Assembly (NCBI RefSeq): GCF_004010195.1
Contig: NC_057751.1
Location: 3,265,111 to 3,329,110 of the forward strand
Direction: 5' to 3'
From: Chiloscyllium plagiosum
Lineage: Eukaryota
DNA: 64,000 nt
Shown: positions 1-64,000 of the stretch, in pieces
Position numbering within the stretch: the stretch's first letter is position 1
How the letters are laid out: each line of letters starts with the position of its first letter
Program-made: the position numbers and the translations under genes
Notes under the pieces: model-generated
What the model saw: only the letters and a program-made list of their open reading frames with translations
The model's database searches: none
What the model was told of the DNA's origin: nothing

Positions 1-1094
1 CTGGACGGTAACTCTGAACTGGACGGTAACTCTGAACTGGACCGTAACTCTGAACTGGACGGTAACTCTGAACTGGACGGTTACTCTGAACTGGACGGTT
101 ACTCTGAACTGGACAGTAACTCTGAACTGGACGGTTACTCTGGACTGGACGGTTCCTCTGAACTGGACAGTAACTCTGAACTGGACGGTAACTCTGAACT
201 GGACGGTTACTCTGAACTGGAAGGTAACTCTGAACTGGACAGTAACTCTGAACTGGACAGTAACTCTGACTTTACAGTAACTCTGAACTGGACGGTTACT
301 CTGACTTTACAGTAACTCTGAACTGGACAGTAACTCTGACTTTACAGTAACTCTGAACTGTACAGTAACTCTGAACTGTACAGTAACTCTGAGCTGGACA
401 GTAGCTCTGAGCTGGACAGTAACTCTGAGCTGGACAGTAACTCTGGCTGGACAGTAACTCTAACTGTACAGTAACTCTGAGCTGTACAGTAGCTCTGACT
501 GTACAGTAACTCTGACTGTACAGTAACTCTAACTGTACAGTAACTCTAAGCTGGACAGTAACTCTGACTGTACAGTAACTCTGACTGTACAGTAACTCTG
601 ACTGTACAGTAGCTCTGACTGTACAGTAACTCTGAGCTGTACAGTAACTCTAACTGTACAGTAACTCTGAACTGGACGGTTGCTCCTAACTGGATGATTA
701 CTCTGAACTGGACAGTAACTCTGAACTGGACAGTAACTATGAACTGGATGGACCTTAACTCTAAACTGGACAGTAACTCTAAACTGGACGGTAACTCTAA
801 ACTGGACAGTAACTCTGAACTGGACAGTTACTCTGAACTGGACAGTAACTCTGAACTGGACAGCTGGACAGTAACTCTGAACTGGACAGTTACTCTGAAC
901 TGGACAGTAACTCTGAACTGGACAGTAACTCTGAACTGGATGGTAACTCTGAACTGGACAGTAACTCTGAACTGGACGGTAACTCTGAACTGGACAGTAA
1001 CTATGAACTGGATGGACCTTAACTCTAAACTGGACAGTAACTCTGAACTGGACAGTAACTCTGAACTGGACAGTAACTCTGAACTGGACAGTTA
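1..1094. repeat. Minisatellite, 18-bp unit CTGGACAGTAACTCTGAA with 17-bp variants; runs off the window start
   Basis: Directly visible tandem periodicity. Explains the repetitive ORF 694..1113. Confidence 0.97.
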
Positions 1095-1099
1095 CGCTC

Positions 1100-1615
1100 G
1101 ATGTAAATTCTGAATAGCTCTCACAATTTTTGAGAAGATTTGTAGTTCAGGTTGATGATAAGTATGTAAGTTAGCTCGCTGAGTTAGAAGGTTTGTTATC
1201 AGACGTTTCATCAGCATGACTAGGTAACATCATCAGTGAGAGTTTCTGGTGAAACGCTGGTGCTTTGTCCTGCCTCTCTGTTTATGGGTCTTGGTTTCTT
1301 AAGGTGAGTGATGTCATTTCCTTTTTTTTCAAGGCAAGGTAGATAGGATCTAAATCGATGTGTTTATTGATGGAGTTCTGGTTAGAATACCATGCCTTGA
1401 AGAATTCTTGTGTGTGTCTTTGTTTCGCCTGTCCGAGGATGTGTGCATTGTCCCAGCCAAAATGGTGTCCTTCCTTGTCAGTACGTATGGAAACTAGTGA
1501 AAGTGGGTCGTATCTTTTGGCCAGTTGGAGTTCATGTATCCTGGTGGCAGGTTTCCTGCTCGTTTGTCCGATGTAGAGTTTTTTTTTCAATTCTTGCATG
1601 GAAATCTTGTAAATA
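1100..1615 (-). mobile_element. Penelope-like retroelement 3' fragment (GIY-YIG endonuclease remnant plus 3' region)
   Basis: Minus-strand translation KLYIGQTSRKPATRIHE...HHFGWDNAHILGQ...EFFKAWYSNQNSIN shows the YIG, R..EH and distal E/N pattern of PLE GIY-YIG domains. Confidence 0.8.
1196..1242 (-). ncRNA. Minimal type I hammerhead ribozyme motif
   Basis: Minus strand reads CUCUCA-CUGAUGA-U-GUUACC-UAGUCAU-GCUGAU-GAAAC-GUC^UGAUA. Core is intact, stem I UCUCA/UGAUA pairs 4 of 5, stem II pairs 5 of 6, and stem III is the palindromic ACGU. Confidence 0.75.
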
Positions 1616-1617
1616 AC

Positions 1618-1936
1618 ATTTAGATTAGATTCCCTACAGTACGGAAAAAGGCCCATCGACCAAACAAGTCCACACCGACCCTCTGAAGAGTATCCACCCA
1701 ATCCCATTCTCATACATTTACCCCTGACTAATGCACCTAACACTACGGGCAATTTAGCATGGCCAATCCACCCTAACCTGCACATCTTTGGACTGTGGGA
1801 GGAAACCAGCACACCTGAAGGAAACCCAAGCAGACACGGGGAGAATGTGCAAACTCCACACAAAAAGGTGGGAATCGAACCCGGGTCTCTGGCACTGTGA
1901 GGCAGCAGTGCTGACCACTGAACCACTGTGCTGCCC
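1618..1936 (-). mobile_element. tRNA-derived V-SINE (HE1-like)
   Basis: A box TGGTTCAGTGG, B box GGTTCGATTCC, V-domain-like TGTGTGGAGTTTGCACATTCTCCCCGTGTCTGC...CTCCCACAGTCCAAAGATGTGCAGGTTAGG, CR1-like tail and (AATCT)n end. Confidence 0.85.
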
Positions 1937-4211
1937 ATTTTCAATCACTGTCATCAGATAAAATTAACTGACAATTTCTGACTGCCACAGCTTTTGTTTG
2001 CAAATAGAGGTTTAACTTTGTGAAGGATTTTCTGCGTCTGCTGGTAATTCTCTCAGAGTATTGGGTGATCTTTTCACAATACCATCATAGGTCCACCTTG
2101 TCTCAAAGCCCTGCGATGTGGTCATTTTGGGGGCAAGAAGGAAAATGGGGTTGAGGCCACGATCAGATCAAACACACTGTTCTTGGCGGAATTGGTTGGA
2201 GAGACCTAATGGCCTGGACCTGTTCCTGATTTATATTGATGTGCCATGTGAAACTTTTCCTCATCCCTCTTCATCTCACCTCATCAATGCAGCCGGTCTC
2301 CTTCATAGGTTTATTCATGAGTGTGGCCCTCAAGTCCACCTCAGCCGTTCACGTCATCCACTCCCTCTGGGAGCTGTGTGTTGCTGAGAGCATTCTGGAA
2401 AAGATCTTGGCTTGTCAGAGATTTAGGTCTTCGAAAGAGGCAGCACAGGCGATGTGGGCCAAATGGCCTCATTCAGTGCTGTGTAATTCTCTGAAGCCTC
2501 ACAGCTTTGTTACAGGTGAAGAGCTTTGGCGTTGCAGCTTTGCTCGATGCAGATTTTACATTGTCACTCCACTTCGGCAAAGCGAAACAAATTCACATGA
2601 TATAGCTTGGCCCAAAACAAGAAGCTGAATGTAATAAGAGGAGATCTCCTCACTGAACATTTTTTTTTATAAAAAAGGCATAATTAAATTAAAACAATTC
2701 AAGTACCTTGCGAGTTAATTTTCAGCTGAAGTGCAAAATATAAGCTAATGCTTAATGATGGTGAACAATTTAGCCAGTGCCTCTGAATAGATGCCTCTGT
2801 TTAATTCAGTCTTGTGGCCCTTGGTGAATAGCAGGAACACTTAAATTAAATGTTTGATCACCCTCATTACCAATGCACACAGTGTTGGATCAGTGATGCA
2901 TGCTGTCACTGTAATCTCATTGCAATGCAAATGAGAGGGAGCTACTCTCAGCTTGTCATGCACAAAAAGACTGCTTCTGGCTTGGAATTGTAGTCAGGCA
3001 TCACAACCCTTCAGTCTGTACTCTGATAGATAATTGTCTGTCGGGGTCCTGTCCCCTGGTGTGACTTCACTGGAAGGGAATAAGGGCGAATGAAAAGCAG
3101 GCAGCACACAGCGAGAGCAAAGTTTGGAGGTTTGCTTCAGCATTGACTGGCTGTAGTGGAAAAGCATTGACTTCGGCAGCCAAAGAACAGTTAAAGAAAT
3201 GGCAAATTAAAAAAAAAACACACTATTTTCCTATATACTCCTTGGCAAAATGACACAAGAAATCTCCAGAAAATGATTTGCAGGGAATGTTTTGTGAAGA
3301 TTATAATCTTTTTCATGTAACCATGTGTCCGAAACCTGCCATTGCTCTGACACTGGGTTGTTGCCAATTGTATTTGGGTCTATTTCTTGAGGGCTAATCC
3401 TTTTGGCTTTTTCCTTTTACTCCTCACTCTGAGTTCTTGACCAGTCTAGCAGCTTATTCCTTCAATCCTTCTCCAGTGGCTTTAACAATGAATGAAGTCA
3501 TTGAAAAATGGCTGCTAATCCTCAGGCCCTGGTTATGTCTGGGGAGGAACAAAGGGTGCAAGTGCGGACTGTTTCCTAATAAATACCTTCATGGGGTGTG
3601 GGAGCAGAGGCCCATGGGTTTATTTTCTGTCTGCAGCATTTATCAGTGAGGAAATCCACACACACTATTTGAAGTGAGACACGTAGACTGCAAAGTCGAG
3701 TCAGTGATGGATGATGTGGCACAGAAAGGTCACCGGTACTTTCAAAAGGGTCAGGCGGGACAATGAGCAAAATCTATGGCAACCAAGAACGTCAACACTG
3801 ATGTGACCAATGGTTGGTTTGGTAACTCGGCAGCATCAGCCACCATTCACAAACCCATGCCAGGCTGAGCCAGTTTCTACTCTGCGATCAGCTAGAGACC
3901 TAAAGCCTGACCTTGAATGTCTGTAAGGTACAGGTACATGTGCTGAATGGTGCTCAGTAATGACCGATTCTCCCTCCCCTTCTTCAAGGACAATAGAGCA
4001 GGATTGCCAAGTATTTCTGACACCGTCTCCATCCCCAAACTAATCCCACTTCAGTGCGAATTGGTGTGTTTACCAGCTTCAGGCACCCAGCTCCCTTCAG
4101 ACTGAAAAGGCAAACTTTGAGAGCATGGTTTCAGTCCTTCCTTATGTCCTCACTGAATGCACTGAAAAGCCATCACATCCTATCAACACAAGTCACTGAG
4201 TTTAGTAAAGC

Positions 4212-4550
4212 CCATCACAATGGCTCAGTGGTTAGCACTGCTACCTCACAGCACCAGGGACCCAGGTTGGATTCCAGCCTCAGGGGACTGTGTGTGAGTT
4301 TGCACATTCTCCCCGTGTCTGTGTGGGTTTCCTCCGGGTGCTCCGGTTACCTCCCACAATCCAAAGATGTGCAAGTTAGGGTGGGTTGGCCTGCTAAACT
4401 GCCCCATAGTGTTCAGGGATGCGTAGGCTAGGTGGGTTAGCCATGGGAAATGCAGGGTTACAGGGACTGGGTAGGAGGGTGGGTCTGGGTGGGATGCAGT
4501 TTGGAGAGTCAGTGTGGTCTCACTGGGCTGGAGGGATGCAATGATTCTCT
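4212..4550 (+). mobile_element. V-SINE (HE1-like)
   Basis: TGGCTCAGTGGTTAGCACTGCT head and the same central domain as the 1618-1936 copy. Confidence 0.85.
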
Positions 4551-5854
4551 GAACAGCTGGCAGAAAAATTGGAGAGACAGTAAAGGAGATGTGAGTATTT
4601 TCTAATCAGCCTGTTCAGAGACGGGGTTATATGACACATCTCTGGGACAGTGTGACCGTGAATGGAGACATCCAGGCTCAGAGAGAGTGAGACTACCACT
4701 TTACCACAAGAGCTCCATTGAAGGGCAATTGACATTATCTGAGGTAATATGGAAGCAACAAACTACAAGTGGGATAAGTAAACAATTGCCTGCGGTTAAC
4801 CTGAGTCAGGTCCAATCACTTCATTCAGTGTGAAACAGAAACAGAAATTACTGGAGAATCTTGGCAGGTCTCGCAGTGTCTGTGGAGAGAAAACAGAGTC
4901 AGTGCTTGGGTCAGTGACCAGTCGTCACTTTTTGTTTTTTTGTTTCATTTGGCGAATGCGTCATAGATCAGCTTCTGGGCTTTCTTATCGTCCAATCATT
5001 CATGCATCATCATGAAACATTGAGGATTTCGGAAAAGCTTGTCGCTTAACTCTCAAAGGCTGCTTTCATTCTTGTTTCTTTCTGTGTCTGCTCTTTGAAG
5101 TTTGCATCGATTTGGGGGAACAGGAAGCAGCAGAGTAACCTGACTTGTTATTGAGTGCATTGCCTGTTAAACGATGGTATTGTCGTCTCCAGCACTTGAT
5201 GCTGTCTGCAGAACATGAAGCATTTCCCAGCTGATTCCTTAAGTACCATTATTATTGAATCGAAGAAGGTAATTCTGAATTGACGAGGCGTGCAGTGGTA
5301 CAAAGAGTGCCTGCTGTCAGTTTCCCTTGATGAACCAGAGTTGGCACAAATCGAAAATAGTTGGAAGAAAGGGAAAAAAAAGGGGGAGGGAAGAAACTTG
5401 GTGTTTCGTAAAAAGCAGCGAGTTGTTGCGATCCGGAGTGCTGTGTTGAAAAGGGAATTGGGGGCTGACAGAGTGGTAACTTTCAGAAGGGAACTGGGCA
5501 TGTCCTGAACAGAGAAGATTTGCAGAGAGGTGGGAAAACAGAGGTGGGATTGGACTGATTAGAGCCAGCACAAGATTAATGGGCAGAATGGCCACCAATT
5601 CTATGTTGAATGATTGTGCAATGCTCTTGTTTGGTGGCTCAGGAGGGTGTAATGAGATTTAAAGTTCAAGTGTTTCCCAGTTTTGGGGAACAGTGAGAGT
5701 GAGGAGTCTGTTTTTGAGCACATGGTGTTTGTATGACAGGACTGTCGGTGATTATTGTTGTCTCTCCCTGGTGGAGTCAGGTTGTTCGTGACCTGCAAAC
5801 AGTGCCCAGTCCATTATCACATCCATTCCTACCAGTAGATGAAGGAAAGGCAAG

Positions 5855-6200
5855 GCATATTGAAACACACAAAATTTTTAGGGGACTTGACAGGGGAGAT
5901 GTGCAGAGGCTGTTTCCCCTTGCAGGGAGAGTCTAGGACCAGAGGGTATCATCTCAGAATAAGGGCTTTTTAAGACAGAGATGAGGAGTAATTTCTTCTC
6001 TCAGGGTGGAATGCATCTGTGGAATTCCCTCCCACAGAGGGCTGTCAGGTCTGGGTCATTAAGTATATCCAAGACTAAGACAGATTTGTTAATCAGTAAG
6101 AGAATGAAGGATTATGGCAAGAAAGGGGAGTTGAGGAAGATGAGATCAACCACAATCTCATAGAATTGTGGAACAGACTCAATTACCTGGTCCTGCTCTA
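5855..6200 (+). mobile_element. CR1 LINE 3' fragment
   Basis: Translates KIFRGLDRGDVQRLFPL and MRSNFFSQ..HLWNSLPQRAV, the CR1 ORF2 C-terminus. Confidence 0.8.
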
Positions 6201-8567
6201 GCGTCTTAGGTGCTGCCATGGAACAGCCTCAGCTGAACTCCTCTGAAAAGTGGAAAGCAAGTTAGATAAGGAAGGTTAGGCATTTTCTCCTAGATAGTGA
6301 AGACACAGACAACATCCACTGAATCGATGTAACATGGGAAAACTGCCAAAGGTCTGGTCCAAAACACCAGAGGCAACATGTTCATTCAGCCAGTTGTTGT
6401 GGTCTGGAGGACAGTAGGAGCATTCCAGAGGCAATTGGACATCCGCCTGACAAGAAATGAATTTGCTGGAACTGGAGAGATTGAACGAGCTGAGTCGGAG
6501 GGATTTCTCGAGGGGCTGGTACAAATCTGATGGGCTGAATGGACACCCTGACTGTTATACGATTGCAGAAAAACGACAACCGAACCAAGAGTAAATTTTC
6601 GGTGTAACAGTGTATCAGACAGGCAGGTGAGGATTAGAATGGGACAGTGCAAAACATGCAGGAACGTGAAAAGGCTATTCAGCTCCTTTGCTTTGTACTA
6701 TCCCCCGAAGCCATCCTGGGGAATCTGCATTTCAGATTGTGCTTGTCTCTGGTCCATGTACTCCTCTAACCTTATCCACCAAAACTCTGTACATCTCAGT
6801 ATTGAAAACTTTCATTGACCCAGTGTCCCTAAGGGAAGAGAGTCACACTGTTTACCCATTCTATGTGTAAAGAAAAACTTCCTAGTTTCACCCCTGCACA
6901 GCTTGGCCTGAATTTTCAGAGTCTATTCACTTCTGTTTGATGCCCAGACAGAGGCGATGGTCTTGTCTGTGAAAAAGATCAAGGGAAGCTGTAATGTTTT
7001 TTTCCCTAAGAGATTAGTTATGTTTACTGTTGACTGAACAAAAACTGTTGTGTATTTAGGATCATGGAACACACCCAGTTGAAGAATTGGAACACTCCTG
7101 GGGATGTTATAGTGTGCACAACAGAGGTGGAGTCAGTTATGGGTTTCATAATATTTCAATTTTGTTTCTTCTGACATGGTGCTGTTCATTGTTCAGGTTG
7201 ACTGAAAACCAGTTTGTGAGAATGTGTTTCATTTCATGGCAGAGACACATGTTTGTGTTAGTGACCTGGTCTGATCTGAGGTTCACTGCTCTCCATCTCC
7301 CAGACCCCTCCTCCGTTCTGATGTGTGGAGATATCTCTCCCTGGATAATAATGAGAATCATACACTGACAGCTCCTGATTCTGAGATAGACTTGTGAACA
7401 ATGGAAAGGAGAGGGCGTGCAGAGTTTGGAAATAAATGATGCTGTTTGTTCAGAGGAACACTGAGAATTGTCGAGCTGATGTGATCGAGGAGGAAACTCC
7501 ATTGTTAAGGTCACGGTCCCTGTAATTTTTCCCTTTAGCTGAGACTCTCAGTGATTGCTTCACCCAACAATTAACTCGGCCTTGGAGAGCTTCAAGTATC
7601 AAATTAAAGCTTCACTCAGAACAGGAATACTTCAGATCTTAGTGAAGACACAAGCTACGGTTTGTGTTTAACCCTCTGATGTGTTCTCAAGAAATGTACC
7701 AAACCACTCGGATCTGTCTGGGTACATTCTGGTTGTGCAATCTGTCTACAGTGAAATCATAAACTGCTTTTCTCTTCTCCTTGGACAGACTCACATTTCA
7801 CACATTATACTCCATCTACCCAGTCCCAGTCACTCACTTCAACCCGTTCTGTATCCCTCTGCAGTCCCTGTACCTCTTTGCGACAATTTATTTCTTACTG
7901 ATCTTGCCCAATGGATTCCTGATCGACACAGAATAGATTTTCTGTGTGTCTGAAGGGGTTTAATGATTCACCTATCGGGATTTCTGCTCACTGTGTATGT
8001 GAGAAAGAGAGTCTTCCTGGAGAGTAATTGTTCACGTTGGGAGAACTTCAGGAGCAAACTGAACAATTTGTGCATTTTGCTTCAGTTGAGAAAGTCAGGG
8101 ATTCGTTTCCCTTTGATACAGGCGACCACCCTAAGCATGGAAAGGGTTCTTTTTTTTTAATTCAGTTTAGCAGTTCTTCAGGAATCTCAGCTGAAGATGA
8201 ATGTGTAACAATGGGAATTTGTTCGAGTTATGAAGAAATCAGTGTAAACATTCCAATCCACAGGTGTTTGGTCAAAACCCTGAAAGGGTTATTTGAAGCT
8301 GAGAATGTTTAAGCTCAGTTATATGAAGGTTACAGGAAGAGGTTATCAGATTTTCAAGGTTGAGAGTTGAAGCCATAGTAAGTACTGTCCTGTAGATGTT
8401 GTAGAGAAAGGAACTCAGTTTGGAATGAGTATGTAAAGGGATGCTTTTGAATTTAATGGTATTTGTATCAGATGTTTCAAAATCTTGAAAAGAAAATAAT
8501 TTGATTTATTCTGTTTAATCTCCTTTTTTAGTGTATTAAGCTTCTGTTTTACGATAAAACCAATTAG

Positions 8568-9190
8568 AGTTAAGATGTACAGCACAGAAACAGACCCTTC
8601 AGTCCAACTCGTCCATACCTACCAGATATCCTAACCTAATCGAGTCCCATTTGTCAGCACTGGGCCCATGTGCCTCCAAACCCTTCCTATTCATATACCC
8701 ATCCAGATGCCTTGTAAATGTTGCTGTTGTACCAGCCTCCACCACTTCCTCTGGCAGCTCATTCCATTCACGCACCACCCTTTGCGTGAGAAAGGTGCCC
8801 CTTAGGTCCCTTTTAAATTTTTCCCCTCTCACCCTCAACCTATGCCCTCGCAATTTGAACTCCCCCACCCCAGGGAAAGGACCTTGTATGTTTATCCTAT
8901 GCCCAAAACGTCGAATCTCCTGTTCCCTGGATGCTGCCTGACCTGCTGTGCTGTTCCAGCAATAAAGTTTCAACTTTGATCTCCAGCATCTGCAGACCTC
9001 ACTTTCTCCTATCCTATCCATGCCCCTCATGATTTTATAAATCTCTGTGAGGTTAGCCCTCAGCCTCTGACACTCCAGGGAAAAACAGCCTCTCCCTATA
9101 CCCTCTACTCTTGGCAGTCTTCTTCTCAGTCTTTTCTGAAACCGTTCAAGTTTCATAACATCCTTCCTGTAGGAGGGAGCCCACAGTATT
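8568..9190 (-). mobile_element. CR1 LINE 3' fragment, interrupted by a short insert
   Basis: WAPSYRKDVMKLERFQKR...RGHRLRVRGEKFKRDLRGTFLTQRVVREWNELPEEVVEA. Confidence 0.9.
8901..9009 (+). mobile_element. Short hammerhead-family insert (subfamily 1, truncated and degenerate core)
   Basis: GCCCAAAACGTCGAATCTCCTG...GATGCTGCCTGACCTGCTG...; TSD TATCCTAT at 8893-8900 and 9010-9017. Confidence 0.8.
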
Positions 9191-9449
9191 CCAATGCTTA
9201 TCCTTGATTTTAGATTCCTCCACATCCTCATCCTTCTCTTCCTCCTCTGGAATCAGTACTCTGGACAGCTCAACTCCCATGTGCTTGTGACGAGGTGGGT
9301 GACGTGAGCAACACTGACTTCATTCCTTGAATGATTCTTTAGGGTCATTTTATGATTTGAAGGAATAGATCTTTCCCTTAATCCTTCTCCCCCTCAAGAT
9401 GGAAACACCAGCTTGTTTTGTTGTTTCCATGCCCTGAGTTACTCAGGTT

Positions 9450-10040
9450 TGTAATGGACCAGGCCAGACCTCCTACAAAATATTTTCAGAAGGTAGCCCA
9501 GACCCTCACTCTTCCTTATTTGAAAAGTAGGTGTGTGGCGGATATTCCAGGAGAGATGCAGCTGGTCAAACCACTCAGCTTTAAGCAAAACAGCATTTAT
9601 TTAAGCATAGAGTTGAAACATGAACAAAAGAAAACGGAATTTAGAAAAACCTAACCATTGGATAACGTAACCGACTCGATACAGCAACTTAACTGAGGAG
9701 CTGTTCCAATTCCCAGAATGTCCCATAAACACACCCTTTGGCACAAGGTAATTTCAAACCCAGGTTCTTACAGGCAAGAAGGAACAACATCCAAAGGGAT
9801 TCCAGAGAGAAAGTCGGTCAGGAATCATTCACTGAGGCTTGTAACCTTTCCTGGATTCCAGCATCTTGTGCTGCCACAGCTAAACCAAACTAAACGAAAC
9901 CTGAACTGGGAGACCTGACCATTCCCAGCCAATGTTAAACTAGACTCTTCCCAGACCCCTCCATACCTCTGCCTTGATCACCTCTCTTAAAAAAACACCC
10001 AAGGACAAAGTAACCTTATTGAGGTGCCAGCATTGTCACG
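9450..10040 (-). mobile_element. Solo-LTR-like element (copy A)
   Basis: Starts TGTAATGGACCAGGCCAGAC and is homologous to 41918-42504 and 62909-63600. AATAAA on the minus strand. Confidence 0.65.
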
Positions 10041-10412
10041 GGATCCAGCAGTGGGATTGAATGAGGAGGAATACTTCTCCTTAGTATCAAGTCGTTTTTT
10101 CACTGTGGACTTCTTCCTTCCAATAACTTGGGAAAACGAAAAGGCAAAGCATCAACACAGAGAGGTTTGCTAGTGAGGACAGGAGCTTTTCTTATTTAAA
10201 CAGCGTGTGTTTGTAGCTGCACAATTGCTGCCAAAGCTGGGACCTGAAAACACAACATTAAAAAGGCCAGGTGGTGAAGGGAAAGGGACAGAGAACGAGG
10301 AGCCAGGGTCTGGGACAGCTCCAGGCACATCAGGGCTCTGTGTCTGGGGCGTCTGGCTGTTGGGGACTTCCTGTGATCAGCTTGAGTCACAGTCCTGAGC
10401 CAGGACTACAGT

Positions 10413-11740
10413 GGGACCCATGAGGTCCCCTGGGCCTGATGGCATTTATCCTAGGATTCTCTGGGAAGCAAGGGAGGAGTTTGCAGAGCCATTGGCCTTG
10501 ATTTTTATGTCCTCGTTGTCTACAGGAATAGTGCCAGAAGATTGGAGGCTAGCAAATGTGGTTCCCTTGTTCAAGAAGGGGAGTAGGGATAACCCTAGTA
10601 ACTATAGGCCGGTGAGTCTCACTTCTGTTGTGGGCAAAATCTTAGAGAGAATTGTAAGGGATAGGATTTATGAACATCTGGATAGAAATNNNNNNNNNNN
10701 NNNNNNNNNNNNNNNNNNNNNNNNNNNNNNNNNNNNNNNNNNNNNNNNNNNNNNNNNNNNNNNNNNNNNNNNNNNNNNNNNNNNNNNNNNNNNNNNNNNN
10801 NNNNNNNNNNNNNNNNNNNNNNNNNNNNNNNNNNNNNNNNNNNNNNNNNNNNNNNNNNNNNNNNNNNNNNNNNNNNNNNNNNNNNNNNNNNNNNNNNNNN
10901 NNNNNNNNNNNNNNNNNNNNNNNNNNNNNNNNNNNNNNNNNNNNNNNNNNNNNNNNNNNNNNNNNNNNNNNNNNNNNNNNNNNNNNNNNNNNNNNNNNNN
11001 NNNNNNNNNNNNNNNNNNNNNNNNNNNNNNNNNNNNNNNNNNNNNNNNNNNNNNNNNNNNNNNNNNNNNNNNNNNNNNNNNNNNNNNNNNNNNNNNNNNN
11101 NNNNNNNNNNNNNNNNNNNNNNNNNNNNNNNNNNNNNNNNNNNNNNNNNNNNNNNNNNNNNNNNNNNNNNNNNNNNNNNNNNNNNNNNNNNNNNNNNNNN
11201 NNNNNNNNNNNNNNNNNNNNNNNNNNNNNNNNNNNNNNNNNNNNNNNNNNNNNNNNNNNNNNNNNNNNNNNNNNNNNNNNNNNNNNNNNNNNNNNNNNNN
11301 NNNNNNNNNNNNNNNNNNNNNNNAAGATCGTATGAGGAAGGGCTGAGGCACTTGGGGTTGTTTTCATTGGAGAAAAGAAGGTTTAGGGGTGACTTGATAG
11401 AGGTGTACAAGATGATTAGGTGTTTAGATAAGGTCGACCGTGAGAATCTTTTTCCACGAATGGAGTCAGCAATTACAAGGGGGCATAGCTTTAAATTAAG
11501 GGGTGGTAGGTATAGGACAGATGTTAGGGGTAGGTTCTTTACTCAGCGAGTCGTGAGTTCATGGAATGCCCTGCCAGTAGCAGTGGTGGACTCTCCCCTC
11601 ATTATGGGCATTTAAGCGGGCATTGGATAGGCATATGGAGGATAGTGGGCTAGTGTAGGTTAGGTGGGCTTGGATTGGCGCAACATCGAGGGCCGAAGGG
11701 CCTGTACTGTGCTGTATTCTTCTATGTTCTATGTTCTATG
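10413..11740 (+). mobile_element. CR1 LINE ORF2 fragment spanning an N gap, with 3' tail
   Basis: SPGPDGIYPRILWE...DWRLANVVPLFKKGSRDNPSNYRPVSLTSVVGKILE before the gap; LFSLEKRRFRGDLIEVYK...WNALP after it; (TTCTATG)n tail. Confidence 0.93.
10690..11323. other. Assembly gap (others at 29846-30345, 53550-53859, 55727-56126)
   Basis: Runs of N. Confidence 1.
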
Positions 11741-12467
11741 ACTCCTGTCCCTGCCTCTGACACTGAGTTAGGATTCTTGCTCATGTGGGGCATGTAAATG
11801 AACCATCTGGTTACTGTGCTGTAACTTCTGTCTGGATTGGGAACGTTTTACTGAGGCCACTGTTGTATTGGCTGCTATTCCCTGTGGGAGAGGAGACTCG
11901 AGGAACAGGAGTTGGCCATTTGGCCCATCATAATCATGGCTGGTGTGGTCTCTCCCTGTAGATCAAGCTCTGCCTATCTCAGGTTGAGATTCAGTGACCC
12001 AGACTCCACTGCAGTCTGGGGCAGGGGAATCCTACAGAGCGACAAGACCCATGTCCCATCGTCACAGCCAAACCTTCCATTTTTAAACCGTGTCCCCTTG
12101 TTTTCATGTGCACCCACCAGAGGATCGACACTTTGATCCACCCCCCTCCCCCAAGGCTGTGATCCATCTATCCTTATGCTTGCTTTGGATCATAAAGGAG
12201 GATATCACCACAAGAGGAGATGTTGAGAGATGTTGATTTTAATCTTCCTTTTCAGAAGGTTGAATCTCAAAGCCTTGCAGTCACCTCTCCCTGCGTTTTG
12301 TTGACACTTCGATAAGGTCGGTGTGCATGGTGTTCAATTCAGGGACATGAGAAAGCGAGACAGAGACAGAGAGGGGAAAGGAATAAAAGGGAGCTGCACC
12401 AGGTGATGGGAGAGACACAGAGACTGCCCCACAAAGACATCAGTGACAGAGTGCTCTCGGATCAATG

Positions 12468-12688
12468 AGGAGAAAGTGAGGGCTGCAGATGCTGGAGATC
12501 AGAGCTGAAAATGTGTTGCTGGAAAAGTGCAGCAGGTCAGGCAGCATCCAGGGAACAGGAGAATCGACGTTTCAGGCATAAGCCCTTCTTCAGGAATTCC
12601 CTGAAGAAGGGCTTATGCCCGAAACGTCGATTCTCCTGTTCCTTGGATGCTGCCTGACCTGCTGTGCTTTTCCAGCAACACATTTTCA
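12468..12688. mobile_element. Fold-back hammerhead-bearing short element (subfamily 1)
   Basis: 13-bp TSD TCTCGGATCAATG (12455-12467, 12689-12701). 89-bp inverted arms 12506-12594 and 12600-12688. Core CTGAAGA-A-GGGC-TTAT-GCCC-GAAAC-GTC at 12601-12628. Confidence 0.85.
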
Positions 12689-13599
12689 TCTCGGATCAAT
12701 GTGGACAAGTGACTCCATCATTTCCCAGTTGTGATCTCTGGTGGAGGTCAGCTTTGAACCACATCTGTGTTGACTGATTTTATGGCAAAGGTACATTTTG
12801 GTAGCAGAGTTGGTGGGGTGGGGGGGGGTGCTATTGGATTTTAGCCAAGAAGTCTTGAATACAGTTTGATACCAAGTGAGACTGACTTGTGTTTCTATTT
12901 CAATCTAGTGGGGAATGTATTGGGAATGACAGTCACATGAAACCTTCTGATACTGAAGTTCAGAGAGTTCAGTGCCCAAAGCTGACACCTTGCCTGGAGC
13001 TTGTGCTAATTCACATCCAGATCAGATCTTGGCAGTGGCTTCTCAGAATCACTCAGGATTCTATCTTAGAGAGCGATCGGTTTGGGTCTGCCTGGGGGGT
13101 TTAACACCTCCATGATAAATGGAGAGGATACAATTGGGAAGTGATTAGGTCCATACTCGCCTGAGTTGAGATGAATGCAAGGGGATCTGACTGAAATGTA
13201 TGAAATTGTAACTGAATTGGAAAGGCTGCATGCAGGGAGGGTATCTTTCCTGGTTTGGTTAAAACACAAACTTGCCGTTTTGACCCTTTGCTGCTCCTGT
13301 GTTTGCACAATGATTGGTCCATTTGACAGAAGGTGAACAGGATCCCTCCCAGATCAGAACCTGGGATAACAGAGAGAAGCTGAGGTTGTTCAGAGAAGGA
13401 GACTGGCAGGTGGTTCCAAATGACACAGGCCAGAGGTGGAGGCTGTTTGAGACACAGGGCAGGTGGCAGGGGGAGAGGGAGTGCACATTGGGATGAGATT
13501 TCTGCTTTTTGACAGTCAGTTGCTATGAACTGCAGCATGCTGTTTTGGAGGGGCTGCTGAAAGCAGATTCAGTTGTAGCTTTCAAAGAGAATTGGATAG

Positions 13600-13800
13600 G
13601 CACTTGGCACAGTGGTTAGCACTGCCTGTGTTCAATTCCAGCCTTTGGGTGACTGTATGGAATTTACACATTCTGCCCGTCTCTGTGTGGGTTTCCTCCC
13701 ACTGTCCAAAGATGTGCAGGCTAGTTGGGTTAGCCATGGAGAATGCAGGTTTAATGGGAATGGGACTGGTTGGGATGCTCTTCGGAGGGCCTGCTTCCGC
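13600..13800 (+). mobile_element. Degenerate V-SINE (HE1-like)
   Basis: TGGCACAGTGGTTAGCACTGC head and CTCCCACTGTCCAAAGATGTGCAGG core. Confidence 0.7.
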
Positions 13801-14619
13801 ACTGTCAGGATTGTATGAACGTTGTGACAGTCAAGATTTGAGGGGTCTGGGGTTGTGAGTGAGAGGGGGCTGGTTGGTGTGCTTTCTTTGATAGCCCACA
13901 ATCAGTGAGTAGCCTTCTGTACAACATGATTTATATCTGCAGAGATATCACAAAATCCTCTGAAAGGGGTTGGAGGGTTATTTCTCCCAGAGCAGAGAGT
14001 GCAGTTAGAGAACATGTCTTGAAATATCTGATGTAAGTTTTGTTCACAGGGTGTGGGTAATGTTGTCTAGACCATCATTTATTGCCATTCCCTTCTTGCA
14101 CCAGAGAAGGTGGGGGAGAGGTGAGCTATAATTGATGCATTTTGTTTAAAAGCACTGTCAGCAGAGCAAGGGGATTGAGCTGAGGTGTGACTTCATACAG
14201 TCTGTAGATGGAAATTCACATCATTTTGTACAGGATAGAAGGTGGGGTTTCTCACATCATTCAGTGCTAATGAGACCACACACAGCTCTCAGAATCACAC
14301 GTTTACACTGTGTACGTTCCCCAGCAGAGAGCGGAATGAAAAATCTCTGTTGGTCACTTTCAGCGGCTGGTCTTTTGTCAGCTGCTAGTGTTGGCCCTGA
14401 GCCCAGGCACTGAATGGGACTGAAGTAAGTTACAAGAACCAGAGCCACTTGTTCAATCAGAACAGCAGCCCCCTCCCACCCCCATCCCCCCAACAACCAG
14501 CACTAATCCTCTGGTGACAGTATAGCTGGACCCCCGTGACAACAGACACTTTATACATGCCCCACCCTTTTTGTGCTCTCCCTTAGCTGTCACATTCAGA
14601 ACAGGAAGTGGTCTTTGTT

Positions 14620-14875
14620 TCCCATCTCTCTCTCTCTCTCTCTCCCTCTCCAAAACACAGACACACACACACATATACTCTGTCTCACACATTCTCACTC
14701 ACACACACATCTTCAATCCACATCCACATTCTCTCTCTGTCTCACAGTCATATACAGACATAGTCTTACACACAGATGTGCACACACATACGTACACACT
14801 CTCATAAATCAACACTGCATACGTGCACTCACACTCACAGAAGAGACACATACTCATACACAGAGACACACAGAA
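14620..14875. repeat. (CT)n/(CA)n-rich low-complexity tract
   Basis: Directly visible. Confidence 0.9.
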
Positions 14876-15761
14876 GCCCAAATTGCACTTGAGAAGATGG
14901 CGAGGACTTTGGGAGGCTCTGAGCCCACTGTCAACCACAATGTCTGTGATTTTTGTTCAGAATTCAGCCCTCTCTCAGTCCCTGTCAAATTATCAACAAA
15001 GCTATTCAAGATCAGTTCAAGTGAGGAATAAAAGTGGTGTCACTGAGTCCACCGAACTTCAGATCGACGAATATCAGGTATTGGTGTATCAGGAGGGCAG
15101 TCAGCCCCTCGAACCTGTTCAGACCCTGAGGTGTCTTGTCAGGATAGATATTAAGAGAATCTCTCACGTGAGGAAACCATCTAAAACAAGGGGTCACCGT
15201 TTGTAAGTTAGAGGCCACCTATTTAAAACAGGAGAGATTCCTTTGGGTTGAGAGCCTGATAGAATTTGGTTCCTGGAAATGCAGAAGTGGATAGATTGCT
15301 GATAAGCAGAGGGAGGGTTGAGAGCTTATTGGGGAAGAGACAGGAATATGGAGTGATCAGATCAGTTGTGATCTTACTGAGAGGTGAAGCAGACACAGGA
15401 GGCTGCTTTGGTATTCCAGACTGTGACAACTAATCTTCTGACTCACTTTCCCCACACAGCCCCATGTTGGTTTTATTTTGCTGGTTGCTGTGTGTTTTCA
15501 GACTTCCTTCCTATGAGGGGGAGCGAGGGCTGAAACTGCACTTTCCCAGGTAAAGCTGGAGTTCGGAGACAGGAATTGAACGGTGCTGTGATGTGCCCTG
15601 TTTCAGTAGCAAGAGGTGATAGCACAGTGGTAACAGTTTGGTAATCCAGCAGGCCACAGTCAGGCTGTAGGGAGCATGTGTACTGGACATAGCACAACTG
15701 TCATCAATTGCTGCAAAATCGCTGGTCAACAAACTGGCTTCACTGATGCTGTTATGGAGAG

Positions 15762-16280
15762 TCATAGAGTCGTACAGCACAGAAACAGACCCTTCGGTCC
15801 ATCCAGTCCGGACCGACCATAATCCCAAACTAAACTCGTCCTACCTGCCTGCTCCTGGCCAGTCTCCCTCCAAACCTTCCCTATCCATGAATATATGCAA
15901 ACGTCTTTTAAACCTTGTAACTATACGCACATCCAACACTTCCTCAGGACGATCATTCCACATAAAAAGCACGCTCTGTGTAAAAAAAAAAGTTGCCCCT
16001 CATGTCCTTTTTAAAATCTCTCTCCTCTCACCTCAAAAATATGCCCCTTAGTCTTGAAATCCCCCACCCGAGGGAAAAGACAGCTCTCATTTACCTTATT
16101 TATTGCTCTCGTGATTTGATAAACCTTTATAACGTCTCCCCTCAACCTCCTACGCTCCAGTGACAAAAGTTTCAGCCTCTCCCCATAGCTCAAAACCTCC
16201 AGTCCCAGCAACGCCCTGGCAAATCTTTTCTGAAACCCTCTCCAGCTGAATAAAACCCTTTCCTTAGCACGGAAAACAGA
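15762..16280 (-). mobile_element. CR1 LINE 3' fragment
   Basis: LSYGERLKLLSLERRRLRGDVIKVYQI...LFPRVG; CR1 tail ending CTGTACGACTCTATGACTCT. Confidence 0.88.
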
Positions 16281-16899
16281 ACTCTGCTGCTCTCACCCAG
16301 TCTGGCTGATGTGGGACTGCAGACCCACAGCGATGTGGGTAGCTCGAAATGCCCCCTTAAACAACCAGAGAAAAATCACTCAGGTCAAGAGTAATTAGGG
16401 ATGGCAACAAACACTGGTCTTATTGGTGACACCCAAATCCTGTGATAGGATGAAAAAAGGATTTTTTGTTTGTGAAATTACTCCCCCGCAAAATGCTTTG
16501 ATCGAACTCAGACTTGTGTCCAAACTGCTGAACATGTTGGAATCTGTATTGGTGAACAGGCAGGAGCTTCCCTCCTGTCAGTTGACACAAGACTATGTTG
16601 TTCATTGATTTGTTTACCCTACTCTCTGCATTACAGAATCACACAATGGAGCAGAAACATTCCAGACTCTGAGTGAGCCAAATGAAGTGCCTTCAGCATG
16701 ACATCTTCTCAGTCTGACCATACATGCTCCAAATATTTAGTAATGGCCTTTGTCGAGTCAAATTAGGCTCAAGTGTGTGCAAGTGGGTGTTGCTTGTGCG
16801 TTTGCTGTTGCAGGAGGATCCAGTTCAAATAAACACCCTCGATCCCTCTCCTCGTCAGTAACCCTTGTGGTTCCTGAGCTTGTTGGAGAATAATTTCAC

Positions 16900-17480
16900 C
16901 CCATAGAACATGGAACAGCACAGGAACGGGCCTTCGGCCCACCATGTCTATGCAACCAGGATGCCATTCCAAACTCATCCCATCTGCATGCACATAGCCT
17001 GTATCCCTGTGTTCCCTGCCTGTTCACATCTCTGTTTAAATGCCCCTTAAACTTTGCAGTCGGATCTTCAAGCCCCCTGGCAGCCTGTTCCAGGCGCCTG
17101 CTACACTCAGAGTCATAGAGATGTATAGCACGGAAACAGACCCTTTGGTCCAACCCATCCGTGCCCACTCTGTGTAACAAAAACTTTCCTTCCTCACCTT
17201 AAACCTAGGCCCTCTAGTGTTTGAATTTCCACCCTATCCGTGCCCTTCGTGTTTTCATAAACTTCTGTCAGGTCGCCCCTCAGCCTCCAAAGCTGCAGCA
17301 AAACAATCCAAGTTTCACAAACCTCATCCACTCGAATCCAGGTGACACTCTCCAAAGCCTCCACATCTTTCTGTTTGTGCTGTGACCAGAAGAGCACATA
17401 ATCCTCCAAATGTGGTCTGACTGAAACACTTGCAGCATGACTTGCCAATCCCCTGACTGATAACGGCAGGCATTATACAT
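16900..17480 (-). mobile_element. Degenerate CR1 fragment with a nested short CR1 tail (about 17110-17165)
   Basis: VRPHLEDYVLFWSQHKQKDVEALE...RLRGDLTEVY. Confidence 0.8.
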
Positions 17481-17579
17481 GCCTTCTTTCTCACTTTGGG
17501 ATGTGGAAACCAGCAAAATCAGCAACAGTTTTCCCCCCAGCACTTGCACTGTTGTTTACCAAACCCTGAAAAAGTCGTT

Positions 17580-19540
17580 AGTTTGATTGATTTATTGTTG
17601 TGACCTACCGAGATGCAGTGAAAAATGTTGTTTTGCGTGCTCTACAGGCAGATTGTACCATACAAAGTGCACCAGTGTAGCAGAACAGAGTGCAGAATAC
17701 AGTGTTACAGCCACAGAGAAGGTGCAGAGAGAGAGACACACACAGAGACGTTAACCTTTAAGAGATTTGTTAACAGCAGGGAAGAAGGGTTTGGAGAGAT
17801 ATGGGCCGGGTGCTGGCAGGTTGGGTTGGGCTATCTGGTCGGCATGGATGAGTTGGACCGAAGGGTCTGTTTCTGCGCTGTACATCTCTATGACTCGAAG
17901 AAGCTGTTCTTGAATCTGTTTGTACATGCATCCAAATGTTGATAGCATCTTCCTGATGGAGGAGAGTATAACTGGGGTGGGTTGAAAAATGTGGTGCTGG
18001 AAACACACAGCAGGCCAGGCAGCATCCGAGGAGCAGGAGAATCGACGTTTCGGGCATAAACCCTTCTTCTCTGGTCTCCAGCATCTGCAGCCCTCACTTT
18101 CTACTATAACTGGGTGGGAACAGTATTTGTGTATGTTGGTTGTCTTCCCGAGGCAGTGGGAAGTGTAGATGGAAGACTGGTTTGTCTGATGAACTGGGCT
18201 GTGTTCACAACTCTTGATACCTTCTTGCAGTCTTGGGTAGAGCAGTTGCCATACCACATTGTGATCCACACAAAGAGGTTGCTTTCCGTGGTGCAGCTGT
18301 AACAATTGGTCAGAGTCTTTGTGGACATGTTGAATTTCCTTCGCCTCCTGAGGAAGCTGAGGCATTGCTGTGCTTTCTTATCCATCGTGTCTACATGGGC
18401 GGACCAGGTCAGATTGTTGATGTTCTTGACCTTCTCCACCCTCAGCACCATTGATACCTACAGGGGCATGCCCTCCAGCCCCACTTCCTGAAGTCTCTGA
18501 GCAGCTCCTTTGTTTTGCTGATGTCAATGGAGAGATTGTGGTCTTTACACCACGCCGCTAAGTACTCAGTCTCTTCCCTGTACTCCGTCTCGTTTGAGAC
18601 CCAACCTACAATGATGGTGTCGTCAGCAAAGTTGTAAATGGAGTTGGGGTGGAATTTTGCCACACAGTCATTAGTTTAAGGAATACAGTCGGGGGCTGAG
18701 TACACTATCTTGTGCTGCACCAGTGTTGAGGATTATCGTGGAGGAGATGTTGTTGCCAATTCTTACTGATTGCTGCCTGCAGGTCAGGAAGTTGAAGATC
18801 CAGTTTCAGAAGGGGAGCAGACTCCTCGGTCCAGAGTTTGGAGATGAGTTTGGAATTATGGTATTGACGCTGGAGCTGTAATCAATAACTAAGAGCCTGA
18901 TGTAGGTCTCCTTGTTATCCAGATGTAGGTGTCCTGATGTATGTATCCTTTTCATCCAGATGTCCCAGGGATGAGTGTAGGGCCAGGGAGCTGGTGTCTG
19001 CCATTGGGAAGTGAATTACAAGATTCATGACAGTCTGGTTGGCTAGAGTTGATGTGATCCGTGACTAACCTCTTGAATCACTTCATTATTAATGAGGTCA
19101 GAGGCACCGGGTGGTAGTCATTGAGGCATGCTGCCTGACTTTCCTTTTGGTACCAGGATGGTGGTCTTCTTGAAGCAGGTGGGGACTTTAGATTGAAGTA
19201 TGGAGAGATTGAAGGTGTCTTCGAATACTCCCACCCGCTGGTCTGCACAGGATCTGAGTGCACTGCCGGGGAATCGCTTTTCATGGGTTCACTCTCAAGA
19301 AAGTTTATCTAACGTCTGCACTGGTGACCTGGGGTACAGGTGTATCTGAGGCTGGTGGAAAAGGTGACATTGTTTCATTGAGCTTCTGTTTAAAGTGAGT
19401 GTAAAATGCATTGAGTTCATCGGACAGGGATGGATTGTTGCCTGCAGTTCTGTTTGATTTTGCTTTGTAGACCATTACATTGTGTAAGCCTTGCCACACA
19501 AATGATGGGTGATCGTGTGGTTGTTCTGGGTCTCGAGCTT
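17580..19540 (-). mobile_element. Rex1/Babar-like non-LTR retrotransposon, degenerate RT and 3' end, with nested inserts
   Basis: Ordered motifs LSDELNAFY, LNDYHPVPLTSLIMK, FADDTIIVG, LSIDISKTKEL, LTWSAHVD...KKAQQCLSFLRR...ITMWYGNCS; AATAAATCAATCAA tail. Frameshifted. Confidence 0.8.
17982..18104. mobile_element. Short hammerhead-family insert (subfamily 1, inverted junction)
   Basis: Subfamily 1 arm with GACGTTTCGGGC. Flanking duplication TATAACTGGG(G)TGGG at 17967-17981 and 18105-18118. Confidence 0.8.
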
Positions 19541-21073
19541 AGTTTGATATTTCCCCTTGAATGAAACGATGACATGAGAGAGATGCAGCAGCCCTTTGCA
19601 GGACGGTCAGTCTGCAGTTCACATGAACAGACCCTGAATGAATGGCTGCAACGACACAATGTGTGAAGCAGATCCTCACTTACCTCAGATGGTGTCTCTT
19701 CTGACTGATGACCACTGTGATATTGACAAGCGTGGTGTGTGTGCACCCTGACCCAATGTGATAGACACTGGGGCTTGTGAACATTGCATGCCAGTGAGAG
19801 TCTCCCATTCAGACACTTTGGGAAGCACTTTCCTCATGGCACCTCTGGTCCCTGTTGCTCGTTGTTTCTGTCAGCCTGATATCACCCTTCTAATTACACA
19901 ACTCAGGTATTGCTCACTCACTGATCACACAGGCCTGACTGCTCACAGCACGGTCACTCTCCCTTCTTCCTTTGAATCAGAGCTGCTCCCCAGGAGTTCA
20001 ATTTGGGAGAGATTCTGCAGAGTCAAGTTATTATTTCATAGAAGTTCGCAGGTTGATGGGGTGATTTGATTCTTCAAAGATGTGGAGGACAATTGGTAGG
20101 ACAGCAAGAAATTATTTCAACCAGTTGGGGAGTCTAAGACGGGAGTGGGGGAGCAGAGTCGAAACGTGACAGAGAAAAGGTCCAACATACTTGAAAGACT
20201 CATCTGAAAATAATTGATTCAGGATCTGTTGTTAATTTGAAATGGGGAACTGGCTGAAGGTGTTCAGGGAAACGGTGTAAAGTGTGTGGAGTTTAGGAAG
20301 AGAGTCACAGGGTCAAATAGTCTCCTGTTTTCCCCATCATGAAAACAGACTTGAAAGGCACAGCTGAGCCAAGTGAACAAATTGCCTGATAGATAGCTTT
20401 CTGACAGACTAATTGAGTGCAATTAATTTGAAGGGCCCCTCAGATCACTCACTAACTAGCTCCTAGTCATGAGATTTAATTTAACAGGAGACAGAGAGAG
20501 AGAGAGCAACTGGAACAAACAGAATTCCTGTCTGAGAGGTTGTGGGAAGTTTGTTTGTGTTTGACCCTGGCCTGTGGCTGACTGGACACGCAAAACCAGG
20601 CCGTTTCTCGCTTGGGTAGAAAGAAGGTTCACAAAACTGCAGATGCTCACATGGCTGTACAAAGTGTCAGTGCCTTTTTATTCTAATGACCAAGTGTGTT
20701 CATCAACAAGATGTGTGAGAATAGTCTTTGTCTGCCTGGATTGGAATAGTTCCTCTGCTGCAGACAATGGTGGGGATTTGAAGCTTATTACTGAAGGTGA
20801 GCAGATTCCCTCTTGTTCACTCTGTGACAGTGTGGAATTGAATGAAAGATGAATACCGAAATGTTGAGGCTGTTGCCAGCTGGATACTTGGTGACATCAA
20901 TCTTCCCTGGAAAGATATTGCTGGGATCAGATGGATATATGGTCTTAATGTGAAAGGAAATCGTTTTGATAATGATACGGGTATCTTGTTCCACTTTGTG
21001 GAAATACTTGAACAGAAGTTCAGCCGGTGACAACCTCTGATCAGAATATATTGACATTGGGAAGTAAGAATGG

Positions 21074-21286
21074 GAGAAAGTGAGGACTGCAGATGCTGGA
21101 GATCAGAGCTGAAAATGTGTTGCTGGAAAAGCGCAACAGGTCAGGCAGCATCCAAGGAGCAGGAGAATCGACGTTTTGTGTATGAGCCCTTCTTCAGGAA
21201 AGAAGAAGGGCTCATGTCTGAAATGTCGATTCTCCTATTCCTTGGATGCTGCCTGACATGCTGCGCTTATCCAGCCACACAAATAC
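21074..21286. mobile_element. Fold-back hammerhead-family element (subfamily 1, decayed cores)
   Basis: Inverted arms around about 21195. TSD AGAATGG at 21067-21073 and 21287-21293. Confidence 0.8.
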
Positions 21287-22662
21287 AGAATGGATCAATA
21301 GGTCTCTCCGACACAGGCGGGTGGGCAGAGTCGTCTCGTTTTGGATTTGTAGTTTTGAGCTAGTTTGTGTGGGTGAGAGGTTTTGATGTCTACATTTGAA
21401 TGCCCCTCCCTCTCCTGGAGTTCTATATTCTCTACTATGTATAGCAGTGATGACTGGCCAGGGTTTCATAATGACAGCAGGTTGTATCAACTTAACGTGC
21501 ACTCTCTCGAACGCGGAGCATCTTTCACCAGCTTGAGCTCTGCACAGCCAATGAGACACACTTCCCAATGAATAGCTCATCCAGAGAACAGCACAAGCAA
21601 GCAGGGCTGATGGGCCTTCAGGATTCTATTGCTGAGTGATCTCATGTGGATGGGTTAGACTGAAGGGTCTGCTTCTGTGCTGTATGACTCTGAAGAATTT
21701 AACAGGTTGACATCAGGCAGTTAATTCCCACAAGGAGACTCCAGACAGAGGGCAGATTTCCTTATTTCTAAACAAGCCGGTGGGTTTGTCGCGGGTGATG
21801 CCAGGAAAACTTCCCCACTAACTGCAGCATGAGAGGTCAGAAGGCCGTTTGTCCTGGGTCTGAACCACCTTGTTAATGATGAAACCCAACAAGAGGTTTT
21901 TATTCAGCAACACGATGAAGGGTTTTCCAAGTAAGACTGAAAGATGGATTAAAGGTACAGAACAACTGGTCTAGTACGAGTTAAATGGTTTGAATGGCCT
22001 CCTGTGGTGTAGAAGATGCTCGTGTTCCCTGAGCTCAGTGAGCACCCACAGGAAACTGTCATTTCAGCAGCATTGGGAGTGGGGGGTTAGTGAAACCGCT
22101 GACCTTTTCCCACTAATCCCTGTTTACATTATGGCTTTCATTCTGTGTTCTCCGGGGCAGGATTGTAATGCCAGAGTCAGCACAGCACCTGGGATCCAGC
22201 TATTTCACTAGGTTTTACTGAAAGAGAAATGAGTTAACCATTCCGTTTCATGTCTGAATCAGAGCTGTGTCTGGCTGCATCAGTCAACAGGGCTTGCATC
22301 TGTTTGTTTTTTAAAAAAAGCCTGTATGTTTTATTGGGTTTTACTGTGAAGTGATGCTGAGCAGTTGGCAGGGACAATTGAACCAGAGGGGAGAGCTGGA
22401 GGGAGAGAGAGCAGCAGTGAGGAATCAGGTATACAGACACAACACCACCAATGACAAACAACAAACACACTGTCTGTCTGTCTGTCTCTCCCTCCCCTAC
22501 CTGGCAGCCCCTCTGAACATGCCTGCAGACAAAGAGGATTGCAGGAGGTTGTTTTATCTCACTGCAGAACCGACTGGCTTTATCAACAGGAAACATTCAA
22601 ACTAGATGGAGCAGCTTCTCCAGAGGCCAGCAGCTTCAAGCACAGCTCTCTGACAGGATAAA

Positions 22663-22698
<36 letters not shown>

Positions 22699-23670
22699 TC
22701 TCCTCTGTACTGTTCATCCCTGCTCCTGCTCAGTCCTACCTCACATTGCTCCCGTCTGCTCTGTTTGTGACCGGGAGCACATTGTGATGGGGCTGTGGCA
22801 ATAATAGCAAATCGGTTACAGAGCTCTCCCTGCTACTGTCACTCACTTTTGCAGTTCCTTTCTGATTTAAGCACCCTGCTCCTTCTGAACACTCGCCTTT
22901 CCTGTCGTAGCTTGCAATACTTTGAAATTACACACTTTAAAGCATCGTACCTTCCTCCGTGCAATGACCCAACAGCCTGGTCAAGTCTGTTCCTTGTGGA
23001 GCACCTGGACAGCTCAAAGGTCTCGCTCCTCCCTCCATTGTATCTGTGGGAAACAAAGCCCGGAGTGGTGCTGTGACATCTCCTCCTGGTGTGGCTCACT
23101 CAGCTTCACTCTCTGTTCCCTTTGATCTCTCCATCTGTTGTGGATGTGGGACATACACTGCACACACACACACACACACACACACAGCCAGAATAAGAGA
23201 CTCAGTGCTGTCAAACTGCCCCACCTCCTCTCAGTACAGAGCCAGCCTCCTAGAAGCTGTGTCACAGTCATTGGCTGTCCTCCCTCTGCCCCCACCCTCA
23301 GCCCATCAACCCCCCCCCCCCCGCCCCATGTCAGAAATAAACAGCAAACCCCGTTCTGACAAAGGGGCAGTGTGTCTGTGTAGAAATCAGCCCTTCACAG
23401 GACCGGGATGCCCCCCCATTCTCCATCCCAGGTAGAATTCTCACTTTGCTGTCCACTATCCATCTGTTTAAAACCTCTTGCGAGGAATGAACGGATGGGG
23501 GGTCAGCAAAACACCGCCGATGCTGGGAATTTGAGTTAGAAATTGCTGCAGCAAGTCTGGTAGCATATGTGCAGAGAGAGAGAAAGAGTTCATGCTACCA
23601 GTCCACTCTGAGTCAAGAACAGAAGTAACGACTCAGCTTTTTGAATCATCATTAATTCCAAAACCAACCC

Positions 23671-23904
23671 CCCAACAATTCCCGTGCACTCCAGTTCACC
23701 TCTCTCTCTCTCTCCTCTCGAACACCGACAGCCCCTTTTTCTGATTCTCTGAGCTCTCTCTCACTCCCTCCTGCCGTTCAGTGTCGGCCCAACAATTCCC
23801 GTGCACTCCAGTTCACCTCTCTCTCTCCTCTCGAACACCGACAGCCCCTTTTTCTGATTCTCTGAGCTCTCTCTCTCTCACTCCCTCCTGCCGTTCAGTG
23901 TCGG
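23671..23904. repeat. Tandem duplication of a 117-bp unit
   Basis: Units 23671-23787 and 23788-23904 are identical except for internal (CT)n run lengths. Confidence 0.93.
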
Positions 23905-24454
23905 AGTGAATTTCCCAAAGCTCCTGTCACATCCTGTGCAGGGAGTGAGATAATGATCATGTTGACCTGGTGCTCCAGACTGGCTCCATTTTGCAGGGTG
24001 CCACAGTGTCGACACCTTTCATCTTCTCCCGGACACGGCAGACAGGGTGTGCAGAGTGCAGAGGGGGGACATCATCGATTTATTCTGGCTGATGAGCCCT
24101 CCCTTGCTTTGCCCAATCAGGAAGAATTTACATTTATATTATTCACAAAGTTTTTTTTTTAACAGCAACTGACGTTTGGTCACTGTTGTAGTTTCAGGGG
24201 GGGAAAAGTCTGCACAGCAAGATCCCACAGTCAGCACTGGGGGTGCTGGTTGAGAGATGATGAGGGGTCAAATACCCCTGTTGTTCCCTGCAATTATTCC
24301 AGAGGATCTGTTTAAAATCTCCTCCCAGAGTTTGCACTCCAGTCCCCACAGTGAGTTGATGAGGTACCAAACTGATCTGACCTCAGGAGATTTACATTCC
24401 TAATGGGAGCTCTTGGGCTGTGGGCTGTTAGAAGGACACCTTACACATTTTCTT

Positions 24455-24893
24455 TACAGAAGCACCATTGCAGCCTATCTGGCTCCATCTCCGCGTGGTT
24501 TGGCAATGACTGTTCCCAAGACTGCAGGAAACTACAGAGTTGTCAATGTAGCCCGCACAAACCAGCCTCCCATCCAGTGCCTCAGGAAAGCAACCAACCG
24601 AACCAAACATCCCTCCCACCCCAGTTAGACTCTTCCATCAGCCAGAAGATGCAAAGCTTTCGTTACACATGAACAGATGCAACAACAGCTTCTTCCCAGC
24701 TGTGATCAAACTTTTGAACAAACTTCTCAAATGTTAATTCTAATCTCTCTCTCCCTCTCCGCTGTAACACTGTAATCTGCACACTGCTCTGCTACCCTAA
24801 TGCCCTTTGTATGCGACAATGTTCCTGTATAGCACGCAGAACAACACTTTTCACTATAACTCTGTGAATATGGTAACAATAAATCAATCAATC
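24455..24893 (+). mobile_element. Rex1/Babar-like 3' fragment
   Basis: LSGSISAWFGNDCSQDCRKLQ remnant. 3' end AATAAATCAATCAATC matches the 17580 element. Confidence 0.7.
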
Positions 24894-26314
24894 ATGGAAG
24901 TATTTTTTTGGTCTGAGGTGTTCCCTCACTGCTTGTCAGTGTGTGAATATGTCGTTGCGATCTCATCGATCAGCCATCGCTTACACAGACCTGCAACTAA
25001 CTAGTCCCAGCAACTCTTGACAGAGCGATTATAACAACAGCTTTAAGAATGTCCTCAATCCATTGAATTCTGCACGCCACACTTTGAATTTCTCGTTGAT
25101 TCTGGTTTTCATAATGAGGTAATCAAATGCCGCAAAATAATTGCTCTCACTGCAACAATTTTGTAAAACACTTGAAAAACAGCCTCTAAAAGCCATTGTG
25201 CTGACATCATTCCTTCATAACTGGTTGGAAACAAAGGCAAGAGCAGAGAGTTTCATAAGTGTCCATTCCATCTGACACATTGCAGAGTGTACTGCAGATA
25301 ATGAGGTCAGCTAGGTGGACCTCAGAATCTGAGTTCCCTGATTGGGACTGTTAACCTGGTTCCATCAGGGAGCCCTGGCTGACTGACAGAAACAGGAATG
25401 TTCACTCTGGGAGCTGGCTGTGAGGGAGCTGGACCAGTATTCATCTACGTGTAAATAAAGAGTGACCTGAATACAGGATACCAGCCCTCTGTACGGTTAT
25501 TCCAGTGGGGACGGGAGAAAACAGGATGTGACTGCAAAGTTTTTGAAAAAAAATCAAATGTCAGAGTACAAAATCAAAGGTGAGACAGCTTACACCAGTC
25601 AGGCTTGGAGTAGTTTGTTGTGTGTATGTGAGACATTGTGTGAAGACCCCATCCTTCTCTTCAGCCTGCATTAGCAGCAGTCTGTGCTCCGGATCGTAAA
25701 GACCTAAGCACCTACAGCCTCTGATGAACAGTATACCCTGGTCCTTTTGTTCAGTGAGCTCAGAGAAAGGCAGTCCGTCTGGGTAATCAGAGGCTCCGAT
25801 ACAATCTCTGCCTTTTATTCTGTGCACTGGGAGATAAGTAGGCACTGGACAACAGTGGGGAAAGAAGCTGGTAGTCAGTCAGCACAGGAAGGGCATCTGA
25901 GAGGGTCAGACTGAATGACGTTGTTTGAGTTTGTTTTCTGAAGGAATATTCCTATGTCTCTGTCATATCGTCAAGCTCCCTTCCTCTTGGTGCTGGATTC
26001 ACTGGGACCATGGGAGGGCTGTATCTCAGAGGCACCTCATCCAAATAGTGTTTTGATGTCTCTTATCAAATCCTCCTCATGGACTCCTCTACCACCTCCC
26101 CCCCCCCCCCCCCCCCCCCCCCAGCCTTGTAACCTCTGTGACACCCTCCAGGCCCACAATCCTGAGATCTCTGTGATTCCAGCCTCTTGCAGACCTGGTT
26201 TCCACCTGCTCTCTCTCGCTCTGTCTCTGTCACACCCTCACATTTTAAGTAGCTTCTTCATACTGACCTCTTTGATCATGGTTTGGTCACCTGACAAATT
26301 ATCTCATCATCAGA

Positions 26315-27075
26315 AGAGAGAGGAGCAGAAATTAGGCCATTCGGCCCATTGAGTCTGCTCTGCCATTGAATCATGGCTCAGCGGTTCTTGATTGCCAAGG
26401 GGATCAAAGGTTATGGGGAGAAAGTAGGAAAATAGGTTTTTCAATCTCATCTATCTCAGTCTTAAATATACTCAGTGACCTGGCCCCCACAGCCTTCTGT
26501 GGCAATGAATTTCCAAAGATTCCCCAATCTCTGGATGAAGAAGTTTCTCCTTTTCTCCATTCTAAAAGGTCTTCCCTTTGCTCAAAGGCTGTGCCCTCGG
26601 GTCCTCGTTTCTCTTACCAGTGGAAACACCTTCCCAACATTCACTCTCTTCAGGCTGTTCAGTAATCTCTAAGTTTCGTTAGATTCCTCCTCATCCTTCT
26701 GAATTCCATTGAGTATACTCAATCATTAGGGCCTAATCCTTCTAAACACCAAGTATCGACCCGGAGTCCTTGTATTCCAGCTTTTCATTCCTGGGACCAT
26801 TCTCATGAACCTCCTCTGAACACGCTCCAGGGCCAGTCCATCCTTCCTGAGATATGGGGCCCAAAACTGCGCACAATCCTCCAAATGCGGCCTGACCAGA
26901 GGCTTACAGAGCCTCAGAAGTACATCCCTGCTTTTATATTCAAGTCCTCTCAAAATTAAAGCCAACATTGCATTTGCCTTCCTAACTTGCAAGTTTACCT
27001 TTAGAGAATCCTGGACGAAAATCCCAAGTCTCTTTGAACTTCAGATTTTTAACTTTCTCCCCATTGAGAAAATGG
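26315..27075 (-). mobile_element. CR1 LINE fragment
   Basis: RKANAMLALILRGLEYKSRDVLLRLCKPLVRPHLEDCAQFWAPYLRKDGLALERVQRRF. Confidence 0.9.
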
Positions 27076-27549
27076 TCTTTGTCTCAGGGTTGAAGTTTCT
27101 CTGATGACCATGCAGTGAGGTATTATTAACTCGGTGTTGTAATGCCTCATGAGGTTGTTCCTGGCTGTGGGCCGTGGATTTGCTGCAGCCCAGGCTTGGT
27201 CCATGCTTTTCCCATATTGAAGAATGTGTCTCCCTCTCTGTCTCTCTTACACACGCACCTGAGTGTGGGGACCTGACTGGGTTGTCTGTCCCATTGCCCC
27301 GAGGGTAGGCCAGGGATTGAGCCTGGGACTGTCACATAGGCCCAGGTTTGAGGGGAGTGTGGGCTCCAGGGGGTGGGAGTGGCATTGACCATGTTTTGAA
27401 TCTGACCTGTACAGCGTGTTCTTGTCAAGATGTTTCTTCTTCACCCCCCCCGCCCTGCCCCCCCATTTGCTCTCAGTTAATGGGTAGCGCGCTCACCTCT
27501 CAGAGAATTGCAAGGTCCCATTAGCAGCTGCTGCAGAGGTAGTGGTGGA

Positions 27550-27722
27550 CAAGCAGGAGGCTGGAGGAACACAGCAACACAGGCAGCATCAGGAGGCAGA
27601 GAAGTCCATGTTTCAGATGTAACCCTTCTGCACCTCCTGAAGCTGCCTAGCTTGCTGTGTACTTCCAGCCTTCTGCCTCTCCACCTTGGATTCCAGCATC
27701 TGCAGTTTTTTTTTGTCTCTAA
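27550..27722. mobile_element. Fold-back short element related to the hammerhead families (core decayed)
   Basis: Imperfect inverted arms and shared CCAGCATCTGCAG end. 16-bp TSD CAGAGGT(A/T)GTGGTGGA at 27534-27549 and 27723-27738. Confidence 0.7.
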
Positions 27723-29713
27723 CAGAGGTTGTGGTGGAAGCAAGTACAATTTAGTCATTTAAGAAACATTTTGACAGGTGTATGGAGGGATATGGATCAC
27801 CATGACTTGTTTAAATTGTGAAAACTGGGCGAGATGGCCAAGTTGGGCCCAAAGGCCTGTTTCTATGCTGGAGACCTCTCTGACACCCCTCGGAATAATG
27901 TATAAAGCTGTCAGTGCAGCCCAGAGGGGGTGCTGCACTGTCACAGGTACAAGGCACACCCTTCTCCCCTTTCAGGTTGGACAGGAACGGATTTCCCTCC
28001 TTAAAGATCCTCGCTCAACATTACAGGAAGGGATCATGTGGTCATTTATCGATTCAGTGTTTCTGGCATCTTGCTCTGTGTAGTTTGCTGCCACATGAGG
28101 CCATTGTTTGTTAAGCACTTTGGGTCCTAAGATTGGTTGAACAAGTGATGGATAGTTGTCTTTTACTTTAGTCCCAAGTGGTGCGTTTTTAAACACCATT
28201 CTCAAGGACAAGAAAGAGGCGGAAGGGAATCTCGGAGCTCTGACACAGCTGCCAGTAAGTGGGTGGGGTGAAGGAAGCTGGGCTGGACAAGAGGCTGAAC
28301 ACAGGCAGAGCTGGAGAGATAGGAAGTTCACATTCCGAGTCTCGGTCTCCAGCACCTACAGTTCTTTATTCTCCAAAAGGCCAGTCTGGGGGAGTGTAGG
28401 TATCTTTTTGGTTTGTTGTTGTCACATGTACTGAGATACAGTGAGAAGTGCATGCTATACAGGGAGATGTGCATTGTACATCAGGGTAGCAGACAAAGTG
28501 CTGAACACAATGTTATCAGCACAGAGAGTGAGACCAACACTCCCATTGGAAGGGTCTGCTCAAACCCTTGCAGCGTTGCTGAAGGAGGGAAGGTCATTCT
28601 TGGTCTCACAAAACAAGTATTTGGGAGTGAGCTAACTCCTCTGGTTTCTTTGTGCATGGCCCAGGGAAGCGTGTTGCCTCCTCAGGAATGTGAGCTCCTG
28701 GGGAAATAGTTCCCCACTGTCTGTGAGGATCAGCTCAGTGCTTTCCAGATAACTGCCTCTCCATTTGCTGTGAAACAGTGCGCGGTAAGGCCAGCACTCA
28801 GACCTTGCAATAGGGACACTGAGGCTTCTTGCTAAACTGCACAAAGTCTGAATCTGCATCACATCACACCACATCAGCTCCTGAGAGCACACACTCAGGG
28901 TGGGGGTCACCGAAAGGGAACTGTGTGTCCAGAATAATAATGACTGAATTGCAAACACACAGGCAGGCAAATGCAGCTCACAGAATTTCACTGCCCTGTT
29001 TTCAGCTGAAAGGACTGTTACTCGAATCTGCTCATCACACTGACATTTTATTCTCTCCTATATAATTTCCTCTTCATCTCTTCTGTCCCCTCCCCTTCCC
29101 TCTGACTATGTGCAGGGATTTGTGGATCTGTTCCCACCTCACGTAAGGGTGACCAGCCTGAAAAGAGGATGGTGTTGGTGGGCTGTTTGATTGTGGAGGC
29201 ATCATCCAGGAGGTGATCCTTTTCTGACTGGATTGAAAGACTGATCATGATTACAAGGTGGTTGTCTGAGAATGAGGCAAGGCTGAGCATTGCAGCCTTC
29301 AGTGGAGAGCTGATAACCACCCAGCACTGGGAATTTTAGATTATTTCATGGGATGTAGGCTGGTCCAACATTTTAGAGCCCAGTGACTATGTGCAGAAAT
29401 GGATGGTCAGTGGCTTTCTTGAAACCACTGCAGTCATGTGGTACCTGCACACACCGTGCTGTTACGGGTAGGAATTCTGCAAGAAGGGGGAAAAGAATCA
29501 TTTTGGAGAAGAGACAGCCCAGTGACTTATGATCTCCAACACACTCCACCATCAAACATGTTTTGCCCATCTCTTATTCCCCTTGACCTGCATGACTTGG
29601 GGAAGAGGGTTTCAGATTACACCTCCCCGCCCCCATGAAGAAATGCTGATGTCCTGACTTTGCCTTGAAGGCCGAGCTTATTTGTTTAAAAATAGACAAA
29701 GACTACAAGTCAA

Positions 29714-30756
29714 AGGAGCAGAAATTAGGCCATTCAGCCCGTGCAATCTGCTCTGTCATTCAATTATGGCTGATAGGTTTCTCAACCCCATTCTCCTGCT
29801 TACTCCCTGAAACCCTTGGTCCCCTTGATACTCAAGAACCTATCTNNNNNNNNNNNNNNNNNNNNNNNNNNNNNNNNNNNNNNNNNNNNNNNNNNNNNNN
29901 NNNNNNNNNNNNNNNNNNNNNNNNNNNNNNNNNNNNNNNNNNNNNNNNNNNNNNNNNNNNNNNNNNNNNNNNNNNNNNNNNNNNNNNNNNNNNNNNNNNN
30001 NNNNNNNNNNNNNNNNNNNNNNNNNNNNNNNNNNNNNNNNNNNNNNNNNNNNNNNNNNNNNNNNNNNNNNNNNNNNNNNNNNNNNNNNNNNNNNNNNNNN
30101 NNNNNNNNNNNNNNNNNNNNNNNNNNNNNNNNNNNNNNNNNNNNNNNNNNNNNNNNNNNNNNNNNNNNNNNNNNNNNNNNNNNNNNNNNNNNNNNNNNNN
30201 NNNNNNNNNNNNNNNNNNNNNNNNNNNNNNNNNNNNNNNNNNNNNNNNNNNNNNNNNNNNNNNNNNNNNNNNNNNNNNNNNNNNNNNNNNNNNNNNNNNN
30301 NNNNNNNNNNNNNNNNNNNNNNNNNNNNNNNNNNNNNNNNNNNNNCAATATTCCAACAGTGGCCTAACCAATGTCCTGTACAGCTGCAACATGACCTCCG
30401 AACTCCTGTACTCAATACTCTGACCAATAAAGGAAAGCATACCAAACGCTGCCTTCACTATCCTATCTACCTGCAACTCCACTTTCAAGGAGCTATGAAC
30501 CTGCACTCCAAGGTCTCTTTGTTCAGCAACACTCCCCAGGACCTTACCAATAAGTGTACAAGTCCTGCTAAGATTTGCAATTCCAAAATGCAGCACCTCG
30601 CATTTATCTGAATTAAACTCCATCTGCCACTTCTCAGCCCATTGGCCCATCTGGTCAAGATCCTATTGTAATCTGAGGTAACCCTATTCACTGTCCACTA
30701 CACCTCCAATTTTGGTGTCATCTGCAGACTTAGTAACTGTACATCTTATTCTCACA
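29714..30756 (-). mobile_element. CR1 LINE sequence on both sides of an N gap (possibly two elements)
   Basis: WAEKWQMEFNSDKCEVLHFG...RDLGVQV...LYRTLVRPLLEY right of the gap; CR1 3' tail left of it. Confidence 0.88.
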
Positions 30757-30759
30757 TAA

Positions 30760-31432
30760 GTTACTGATTTATGGACTGAGACCTGCTGACTTAGGGTCTG
30801 AGAGTTACTGATTTACGGTCTGAGACTGACTGTTTTAGGGTCTGAGACTTGCTGATTTAGGGTCTGAGAGTTACTGATTTAGGGTCTGAGACTGACTGAT
30901 TTAGGGACTGAGACTTAATGATTTAGGGTCTGCGACTGACTGATTTAGGGTCTGAGTTACTGATTTCGGGACTGAGACTTAATGATTTAGGGTCTGAGAC
31001 TTGCTGATTTAGGGACTGAGACTTAATGATTTAGGGTCTGCAACTTGCTGATTTCGGGTCTGCGACTTGCTGATTCAGGGTCTGAGAGTTACTGATTTAG
31101 GGTCTGAGACCTGCTGATTTAGGGCCAGTGAGTTACTGATTTACGGTCTGAGACTGACTGATTTAGGGTCTGAGACTTAATGATTTCGGGACTGAGACTG
31201 ACTGATTTAGGGACTGAGAGTTAATGATTTAGGCTCTGCGACTAACTGATTTAGGGACTGAAACTTAATGATTTAGGGTCTGAGAGTTACTGATTTAAGG
31301 TCTGAGACTTGCTGATTTAGGGTCTGAGACTGACTGATTTAGGGACTGAGACTTAATGATTTAGGGCCTGAGACTGACTGATTTAGGGACTGAGACTTTG
31401 CTGATTTAGGGTCTGAGACTGACTGATTTCGG
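30760..31432. repeat. Minisatellite, about 22-bp unit CTGATTTAGGGTCTGAGACTTG
   Basis: Directly visible tandem periodicity. Confidence 0.95.
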
Positions 31433-32899
31433 ATTGTGGTTTTTGATTTGCTGCAGTACTCCTATCGAGTGGATAGATTGCACATGTGATTCTTGGCAGG
31501 ATTGCCACAATGAACTGTCTGTGCATTGTTCACTTCAACAGGAGGTACTGAGTGTTCTGGAAATCAGGATGGTTGGTAAGTTTCTCCCTGGGTTTTCCCG
31601 GAATGTGGAAGCTGTCCTGCTTGAGATCAGTCAGCACCTCAGAGCAGCAATCAACCATTTGGAACTTATGCTGAGTATGTTCATCTCAACTTGATCTCTC
31701 CGCTCACCCATCTGTCAAAACCACTTCTGTGTTTTTCTGAAACCGAACCTTTCCAACTAACTGATCACACTTTATCCTCGCTAAAGTGCATCTCATCCAA
31801 ATCTTTTGCCACCTGTAACTTTTACAGCTCAAGTCCCCTCAGAATGAACTGTTGTGTTTCTGTAAAGCATGCATCTTGACTTGTGCAGTGCATCAAGTTC
31901 TGGTTGCCACACTTCAGGAAGGATGTGACATCCCTTGAGAAGGTGTGGAGGAAATTCAGCAGAACAGTTTCAAAGATGAGGGAATTTAGCAACCATGTCA
32001 GTTTGCAGAAGCTGGGCTGGCCCTCCTTTGAGCAACAGAGGTTGAAGATAAATTTGAAATTGGTGCATCAGATTAGGACAGGTTAAGGTAAGGCTAACAA
32101 GCAAAAACTATTCCCATTAGCTGATGGGCAATTAGGATGGGCAATAGATTGTGATTTTATTGTCACATGTTCTCAAGTACAGGAGCATTGTGAAAAGTGT
32201 ATAATGTCGCCACATGAGGTGACATTTTTATTACAAGTACATAGGTAGAGAGTCTTTAGAGCAAGATGGAAAGAAAGAACAAAGTTAAAAATTGCACTAA
32301 TTATAGAACAGTCTGAAAGTTTAAACATTACAGTCTTTCTTAAGTGATTTGCCACAGTGGGACCGCACTTTGAGGGAACACCTGAAGCCCAGAAGTCCAC
32401 TCTGGGCCAAGAGTCTGCTATGCCATGCTGAGGGACTCCCCCCGCCCCCCCCCCCCCCACCACCCCATGTTCGGAAGTACCAGAACAGAATTGGAGGGCT
32501 GCCTCACTGGGTCTGCAGTGAGTCTGAAGCCAGGAGAAAAAAGGAGAGAGAAGGAAAAGAAAAATAAATGGAACTCCACTTCAAACGTCCTACTCCATTG
32601 CCATCTTGGAGTTTACGTGGATGCTGACCTAGCCAGTGATGCCAATAGTCAATGAATGCCTCAAAAAAACTGACCTGATTTTCACACTGTCCAAGTGAGT
32701 ACAAACCTCCTCTAATTGAATAGTGAGAGGATCCTCGTCTGATCATTGCCACAAATTCCACTCCTTCATCACCAATTACATGCCTCTCTTTGGCAACTAT
32801 CTCAATCTGAATCAGACAGTTCAAACCTTGTCATATGTGTCCCGGAGATAGCTGCCAACTCTGTACCCATCCCACTCCTAACGCCACTTACTTCCACCT

Positions 32900-33420
32900 C
32901 TGCAACAAGACCAGATTTTTCCCCTTCCTTAGTCCTCAACTTTTCACCTCTTATTCACCCTTTCATGCCTTTCGTACTTTGTCCACCTGTAATCTTAAAG
33001 CCAACCAAAAGCTTGATTCAATTTCTTAACTCACACCAAACTCCATTCACTCCTCAACCCTGCCATTCATCTATGTTAGCTCCCAATTAAACAAAGCCTC
33101 CTTTTTAAAAGTTCTTCTCTTTATTTTCAAAACCCCCTGTTTCCCACCCATCTCTGGAATTTCCTCCAACTCCACAACCCTCTGACACCTCTGCCTTCTC
33201 TAATTCTGGCCCCTTGAACACCTCCAATTTTAATCATTCCACCATTGGCAGCCATCAGCCATGCCTTCGGCAGCCTGGTCCCTCAGCTCAGGAATTGCAT
33301 CTCCCTCACTCAAATTCCTCCTATAAACTTTTTAAGGCTATTAGTCATCAGCTCGAACATCTCACCTGCATAGCTGTTGTTTGATAATGCCTTTGAAAAT
33401 CTCCTTGGGGACTTTATTAT
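32900..33420 (+). mobile_element. Ancient L2-like LINE 3' remnant (similar remnants near 26080-26290 and 35030-35290)
   Basis: Pyrimidine-rich degenerate sequence with CCACCATTGGCAGCC...TGCCTTC...CTCAGGAATT resembling L2/CR1-group 3' ends. No intact ORF. Confidence 0.45.
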
Positions 33421-33784
33421 TTGAAGGACTCCAGACCAGCACAAACTCTATTGTTTGTTGTCCTTATTAGATGTAACTTTGGATGCCCCTTCCTTTCTTC
33501 CCTTGGGAGCTTGTTGAGTGTATTCCTTAACAATCTCACTTTCAAGGCATCCCATTGATCGATTACTGTTGCTCCAATCAGTCTTTGGTTTTCACCCACC
33601 TCAAGGCAAACACTGCTTCAGTCCTGAAATTGAGTACTTCCACCTCTGATATTTCCTTGTCCTTTTCCTCCACCTAATAGCAGTGGGACTGCTGCTTGTC
33701 AACTGCATTCCTGTGCAATCTCACTCCCTCCTCCCTCCAGAATCAGCTTCAGGCTTGGAACACATTCACTGAATTCATAAATAG

Positions 33785-34116
33785 TGTGGAATCAGACCAT
33801 TCAGCCTACTGAGTCCATACTGACCCTTTGAAGAGCATCGCATCCAGATCCAAAGCATCTCATCCTTGTAACACTGCATTTCCTATGGCTGATCCAATTA
33901 ACCTACACATCCCTCGTGCACTCTGGACAATTTAGCGTGGCCAATCCACCTGAACTACACATCTTTGGATTGTGGGAAAAATCCGGAGCACCCGGAGGAA
34001 ACCCACATAGACTCGGGGAGAATGTGCAAACTCCATACAGGCAGTCGTCTGAGGGTGGAATTGAACCCGGGCTCCCAGCACTCTGAGGGAGTAGTGCTAA
34101 CCACTGAGCCACTGTG
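33785..34116 (-). mobile_element. V-SINE (HE1-like)
   Basis: CACAGTGGCTCAGTGGTTAGCACT head, GGTTCAATTCC B box and V-domain-like core. Confidence 0.85.
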
Positions 34117-35402
34117 ATGCTCTTGTCCATGTTTCAGAAATTCCTTCTCCTTTCCCCTTTATTGTTGTATTTTCCCAGTATATATGAAGGGAAGACTCTC
34201 ACACCACAAAATTCTTGCATCCTTCTGAAATTTGCCTTCAGCTGCATTCCTCTGCCTAATTCCGTGTCTTTGATCGCTGGCAATGGCCATGCAACTTCTG
34301 AAGTGTCAAGCGCATCTTCATTGCTTTACATCCATCAGGGCACACCCACAACTTCCCACCACTTGTCATCTCCAAACTTTTCTCTCTCTTCGAAGTAGGA
34401 ATCAACTCTGACTGAATGAGTTTCAGGAACAGTCAGTACTGTCATAGTTAACACAATGTGAGCCCTTCTTGTGCACATTCATAAACAAACCAGCTTCTGT
34501 CCCACAGCATTGCCTTCCTCTTAAAGACCAGGCTGCCCAACATTGTCTGTTACTGCCATCAAAGTTCATTGTGAGTGCAGATAAAAACATTTCAGACAGT
34601 CCGTGACCTTGGCTGAGAATGGAAAGTAAATATTGAGCCCTCTCGTTAAATTTCCAAGTGAAAGTCACACTTAACCAGAGTAGTGACTGATGACCACAAA
34701 GCGACATTTGCATAAACTGTACCAGTTACAGGCACCAGCAAAGCAAACCAATATATACGTATGGGATCCTGTGGCTGTTTTCTGTCAGTACATTTTGTTG
34801 ATATGATAATGGCTAATCCTGCCTTCCATGTGTTATACCAATGACACAGTCTGTGATGGCTCTGCATCCATGGAAAAAGGCAACAACAATTTATTGATGG
34901 ATAAAAATGTGACCCAAGTGCAGAGGGCTCAGCTAACAGTCTTAGTGAGTCACTGCAGTCTGCTCAGAGTCGTATGTGAATTAAGAGAAACTCTCAGAGC
35001 CTGTTGTTCCCTCTGACTTGTCAGTTTTCTCCAGTTCCTTCCCTCCTCCTGAGAATATACTAGTTGCGGAGTTACAGTGGCAAGAGTCCTCTTCCTGTCA
35101 AATCCCTCCATGTTCTCATCGCTCTCTGTTCTTCCAGCCCTCCTTCGTTTCCTTGTTTACCCCTCAATTTCTTTGGCCTTGCTGTCAGGGACTTCCCTCC
35201 ACCATTTCAAACCTGCCCACTATCAGTGGCCATGCCTTCAGGCCCTGAGGCCTGAGCTCTCTGGAATGAATTCCTTGGAGCGTCGTTCTTTTGTGCATCC
35301 ACTGAGATGACTGACCCAAGGTTCTCAGGTGCAACTGGACTCCATGACCTTCTCACTCAGAAGGGAGAGTTGATGACTGAACTGAGGCTGGCTAAAATCT
35401 GT

Positions 35403-35540
35403 CCTGAGAAAGGGTCACTTGGCCCGAAACGTTAACTCTGATTTCTCTCCGCAGGTGCTGCCAGATCTGCTGAGCTTTTCCAGCGACTTCTGTTTTTATG
35501 TCTGATTTACAGCATCTGCAGTTCTTTCGGTTTTTATCTG
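35403..35540 (+). mobile_element. Short hammerhead-family element (subfamily 2)
   Basis: CTGAGAA-A-GGGTCACTTGGCCC-GAAAC-GTT-AACTC (G8>A variant), followed by the TGCTGCCAGATCTGCTGAGCTTTTCCAGC...CAGCATCTGCAG body. Confidence 0.7.
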
Positions 35541-37714
35541 GGAAAAAGTCTTGATTGACATCCAACAAGCCCTTAGCTTGTTCTCACTGAACGACATGGG
35601 TCAGTGTTATTCTGACATTGTCCTACGGTTCATTTTTTTTTTCAATTTTATGTTGGAAGAAATCCCACTTGCATCCAAAAATAACTGGGATGTCCATTCA
35701 TGTTTCTCACCGACGATGTGAATTTCATCAGCCTCTGGTGATACCGCTGTATTGAAAATGATATGCATCTCTTTTAACCACTCTGAATAAAATTGTCAAA
35801 CACATTTTATAGGGATAATTTCACAGCAAAGTTTGACTGATCAGTCATTCATTTTAAGTGTTAGCAATAATGTAAGGTCACAATGAAGGAGGAGGGAGTC
35901 AAGTTAGATTAACATAATCTCATAAAGAACTCAGAAACCCGCATCCAGTTAACGGATTGAAGGTAACTGGCCAGCAGTCATAATTACTATCCTTTCTTTA
36001 CATTAAAAAATGAAAACAGAATAGACATCATTCGCATGTCCTTTTTATTCCTCGGTATTGCTTTCAGTTTTTGAAAGAACCTCTGTTTAAGTAGTGCTAA
36101 TGGAAACACTGGGAAACTGACTCGGAGAGTCACAAACTGTGACAGTGAGTGATCTCCATTTACAGTAAAAACACTGATACGCTCCATTGGTTTTCGTGCC
36201 CCGAACAGTCCGTATGTAGCATTTGTGTTTGATCAGTGCATGCAAGCCATTCACCTTATCGTGTTCCATGGGATTACTAAATTAATCATTGAAATATAAA
36301 CTTCAGTGGAGCTGATTATGTAAATCATTGTTAAACCATTAGATGAAGCATTGGTATTGCTGGCAATTGGCTGATTACTGACGCCTTTGTGCTAAACACG
36401 CATTAACAGAAAGCTTAAAAACGGATCCAATTGGCAGCAAGATGGCAGAAGACATTTCCCAAAGAAAATAAACTACCCTGCTGCAATTTCAGCGAAAGCT
36501 GCACTCCTCTGTGGTTATTTCCATCATGGACATGAGGGATTCATGGTTAGAACACTGGCGATCCCTATTTTTGGATGTATTTGAATCTTTTACCCAGTAT
36601 TGTTTATGTCAATGTATCTCGTCACCAGACTGTGACTGACTTGGCATTTACAGTTGTTGACATTCTTGGTATGAAGAGAGAAAGGATGGATTGTTGTCAG
36701 ACTGGAAAAACCATCTTTACCTTCGTATGGCAATATTTGTGAGATTGAGGGCATTTTGTGAATCTCTAGAGATTGTGAATGGCGCCGTGTAGTGGGTATT
36801 GTGTGTCACTTTGGGCAGCTAACCTTGAAATAGATCTCCCTTGTGACCATTCCCCTCTTCCTGTCCGTTATGTTTGCCAGGGAGTGACGGCAGGGAGCAG
36901 CAGCAGCTCCTGGGAAATTGTGGGCCATCGGTGCGTGCAGAGAGTTCCTAAGTATATGGCAGTGGTCCTCGGAACATGTTTGAAAGGCTGCAGTAGGAGA
37001 CTTACAGTTCTACCTTTGGGATCACAGCAAAAAAGATGAAAGAGGGGATAAAATTCTCAGAGGTATTATGGAGTGGTTTAGTTCAGGTTGTGAACGTCAG
37101 ATTGGAGGGACTGTTTTACACTGGACATAAAAGCAAAAAAAAAGAGAGCTTTTGTTGATACAGCACCTTCCAAAGGTTCAAGACACCGCAAAGAACTTCA
37201 TCTCAATGAAGTAGTTTAAAATTGCAAGCACTTGGTTATGTGGGAATTAATGGTAGCCAATTTGTGGTCGAGGCTTGAACAGGCAGCCAGAGAGTGACCA
37301 GATGATCAGTATTCTGACTGATGTTGACTGAAGAGTAAGTATTGCTGAGAGACTGTGAAGAATTGGAGAGTCAGCATTGAGCTTGTGCTCAGTTACCTGG
37401 AGTGCAACCTTCTGACCCAGAGCATTAGGCCAGGTCTGCCACAGCTGACACCCCTCAGAACATGTCATCACCAAACAGTGAAGCAGCTGGACAAAACAAT
37501 CATCTGAAAGATAACTACTTGTGATAGCAGGAAAGGTTCACTGGGTGGCTTCCTCGAGAGAATGGGTTTGGGTTTGTCTTGTGGGGAACGGTTGGGTGTA
37601 ACCACATGAGGGGTGATACACAGGGTGCATGTTGAAGTTCCAATCATGCGTGAGTTGAGAACAAGGGGTCCCACTTTCAGAATAAGGAGGCTCCCATTTA
37701 AGATGGACTCTCAG

Positions 37715-38030
37715 ACGATGGTCAGGGAGTCCAGAACTAGAGGGCATAGTTTTAGGGTGAGAGGGGAAAGATATCAAAGGGACCTAAGGGGCAACCTTTT
37801 CACGCAGAGGGTGGTACGTGTATGAAATGAGCTGCCAGAGGATGTGGTGGAGGCTGGTACAATTGCAACATTTAAGAGGCATTTGGATGGGTATATGAAT
37901 AGGAAGGGTTTGGAGGGATATGGGCTGGGTGCTGGCAGGTGGGACTAAATTGGTTTGGGATATCTGGTCGGCATGGACGGGTTGGACAGAAGGGTCAGTT
38001 TCCTTGCCGTACATCTCTATGACTCTATGA
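37715..38030 (+). mobile_element. CR1 LINE 3' end
   Basis: ESRTRGHSFRVRGERYQRDLRGNLFTQRVV; CTCTATGACTCTATGA tail. Confidence 0.9.
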
Positions 38031-39164
38031 CACCCAGCAGTGGATGCTAGATCATTGAATTCTTTTTCAAGATTGAGTTTAACAGAGTTTTGATTGACAA
38101 GGCAGTCCTTGGTACAAGGGTCAAACAGGAAAGTGGAGTCAAGGCCACATCAGATCTGCCATGCTGTTATCGAATGCAGAAATGGTGCAGTCCTGCCCCT
38201 GTTTGTCATGTTCTGATTGAGAACAGACTGGATAGTCATTGATGTGGATTACACTTGATTGCTCCAGTGTATATCCTAAGGTCCTTCTCTGGATCCTTTG
38301 CAGCGAAGTGAGGGAAATGTCTGCTGGAGAAAAACAGCAGAATTGACCACACTTCCCAATATTGAACATTGTTCTGCTGACATAGGTCAAATCACTGGCT
38401 CAAATGATTGGACCTTTCACGACATAGTGGCAAGCCCAACTCAGCAAGTCTGACCAGCAGGTTTTCTCAAGGATCACACACCTCAAACATGTCGGTTCCC
38501 ACGATTTGCTTGACCGTTTATCAACTGTGATGAACAAAGATGTCTTGCCCATTTTCGAAACAAAGGGGGAACATCAACTCACCAGGTGGAATTATTTTGG
38601 CAAGCTGGTTCTGAATACACAGGGGTTTCTGGCTGCTCAGAGTTGGGTACAGTGTGGAATATTTATTTTGCTAAATGGAAGCTTTCTATTTTTATTCAAG
38701 TACAAAGTATTCAGGACAGGATGCACGAAAGAAAATTGTTCACATTGTGTTCAAGACGTCAGTCATCAACACAACTCTCTGCAGCACAGTGGGACCCTGA
38801 GGAAAATGTTTGCCCCAGCTTTACTTCAGTTCTGTCCATTTCTGTCTGCTAATTGTGAACCCGCCAAGGCTCAGTGTCTCTTGCTGAGAGGGTTGTGCCT
38901 GCAGAGTGAAATCTAGGCAGGCCCTATGGGCCGCTATACTGAGGGAGTGCTGGACTGTCGGTGGTAAGGTCTGTCAGGTAAAATGGTCAACTCTCAAGTG
39001 GGCATGGAAGATGCCAGAGCACGGGAGTTGCCTTGGCCATTCTTATTGGGAGGCTAGCCAAGATCACTCAAAATGCCATCACTCCAAAAATTATCTCATT
39101 GCAATGTTTCTTATATCCTGATAGAATGTTGCACATCTGACTACAGTCAAGAGTGAACGCTGTC

Positions 39165-39400
39165 AAGAACTTGCATTAATATCTTGCCTTATGCAACCTC
39201 AGGAAAGGCCAAAGCATTTCCCATCTATTTGATTATTTTAAAAGTACAATGACCATTGTGACAAAGGCAAATAGAGCAGTCAATCTCTGCACAGCAAGCT
39301 CCCATAAGGCAGCAATGAAATGAATCTAATTTTTGAGTTAATTTTTGATCAGAACACAGTGGAATGCTGCCTGGTATTCTTCACATATTGTTAAGATGAG
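39165..39400 (-). mobile_element. Old DeuSINE/SacSINE-like remnant (related pieces near 24170-24330, 37140-37460, 38910-39110, 42620-42710)
   Basis: Shared CTGCACAGCAAG(C/A)TCCCA and GCAGCACTC/GAGTGCTG motifs recurring in the window. Family name is recalled, not searched. Confidence 0.4.
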
Positions 39401-40699
39401 CTGAGGAACAAACAGTAAGTCTTTCAGCCACAAGAGGTTTTTCCACTGTTCAGTTTGATGGTTAACTCTCTCTATACACCTTTTCCTCATATCCCTTCAT
39501 GCTAGCAAAACTCACTGAGGTCACGCATTGGAAACCTAGCCCTACTATTCGCAGAGTTATCACAAAAGTTAAAGATTTTAACGAAACCATTTACTTGGTT
39601 TTTAGACTCAGGTTTCTGAACTTAACAAGGATTATTATTTATTACAAGCAATACAATTCTAACCACAGGTAAACAATTATAAACCATCGACATGTAGCAC
39701 TAGAAATGAAAACTCTCATCTCCTTATTAACTTTCCTTTACACACACAAACAGGATAAAACCAGTTATGGGCAGTGCAAAACTGGGAGGCAGCTCCATAA
39801 TTTCTGTTCATGAGTTGCTGAGATGATTGTTACGATTCTTATGCTGATCAGAACATTGCTTTTCGATCACCTTTCTTTGGGTGTTTCCACTAATTTGGGA
39901 GAGACACAAGGTGACAATTCACTGATAACTGGTTTTCTTCAGGTTTGTGGTGAGACAGTATCTGAGTTGTTGCAGAACAAGTGCCTTCTCTGCATCTTGT
40001 TGACAGCACCGTTCTGTTCTGTTAACTAACAAAAAACACGCAGAAGGCAAAAGGCCTTTGCCATCAATAACTTGTCTCTTGTCCATTCTTCAATAAACTT
40101 CTAGTTGCCACCCAGCTGCATCTAAACACAACATCTCACCTCCTGTTCATCTGCAACCAATTTAATTACTGCTTGTTCAAACAGCTATTTACAATGCTTG
40201 TCATGAGTTTCAGATTATTTGCTTTTCAAAACACACATCCATTCTTTCAAAACATTGGTTTGTAAAACAGTGCTTTCTCATTTCAGGCCACAACTTAAAA
40301 ATCCAAAAGTAAAAGCACAACGATTTTTTAATTCTTCAGGATGACAAAGTTTGGGTTGGTTTTCAGGCAGACCCCCAACTGAAAATAGAAATTAAAGAAT
40401 GAAACAGAGAAAAGAAACTGAGCTTCCCAGTTTTGAAGAAAACAGTAATAAATAGATATTTAGAAACAAAATCGTCTGGGAAAAATTAACCTCGCTGAGA
40501 GATGTAAAAAGACATAGATCAGTCTAAGTGGGGTAGTGGAAATTGATAAGCCCAGTGGTGCTGTACAGCAAGACTGATGAAGGCAGAGTTCTGATCAAGA
40601 GGCTGAGAAAATGTTTCTTCTTCTGTTTCTATTACTTAGACAACATTGTGTGTTGGATGAAGACTGCACTGAGGAGATTCCATAGGCCCATACGAATGG

Positions 40700-41340
40700 G
40701 CTCCCATGCCCACGTGTCTGTCCTTGGCCTGCTGCAATGTTCCAGTGAAGCTCAACGCAAACTGGAGGAACAGCATCTCATCTTCCGACTTGGCACGTTA
40801 CAGCCTGCCGGTCTCAACATTGAATTCAACAACTTCAGATGATTATCCCATCTCGACCCCTCTGTTTTCATTCTGCTCTGTAATTTAATTTCATTTATTT
40901 TATCTAGTTTCTTAAATTTTTTTTCACTGTTCTGTACCTCTTATTTCTTGATTGTCTCTCTTTCTCTCGCTCTCCACTCTCTTATCACCGTTTTCCTCTC
41001 CTCTTCCCCTTTTGCTACCCTTCTCCCCCGTTTTCCATTTTGCCTCTGCTTCACCCATTCCCAACATATTTTGTCACATAGCACTTGCTTCAGCCTTGGT
41101 CATTCCCAGCTCCTAATCTCCCAATAATCCCTCTATGCACTGTCATTGTCACCTCTTTATTACTACCTTTGCTTCTGGAGCCAGGACTCACCTTCTCTCA
41201 ACCGAGTATAAATACCTCCCCATTTCTCCCTTTTTGTTTAGCTTTGACAAAGCGTCAGTGAGACTCGAAACATCAGCTCTTTTCTCTCCTTACAGATGCT
41301 GCCAGACCTGCTGAGATTTTCCAGCATTTTCTTTTTTGGT
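40700..41340 (+). mobile_element. Penelope-like element 3' end (endonuclease C-terminus, 3' region, terminal hammerhead-like remnant)
   Basis: HVSVLGLLQCSSEAQRKLEEQHLIFRLGTLQPAGLNIEF is typical of the PLE endonuclease C-terminus. AGCT-TTGACAA-A-GCGTCAGTGAGACTC-GAAAC-ATC-AGCT near 41240-41278 is followed by the subfamily 2 body. Confidence 0.75.
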
Positions 41341-41662
41341 TGTGCATAGCTGTTGGCTGGAGATCGGACAACCTCTTAAAGGCAGAGCATCTCCAAGAGA
41401 GAAACCAAAATGCTTCATGAGAAAGACAAATTTTAGAAGGACTTTGTGACAGAGTGTGATTGCCAGATTCTGAATAGACTGATGAGCCAGTTTGTAAGTT
41501 CTGCCCTGCTTGTGTCTGCCGTTTAAAGAACAATTTATAATTGACCACAATTTGCCTGTTAATTCATGTTTAACTTATGTCGATTCTGGATGTTAAATCA
41601 TCATTTATTTCAGATCGTCTTTAGTTTTTGCTTTGTTCGCCTCTTATAGGTAGAAATGTTTC

Positions 41663-41762
41663 GATTCTCCTGCTCCTTGGATGCTGCCTGACCTGCTGTG
41701 CTTTTCCAGCCCCACACTCTCTCGACTCTGATCCCCAGCATCTGCAGGCCTCACTTTCTCCC
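41663..41762 (+). mobile_element. Short subfamily 1 insert beginning at the predicted ribozyme cleavage site
   Basis: 11-bp TSD AGAAATGTTTC (41652-41662, 41763-41773). Insert begins GATTCTCCTG. Confidence 0.85.
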
Positions 41763-41917
41763 AGAAATGTTTCTATTCTAAACCATGGAATCTTGTGGCT
41801 TCATTTGTTGAGTGAGTAGCTGGTATCTCAGGTTTCTTCTAATTTTAAGAAAAGGTGACAAATCTCTCCTTAAATCATACCAGTTTTTGTGGAATAAAGT
41901 CCAGGTTTGTGAAATCT

Positions 41918-42504
41918 TGTTATGGACCAGGCCAGACTCCCTCAAAACATTGTAAGAAGGTAGCCCAAGCCCGAATTTGTATTTTTTTTCGGCAGATGTA
42001 AAATGGATATTCTAGGTGGGTGCTGCTCATCAAACCACTCAGATTTAAACAAAATAGAATTTATTCAAACACTATAGATGAAACACAAACAAAACAAAAC
42101 AGCATTTAGAATAACAACTTATTTGATAACCCAACCAACTCAATTGCAACTTAACAAAGCTGTTCCAATTCCTGCAACATCCCATTTACAAACCCCTTGT
42201 CAAAAGGTGAATTCAAACACAGGTTCTTCCAGGCAGGAGAGATTTCAGAGAGAAAGTTCAGGCAAGAAACATCTGTTGAAGCTTGGAACCTGTTTCACTG
42301 GAGCTGCTTCTCGAGGTCCCCAGCAGTGTTCTGACTGCTTGTTAAAACTAAACCAAACTAGGAGAAAACACCTGAACTGGGAGACCAGTCCACTCACCTG
42401 CCATTGTTTTCAAATAGCCATTTCCAGACCAATCGGCACCTCTACTTTTATGACCTCACTTGAAAAAATGAAGGACAATATAACCTTATTAAAGCATCGT
42501 TACA
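41918..42504 (-). mobile_element. Solo LTR (copy B)
   Basis: TG...CA termini (TGTTATGG...CGTTACA), perfect 4-bp TSD ATCT (41914-41917, 42505-42508), AATAAA on the minus strand. Confidence 0.8.
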
Positions 42505-43134
42505 ATCTCTTCTCGTCAAGTACAAAAGATCTCCCTTAGCTTAACTGTTGGAATTCAGGTATCACTCTGGTATTGCAGTTTGAGATCTCTCCCTTCCAGG
42601 TAAACTGGAAGACAGGGCACCCTGTTAACATCTTGTTTGAAAACAAACACTCAGACACTGCAGCACTCTTTCAGAACAGCACTGAAGTGTCAGCCAATAC
42701 TATGGCCTAGTGTTTCATTTGTGTATGTCAGTGAAGTTCAGAGGCCAATCTAATATTTACCTGTGATAGGAGAACTGCACACACCTGATGGAAGCAGTGC
42801 TTGGGTGAAGGGTGTAGCAAGGTTGAGCTGCTGTGTGGCTGATAACTTCCTTAAATTTGTCCATGGAATGTGGGTGTCACTTGCTAGGACAACACCTACT
42901 TCCAATCCCAAATTGCGCAGAGGTCAATTGCAATTAGCTGGGATTCCCTCTGAGCAATTTGGAGTCAAGCACATTCATGTGGGTCTCGGGTCACATGTAG
43001 GCCAGACCAGGTAAGGCTGGCAGATTTCCTTCACAAAAGGACGTTGGTGAACCAGATAAATTTGTACAGCAATCGACATGTTTGCCATTAGGCGAGTTTG
43101 TACTGAATTGATATTTCACCATCTGCTATGACTC

Positions 43135-43255
43135 CAGCAGTCACATGACACCAGGTTACAGTGCAACAGATTTATTTGAAATCACAAGCTTTCAGAGCGC
43201 TGCTCCTTTATCAGGTGGAGTCTGTTCACAAAGACCTGGTATTGTGTGAGGTCTG
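43135..43255 (-). mobile_element. Short hammerhead-family element (subfamily 3)
   Basis: Minus strand CAC-CTGATAA-A-GGAGC-AGC-GCTCT-GAAAG-CTT-GTG (about 43183-43217): stem I CAC/GTG, palindromic AAGCTT stem III, G8>A variant. Confidence 0.6.
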
Positions 43256-43364
43256 ACCATGTCCCCAGAACATTAATCTGTAGTTCTGGATTGCTCACCC
43301 AGTGACATTGCTACATGAGGCAAGAGCGCTGCCCCTGATATAAATCCTCTGGATGTTGGAAAGC

Positions 43365-43560
43365 TGAAATGCAAACAGAGAACGCTGGAGAAACTCAAGC
43401 CTGTCTGACAGCATCTGCAGAGAGAGAAGCAGTAATGTTTACAGTCCAATCACTCTTCTTTGGTCTTCTAGAGAAGAATCATACTGGACTCGAAATGTTA
43501 ATTCTGTTTTTCTCTCTACAGATACTGCCAGAGGTACTACGTTTATCCCATACTCTATGT
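43365..43560. mobile_element. Degenerate fold-back subfamily 2-like element
   Basis: Imperfect inverted arms (CAGCATCTGCAGAGAGAGAA / TTCTCTCTACAGATACTGCC) with GACTCGAAATGTTAA. Confidence 0.55.
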
Positions 43561-44629
43561 TCATATTTTAATGCTATTCCTGATCTCAGGCTGACACAAG
43601 CGAGAGGGCATTTGGTATTATGTTGATGACTTTAAAGTATAAGAGATAGGAGCAGGATTAAGCCACATAGACTTTCATTCAGCAGGACCATGTTTTGAGC
43701 ACAACTCCACCATTCCCCCTTCATTCCCTCATGTAAATATCTATCAAACTCCAAATTGAAATTCCTCAATCACGGAGCCTCGAGACCCTTTTGGGACAGA
43801 GAATTCCAAAACTTCACCAGCCTCTGTCTGAGTGAAGACATTTGTCCTCATCTCACTCCTCAATCTCAGACTGATGATTTAGCTGACATTCAATAAGAAG
43901 TTTGGAATTTCCTGAAGGGTTGACCTCTCAAGAAGACCACGGGACATTTTGAGACATGATCTGAACCTGTACCTCAGACTGGTGCCATGAAAAGAAGGCG
44001 CCGTACAGTATGTCGTATCTTGTTTTGGCAGAACACACACACAATTCTGTGCTTCAATGAATTTCATAGTTGCTCATCATATTTGGTCAAAATGCCACAA
44101 TATTATTCCAAACCACAAGAGAACAGATCAGTTTAATGGTCAGGGAAAGGCTTTAAACTGTCCTCTTACATCACTGTCACACATTTAGAGAGAAGCAATT
44201 TGCAGCTGATTACAGGGAAATTGCCCAGTATATATTATATGCAGTTTGATGGAACTGAAAGCATGTTGATTGCTTGAAATTAGACCTAGATTATCTCTTC
44301 TTCTCTTTCTTTGAGGTTTGCTACACTTGGAATTTCTAATGCAAGCTTTTTTTGCCCTTCTAAGGCAGCAATTTATGAATAACTGATATCGATTTATTAA
44401 TGGCCTGATCGAGGATGGTTTTGTTTCTGCAGTTCTATTCACATGGTTCACAGAAAAGACTGAAACATTACTGTGTTTTAAAGTGGACAGAAACTTGATG
44501 CAGGAGAAAATGGTAAGTACACAGTTAAAATGTGAAAAGTTGTGAGCATGTTCTGCTCTCCTTGCCAGGACATTAACAGTGGCAGTATGAAATTCGTGAG
44601 CATTCACTGCCAGATCCTGCCCTTGCCCT

Positions 44630-45190
44630 CAACACCAACATTTAATCAACTTTCCTTCCAATTTCTGCCCTGCTCTTAACTTCCATGAGCCATTTTCTGA
44701 CTCTTCCCTTCCCTTCCTGGATTTCTCTGCCTCCACATCTGGGACAGTCTCTACAAGAAACATTGACGATAAATCCACTGATTTCAGCAGCTACCTCAGA
44801 TGCCCTGCCTCACACCTTGTTTCCTGCAGGCATGCTGTTCAGCTCTCCCAGTTTCCTCACATCAATCACACCTTCTGAAAGTTGTAACTTTGGTTTGCTG
44901 GACCCTCTGACAATGTCATTCCCATTTCCTGCACTTTTACCCTTATCCTTTTTCCCATCCATCCCAGAACCAGGACAGGCTCTCCTAGTCGTCACCTTCC
45001 ACCCACCAGCCTCCAAGTTCAATGGAGCATCCATCATTTCCTAACCTTCCCCTTACAGTATTCCAGGAAAACCATTATCTGTGTAACACTATGGTTCACA
45101 CTCAGTCACTCTGCCTATACTCTCTTCTGATCCAGTAGGACCTTTCCATCTGATAGGTGTGTGACACCTGGTCTTTTTATCTCCTCCCTT
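44630..45190 (+). mobile_element. Degenerate Penelope-like RT C-terminal fragment
   Basis: Frameshifted remnants INFPSNFCPALNF, SDSSLPFLDFS, KSTD..SYL and LVVTFHP resemble PLE RT thumb/linker motifs. Confidence 0.55.
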
Positions 45191-45874
45191 TTCAGTATCT
45201 GTAAGGGACCACTTATTTAACCTTTTGAATTACAAACTGCATTGGGGGGTGGGCAGTGCTGAACTACCAAGAGAATTTTGCAACCTCAGAAAAGTCAAGC
45301 AATGCACATTTTTTTAGCTGCTCAAGACTTACGTCCTGTTGAAGCAGTGAGATTGATATGTTATTGAGTAAGAAAAGGGCCAGAATTCTGTGAGTTATGG
45401 AAGACTGCCTGACGATCGCCCTTAGATTGGTTGGGTTGCAGTTTGCTCCAGATTGATGAGGCAGTGTAAGCTAGAACCACCCAGAACCATCACGCAGAAA
45501 AGATCTTTCTCCCTTCCCTCTGTGTCTGTGAAGAAAAAAAAATGAAACTTCGAAGAACGAATTCTCACATTACAAAAAGACCCAGCTGAATAGATTGACA
45601 ATCAACTGGTTCATCTTCCCAGCACTTCCTCATTCTTCATTGAAAAGGGAAAGAATATAAGTAGAAGATAGACCAACTCTAACCGTCTCCTTGCTGCATT
45701 CTGTATAACAACTGGTGAGTGAAAGCCCTGTACTTGGAAAAAATGCTGCTCAACTGGTTAAATTCCCCAAGAATAGGCATTCAGCAATTTGGCTCTAGAG
45801 TTTTGCAGCATGGGAAAAAGCCGTTGGGCCCTTTGTCATGCACTTGGGCCTGTTCATGTGCTTTCATGTGTTCA

Positions 45875-46130
45875 AAAGGGACCCAAGGGGCAACTTTGTT
45901 TTATCACCCAGAGGGTGGTGCATGTATGGAATGAGTTGCCAGAGGAGGTGATGAAGGCTGCTACAATGACAACATTGAAAGCACATCTGGATGGGTATAT
46001 GAATAGGAAGTGTTTAGAGGGATATGGGCGAAATGCTGGCAAATGGGACTAGATTAATTTCAGATATCTGGTCTGTATAGACCAGTTGGACCGAAGGGTA
46101 TGTTTCCATGCTGTACAGCTCTGTGACTCC
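45875..46130 (+). mobile_element. CR1 LINE 3' end
   Basis: TQRVVHVWNELPEEVMKAATMTTLKAHLDGYMNRKCLEGYG. Confidence 0.88.
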
Positions 46131-47464
46131 CTCTCTCAGTTTGACTTCATTGTGTTAAGCAGTCACACCTCTAATACCCTTTTAGACAATTAGTCCCTGA
46201 TACACTCCACCAGGTGAGAAATGGTTTCCCTGAATTCCCTATAAACACTCTGCCCCCATCTTAAGATTGAATCCTCTGTTATTGACCAGGTTGGAAAGGT
46301 GTGTTGAAAGTGTTTTTCCCCCTGTATCCCGTGTTTGTGCCCCATAGAAGTGAGTGCACCTCCATCAGCCTGGCCCAAGAAGGACTGCAGTGAGCCACCC
46401 CCATTCCCAATGTTGCATAGTGAATGGTCACATGAAGCCAGGCAGCAGTCATTCCCCAGGTGGACATTCGCTGGCTGGTGCTGGTGGGGGCGGATAGATT
46501 GGACTTTCGCCTCTGGTGAAGGTCTCCCCTCAGTCAGGCGGTCGCTCAGTCCTTGCACAGTATGACGGAGAGGTGCAGGAGCTCCGTGAGCACCAGACAC
46601 CGGGTCATTGACGCCAGGGGTGTGGCGGGAGCTGGTGGGGACGGCGAGTTGGCATCGACTGGGATTTTGTTTTGCTCCTCAGCCAACTGCAGAGTTTGCC
46701 GTTTGGGTACACAGTGAGGATTCTGAGCGCTGCTCTCTCTCTCTCTCTCTCTCTGTTTGATTCAGCAACGATGTTTTCTGCGGTTCAATGTGTTCTCCTA
46801 TTCCATTGCCCTTTTAAGACTGAGCAAAGTGAGAGACTGCCCGGGGAGAGAGCAGTGCGGGGGAGAGGGAGAGAGCTCTCTCTGGTTCTGCAGGTAGCAG
46901 CATCGTGCCTGGACCCGTGTACAGCTGGAAGCACGAACGTCATTCGGGGGAATCCCTGGAACACCATCTCTCTCACACACACACACACACTCTCTCTGTG
47001 CTGCCAGACGGTCAACTCCCAGTTTGGCTGCTGCCCTCTTCAGGGCTTCTCCATGTACCTGACCGTTCACTGGGAAGGAGGGAGAGAGGGTGGCTGGGGT
47101 TGGTTGGTGGGGAGGGGTGGGGTGGGAGGTGAAGGCCACATATTTCACTGGCACATAGCCATCAAAAATCTCCCTCACATCCTGCGCGACCCAGCACTCT
47201 GCAGTGTGCAGGCACGGCTTGCTGTACACTCTGTGATCTGTCAGGGCAGAAGCAGATAGACCCCTGTTCAGCAAGGGTTGGGGAGCTGCTGCAGAGTGAG
47301 CAGGAGGCAGGCTGCAGGGTCACGCTCCGGGGGGGTATTGGCCTAGGACTGGGACAGAGTGAAATGTCTTCATGTAGTGAACTTCTGTGCCACAGACACA
47401 CACACACACAAAAGGAGCTGAGGTCAAAACATTGGCTTCTCGAGAAGGAGGTAAATCGAGTCCC

Positions 47465-47553
47465 CAAACAGAAATTGCTGGAAGGGCTGACAGCATCTGG
47501 AGAGAGAAATCAGAGTTAACCTTTCGGGTGAAGTGACCCTTCCTCAGAACTCG
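47465..47553 (-). mobile_element. Short hammerhead-family element (subfamily 2)
   Basis: Minus strand GAGTT-CTGAGGA-A-GGGT-CACTTC-ACCC-GAAAG-GTT-AACTC: perfect 5-bp stem I and 4-bp stem II, with one stem III substitution. Confidence 0.72.
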
Positions 47554-49021
47554 ACAGTTCTTCCGGCTAACGGGATCAAACGGGGAAAGAGAGGAAAAGG
47601 GCACAGGAGACTGAGTGGGGGATGATCAGACATGATCAAATCAGGGCTGAATGGCCGCCAACTGCTTTCCTCTTGGCATTTTCACATGGCTCAGCACCAT
47701 TGCTGAGGTTAGTCCCAATATCTTCCATGGGGAGAAGGAACCAGTCTTTCACATGTCAGAATCTCGGGCCAGGCTGTTGTGGCGTGATTCTGTCCTTGTG
47801 ATCCTGTGGCAAAGGACAGAGCAGTGGGCAGAGACTGTCAACGGTGCTCACTGTGAGTCTGCACAGGGACCCAAGGTTAATGCTGATTCTCACCACACCT
47901 CCCGCCCCCACCCCCAACCCAGTTCCTGAAATTCAACCAAGAGGCGAAATCAGATGGGGTGGGAGAAGTGTGTGGGTGTATTCCTCCCAGACAAGTCAAC
48001 ACTGGGGAAATTTAGACATGCCACTGCCTTCACTTCATCGAGCCGTCAAAGAAGCAGCACGGGCATGGTGGGCCTGAATGGCCTCCAGCTGAGCCATCTG
48101 ATCTTGTGGAAGGCCTCGTGGCCCCCTGTTGAGCTCTACAATCCAGCACGGGCATGGTGGACCGAATGGCCTCCACTTGGGGTCTAAGACCCCATGACGT
48201 ATTGGCCATTTCACAGCGCAGTTTCAATTTCTCTCAGGGTCCCTTCTGAAATGCCTCCTCCATGGATATTGCTCAGTGATTCCCCCGTTTTCTGTTGCAG
48301 TTTCAGATTGTCAGCATCTGTGGCACTTTATTCACACTGGAGTGTGGCCCAGTTCATACCCAATATTCAAAGCCCCTCTCTTACACAATTCATTGCTATG
48401 TGCACCCCTTGTTTCTGAATGGAGTCCAAAAAGTCCTTTTAAAAGCATTGCAATCACTTGGGTTAGTACACATTTGATCCAGCAATCCTGGCTGGTGCAC
48501 TGTTGATAGATAAAAATCAGCGTTATCCTGCAGTGCCATACAATGAGCCAAGGTGTGTGCAGAGCCAGGCCAGGCCAGACCTGCCTTGGCAAGCCCGGTC
48601 ACCTCCACCAGTCAGACTGTTGCTTTCACCATGACACTGTTTACAGAAACTGCCCTCCAACATTCGTGAACTGGAAGAAGGAATGTCACCCTCATGGATG
48701 TGAAAAAGGTGGTGCTGGAAAAACACAGCAGGCCACATTTCACTCAGCACTTGGTTTGACAGACACCCTGGTATTGCCCCATGCACCGAGATGGGCTCTG
48801 TGTATATCGGCAACTCTGTCACTGAAGGCCCTGGTGTCAGAGCTCTAGCAGCTGTCTCCAGTGACTAGGAACAAGGTGGTGCCAGGGGGAGGGGGAGGCT
48901 GAAGGCTGCAGACAATGCATAGAGTGAGATGTCAAAACCTGTCCAATCCCCAGTCAGACCTTGAGATGGCATTGCATTTTAAACCATATGGCCCATGGGA
49001 AGAATATGAAAAACGTAGAAT

Positions 49022-50518
49022 TCCAGTACCAAGCAGCAGCACTGACCAATACCAAGCAGCACTGACCAGTACCAAGCAGTAGCACTAACCATTACCAAGC
49101 AGCACTGACCAGTGCCAAGTAGCAGCACTGACCAGTGCCAAGCAGCAGCACTGACCAATGGCAAATAAGAGCACTGACCAGTACCAAACTGCAGCACTGA
49201 CCATTAACAAGCAGCACTGACCGGTGCCAAGCAGCAGCACTGACCATTAACAAGCAGCACTGACCGGTGCCAAGCAGCAGCAGTGATCATTAACAAGCAG
49301 CACTGACCAGTGCCAAGCAGCAGCACTGACCAATGGAAAATAAGAGCACTGACCAGTACCAAACTGCAGCACTGACCATTAACAAGCAGCACTGACCATT
49401 AACAAGCAACAGCAGTGACCATTAATAAGTAGCACTGACCAGTCCCAAGCAGCAGCACTGACCATTAACAAGCAGCACTGACCATTAATAAGCAGCACTG
49501 ACCAGTCCCAAGCAGCAGCACTGACCATTAATAAGTAGCACTGACCAGTCCCAAGCAGCAGCAGTGACCATTAATAAGTAGCACTGACCAGTCCCAAGCA
49601 GCAGCACTAACCATTAATAAGTAGCAGCACTGACCAATGGCAAATAAGAGCACTGACCAGTACCAAACTGCAGCACTGACCATTAACAAGCAGCACTGAC
49701 CATTAATAAGTAGCACTGACCAGTCCCAAGCAGCAGCAGCATTGACCATTAAGTAGCACTGACCAGTCCCAAGCAGCAGCACTGGCCATTAATAAGTAGC
49801 ACTGACCAATCCCAAGCTGCAGCACTAGCCATTAACAAGCAGCACTGACCATTAATAAGTAGCACTGACCAGTCCCAAGCAGCAGCAGTGACCATTAATA
49901 AGTAGCACTGACCAATCCCAAGCTGCAGCACTGGCCATTAACAAGCAGCACTGACCATTAATAAGTAGCACTGACCAGTCCCAAGCAGCAGCAGTGACCA
50001 TTAATAAGTAGCACTGACCAATCCCAAGCAGCAGCACTGGCCATTAACAAGCAGCACTGACCATTAATAAGTAGCACTGACCAGTCCCAAGCAGCAGCAG
50101 TGACCATTAATAAGTAGCACTGACCAGTGCCAAGCAGCAGCAGTGACCATTAATAAGCAGCACTGACCAGTCCCAAGCAGCAGCACTGACCAGTGCCAAG
50201 CAGCAGCACTGACCAGTCCCAAGCAGCAGCACTGACCAGTGCCAAGTAGAAGCACTGGCCATTAATCAGCAGCACTGACCAGTCCCAAGCAACATTGACC
50301 AGAGCTGAAAATGTGTTGCTGGAAAAGCGCAGCAGGTCAGGCAGCATCCAAGGAGCAGGAGAATCGACGTTTCGGGCATGAGCCCTTCTTCAGAAGTCAT
50401 TGACCAGTACCAAGCAGCACTGAGCAGTGGCCAGCAGCACTGACCAGTACCAAGCACCACTGAGCAGTGGCCAGCAGCACTGACCAGTACCAAGCAGCAC
50501 TGAGCAGTGGCCAGCAGC
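49022..50518. repeat. Compound minisatellite, 20/23-bp units AAGCAGC(AGC)ACTGACCAGTNCC and AAGYAGCACTGACCATTAAY
   Basis: Directly visible; about 1.3 kb upstream of the EGR3 TATA box. Confidence 0.95.
50303..50397 (-). mobile_element. Subfamily 1 insert with an intact hammerhead core, inside the minisatellite
   Basis: 10-bp TSD CATTGACCAG (50293-50302, 50398-50407). Minus strand CTGAAGA-A-GGGC-TCAT-GCCC-GAAAC-GTC at 50393-50366. Confidence 0.82.
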
Positions 50519-50981
50519 TGTGCTGAGGCGCCTGGGGTCGACATTGAAAGTGCCGAGCGCCATAAATCTGAGAGGTGTGATTAGAGCAGTGAGCCATTTC
50601 TGTGCTGCACAGAGAGGGCAAAGCACTATTGGACATGCCGAGCCAGTTGTTTTGCTATGGGGGTGGCTGTGATTGGGTGCCCTTTGTGTACAGGGCCAGA
50701 TTGTAAACTGTGAATACCGGTACCTGTAGGTATTGTCCATTTCAGAGCCGGTCTGCTGATGCTGATCACACCATCACAGTCACGTTGTGCTTTGAAATTG
50801 AACTGCTATGGTTTAATACTTGACATGTCGGGGGCTGTTGCCGGGGAGGTGAGGGGTGCGTGCAGGACTGCCTGTTGTTTTCAGGAGTATCGGTGGAAGA
50901 GAGAGAGAGCAAGTTTGCACTGTGTGTTATCAGAGAGCTCGCGGTCATTGTGTGATTGTCCCCATCAGTGGGTTCAAGTTG

Positions 50982-51110
50982 AATAGGAAGGGTTTTAGAG
51001 GGATATGGGCCGGGTGCTGGCAGGTGGGACTAGATTGGGTTGGGATATCTGGTTGGCATGGACGGGTTAGACCGAAGGGTCTGTTTCCGTGCTGTACATC
51101 TCTATGACTC
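50982..51110 (+). mobile_element. Short CR1 3' tail
   Basis: AATAGGAAGGGTTT...GACCGAAGGGTCTGTTTCCGTGCTGTACATCTCTATGACTC. Confidence 0.85.
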
Positions 51111-51384
51111 CAAGCAGAGTTTCAAATTGCTATCCCTGAGATATGGCCTGGAGAGAGAATGGGAAATCAATTGACAAACACCAATTGTTACTTTCAAATC
51201 AGGAAGTGGATTGTGTGTGTGTATGTGTTGTTTTTGTAAAGTGTTGTATTTTCCTATTCGAGCGAGCGATTGTGAAGAGAGAGAGAGAGAGAGTAAGGCC
51301 ACAAGTAACCATTACGTCGCTGCTTTTTAAGGATGTGGGTTCCGATCAGACAGTATTTTCCGGCGACGGAAAGACACACGCGCG

Positions 51385-51448
51385 CCGGAAAATGAGCCAA
51401 ATTTGGACGGGGAGTGCCGTGACGCCAGTTGCCTTTGCCCTAATATGG
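51385..51448 (+). promoter_or_regulatory. Distal serum-response module: Ets site plus two perfect CArG boxes
   Basis: CCGGAAA 51385-51391 next to CCAAATTTGG 51397-51406; half-CRE TGACG 51420-51424; CCTAATATGG 51439-51448. Both CArG boxes fit CC(A/T)6GG. Confidence 0.8.
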
Positions 51449-51752
51449 AGTTCCAGTGCACACGGAGATGGGAAGCGAGCCCAGCTCCAAGTGCAAACAC
51501 AGACTGCCCTTGAGTCTCACCACACACACACACACACACACACACCCATAGCTTCTCAACCCCTTGTGCAGGGAGCTGCTGGATTGTGCTATATTGTTTT
51601 TTGCTGGGGTGGGGGGGGGTGGGGAGGGGGTTTGGAGAAGGGGTTGCTCCCCGCCACCACCCCCCCTCCCTGTGCCTGCCTCTCTCTGTGTGTGTGTGTA
51701 TCTCAGTGTGTGTCAGCCCCAGCATCTGACAGCAAGTGCGTTTCCAGGCGGC

Positions 51753-51831
51753 GACGTCAGCGAGCTGAGCTCCTGTTCGATGTCCATGTAAGGGCATCTA
51801 CGTCACGGTGCTTTCCTCGGCCGCCTATATA
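51753..51831 (+). promoter_or_regulatory. EGR3 proximal promoter: CRE-like, CArG-like, CRE-like, TATA box
   Basis: GACGTCA 51753-51759; CCATGTAAGG 51784-51793 (one mismatch to CArG); TACGTCAC 51799-51806; TATATA 51826-51831; CpG-rich context. TSS inferred near 51855. Confidence 0.8.
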
Positions 51832-52354
51832 GCGAGCCGGGGCACCGCGATTCACGGGCAGACCAGTCAGTGTGGTATTGCAAGCTCTCTCTCTCTCTCT
51901 CTCCCTCCTCCTCCCTCTCTCCCCCATCTCTCTCCATCTCTCTCTGTGTATGTGTTGTCATCAAGAGACAAGAAGACTGAAATACAATGGGTTTGTCTCT
52001 GTGTACATCCCCTCTGTGACTACAGCCTGCTCCACCTGCTGCTTGTGGGGCTCTCTCGGTTTTGTTGTTGTTGCAAGGATTTGCCTTGGCGGATTTTGCT
52101 CCTGTCTTCTCCTCAGGATTATAAAAAAAACACATCACACTACAGCAACAACCACCCCCGTCCGCCTCCCTCGCACATTCCCCCCCCCCCCCCCCCCTTC
52201 CCCAGCCTGGAGAGGACAGCAGCAGGGATCTCTCTTCTACCTCAGTCTCGATATGGGCATGTGTTTATAGATCCCTCGATGTGATCTGGGACTGTGTGAT
52301 TTTTATTTTGCTGGAGAAGGGGATCGCCAGTCAGCCAGCTCTCTGCGCTCTGCT

Positions 52355-52508
52355 ATGACCGGGAAGCTAGTGGAGAAGACCATGAGCAGTCTGCTAAACA
52401 CCCTGCAGGATACTATCTACCCCGAGGATGAGATCGTGTCCGCCGCGCCAACTTCCATGAACATTTTTAACTCGGACGCCGGCGGCGCGTACGGCCAGAT
52501 GAGTGCAG
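52355..52508 (+). CDS. EGR3: Early growth response protein 3, coding exon 1
   Basis: Translates MTGKLVEKTMSSLLNTLQDTIYPEDEIV...YGQMSA, matching the EGR3-specific N-terminus as recalled (human [28 protein letters not shown]...YNQMA). Ends at a strong phase-1 donor, GCAG|gtaaga, after 154 nt. Confidence 0.95.
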
Positions 52509-55556
<3,048 letters not shown>

Positions 55557-57545
55557 GGACAGACCCGTCATAGCACAGCTTCAAGGCACTGCGCTGGGTT
55601 TGGGGGCGGGGGAGGGGGGGGGAGATCTCTGTGCATCCCCATCCAACCCAACCCTTCCCCCCTCTCTCCCCTTCCCCATCCCTTCCCCTCTCTCCCCTCC
55701 TCACCCTTAACCCCTCTCTCCCCTTCNNNNNNNNNNNNNNNNNNNNNNNNNNNNNNNNNNNNNNNNNNNNNNNNNNNNNNNNNNNNNNNNNNNNNNNNNN
55801 NNNNNNNNNNNNNNNNNNNNNNNNNNNNNNNNNNNNNNNNNNNNNNNNNNNNNNNNNNNNNNNNNNNNNNNNNNNNNNNNNNNNNNNNNNNNNNNNNNNN
55901 NNNNNNNNNNNNNNNNNNNNNNNNNNNNNNNNNNNNNNNNNNNNNNNNNNNNNNNNNNNNNNNNNNNNNNNNNNNNNNNNNNNNNNNNNNNNNNNNNNNN
56001 NNNNNNNNNNNNNNNNNNNNNNNNNNNNNNNNNNNNNNNNNNNNNNNNNNNNNNNNNNNNNNNNNNNNNNNNNNNNNNNNNNNNNNNNNNNNNNNNNNNN
56101 NNNNNNNNNNNNNNNNNNNNNNNNNNTCCCCTCTCTCCCTTTCCCCACCCCTTCCCCTCTCTCTCCGTCCCCACTCTCTCCCCTTGCCCCCTCTCTCCCC
56201 TTCCCCACTGCACAGGATGTGCGACCCACTGGCCTCTGAGCTGGCACTGGGAGTCAGGAGGAGTGTACAGCACGGCTCTCAGTTTGACCGTTGGATATTC
56301 GTGGACAAGGAGGACCAACAAACATCACCCCCACCCCACCCCAAACCCCTCCCCAGCCCGATCTCACCGAGAGGAAGCTAGCACTTTGGACAGTTTCCTG
56401 TGCTCACCCAGGCAGGTTTGGGGTATCAGGGAGCACAGTTACCTCTTTGTAAAATGTACTGCCCATGGGGCACCGACAAGACTCCGGCCATTTCGCCTCT
56501 TACCTTTTCAAAGGTAAAAGATAAACTGCCTGGGACCCCCTCCCCCTCACAGTTTGCACAATTTGCTCAATGTTTCCTCCCTCCCACTTTCCTCGGGAGG
56601 CTGTCAGAGATAAGGGGAACAAAGCGTTGCTGGCCAAACCATCCGAAGGGACAACTCAGCATCCGCATCACCATCACCATCACACACACACATGGAGGAA
56701 AGGACACTTTGCAAAGGACAGTCAAAGTGCGCCTGGTCACGTTGGGCTGTGGGAGGAGCTAGCAGACACCCTGCAGCCTCCCCTCCACCCGTGTCCCTGT
56801 GGGTTGACCACTGCGTGTCTGTGTCTGTGTCTCTGTGTGTGTGTGTTTGCACTGCCCTTGTACACGGACACCAGGCTGGGAGTGCACGCTCCATCCGCAT
56901 AATCGCAGCTACCTGTACACGCCGAACTTGTGTTTAATCCCCTCCTCCCCCCGTTTCTCCCCGCCTTTCAGTTTTCTTGAGGGAAATTACAGAGGAGCAC
57001 TTCCGCACCTTGACTGAGCACTCCCAGTCATTAATGTTAAAGCATGCCAATGCACGCTAACATTTCTTTCCTTGGAAACTGCGCGCTACAACAAGAAGAA
57101 GAAAAGTTTGAAGCTGTTCTTTCATGGCAGACAGAATGTTCTCGTTAGTTTTTTGCTCTTTCCAGTTTTTAATGTCTGCATGTGAACCTTGTTATGTCAG
57201 ACATGGGATCAAAAGTAGTTTGATATCTCCAGTCGAAAGAAACCTGTGAGAAATGCTTTTTTGGGGAAGATTTTTGCATACAGTATTTTGAACAAAGATG
57301 TAATTCTATTTTGTGGCGTTATTTTTAAGATGTTATCGTACCTTATAATAAGGTGCATTGCTTGATTTTGTGAAGAGATGGTGATTTCTCACCGATATTC
57401 CCATTGGCTTCTTGTCTATTGTAATGCAAATACTGTAATTTAGTTCAAGTATCGCCATTTGAAAGATACCTAATGTATTGTTGTACCATTTGCACTGTGG
57501 GCAAATGTTGAAACATAAATATATTGTGTTTGCTGAGATAAGTCC
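55557..57545 (+). other. Probable EGR3 3' UTR (end inferred)
   Basis: Transposon-free sequence after the stop, with a U-rich distal block (about 57020-57530). Variant poly(A) signal CATAAA 57514-57519 is followed by GU-rich sequence. I saw no AATAAA before 58698 outside the gap. Confidence 0.5.
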
Positions 57546-57659
57546 CTCCGCGTTTTATTGACCGACGACGCGAACTTGAGGCCCTCTCCCTCCCGCCCCC
57601 CTCCCCGCTTTACTCCGCCTGACCGCCTGTTTGAGACCAAACACCCCCCTCCCCCCAAA

Positions 57660-57835
57660 AAAATATAGAACTGCAAATGCTGGAAATCTGAAACAAACAG
57701 AGACATTTCTGGAGAAACTCGGCAAGTCTGGCAGCATCGGTGGAGAGAAAGACAGAGTCGGTGTTTCGGGTCTAGTGACCCTTCCTCAGAATGCTGCCGG
57801 ACCGGCTGAGTTTTTCTTATAGTTTCTGTTTCAGA
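57660..57835. mobile_element. Partly fold-back subfamily 2 element
   Basis: Minus strand CTGAGGA-A-GGGTC-ACTA-GACCC-GAAAC-ACC (cleavage triplet mutated) with a partial inverted arm. Confidence 0.7.
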
Positions 57836-58169
57836 ACCTGATGCAAGTCTTTAACGATTGTGAAGAGGTTTGAGACAGTTCTCTCCACTCTGGAAGATCA
57901 GAACCGGGGATCACAGAGTCAAACAGCAGGGAAACAGACCCTTCTGCCCAACCAGTCTAAGCCAACCATAATCCCGAACTAAACTCATCCCACCTGCCTG
58001 TGCTTCACCCATATCATATGCTTCGCCAAATGCATCGTGAATAATAACAGATACATCCCAAATAGATGCAACAGGAAATTTGACCCAATCATTTAACGTA
58101 TGGATTGAAGGGAATCCCTGGGGAAAAACAAGGGCTGAATCAGGAGAGGGAATAGCAAACCCACTGAGA

Positions 58170-58395
58170 GAGTGGGTTTCCTCTGGGTGCTCTGGTTTCC
58201 TCCCACAATCCAAAGATGTGCAGGTTAGGGTGAATTGGCTGTGCTAAATTGTCCATAGTGTCCAGGGATGTGGAGGTTAGGTGCATTAGTCATGGAAAAT
58301 GGAGAATTGTAGGGAAGGGGAATAGGTCAGGTTGGGATACTCTTCAGATGGTCGGTGTGGACTTGTTGGGCCAATGGAGGGATTCTATGATTTTT
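58170..58395 (+). mobile_element. 5'-truncated V-SINE (HE1-like)
   Basis: GTGGGTTTCCTCTGGGTGCTCTGGTTTCCTCCCACAATCCAAAGATGTGCAGGTTAGG. Confidence 0.8.
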
Positions 58396-58714
58396 TGAAA
58401 CCGGATGGGGAGGCTTGTATTCATAGAATCCATGCATCTTGCATGCTACGTAGAAGTCTGAATGAACTAGCTGGATTGAAAAACCCCTCCCGGTTCACCG
58501 TAATCCCACGGAGTCAATCTTTCAGCTCAGAAATAGGCTCTGTATTTCCAACTCTGGGAATCTTTAATTGTTCTGTAAAAGGAAGACCTGAATGAGAAGG
58601 TTTAAACATGGTGCTGAAAGGGGGCAGGGAAACATTCACCAATGTTTACACCGTGAAAATATCACAGTTCTTTTAACGAACCATCATTCAGGTATTGAAT
58701 AAAAATGTAAGACA

Positions 58715-59570
58715 TTTGAACAGAGATAGGAAATTCAGCTCCTCCACTCAAAGCAATCATCGCTGGCCTCACGCCCATCTCAACTCCATTTTCCTGCCTG
58801 CTCTCCATAACCCTTTAACCTGTTATTAATTAAAGACCTGTCTGTCTCTTCCTTAATAGTCCCAGCATCCACCACACTCTGGGATAGTGAATTCCACACA
58901 TTCAGGACCATTTCAGAGAAGTTATTTCTGCATATCTCTTTTTTTAAAAAAAAAAAATCTGCTATCCCTTATCCTAAAAGTATCACCTGCTGTTCTAGAT
59001 TCTCCCACCAAGCTATACAGATGTACAGCACAGAAACAGACCCTTCGGTTCCACATGTCCATGTGACCAGATATCTTAAATTAAACTAATCCCATTTACT
59101 AGGACTTGGCCCATATCCCTTGAAACCCTTCATTTTCACATACCCATCCAGATGCCTTTTAAATGTTGTAATTGCACCAGCCTCCACCACTTCCTCTGGC
59201 AGCTCATTCCAGACGCGTGTGTGAAAAAGTTGCTCCTTTGGTCCATTTTACATCTTCCCCCTCTCACCTTAAATCTATGCCTTCTAGTTCTGGACTCCCC
59301 CACACACATGTCTATTTACCCTATCCACGTTCCTCTATAAGGTCACCCCTCAGCCTCCAGCACTCCAGGGAAAACAGCCCCAGCCTCTCCCTGTGGCCCA
59401 AACCCTCCAACCCTGGCAACATCCCTGTAAATCCTTTCTGCACCTTTCAAGTTGAACAAGAGACTTTTCACATGAGATCTTCTCTCCTTCTGCTAAGCTC
59501 CAGACAGTCTGAGCCTAAACTGCTCAGCCTCTCTTCATAAGACAAAACCATCACCTCTGGAATCAACCCA
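58715..59570 (-). mobile_element. Nested CR1 fragments (younger copy at about 59010-59450 inside an older one)
   Basis: Two CR1 3' sequence types; CCAGCCTCCACCACTTCCTCTGGCAGCTCATTCC is shared with other copies. Confidence 0.75.
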
Positions 59571-61737
59571 ATGAATTCATTGACGATCTATGAAAATATT
59601 TGGAATGCTATTAATAATTCAATGTGTGTTCTGACAAACTAAATAAATTACATAGAGGTTGGAGCATTGGAAAATCTGGGTGAATCCTCAATACTCCAAA
59701 TTTCCTCAATAAGGAAAGTATACAATCATTGTCTAAATATGTAAATACCCAGGCCAGCTGGATGTGAATTCTCTCAAACATTTGAAATAATCAAGGAAAA
59801 AACTTTGCAAGATTTTTTCCCAAAGTTCAAATATTGGGTGCATGAAGTGAATCATGAAATTACATTCTATAAAGTGTATTGTAATAATTCTGTAAAGCCT
59901 GTCATCAAATTGAAATGATGCAAGCAAAATTGATTGGAAGGGATTATAGCAAATGAATAATCCTTGACTTTAAAGAGTTGTTTATTTAGTTGATGTCGAA
60001 CAAAATAAACTGAAAAAGCGATGAGTAAGTTCAGTGTTCAAAAGAAAATTGCAAAAATAGTTTTCAAAAAGGGTAAGATAAAATATTAAGTATAAACAAT
60101 CTAAAGTTCATTTGATTTCACAGGACATGGAAGAGCAATTTAATAAACCCCCCAAGTGCAAATTTTACAAGTCTTTAATTATTCACATCATTTCCAAACA
60201 TAGTGTGGACCTTGGGACAGTTCAAGTTGGTACCAATAATTAAAGAGATGTGCCATTTGCTATCACTGGAATTCGACTGAGGTGACCAAGTAGGAATGTT
60301 TTGAAGAAAAGATTGGATCTGTGTGAACATAGCATTCATCCAATGCCATTAAAACCAATCCTTTCATGCTCAGGGACAATAAAAACTTGAGCATTTTACA
60401 CAGAAAACTGAAAATATTTCAGATAATAACATCCAGTTGCAGCCTAATGACAATGATAGAACCTGCATGGTTGTCTGTTTTGACATTGTTCCTTATTAAC
60501 ACAAGGCTTATAGGGAACAGAAAGCCAGTTAAGTAACCTGCCTTTGCCTCCTGAAATAATAGGTATCTTGGGTGTATGTTTCCCTGTGGCACAGATGTAC
60601 TGCATTGGGACAAGTGAAAATCGTACACAAGTCTCAACAAAAGGGCCATAGCCGAATTCACTCTTTGAAGCACTTTCTCTGTACTCATGAGACAAAGTGT
60701 AACTGCTATTTTTTTTTCCTTGCATGTTATTTTTCTGTATGAGCTACAAGTCCCATCTTTGATCTCACTTGAGGGTTGCTTAAAACCCTCGTCTGACTTT
60801 CTCCAGAATCCCAGAAGATCGTTTTCCTCCCAGCTCTGCGCTCCTTCTGTACAAATGTTTTCACTTATGGAAACTATTGCAATTTTTTTGTGTGAAAGTG
60901 GCGAGGAACGTCTCAATTTAGTTCCTTGTTACAATATTTTGTGACCAACATAATTGTTGCTGGTGGAGAGAAGATAACTGAACTGAATGGTGAGAGGAAG
61001 CCATTTATTCTGTGGAAACTGACCACTGCAAGTATACCAGTTCAATCAGCTGAGTAGGGAAAGGGTTTTCAACAAGAGTACCTTTGGTACTTCTTCTATT
61101 TCACCTGGCAGGTACTGAAGATGATTTGTTGTGCCTTCCAAATTGATATGTTCCCCTAATATTCATACTACATTTATTTTGCATCAGTTCAACTGCATGC
61201 ATTTAAGTCTTGTTTTGGTGAATTAATGTTCTGTGTGATGTATTTAGATATATCTTTTCATACTTCCTGGATGTTGTGAAGGTGCCCCTTTCTGGATAGT
61301 GTGCTGTGATAGAGTGGTTGCAGGGCAGAAGGAGTAAGACAAGTTTTATCTTTCCACATCACACTTCCCCTTTACATTTGTGCTCAGTCTTGTTCTTCTC
61401 TTCCCAGTCCTTCACAGCAACTACACATTCCTGATGAAGTTCATTGATAACAAGTGTGCACTGCACACTAAACAAAGTGTGGCCATTGCATTATAAACCC
61501 TCACTCTAACCTCTGTCGATGTGCACTCTCGTATTAGTCTTCTGTGTGCAATACTTCATTTTATCTTTTATTCTCTCATTTAGTTGCAAAACTGATCTAA
61601 GTCCTTTGTAAGTCTTCTCATTGCATTGTTAATGTTTGTGCCACTCTGTTCCTCCACCTTCCTCCCCTTCCTCAAATTGCTCCTTAGTATCAGTCTCTTT
61701 GGTCAAATGTTTGGTCACCTGCCCTCGCATTTTCTGA

Positions 61738-62908
61738 ATGGACTTCAGTAAGGTGTTCAACAAGGTTCCTCATGGTAGACTGGTGAGCAAGGTTAGAACA
61801 CATGTAATCCAGGGAGAACAAGCCATTTGGATACAGAACTGGCTCGAAGGTAGAAGACAGAGGGTGGTGGTGGAGGGTTGTTTTTCAGACTGGCGGCCTG
61901 TGACCAGTGGAGTGCCACAAGGATCAGTGCTGGGTCCACTACTTATCGTCATTTATATAAATGATTTGGATGTAAACATAGGAGCTATTGTCAGTAAGTT
62001 TGAAGATGACACCAAATTGCAGGTATAGTGGACAGCGAAGAAGGTTACCTCAGAGTACAATGGGATCTTGATCAGATGGGCCAATGGACCAAGGAGTGGC
62101 AGATGGAGTTTAATTTAGATAAATGTGAGATGCTACATTTGTAAAAGTAAATTAGGGCAGCATTTATATACTTAATGGTAAGGTCCTGGGGAGTGTTGCT
62201 GGACAAAACGATCTTGGAGTACAGGTTCATAACTCCTTGAAAGTGGAGTCACAGGTAGATAGGATAGTGAAGAAGGCATTTGGTATGCTTTCCTTTATTG
62301 GTCAGAGTATTGAGTACAGGAGTTGGGAGGTCATGTTGCGGCTGTACAGGACATTGGTTGGGCCACTGTTGGAATATTGCGTGCAATTCTGGTCTCCTTC
62401 CTATCGGAAAGATGTTGTGGAACTTGAAAAGGTTCAGAAAAGCTGTACAAGGATGTTGCCAGGGTTGGAGGATTTGAGCTATAGGGAGAGGCTGGATTGG
62501 CTGGGGCTGTTTTCCCTGGAGCGTCAGAGGCTGAGGGGTGATTTTATAGAGGTTTATAAAATCATGAGTGACATGGATAGGGTAAATAGACAAAGTCTTT
62601 TCCCTGGGGTCAGGGAGTCCAGAACTAGAGGGCATAGGCTAAGGTTGAGAGGGGAAAAATTTAAAAGGGACCTAAGAGGCAACATTTTCACGCAGAGGGT
62701 GGTATGTGTATGGAATGAGCTGCCAGAGGAAGTGATGGAGGCTGGTACAAAGACAACATTTAAAAGGCATCTGGATGGGTATATGAGGAGGAAGGGTTTG
62801 GAGGGATATGGGCCAAGAGCTGACAAATAGGATTTTGTGAGATTTGGTTAGGACATCTGGTTGGCATGGACGAGTTGGACCGAAGGGTCTGTTTCCGTGC
62901 TTTACATC
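61738..62908 (+). mobile_element. CR1 LINE, 5'-truncated, disrupted RT
   Basis: [15 protein letters not shown]...[20 protein letters not shown]...KFEDDTKL, then a frameshift and stops, then LYRTLVGPLLEYCVQFWSPSYRKDV...WNELPEEV. Confidence 0.95.
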
Positions 62909-63600
62909 TTTAACAAGCTGTCCTGGCTTTTTTTTTTCAGAGGGGTTGTGAAAGCAGTGATTCTGAAATGTCTTGGTTTAAAAGGTTTTAGGGCCAATTT
63001 CATTACAGCTAACCGATACTGTCACGGAGAAAAAGGTTTTCAAATTTTTGAATAAAAAACATTTGTACAATGGAAGGGGAATGGCCAGTTCTCCCAGTTC
63101 AACTTCTCTGTAGTTTGGTTTGGTTTGGTTTGGTTTGGTTTGGTTTGAGTTGGGTTTTAGCAGTCTGGCTGTTCACTGAAAGCAGTCAGTCAGTTTGAGG
63201 CTGCTGGCCAAGAAACAGCGACATGGAAGAAGGTGTTCCAGCTGAATCCCTCTGCCATCTCTGTCTCTCTCTCTCTCTCCTGTAAGACCTTGTATTTGAT
63301 TTTTCCTTTTGTGCCAAGAGGTGTTTATGGGGATTGTGGCAGGAATTTGGAACAGCATCATTAAGTTAGGGTAGTCATGAGTTTGCGAATAGGTTGAATT
63401 ATTTGGAATTCTGTGCTCTTTTGTTTGTGTTTCATTTGGTAATCTTGCAAATAAATTCTGTTTTGTTTAGAACTAAGTGGTTGGGTCAGTTGCATCCCTC
63501 CTGGGATAGCTGCGTTACACCTACTTAAAACAATTAACACAGCCAGGGTCTGGGCTACCTTCTTAAAATATTTTGAGAGGGTCTGGCCTGGTCCATAACA
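62909..63600 (+). mobile_element. Solo-LTR-like element (copy C), left end abutting the CR1 tail
   Basis: Ends GTCTGGCCTGGTCCATAACA, the reverse complement of the copy A/B starts. AATAAA 63450-63455; internal (TTTGG)n. Confidence 0.72.
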
Positions 63601-64000
63601 CCTGACATCTGGCTCTGGGTCAGTCTTAATCATTCTCCGAAGAATCTTTTGACCTGTTAATGTGCCATATAAGTGCAAGTTGTTACTGTGGGCTGCAAAC
63701 GGTACCAGCTTACAATTGGGTACAAACCAACATATCTGAGCTTAACAAAAAGTGAGTTCTGAGATGCACGATACTCTGGGGAAGATGTTTCCCTGCGTAA
63801 CAATGGTATTCTTTCTCACTACTGATGTAATTCTTGGCCATTTTCCCAAACCTTGGTGGGACAAGTTCAGTTTGGCAAACTTGGTTGGCATGGACAAGTT
63901 GGATCGAAGGGTCTGTTTCTGTGTTGTATGACTCTACAATGATGTCTATGACTGCCCTGCATCCGAAAGACCTTTTTTTTTATTCTTCATGTGGGAATGT

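Follow-up and report, generated by a model that had tools for sequence, protein, structure and literature searches.

What is the short insert at positions 12468-12688 of a 64,000-nt stretch of the Chiloscyllium plagiosum genome (NC_057751.1; hereafter, the window)? A preliminary description, made from the letters alone, proposed that it belongs to a non-autonomous, retrozyme-like family that carries a minimal hammerhead ribozyme on each strand and is mobilised by Penelope machinery. We compared the insert with its relatives in the 3.56-Gb assembly and with published Penelope-like elements (PLEs).

The insert and its predicted fold

As first described, the insert is 221 bp long, has a 13-bp target site duplication (TSD, TCTCGGATCAATG), and contains neither an open reading frame (no frames of 150 amino acids or more overlap it) nor poly(A). 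The two copies of the 13-mer are identical; for comparison, the TSD finder reported a duplication at 4 of 200 randomly chosen positions. The 89-bp inverted repeat is also present: 12506-12594 aligns to 12600-12688 over 89 nt each, with four mismatches, three of which are CpG-type. A further 38 nt (12468-12505) lie outside the repeat and form a Penelope tail, which makes the longer arm sense on the minus strand. The features are listed in Table 1. Negative numbers give the distance back from the end of the element's tail: -1 is window position 12468 on the minus strand, C3 of the hammerhead is -126, and the predicted cleavage product begins at -98.

Table 1. Features of the insert, in window coordinates.
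Feature	Position	Strand	Description
Whole insert	12468-12688		221 nt between two identical 13-mers
TSD, left copy	12455-12467	+	13 nt, exact match to 12689-12701
TSD, right copy	12689-12701	+	13 nt, exact
Long arm	12468-12597	-	terminal 130 nt of a Penelope-like element, -130 to -1
Tail	12468-12505	-	38 nt, confined to the long arm
Long-arm minimal type I hammerhead core	12566-12593	-	predicted cut between 12566 and 12565
Head-to-head junction	12598-12599	.	two extra bases
Short arm	12600-12688	+	spans -127 to -39 of that element end and lacks the tail
Short-arm minimal type I hammerhead core	12601-12628	+	predicted cut after 12628

Both arms are the pseudo-LTR (pLTR) end of an element, one with a tail and one without, and they meet at a junction that is private to this copy. 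The long arm starts at the A of an initiator-like TCATT. The register of the junction is ambiguous because of AT/TT microhomology.

The plus strand of the insert is predicted to fold into a single hairpin of -182 kcal/mol (z = -23.6), and none of 200 shuffles was as stable. The preliminary description expected a long dsRNA hairpin to sequester the ribozyme, and the predicted fold does take in both cores.

The arms are the end of an autonomous Penelope-like element

Some copies of this element end extend in one direction or the other. In the locus that we call L002, the second copy runs on upstream of the core. Among 30 loci with a longer end, the upstream extents differ and reach up to ~750 nt, into a frame for a GIY-YIG endonuclease (EN). 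L086 encodes an open frame of 561 amino acids with a reverse transcriptase (RT) domain (RVT_1, E = 1.4e-8), followed by the same element end and a partial tandem. The GIY-YIG match in L086 fell under the cut-off (E = 5e-4) and the one in L055 was over it (E = 5.4e-5). On the other side, one conserved sequence continues beyond the tail in 233 loci. About half of the 30 loci that we read reach an ATG, which lies 37 nt beyond the tail; in L123, the frame past the tail corresponds to the N-terminus of PLE homologues, and in rare copies the tail continues into the element's ORF, at its 5' end. Given the GIY-YIG frame upstream and the N-terminus of the ORF downstream, the unit is the pLTR end plus the 5' leader of an autonomous EN+ PLE. 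Published EN+ PLEs have the same arrangement, with RT plus a GIY-YIG domain at the C-terminus and a tail that is continuous with the 5' region of the ORF, as described for their complex insertions (PMC3846280; PMC8557442). The arms end as the ends of this RT-GIY-YIG element do, which bears out the proposal that Penelope machinery mobilised the insert.

The linker that separates RT from EN contains C-x4-C-x2-C in L086 and PCKCKRCKTC in the parent protein P0001. A zinc-finger-like motif at this place is described for Neptune and is shared with Nematis (PMC8557442). The parent is an autonomous EN+ PLE with a linker of the Neptune/Nematis type. Carpet sharks supply the closest named relatives of its protein (66-81% identity), and no named reference PLE protein was among the hits. 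P0001 had no RNase H domain according to Pfam, and a search of PDB sequences with the parent protein gave no matches. No complete pLTR-ORF-pLTR parent was found among 40 candidates with long frames, many of which have N gaps or stops; most of the long "open frames" are N gaps. The family is probably in Repbase and Dfam; we found no description of it in the open-access literature.

Several other loci bear on the element's copies. Long fold-back copies (L081, L082, L085, L088, and others) often have N gaps between their inverted ends, so the assembly is broken by such copies. Compound inserts (L122, L123, L127, L130, L145, L146, and L150) contain the unit plus 50-230 nt of the 5' sequence of the ORF and then jump back to -130 or nearby. 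These resemble template jumps after run-off. Within the window, the same PLE end is found at 8898-9010, 21073-21281, 41661-41761, 50297-50393, and 54170-54234, sometimes as a fold-back and sometimes alone. Other families contribute more diverged PLE ends at 27560-27705, 35422-35521, 41295-41326, and 57671-57816, some of them in inverted pairs. The copy at 8898-9010 lies inside a LINE RT fragment; such fragments, which we take to be CR1-type, flank an assembly gap (8599-9252 and 10399-11615).

The hammerhead is conserved in the parents and is probably a passenger here

The short-arm core reads exactly as first described, CUGAAGA-A-GGGC(UUAU)GCCC-GAAAC-GUC, and is intact; its stem I is disrupted by the junction. 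The long-arm core has the same motif on the minus strand, and the one stem II change that had been noted is GCCU in place of GCCC. This is a CpG-type C>T change at C11.1, which turns the conserved G10.1-C11.1 pair into G-U. Stem I is weak, again as first described. In its native context, it has two pairs, a U-U, and then a third pair, and the right arm has a single pair. Neither isolated core folds better than its shuffles (z = -0.40 and 0.27). An Rfam scan with E up to 10 did not return any hammerhead model, and the only matches were to generic miRNA hairpins, all under the gathering score.

The preliminary description suggested a descriptor search and an analysis of covariation. Our descriptor of minimal hammerheads had 49 matches in 1.2 Mb of genome from fixed positions and 0, 1, and 0 matches in three shuffles, so the motif is not due to chance. 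Also, the core columns show roughly a third of the variation seen in the other non-CpG columns. Specifically, non-CpG departures were found at 8/424 in the core versus 219/3951 in other columns for young copies, and at 36/711 versus 791/6422 for older copies. Stems I and II and the palindrome of helix III covary between this family and a second PLE family, which has GGAGC/GCUCC in stem II, AGCU in helix III, and CAC/GUG in stem I. Because the core is conserved and its stems covary, we conclude that the hammerhead is under selection in the active parents.

The motif agrees with the minimal hammerheads of metazoan PLEs, as the preliminary description had it. As described in PMC4209133, these share the type I core, the palindromic ACGU for helix III, a short helix I, and the extra base between A9 and G10.1, which had rightly been called natural. 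In contrast to those hammerheads, N7 is A in the young subfamily and helix II is just 4 bp. The same paper describes dual minimal hammerheads on opposite strands, 100-700 bp apart, in copies that are mostly truncated. Another PLE-like family also has a minimal hammerhead in the window, at 1203-1240 on the minus strand (CUGAUGA-U-long stem II-GAAAC-GUC).

In the fold-back insert, the hammerhead would be a passenger, because a read-through transcript would bury the core in ~89 bp of dsRNA. We think that ribozyme activity of the insert is unlikely, since the long-arm core lacks the G10.1-C11.1 pair, the short-arm core lacks stem I, and both are predicted to pair with their antisense. With one core on each strand, a transcript of the insert never contains two sense ribozymes from which a circle could be released. 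Across 168 arms from the genome (see below), we did not find an excess of ends at the cleavage site: five end at -98, and at least two of these are alignment stops that are due to CpG decay.

Each fold-back is made anew

The genome contains 67,440 copies of an exact 20-mer from the core, and one exact pattern for the centre of the fold-back, with varied spacers, occurs at 5,136 loci. Extrapolating from 38 head-to-head pairs in 1.16 Mb, there would be ~100,000 such pairs. The 30 best matches to our insert have fixed ends and differing centres. We counted at least 57 classes of junction in 62 short young pairs, a set that includes the 30 loci selected as best matches to our insert, and no variants at three variable columns are specific to the long or the short arms. 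Fold-backs range from ~120 nt to 1.4 kb. Longer ones are 484-1,439 nt, and those of 567, 642, and 1,439 nt keep the same ends and have TSDs. Excluding two of the 30 loci that touched the edge of the locus, 25/28 have TSDs of 12-18 nt, which are unrelated in sequence, and three have none.

Because junctions are private to copies and lengths form a continuous range, we infer that the fold-back is made anew at each insertion and is not copied as a unit. This argues against the separate retrozyme-like family of the preliminary description: the arms are the end of an autonomous element, the junctions vary, and the sizes run from ~120 nt to 1.4 kb. A retrozyme as the replicating unit also needs at least two hammerheads on the same strand, in tandem or in LTRs, and here the cores are on opposite strands. 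Non-LTR retrozymes, as described in bioRxiv 2026.07.22.740005 and PMC6155905, resemble the insert in being non-coding, derived from pLTRs, and equipped with a type I hammerhead. However, they are head-to-tail tandems that yield circles, and the insert is head-to-head.

Aspects of the layout are already known. In the complex insertions of PLEs, a pLTR is accompanied by an adjacent inverted 5'-truncated copy and a tail of 30-40 bp (PMC3846280; PMC8557442). The inverted pLTR and tail are described from rotifer, fly, and other PLEs (PMC3846280; PMC8557442; PMC2377424), which supports the preliminary statement that PLEs often form inverted terminal structures. Like our insert, these insertions have head-to-head pLTR ends, one tailed arm, and a TSD of variable length. 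Inverted pLTRs with a 31-bp tail have a TSD of 8-10 bp (PMC3846280); the present stubs have 12-18 nt. The stubs also differ from the published insertions in that they consist of the two ends alone, without an ORF body, in that there are thousands of copies, and in their marked stop just upstream of the hammerhead. To the extent that these sources cover them, both the inverted layout with a tail and opposite-strand pairs of hammerheads (PMC4209133) are known already.

Two classes of 3' ends and a probable shared template

For an unselected sample, we surveyed 120 stretches at fixed round positions (1,156,146 non-N bases, or ~1.16 Mb). This yielded 168 arms, in 38 head-to-head pairs and 92 singles, with one pair of tail-to-tail neighbours. 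Arms come in two kinds: the 3' ends of 64 young arms fall at -31 to -51 (33 arms) or at -1 to -7 (31 arms). Both tailed and tailless arms are also found alone, with TSDs, and the tail is present in 56 singles and absent from 36. The pairs comprise 34 long with short and 4 short with short, one of which is a false pair of two families. None are long with long, versus 14 expected from the singles under independence (p = 6e-7). Five long-long pairs were found, solely in loci that were selected for extension into the ORF.

The arms of a pair are also alike in sequence. At three columns that are diagnostic for subfamilies, paired arms disagree in 3/53, 6/63, and 4/63 pairs, versus 15, 21, and 30 pairs expected for independent arms (background 3.5%). 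Our insert's arms are discordant at one diagnostic column, -84. The length class is shared as well (6 long/long, 1 mixed, and 31 short/short in 38 pairs), although this is significant only if partly selected loci are included; the fixed-position sample alone has 10 pairs (p = 0.067). Arm concordance would also arise if there were one active master at a time or later homogenisation.

Some long arms consist of the tail only: 13/188 end at -30 to -44, and six have an inverted partner. We considered whether these indicate that one cDNA blocks the other, but this is anecdotal because none of the four in the fixed-position sample have an inverted partner. In the window, 17986-18105 combines a tail-only long arm (-37 to -1) with an inverted short arm (-124 to -41) and a duplication of ~14 nt. 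LINE-1 twin priming likewise gives non-overlapping arms.

Many arms stop just upstream of the hammerhead

Among 31 young core-bearing arms examined without alignment, 15 end at -126 to -133, none end at -134 to -146, and 16 extend further. We prefer this count to the alignment-based one (18/38 at -126 to -136), which is inflated by older subfamilies that have other upstream sequence. Genome-wide, the 16-mer at -162 is found in 18,735 arms, compared to 48,971 for a downstream 16-mer of equal length; both counts are affected by subfamily variants. In public contigs, the commonest head-to-tail joint among those listed links the tail end to -130 (22 contigs), and loose ends pile up at -130 in sequencing runs that are labelled as other organisms. 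Arm ends spread over -126 to -134 and are not confined to one base.

The consensus for transcription initiators is BBCABW. Position -130 is the A of CTCATT, which matches this consensus (background of 1.7% per site), although it is a motif of 6 nt and is imperfect in older subfamilies. In the second PLE family, 8/17 arms, as judged by eye, have their stop near TCCACA, 5-13 nt ahead of C3, and in both families there is a BBCABW match at the stop. This second family, which is also abundant (L167, L171, L200, L225, L235, L237, L250, and others), has the same pattern of fold-back, tail, and stop before the core, with an AT-rich upstream region. When a cap is copied by reverse transcriptase, it leaves a G at the end of the cDNA, a signature that comes from work on L1. 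A G precedes 5/6 of the solo ends at -130, of which two or three are also explained by the flank or the ORF; by this analogy, the G might hint at a copied cap. The stop in thousands of stubs may mark the start of the RNA.

Copies with 5' sequence from the ORF are relevant here. If the stop were the 5' end of the RNA, they would not be expected to extend beyond -134. They go past it almost as frequently as other copies do, 14 against 51 (0.27, versus 0.38 overall; p = 0.15), which counts somewhat against run-off. Tandem transcripts, strand transfer, or simple pausing could explain how ORF-extended copies pass -130. By analogy to the intron of D. virilis Penelope, we considered a spliced 5' exon joined at the hammerhead, but there was no common upstream sequence at the listed junctions. 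The D. virilis element does have an internal TATA-less promoter with an initiator in its pLTR, as described in PMC2377424. A similar 5' stop may already be visible in supplementary figures S1-S2 of PMC11167929, which give the genomic ends of PAc, a Poseidon element from Anolis.

In an RNA run that is labelled as another organism, 78-96% of the matching reads continue into unlike sequence. These reads are passengers in host transcripts and are uninformative about our insert. A second RNA run gave no matching reads, and no RNA record with the sequence was listed. No sites where RNA begins or ends at the element were listed in one fragmented RNA library.

Twin priming as the probable source of the insert

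We propose that the insert comprises two head-to-head, 5'-truncated PLE ends from a single insertion event, and that these probably arose by twin target-primed reverse transcription. The GIY-YIG endonuclease would nick both strands of the target, ~13 nt apart. Each 3'-OH would prime cDNA synthesis from either of two internal start sites on the element's RNA: the tail end, or ~35 nt upstream of it. Both cDNAs would copy the same end of the RNA, which would be possible without RNase H, and would halt at or just short of -130. The two cDNAs would then be end-joined with trimming and microhomology.

Much of this is reminiscent of PAc. As described in PMC11167929, PAc cuts and extends both target strands in vitro, two internal RT start sites bound its tail, and insertion in vitro does not require the ribozyme. 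The present element also has two start sites that bound the tail, seen here as classes of genomic 3' ends instead of in vitro. The elements differ in that the PAc ORF starts within the hammerhead, in contrast to the ATG 37 nt past the tail in the present ORF, and in the Neptune/Nematis-type linker of the present element.

Twin priming is well known for LINE-1 elements: a second nick in the target primes an inverted cDNA, the cDNAs are end-joined at microhomology, and there is a TSD. The two LINE-1 cDNAs cover adjacent segments of the RNA, whereas the arms of the present element mostly cover the same segment and begin at fixed sites. We found no report of twin priming or of strong-stop cDNA for PLEs in the open-access literature.

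How else could the insert have arisen? PMC3846280 proposes self-priming for palindromic junctions of PLEs. A single cDNA or antisense RNA would fold at the junction and copy itself, and an endonuclease would resolve the hairpin near the tail. This would account for the concordance of arms, their shared length class, and templated bits at junctions. But the short arm is the one with the greater upstream extent in 17 of the 38 pairs (the long arm is in 11, and 10 are within 3 nt), which excludes a long cDNA copied back on itself as the source. Self-priming also fits poorly with lone short arms that have their own TSDs, with the joining of a tail-only arm to an inverted short arm at 17986-18105, and with the extension of both strands from two start sites by PAc in vitro (PMC11167929), and we consider it improbable. 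Similarly, a separate fold-back family, whose masters are themselves transcribed fold-backs and which is mobilised in trans, would explain the very high copy number, the narrow size class of ~200-230 nt, and why some junctions recur; PLE pLTRs are capable of moving other sequence in trans (PMC3846280), and tandem retrozymes derive from pLTRs (bioRxiv 2026.07.22.740005). Microhomology at the stop site, however, would be expected to give just these recurring junctions, and the other evidence (the diversity of junctions, the continuum of lengths, the lack of arm-specific variants, and opposite-strand cores buried in dsRNA) makes this scenario very unlikely. Finally, a small, non-coding, and almost wholly palindromic insert could be a MITE of a DNA transposon, with a fixed short TSD. 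We give this almost no credence: the TSDs are 12-18 nt and unrelated in sequence, the 38-nt asymmetric tail means that the repeat is not terminal at that end, and the insert's ends are those of an RT-GIY-YIG element.

Within twin priming, why do the cDNAs stop near -130? We put roughly even chances on the stop being the natural 5' end of the RNA, at an initiator-type start just before stem I of the hammerhead. If so, the stubs would be run-off products. An alternative for this step alone, which overlaps with our preferred explanation, is that RT pauses or is released there because of the hammerhead's fold or a bound protein, or that the endonuclease nicks at ATT. About half of the arms pass -130, including copies with 5' sequence from the ORF; the unrelated second family also stops 5-13 nt before the core in 8/17 arms; and the PAc endonuclease favours ATT (PMC11167929). 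Evidence against pausing or nicking is the sharp upstream limit (no ends in the next 13 nt), the BBCABW match at the stop in both families, and the G before 5/6 solo ends at -130, as from a copied cap. We view a pause or nick as a real possibility, though short of an even chance.

Implications

By itself, the insert is ordinary: it is a decayed stub with a known pattern of insertion, and it has likely been inactive since it inserted. Its value is statistical. As frozen products, the stubs bear on the tandem and inverted insertions of PLEs and on the role of the hammerhead, which are discussed in PMC8557442 and PMC11167929. Their ends give rules that can be tested: a long and a short start in each event, a shared template, and a stop at the 5' edge of the ribozyme. 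For annotators, such hairpins are liable to be mistaken for MITEs, miRNA precursors, or new retroposons with ribozymes.

A stronger reading, which we offer as a speculation and think unlikely, is that the stubs represent "strong-stop" intermediates that became trapped during Penelope replication. The RNA would start at an initiator right at stem I of the hammerhead, and a dimeric RT would prime twice near the RNA's 5' end and then run off. Normally, the run-off cDNA would jump to the RNA's 3' end, where cleavage of the downstream pLTR by the hammerhead would leave a matching overlap of 32 nt (-130 to -99). If the transfer failed on both strands, a fold-back would result. If this is true, then retrovirus-like strand transfer would explain why these elements have a pseudo-LTR and a tail and why they retain the ribozyme.
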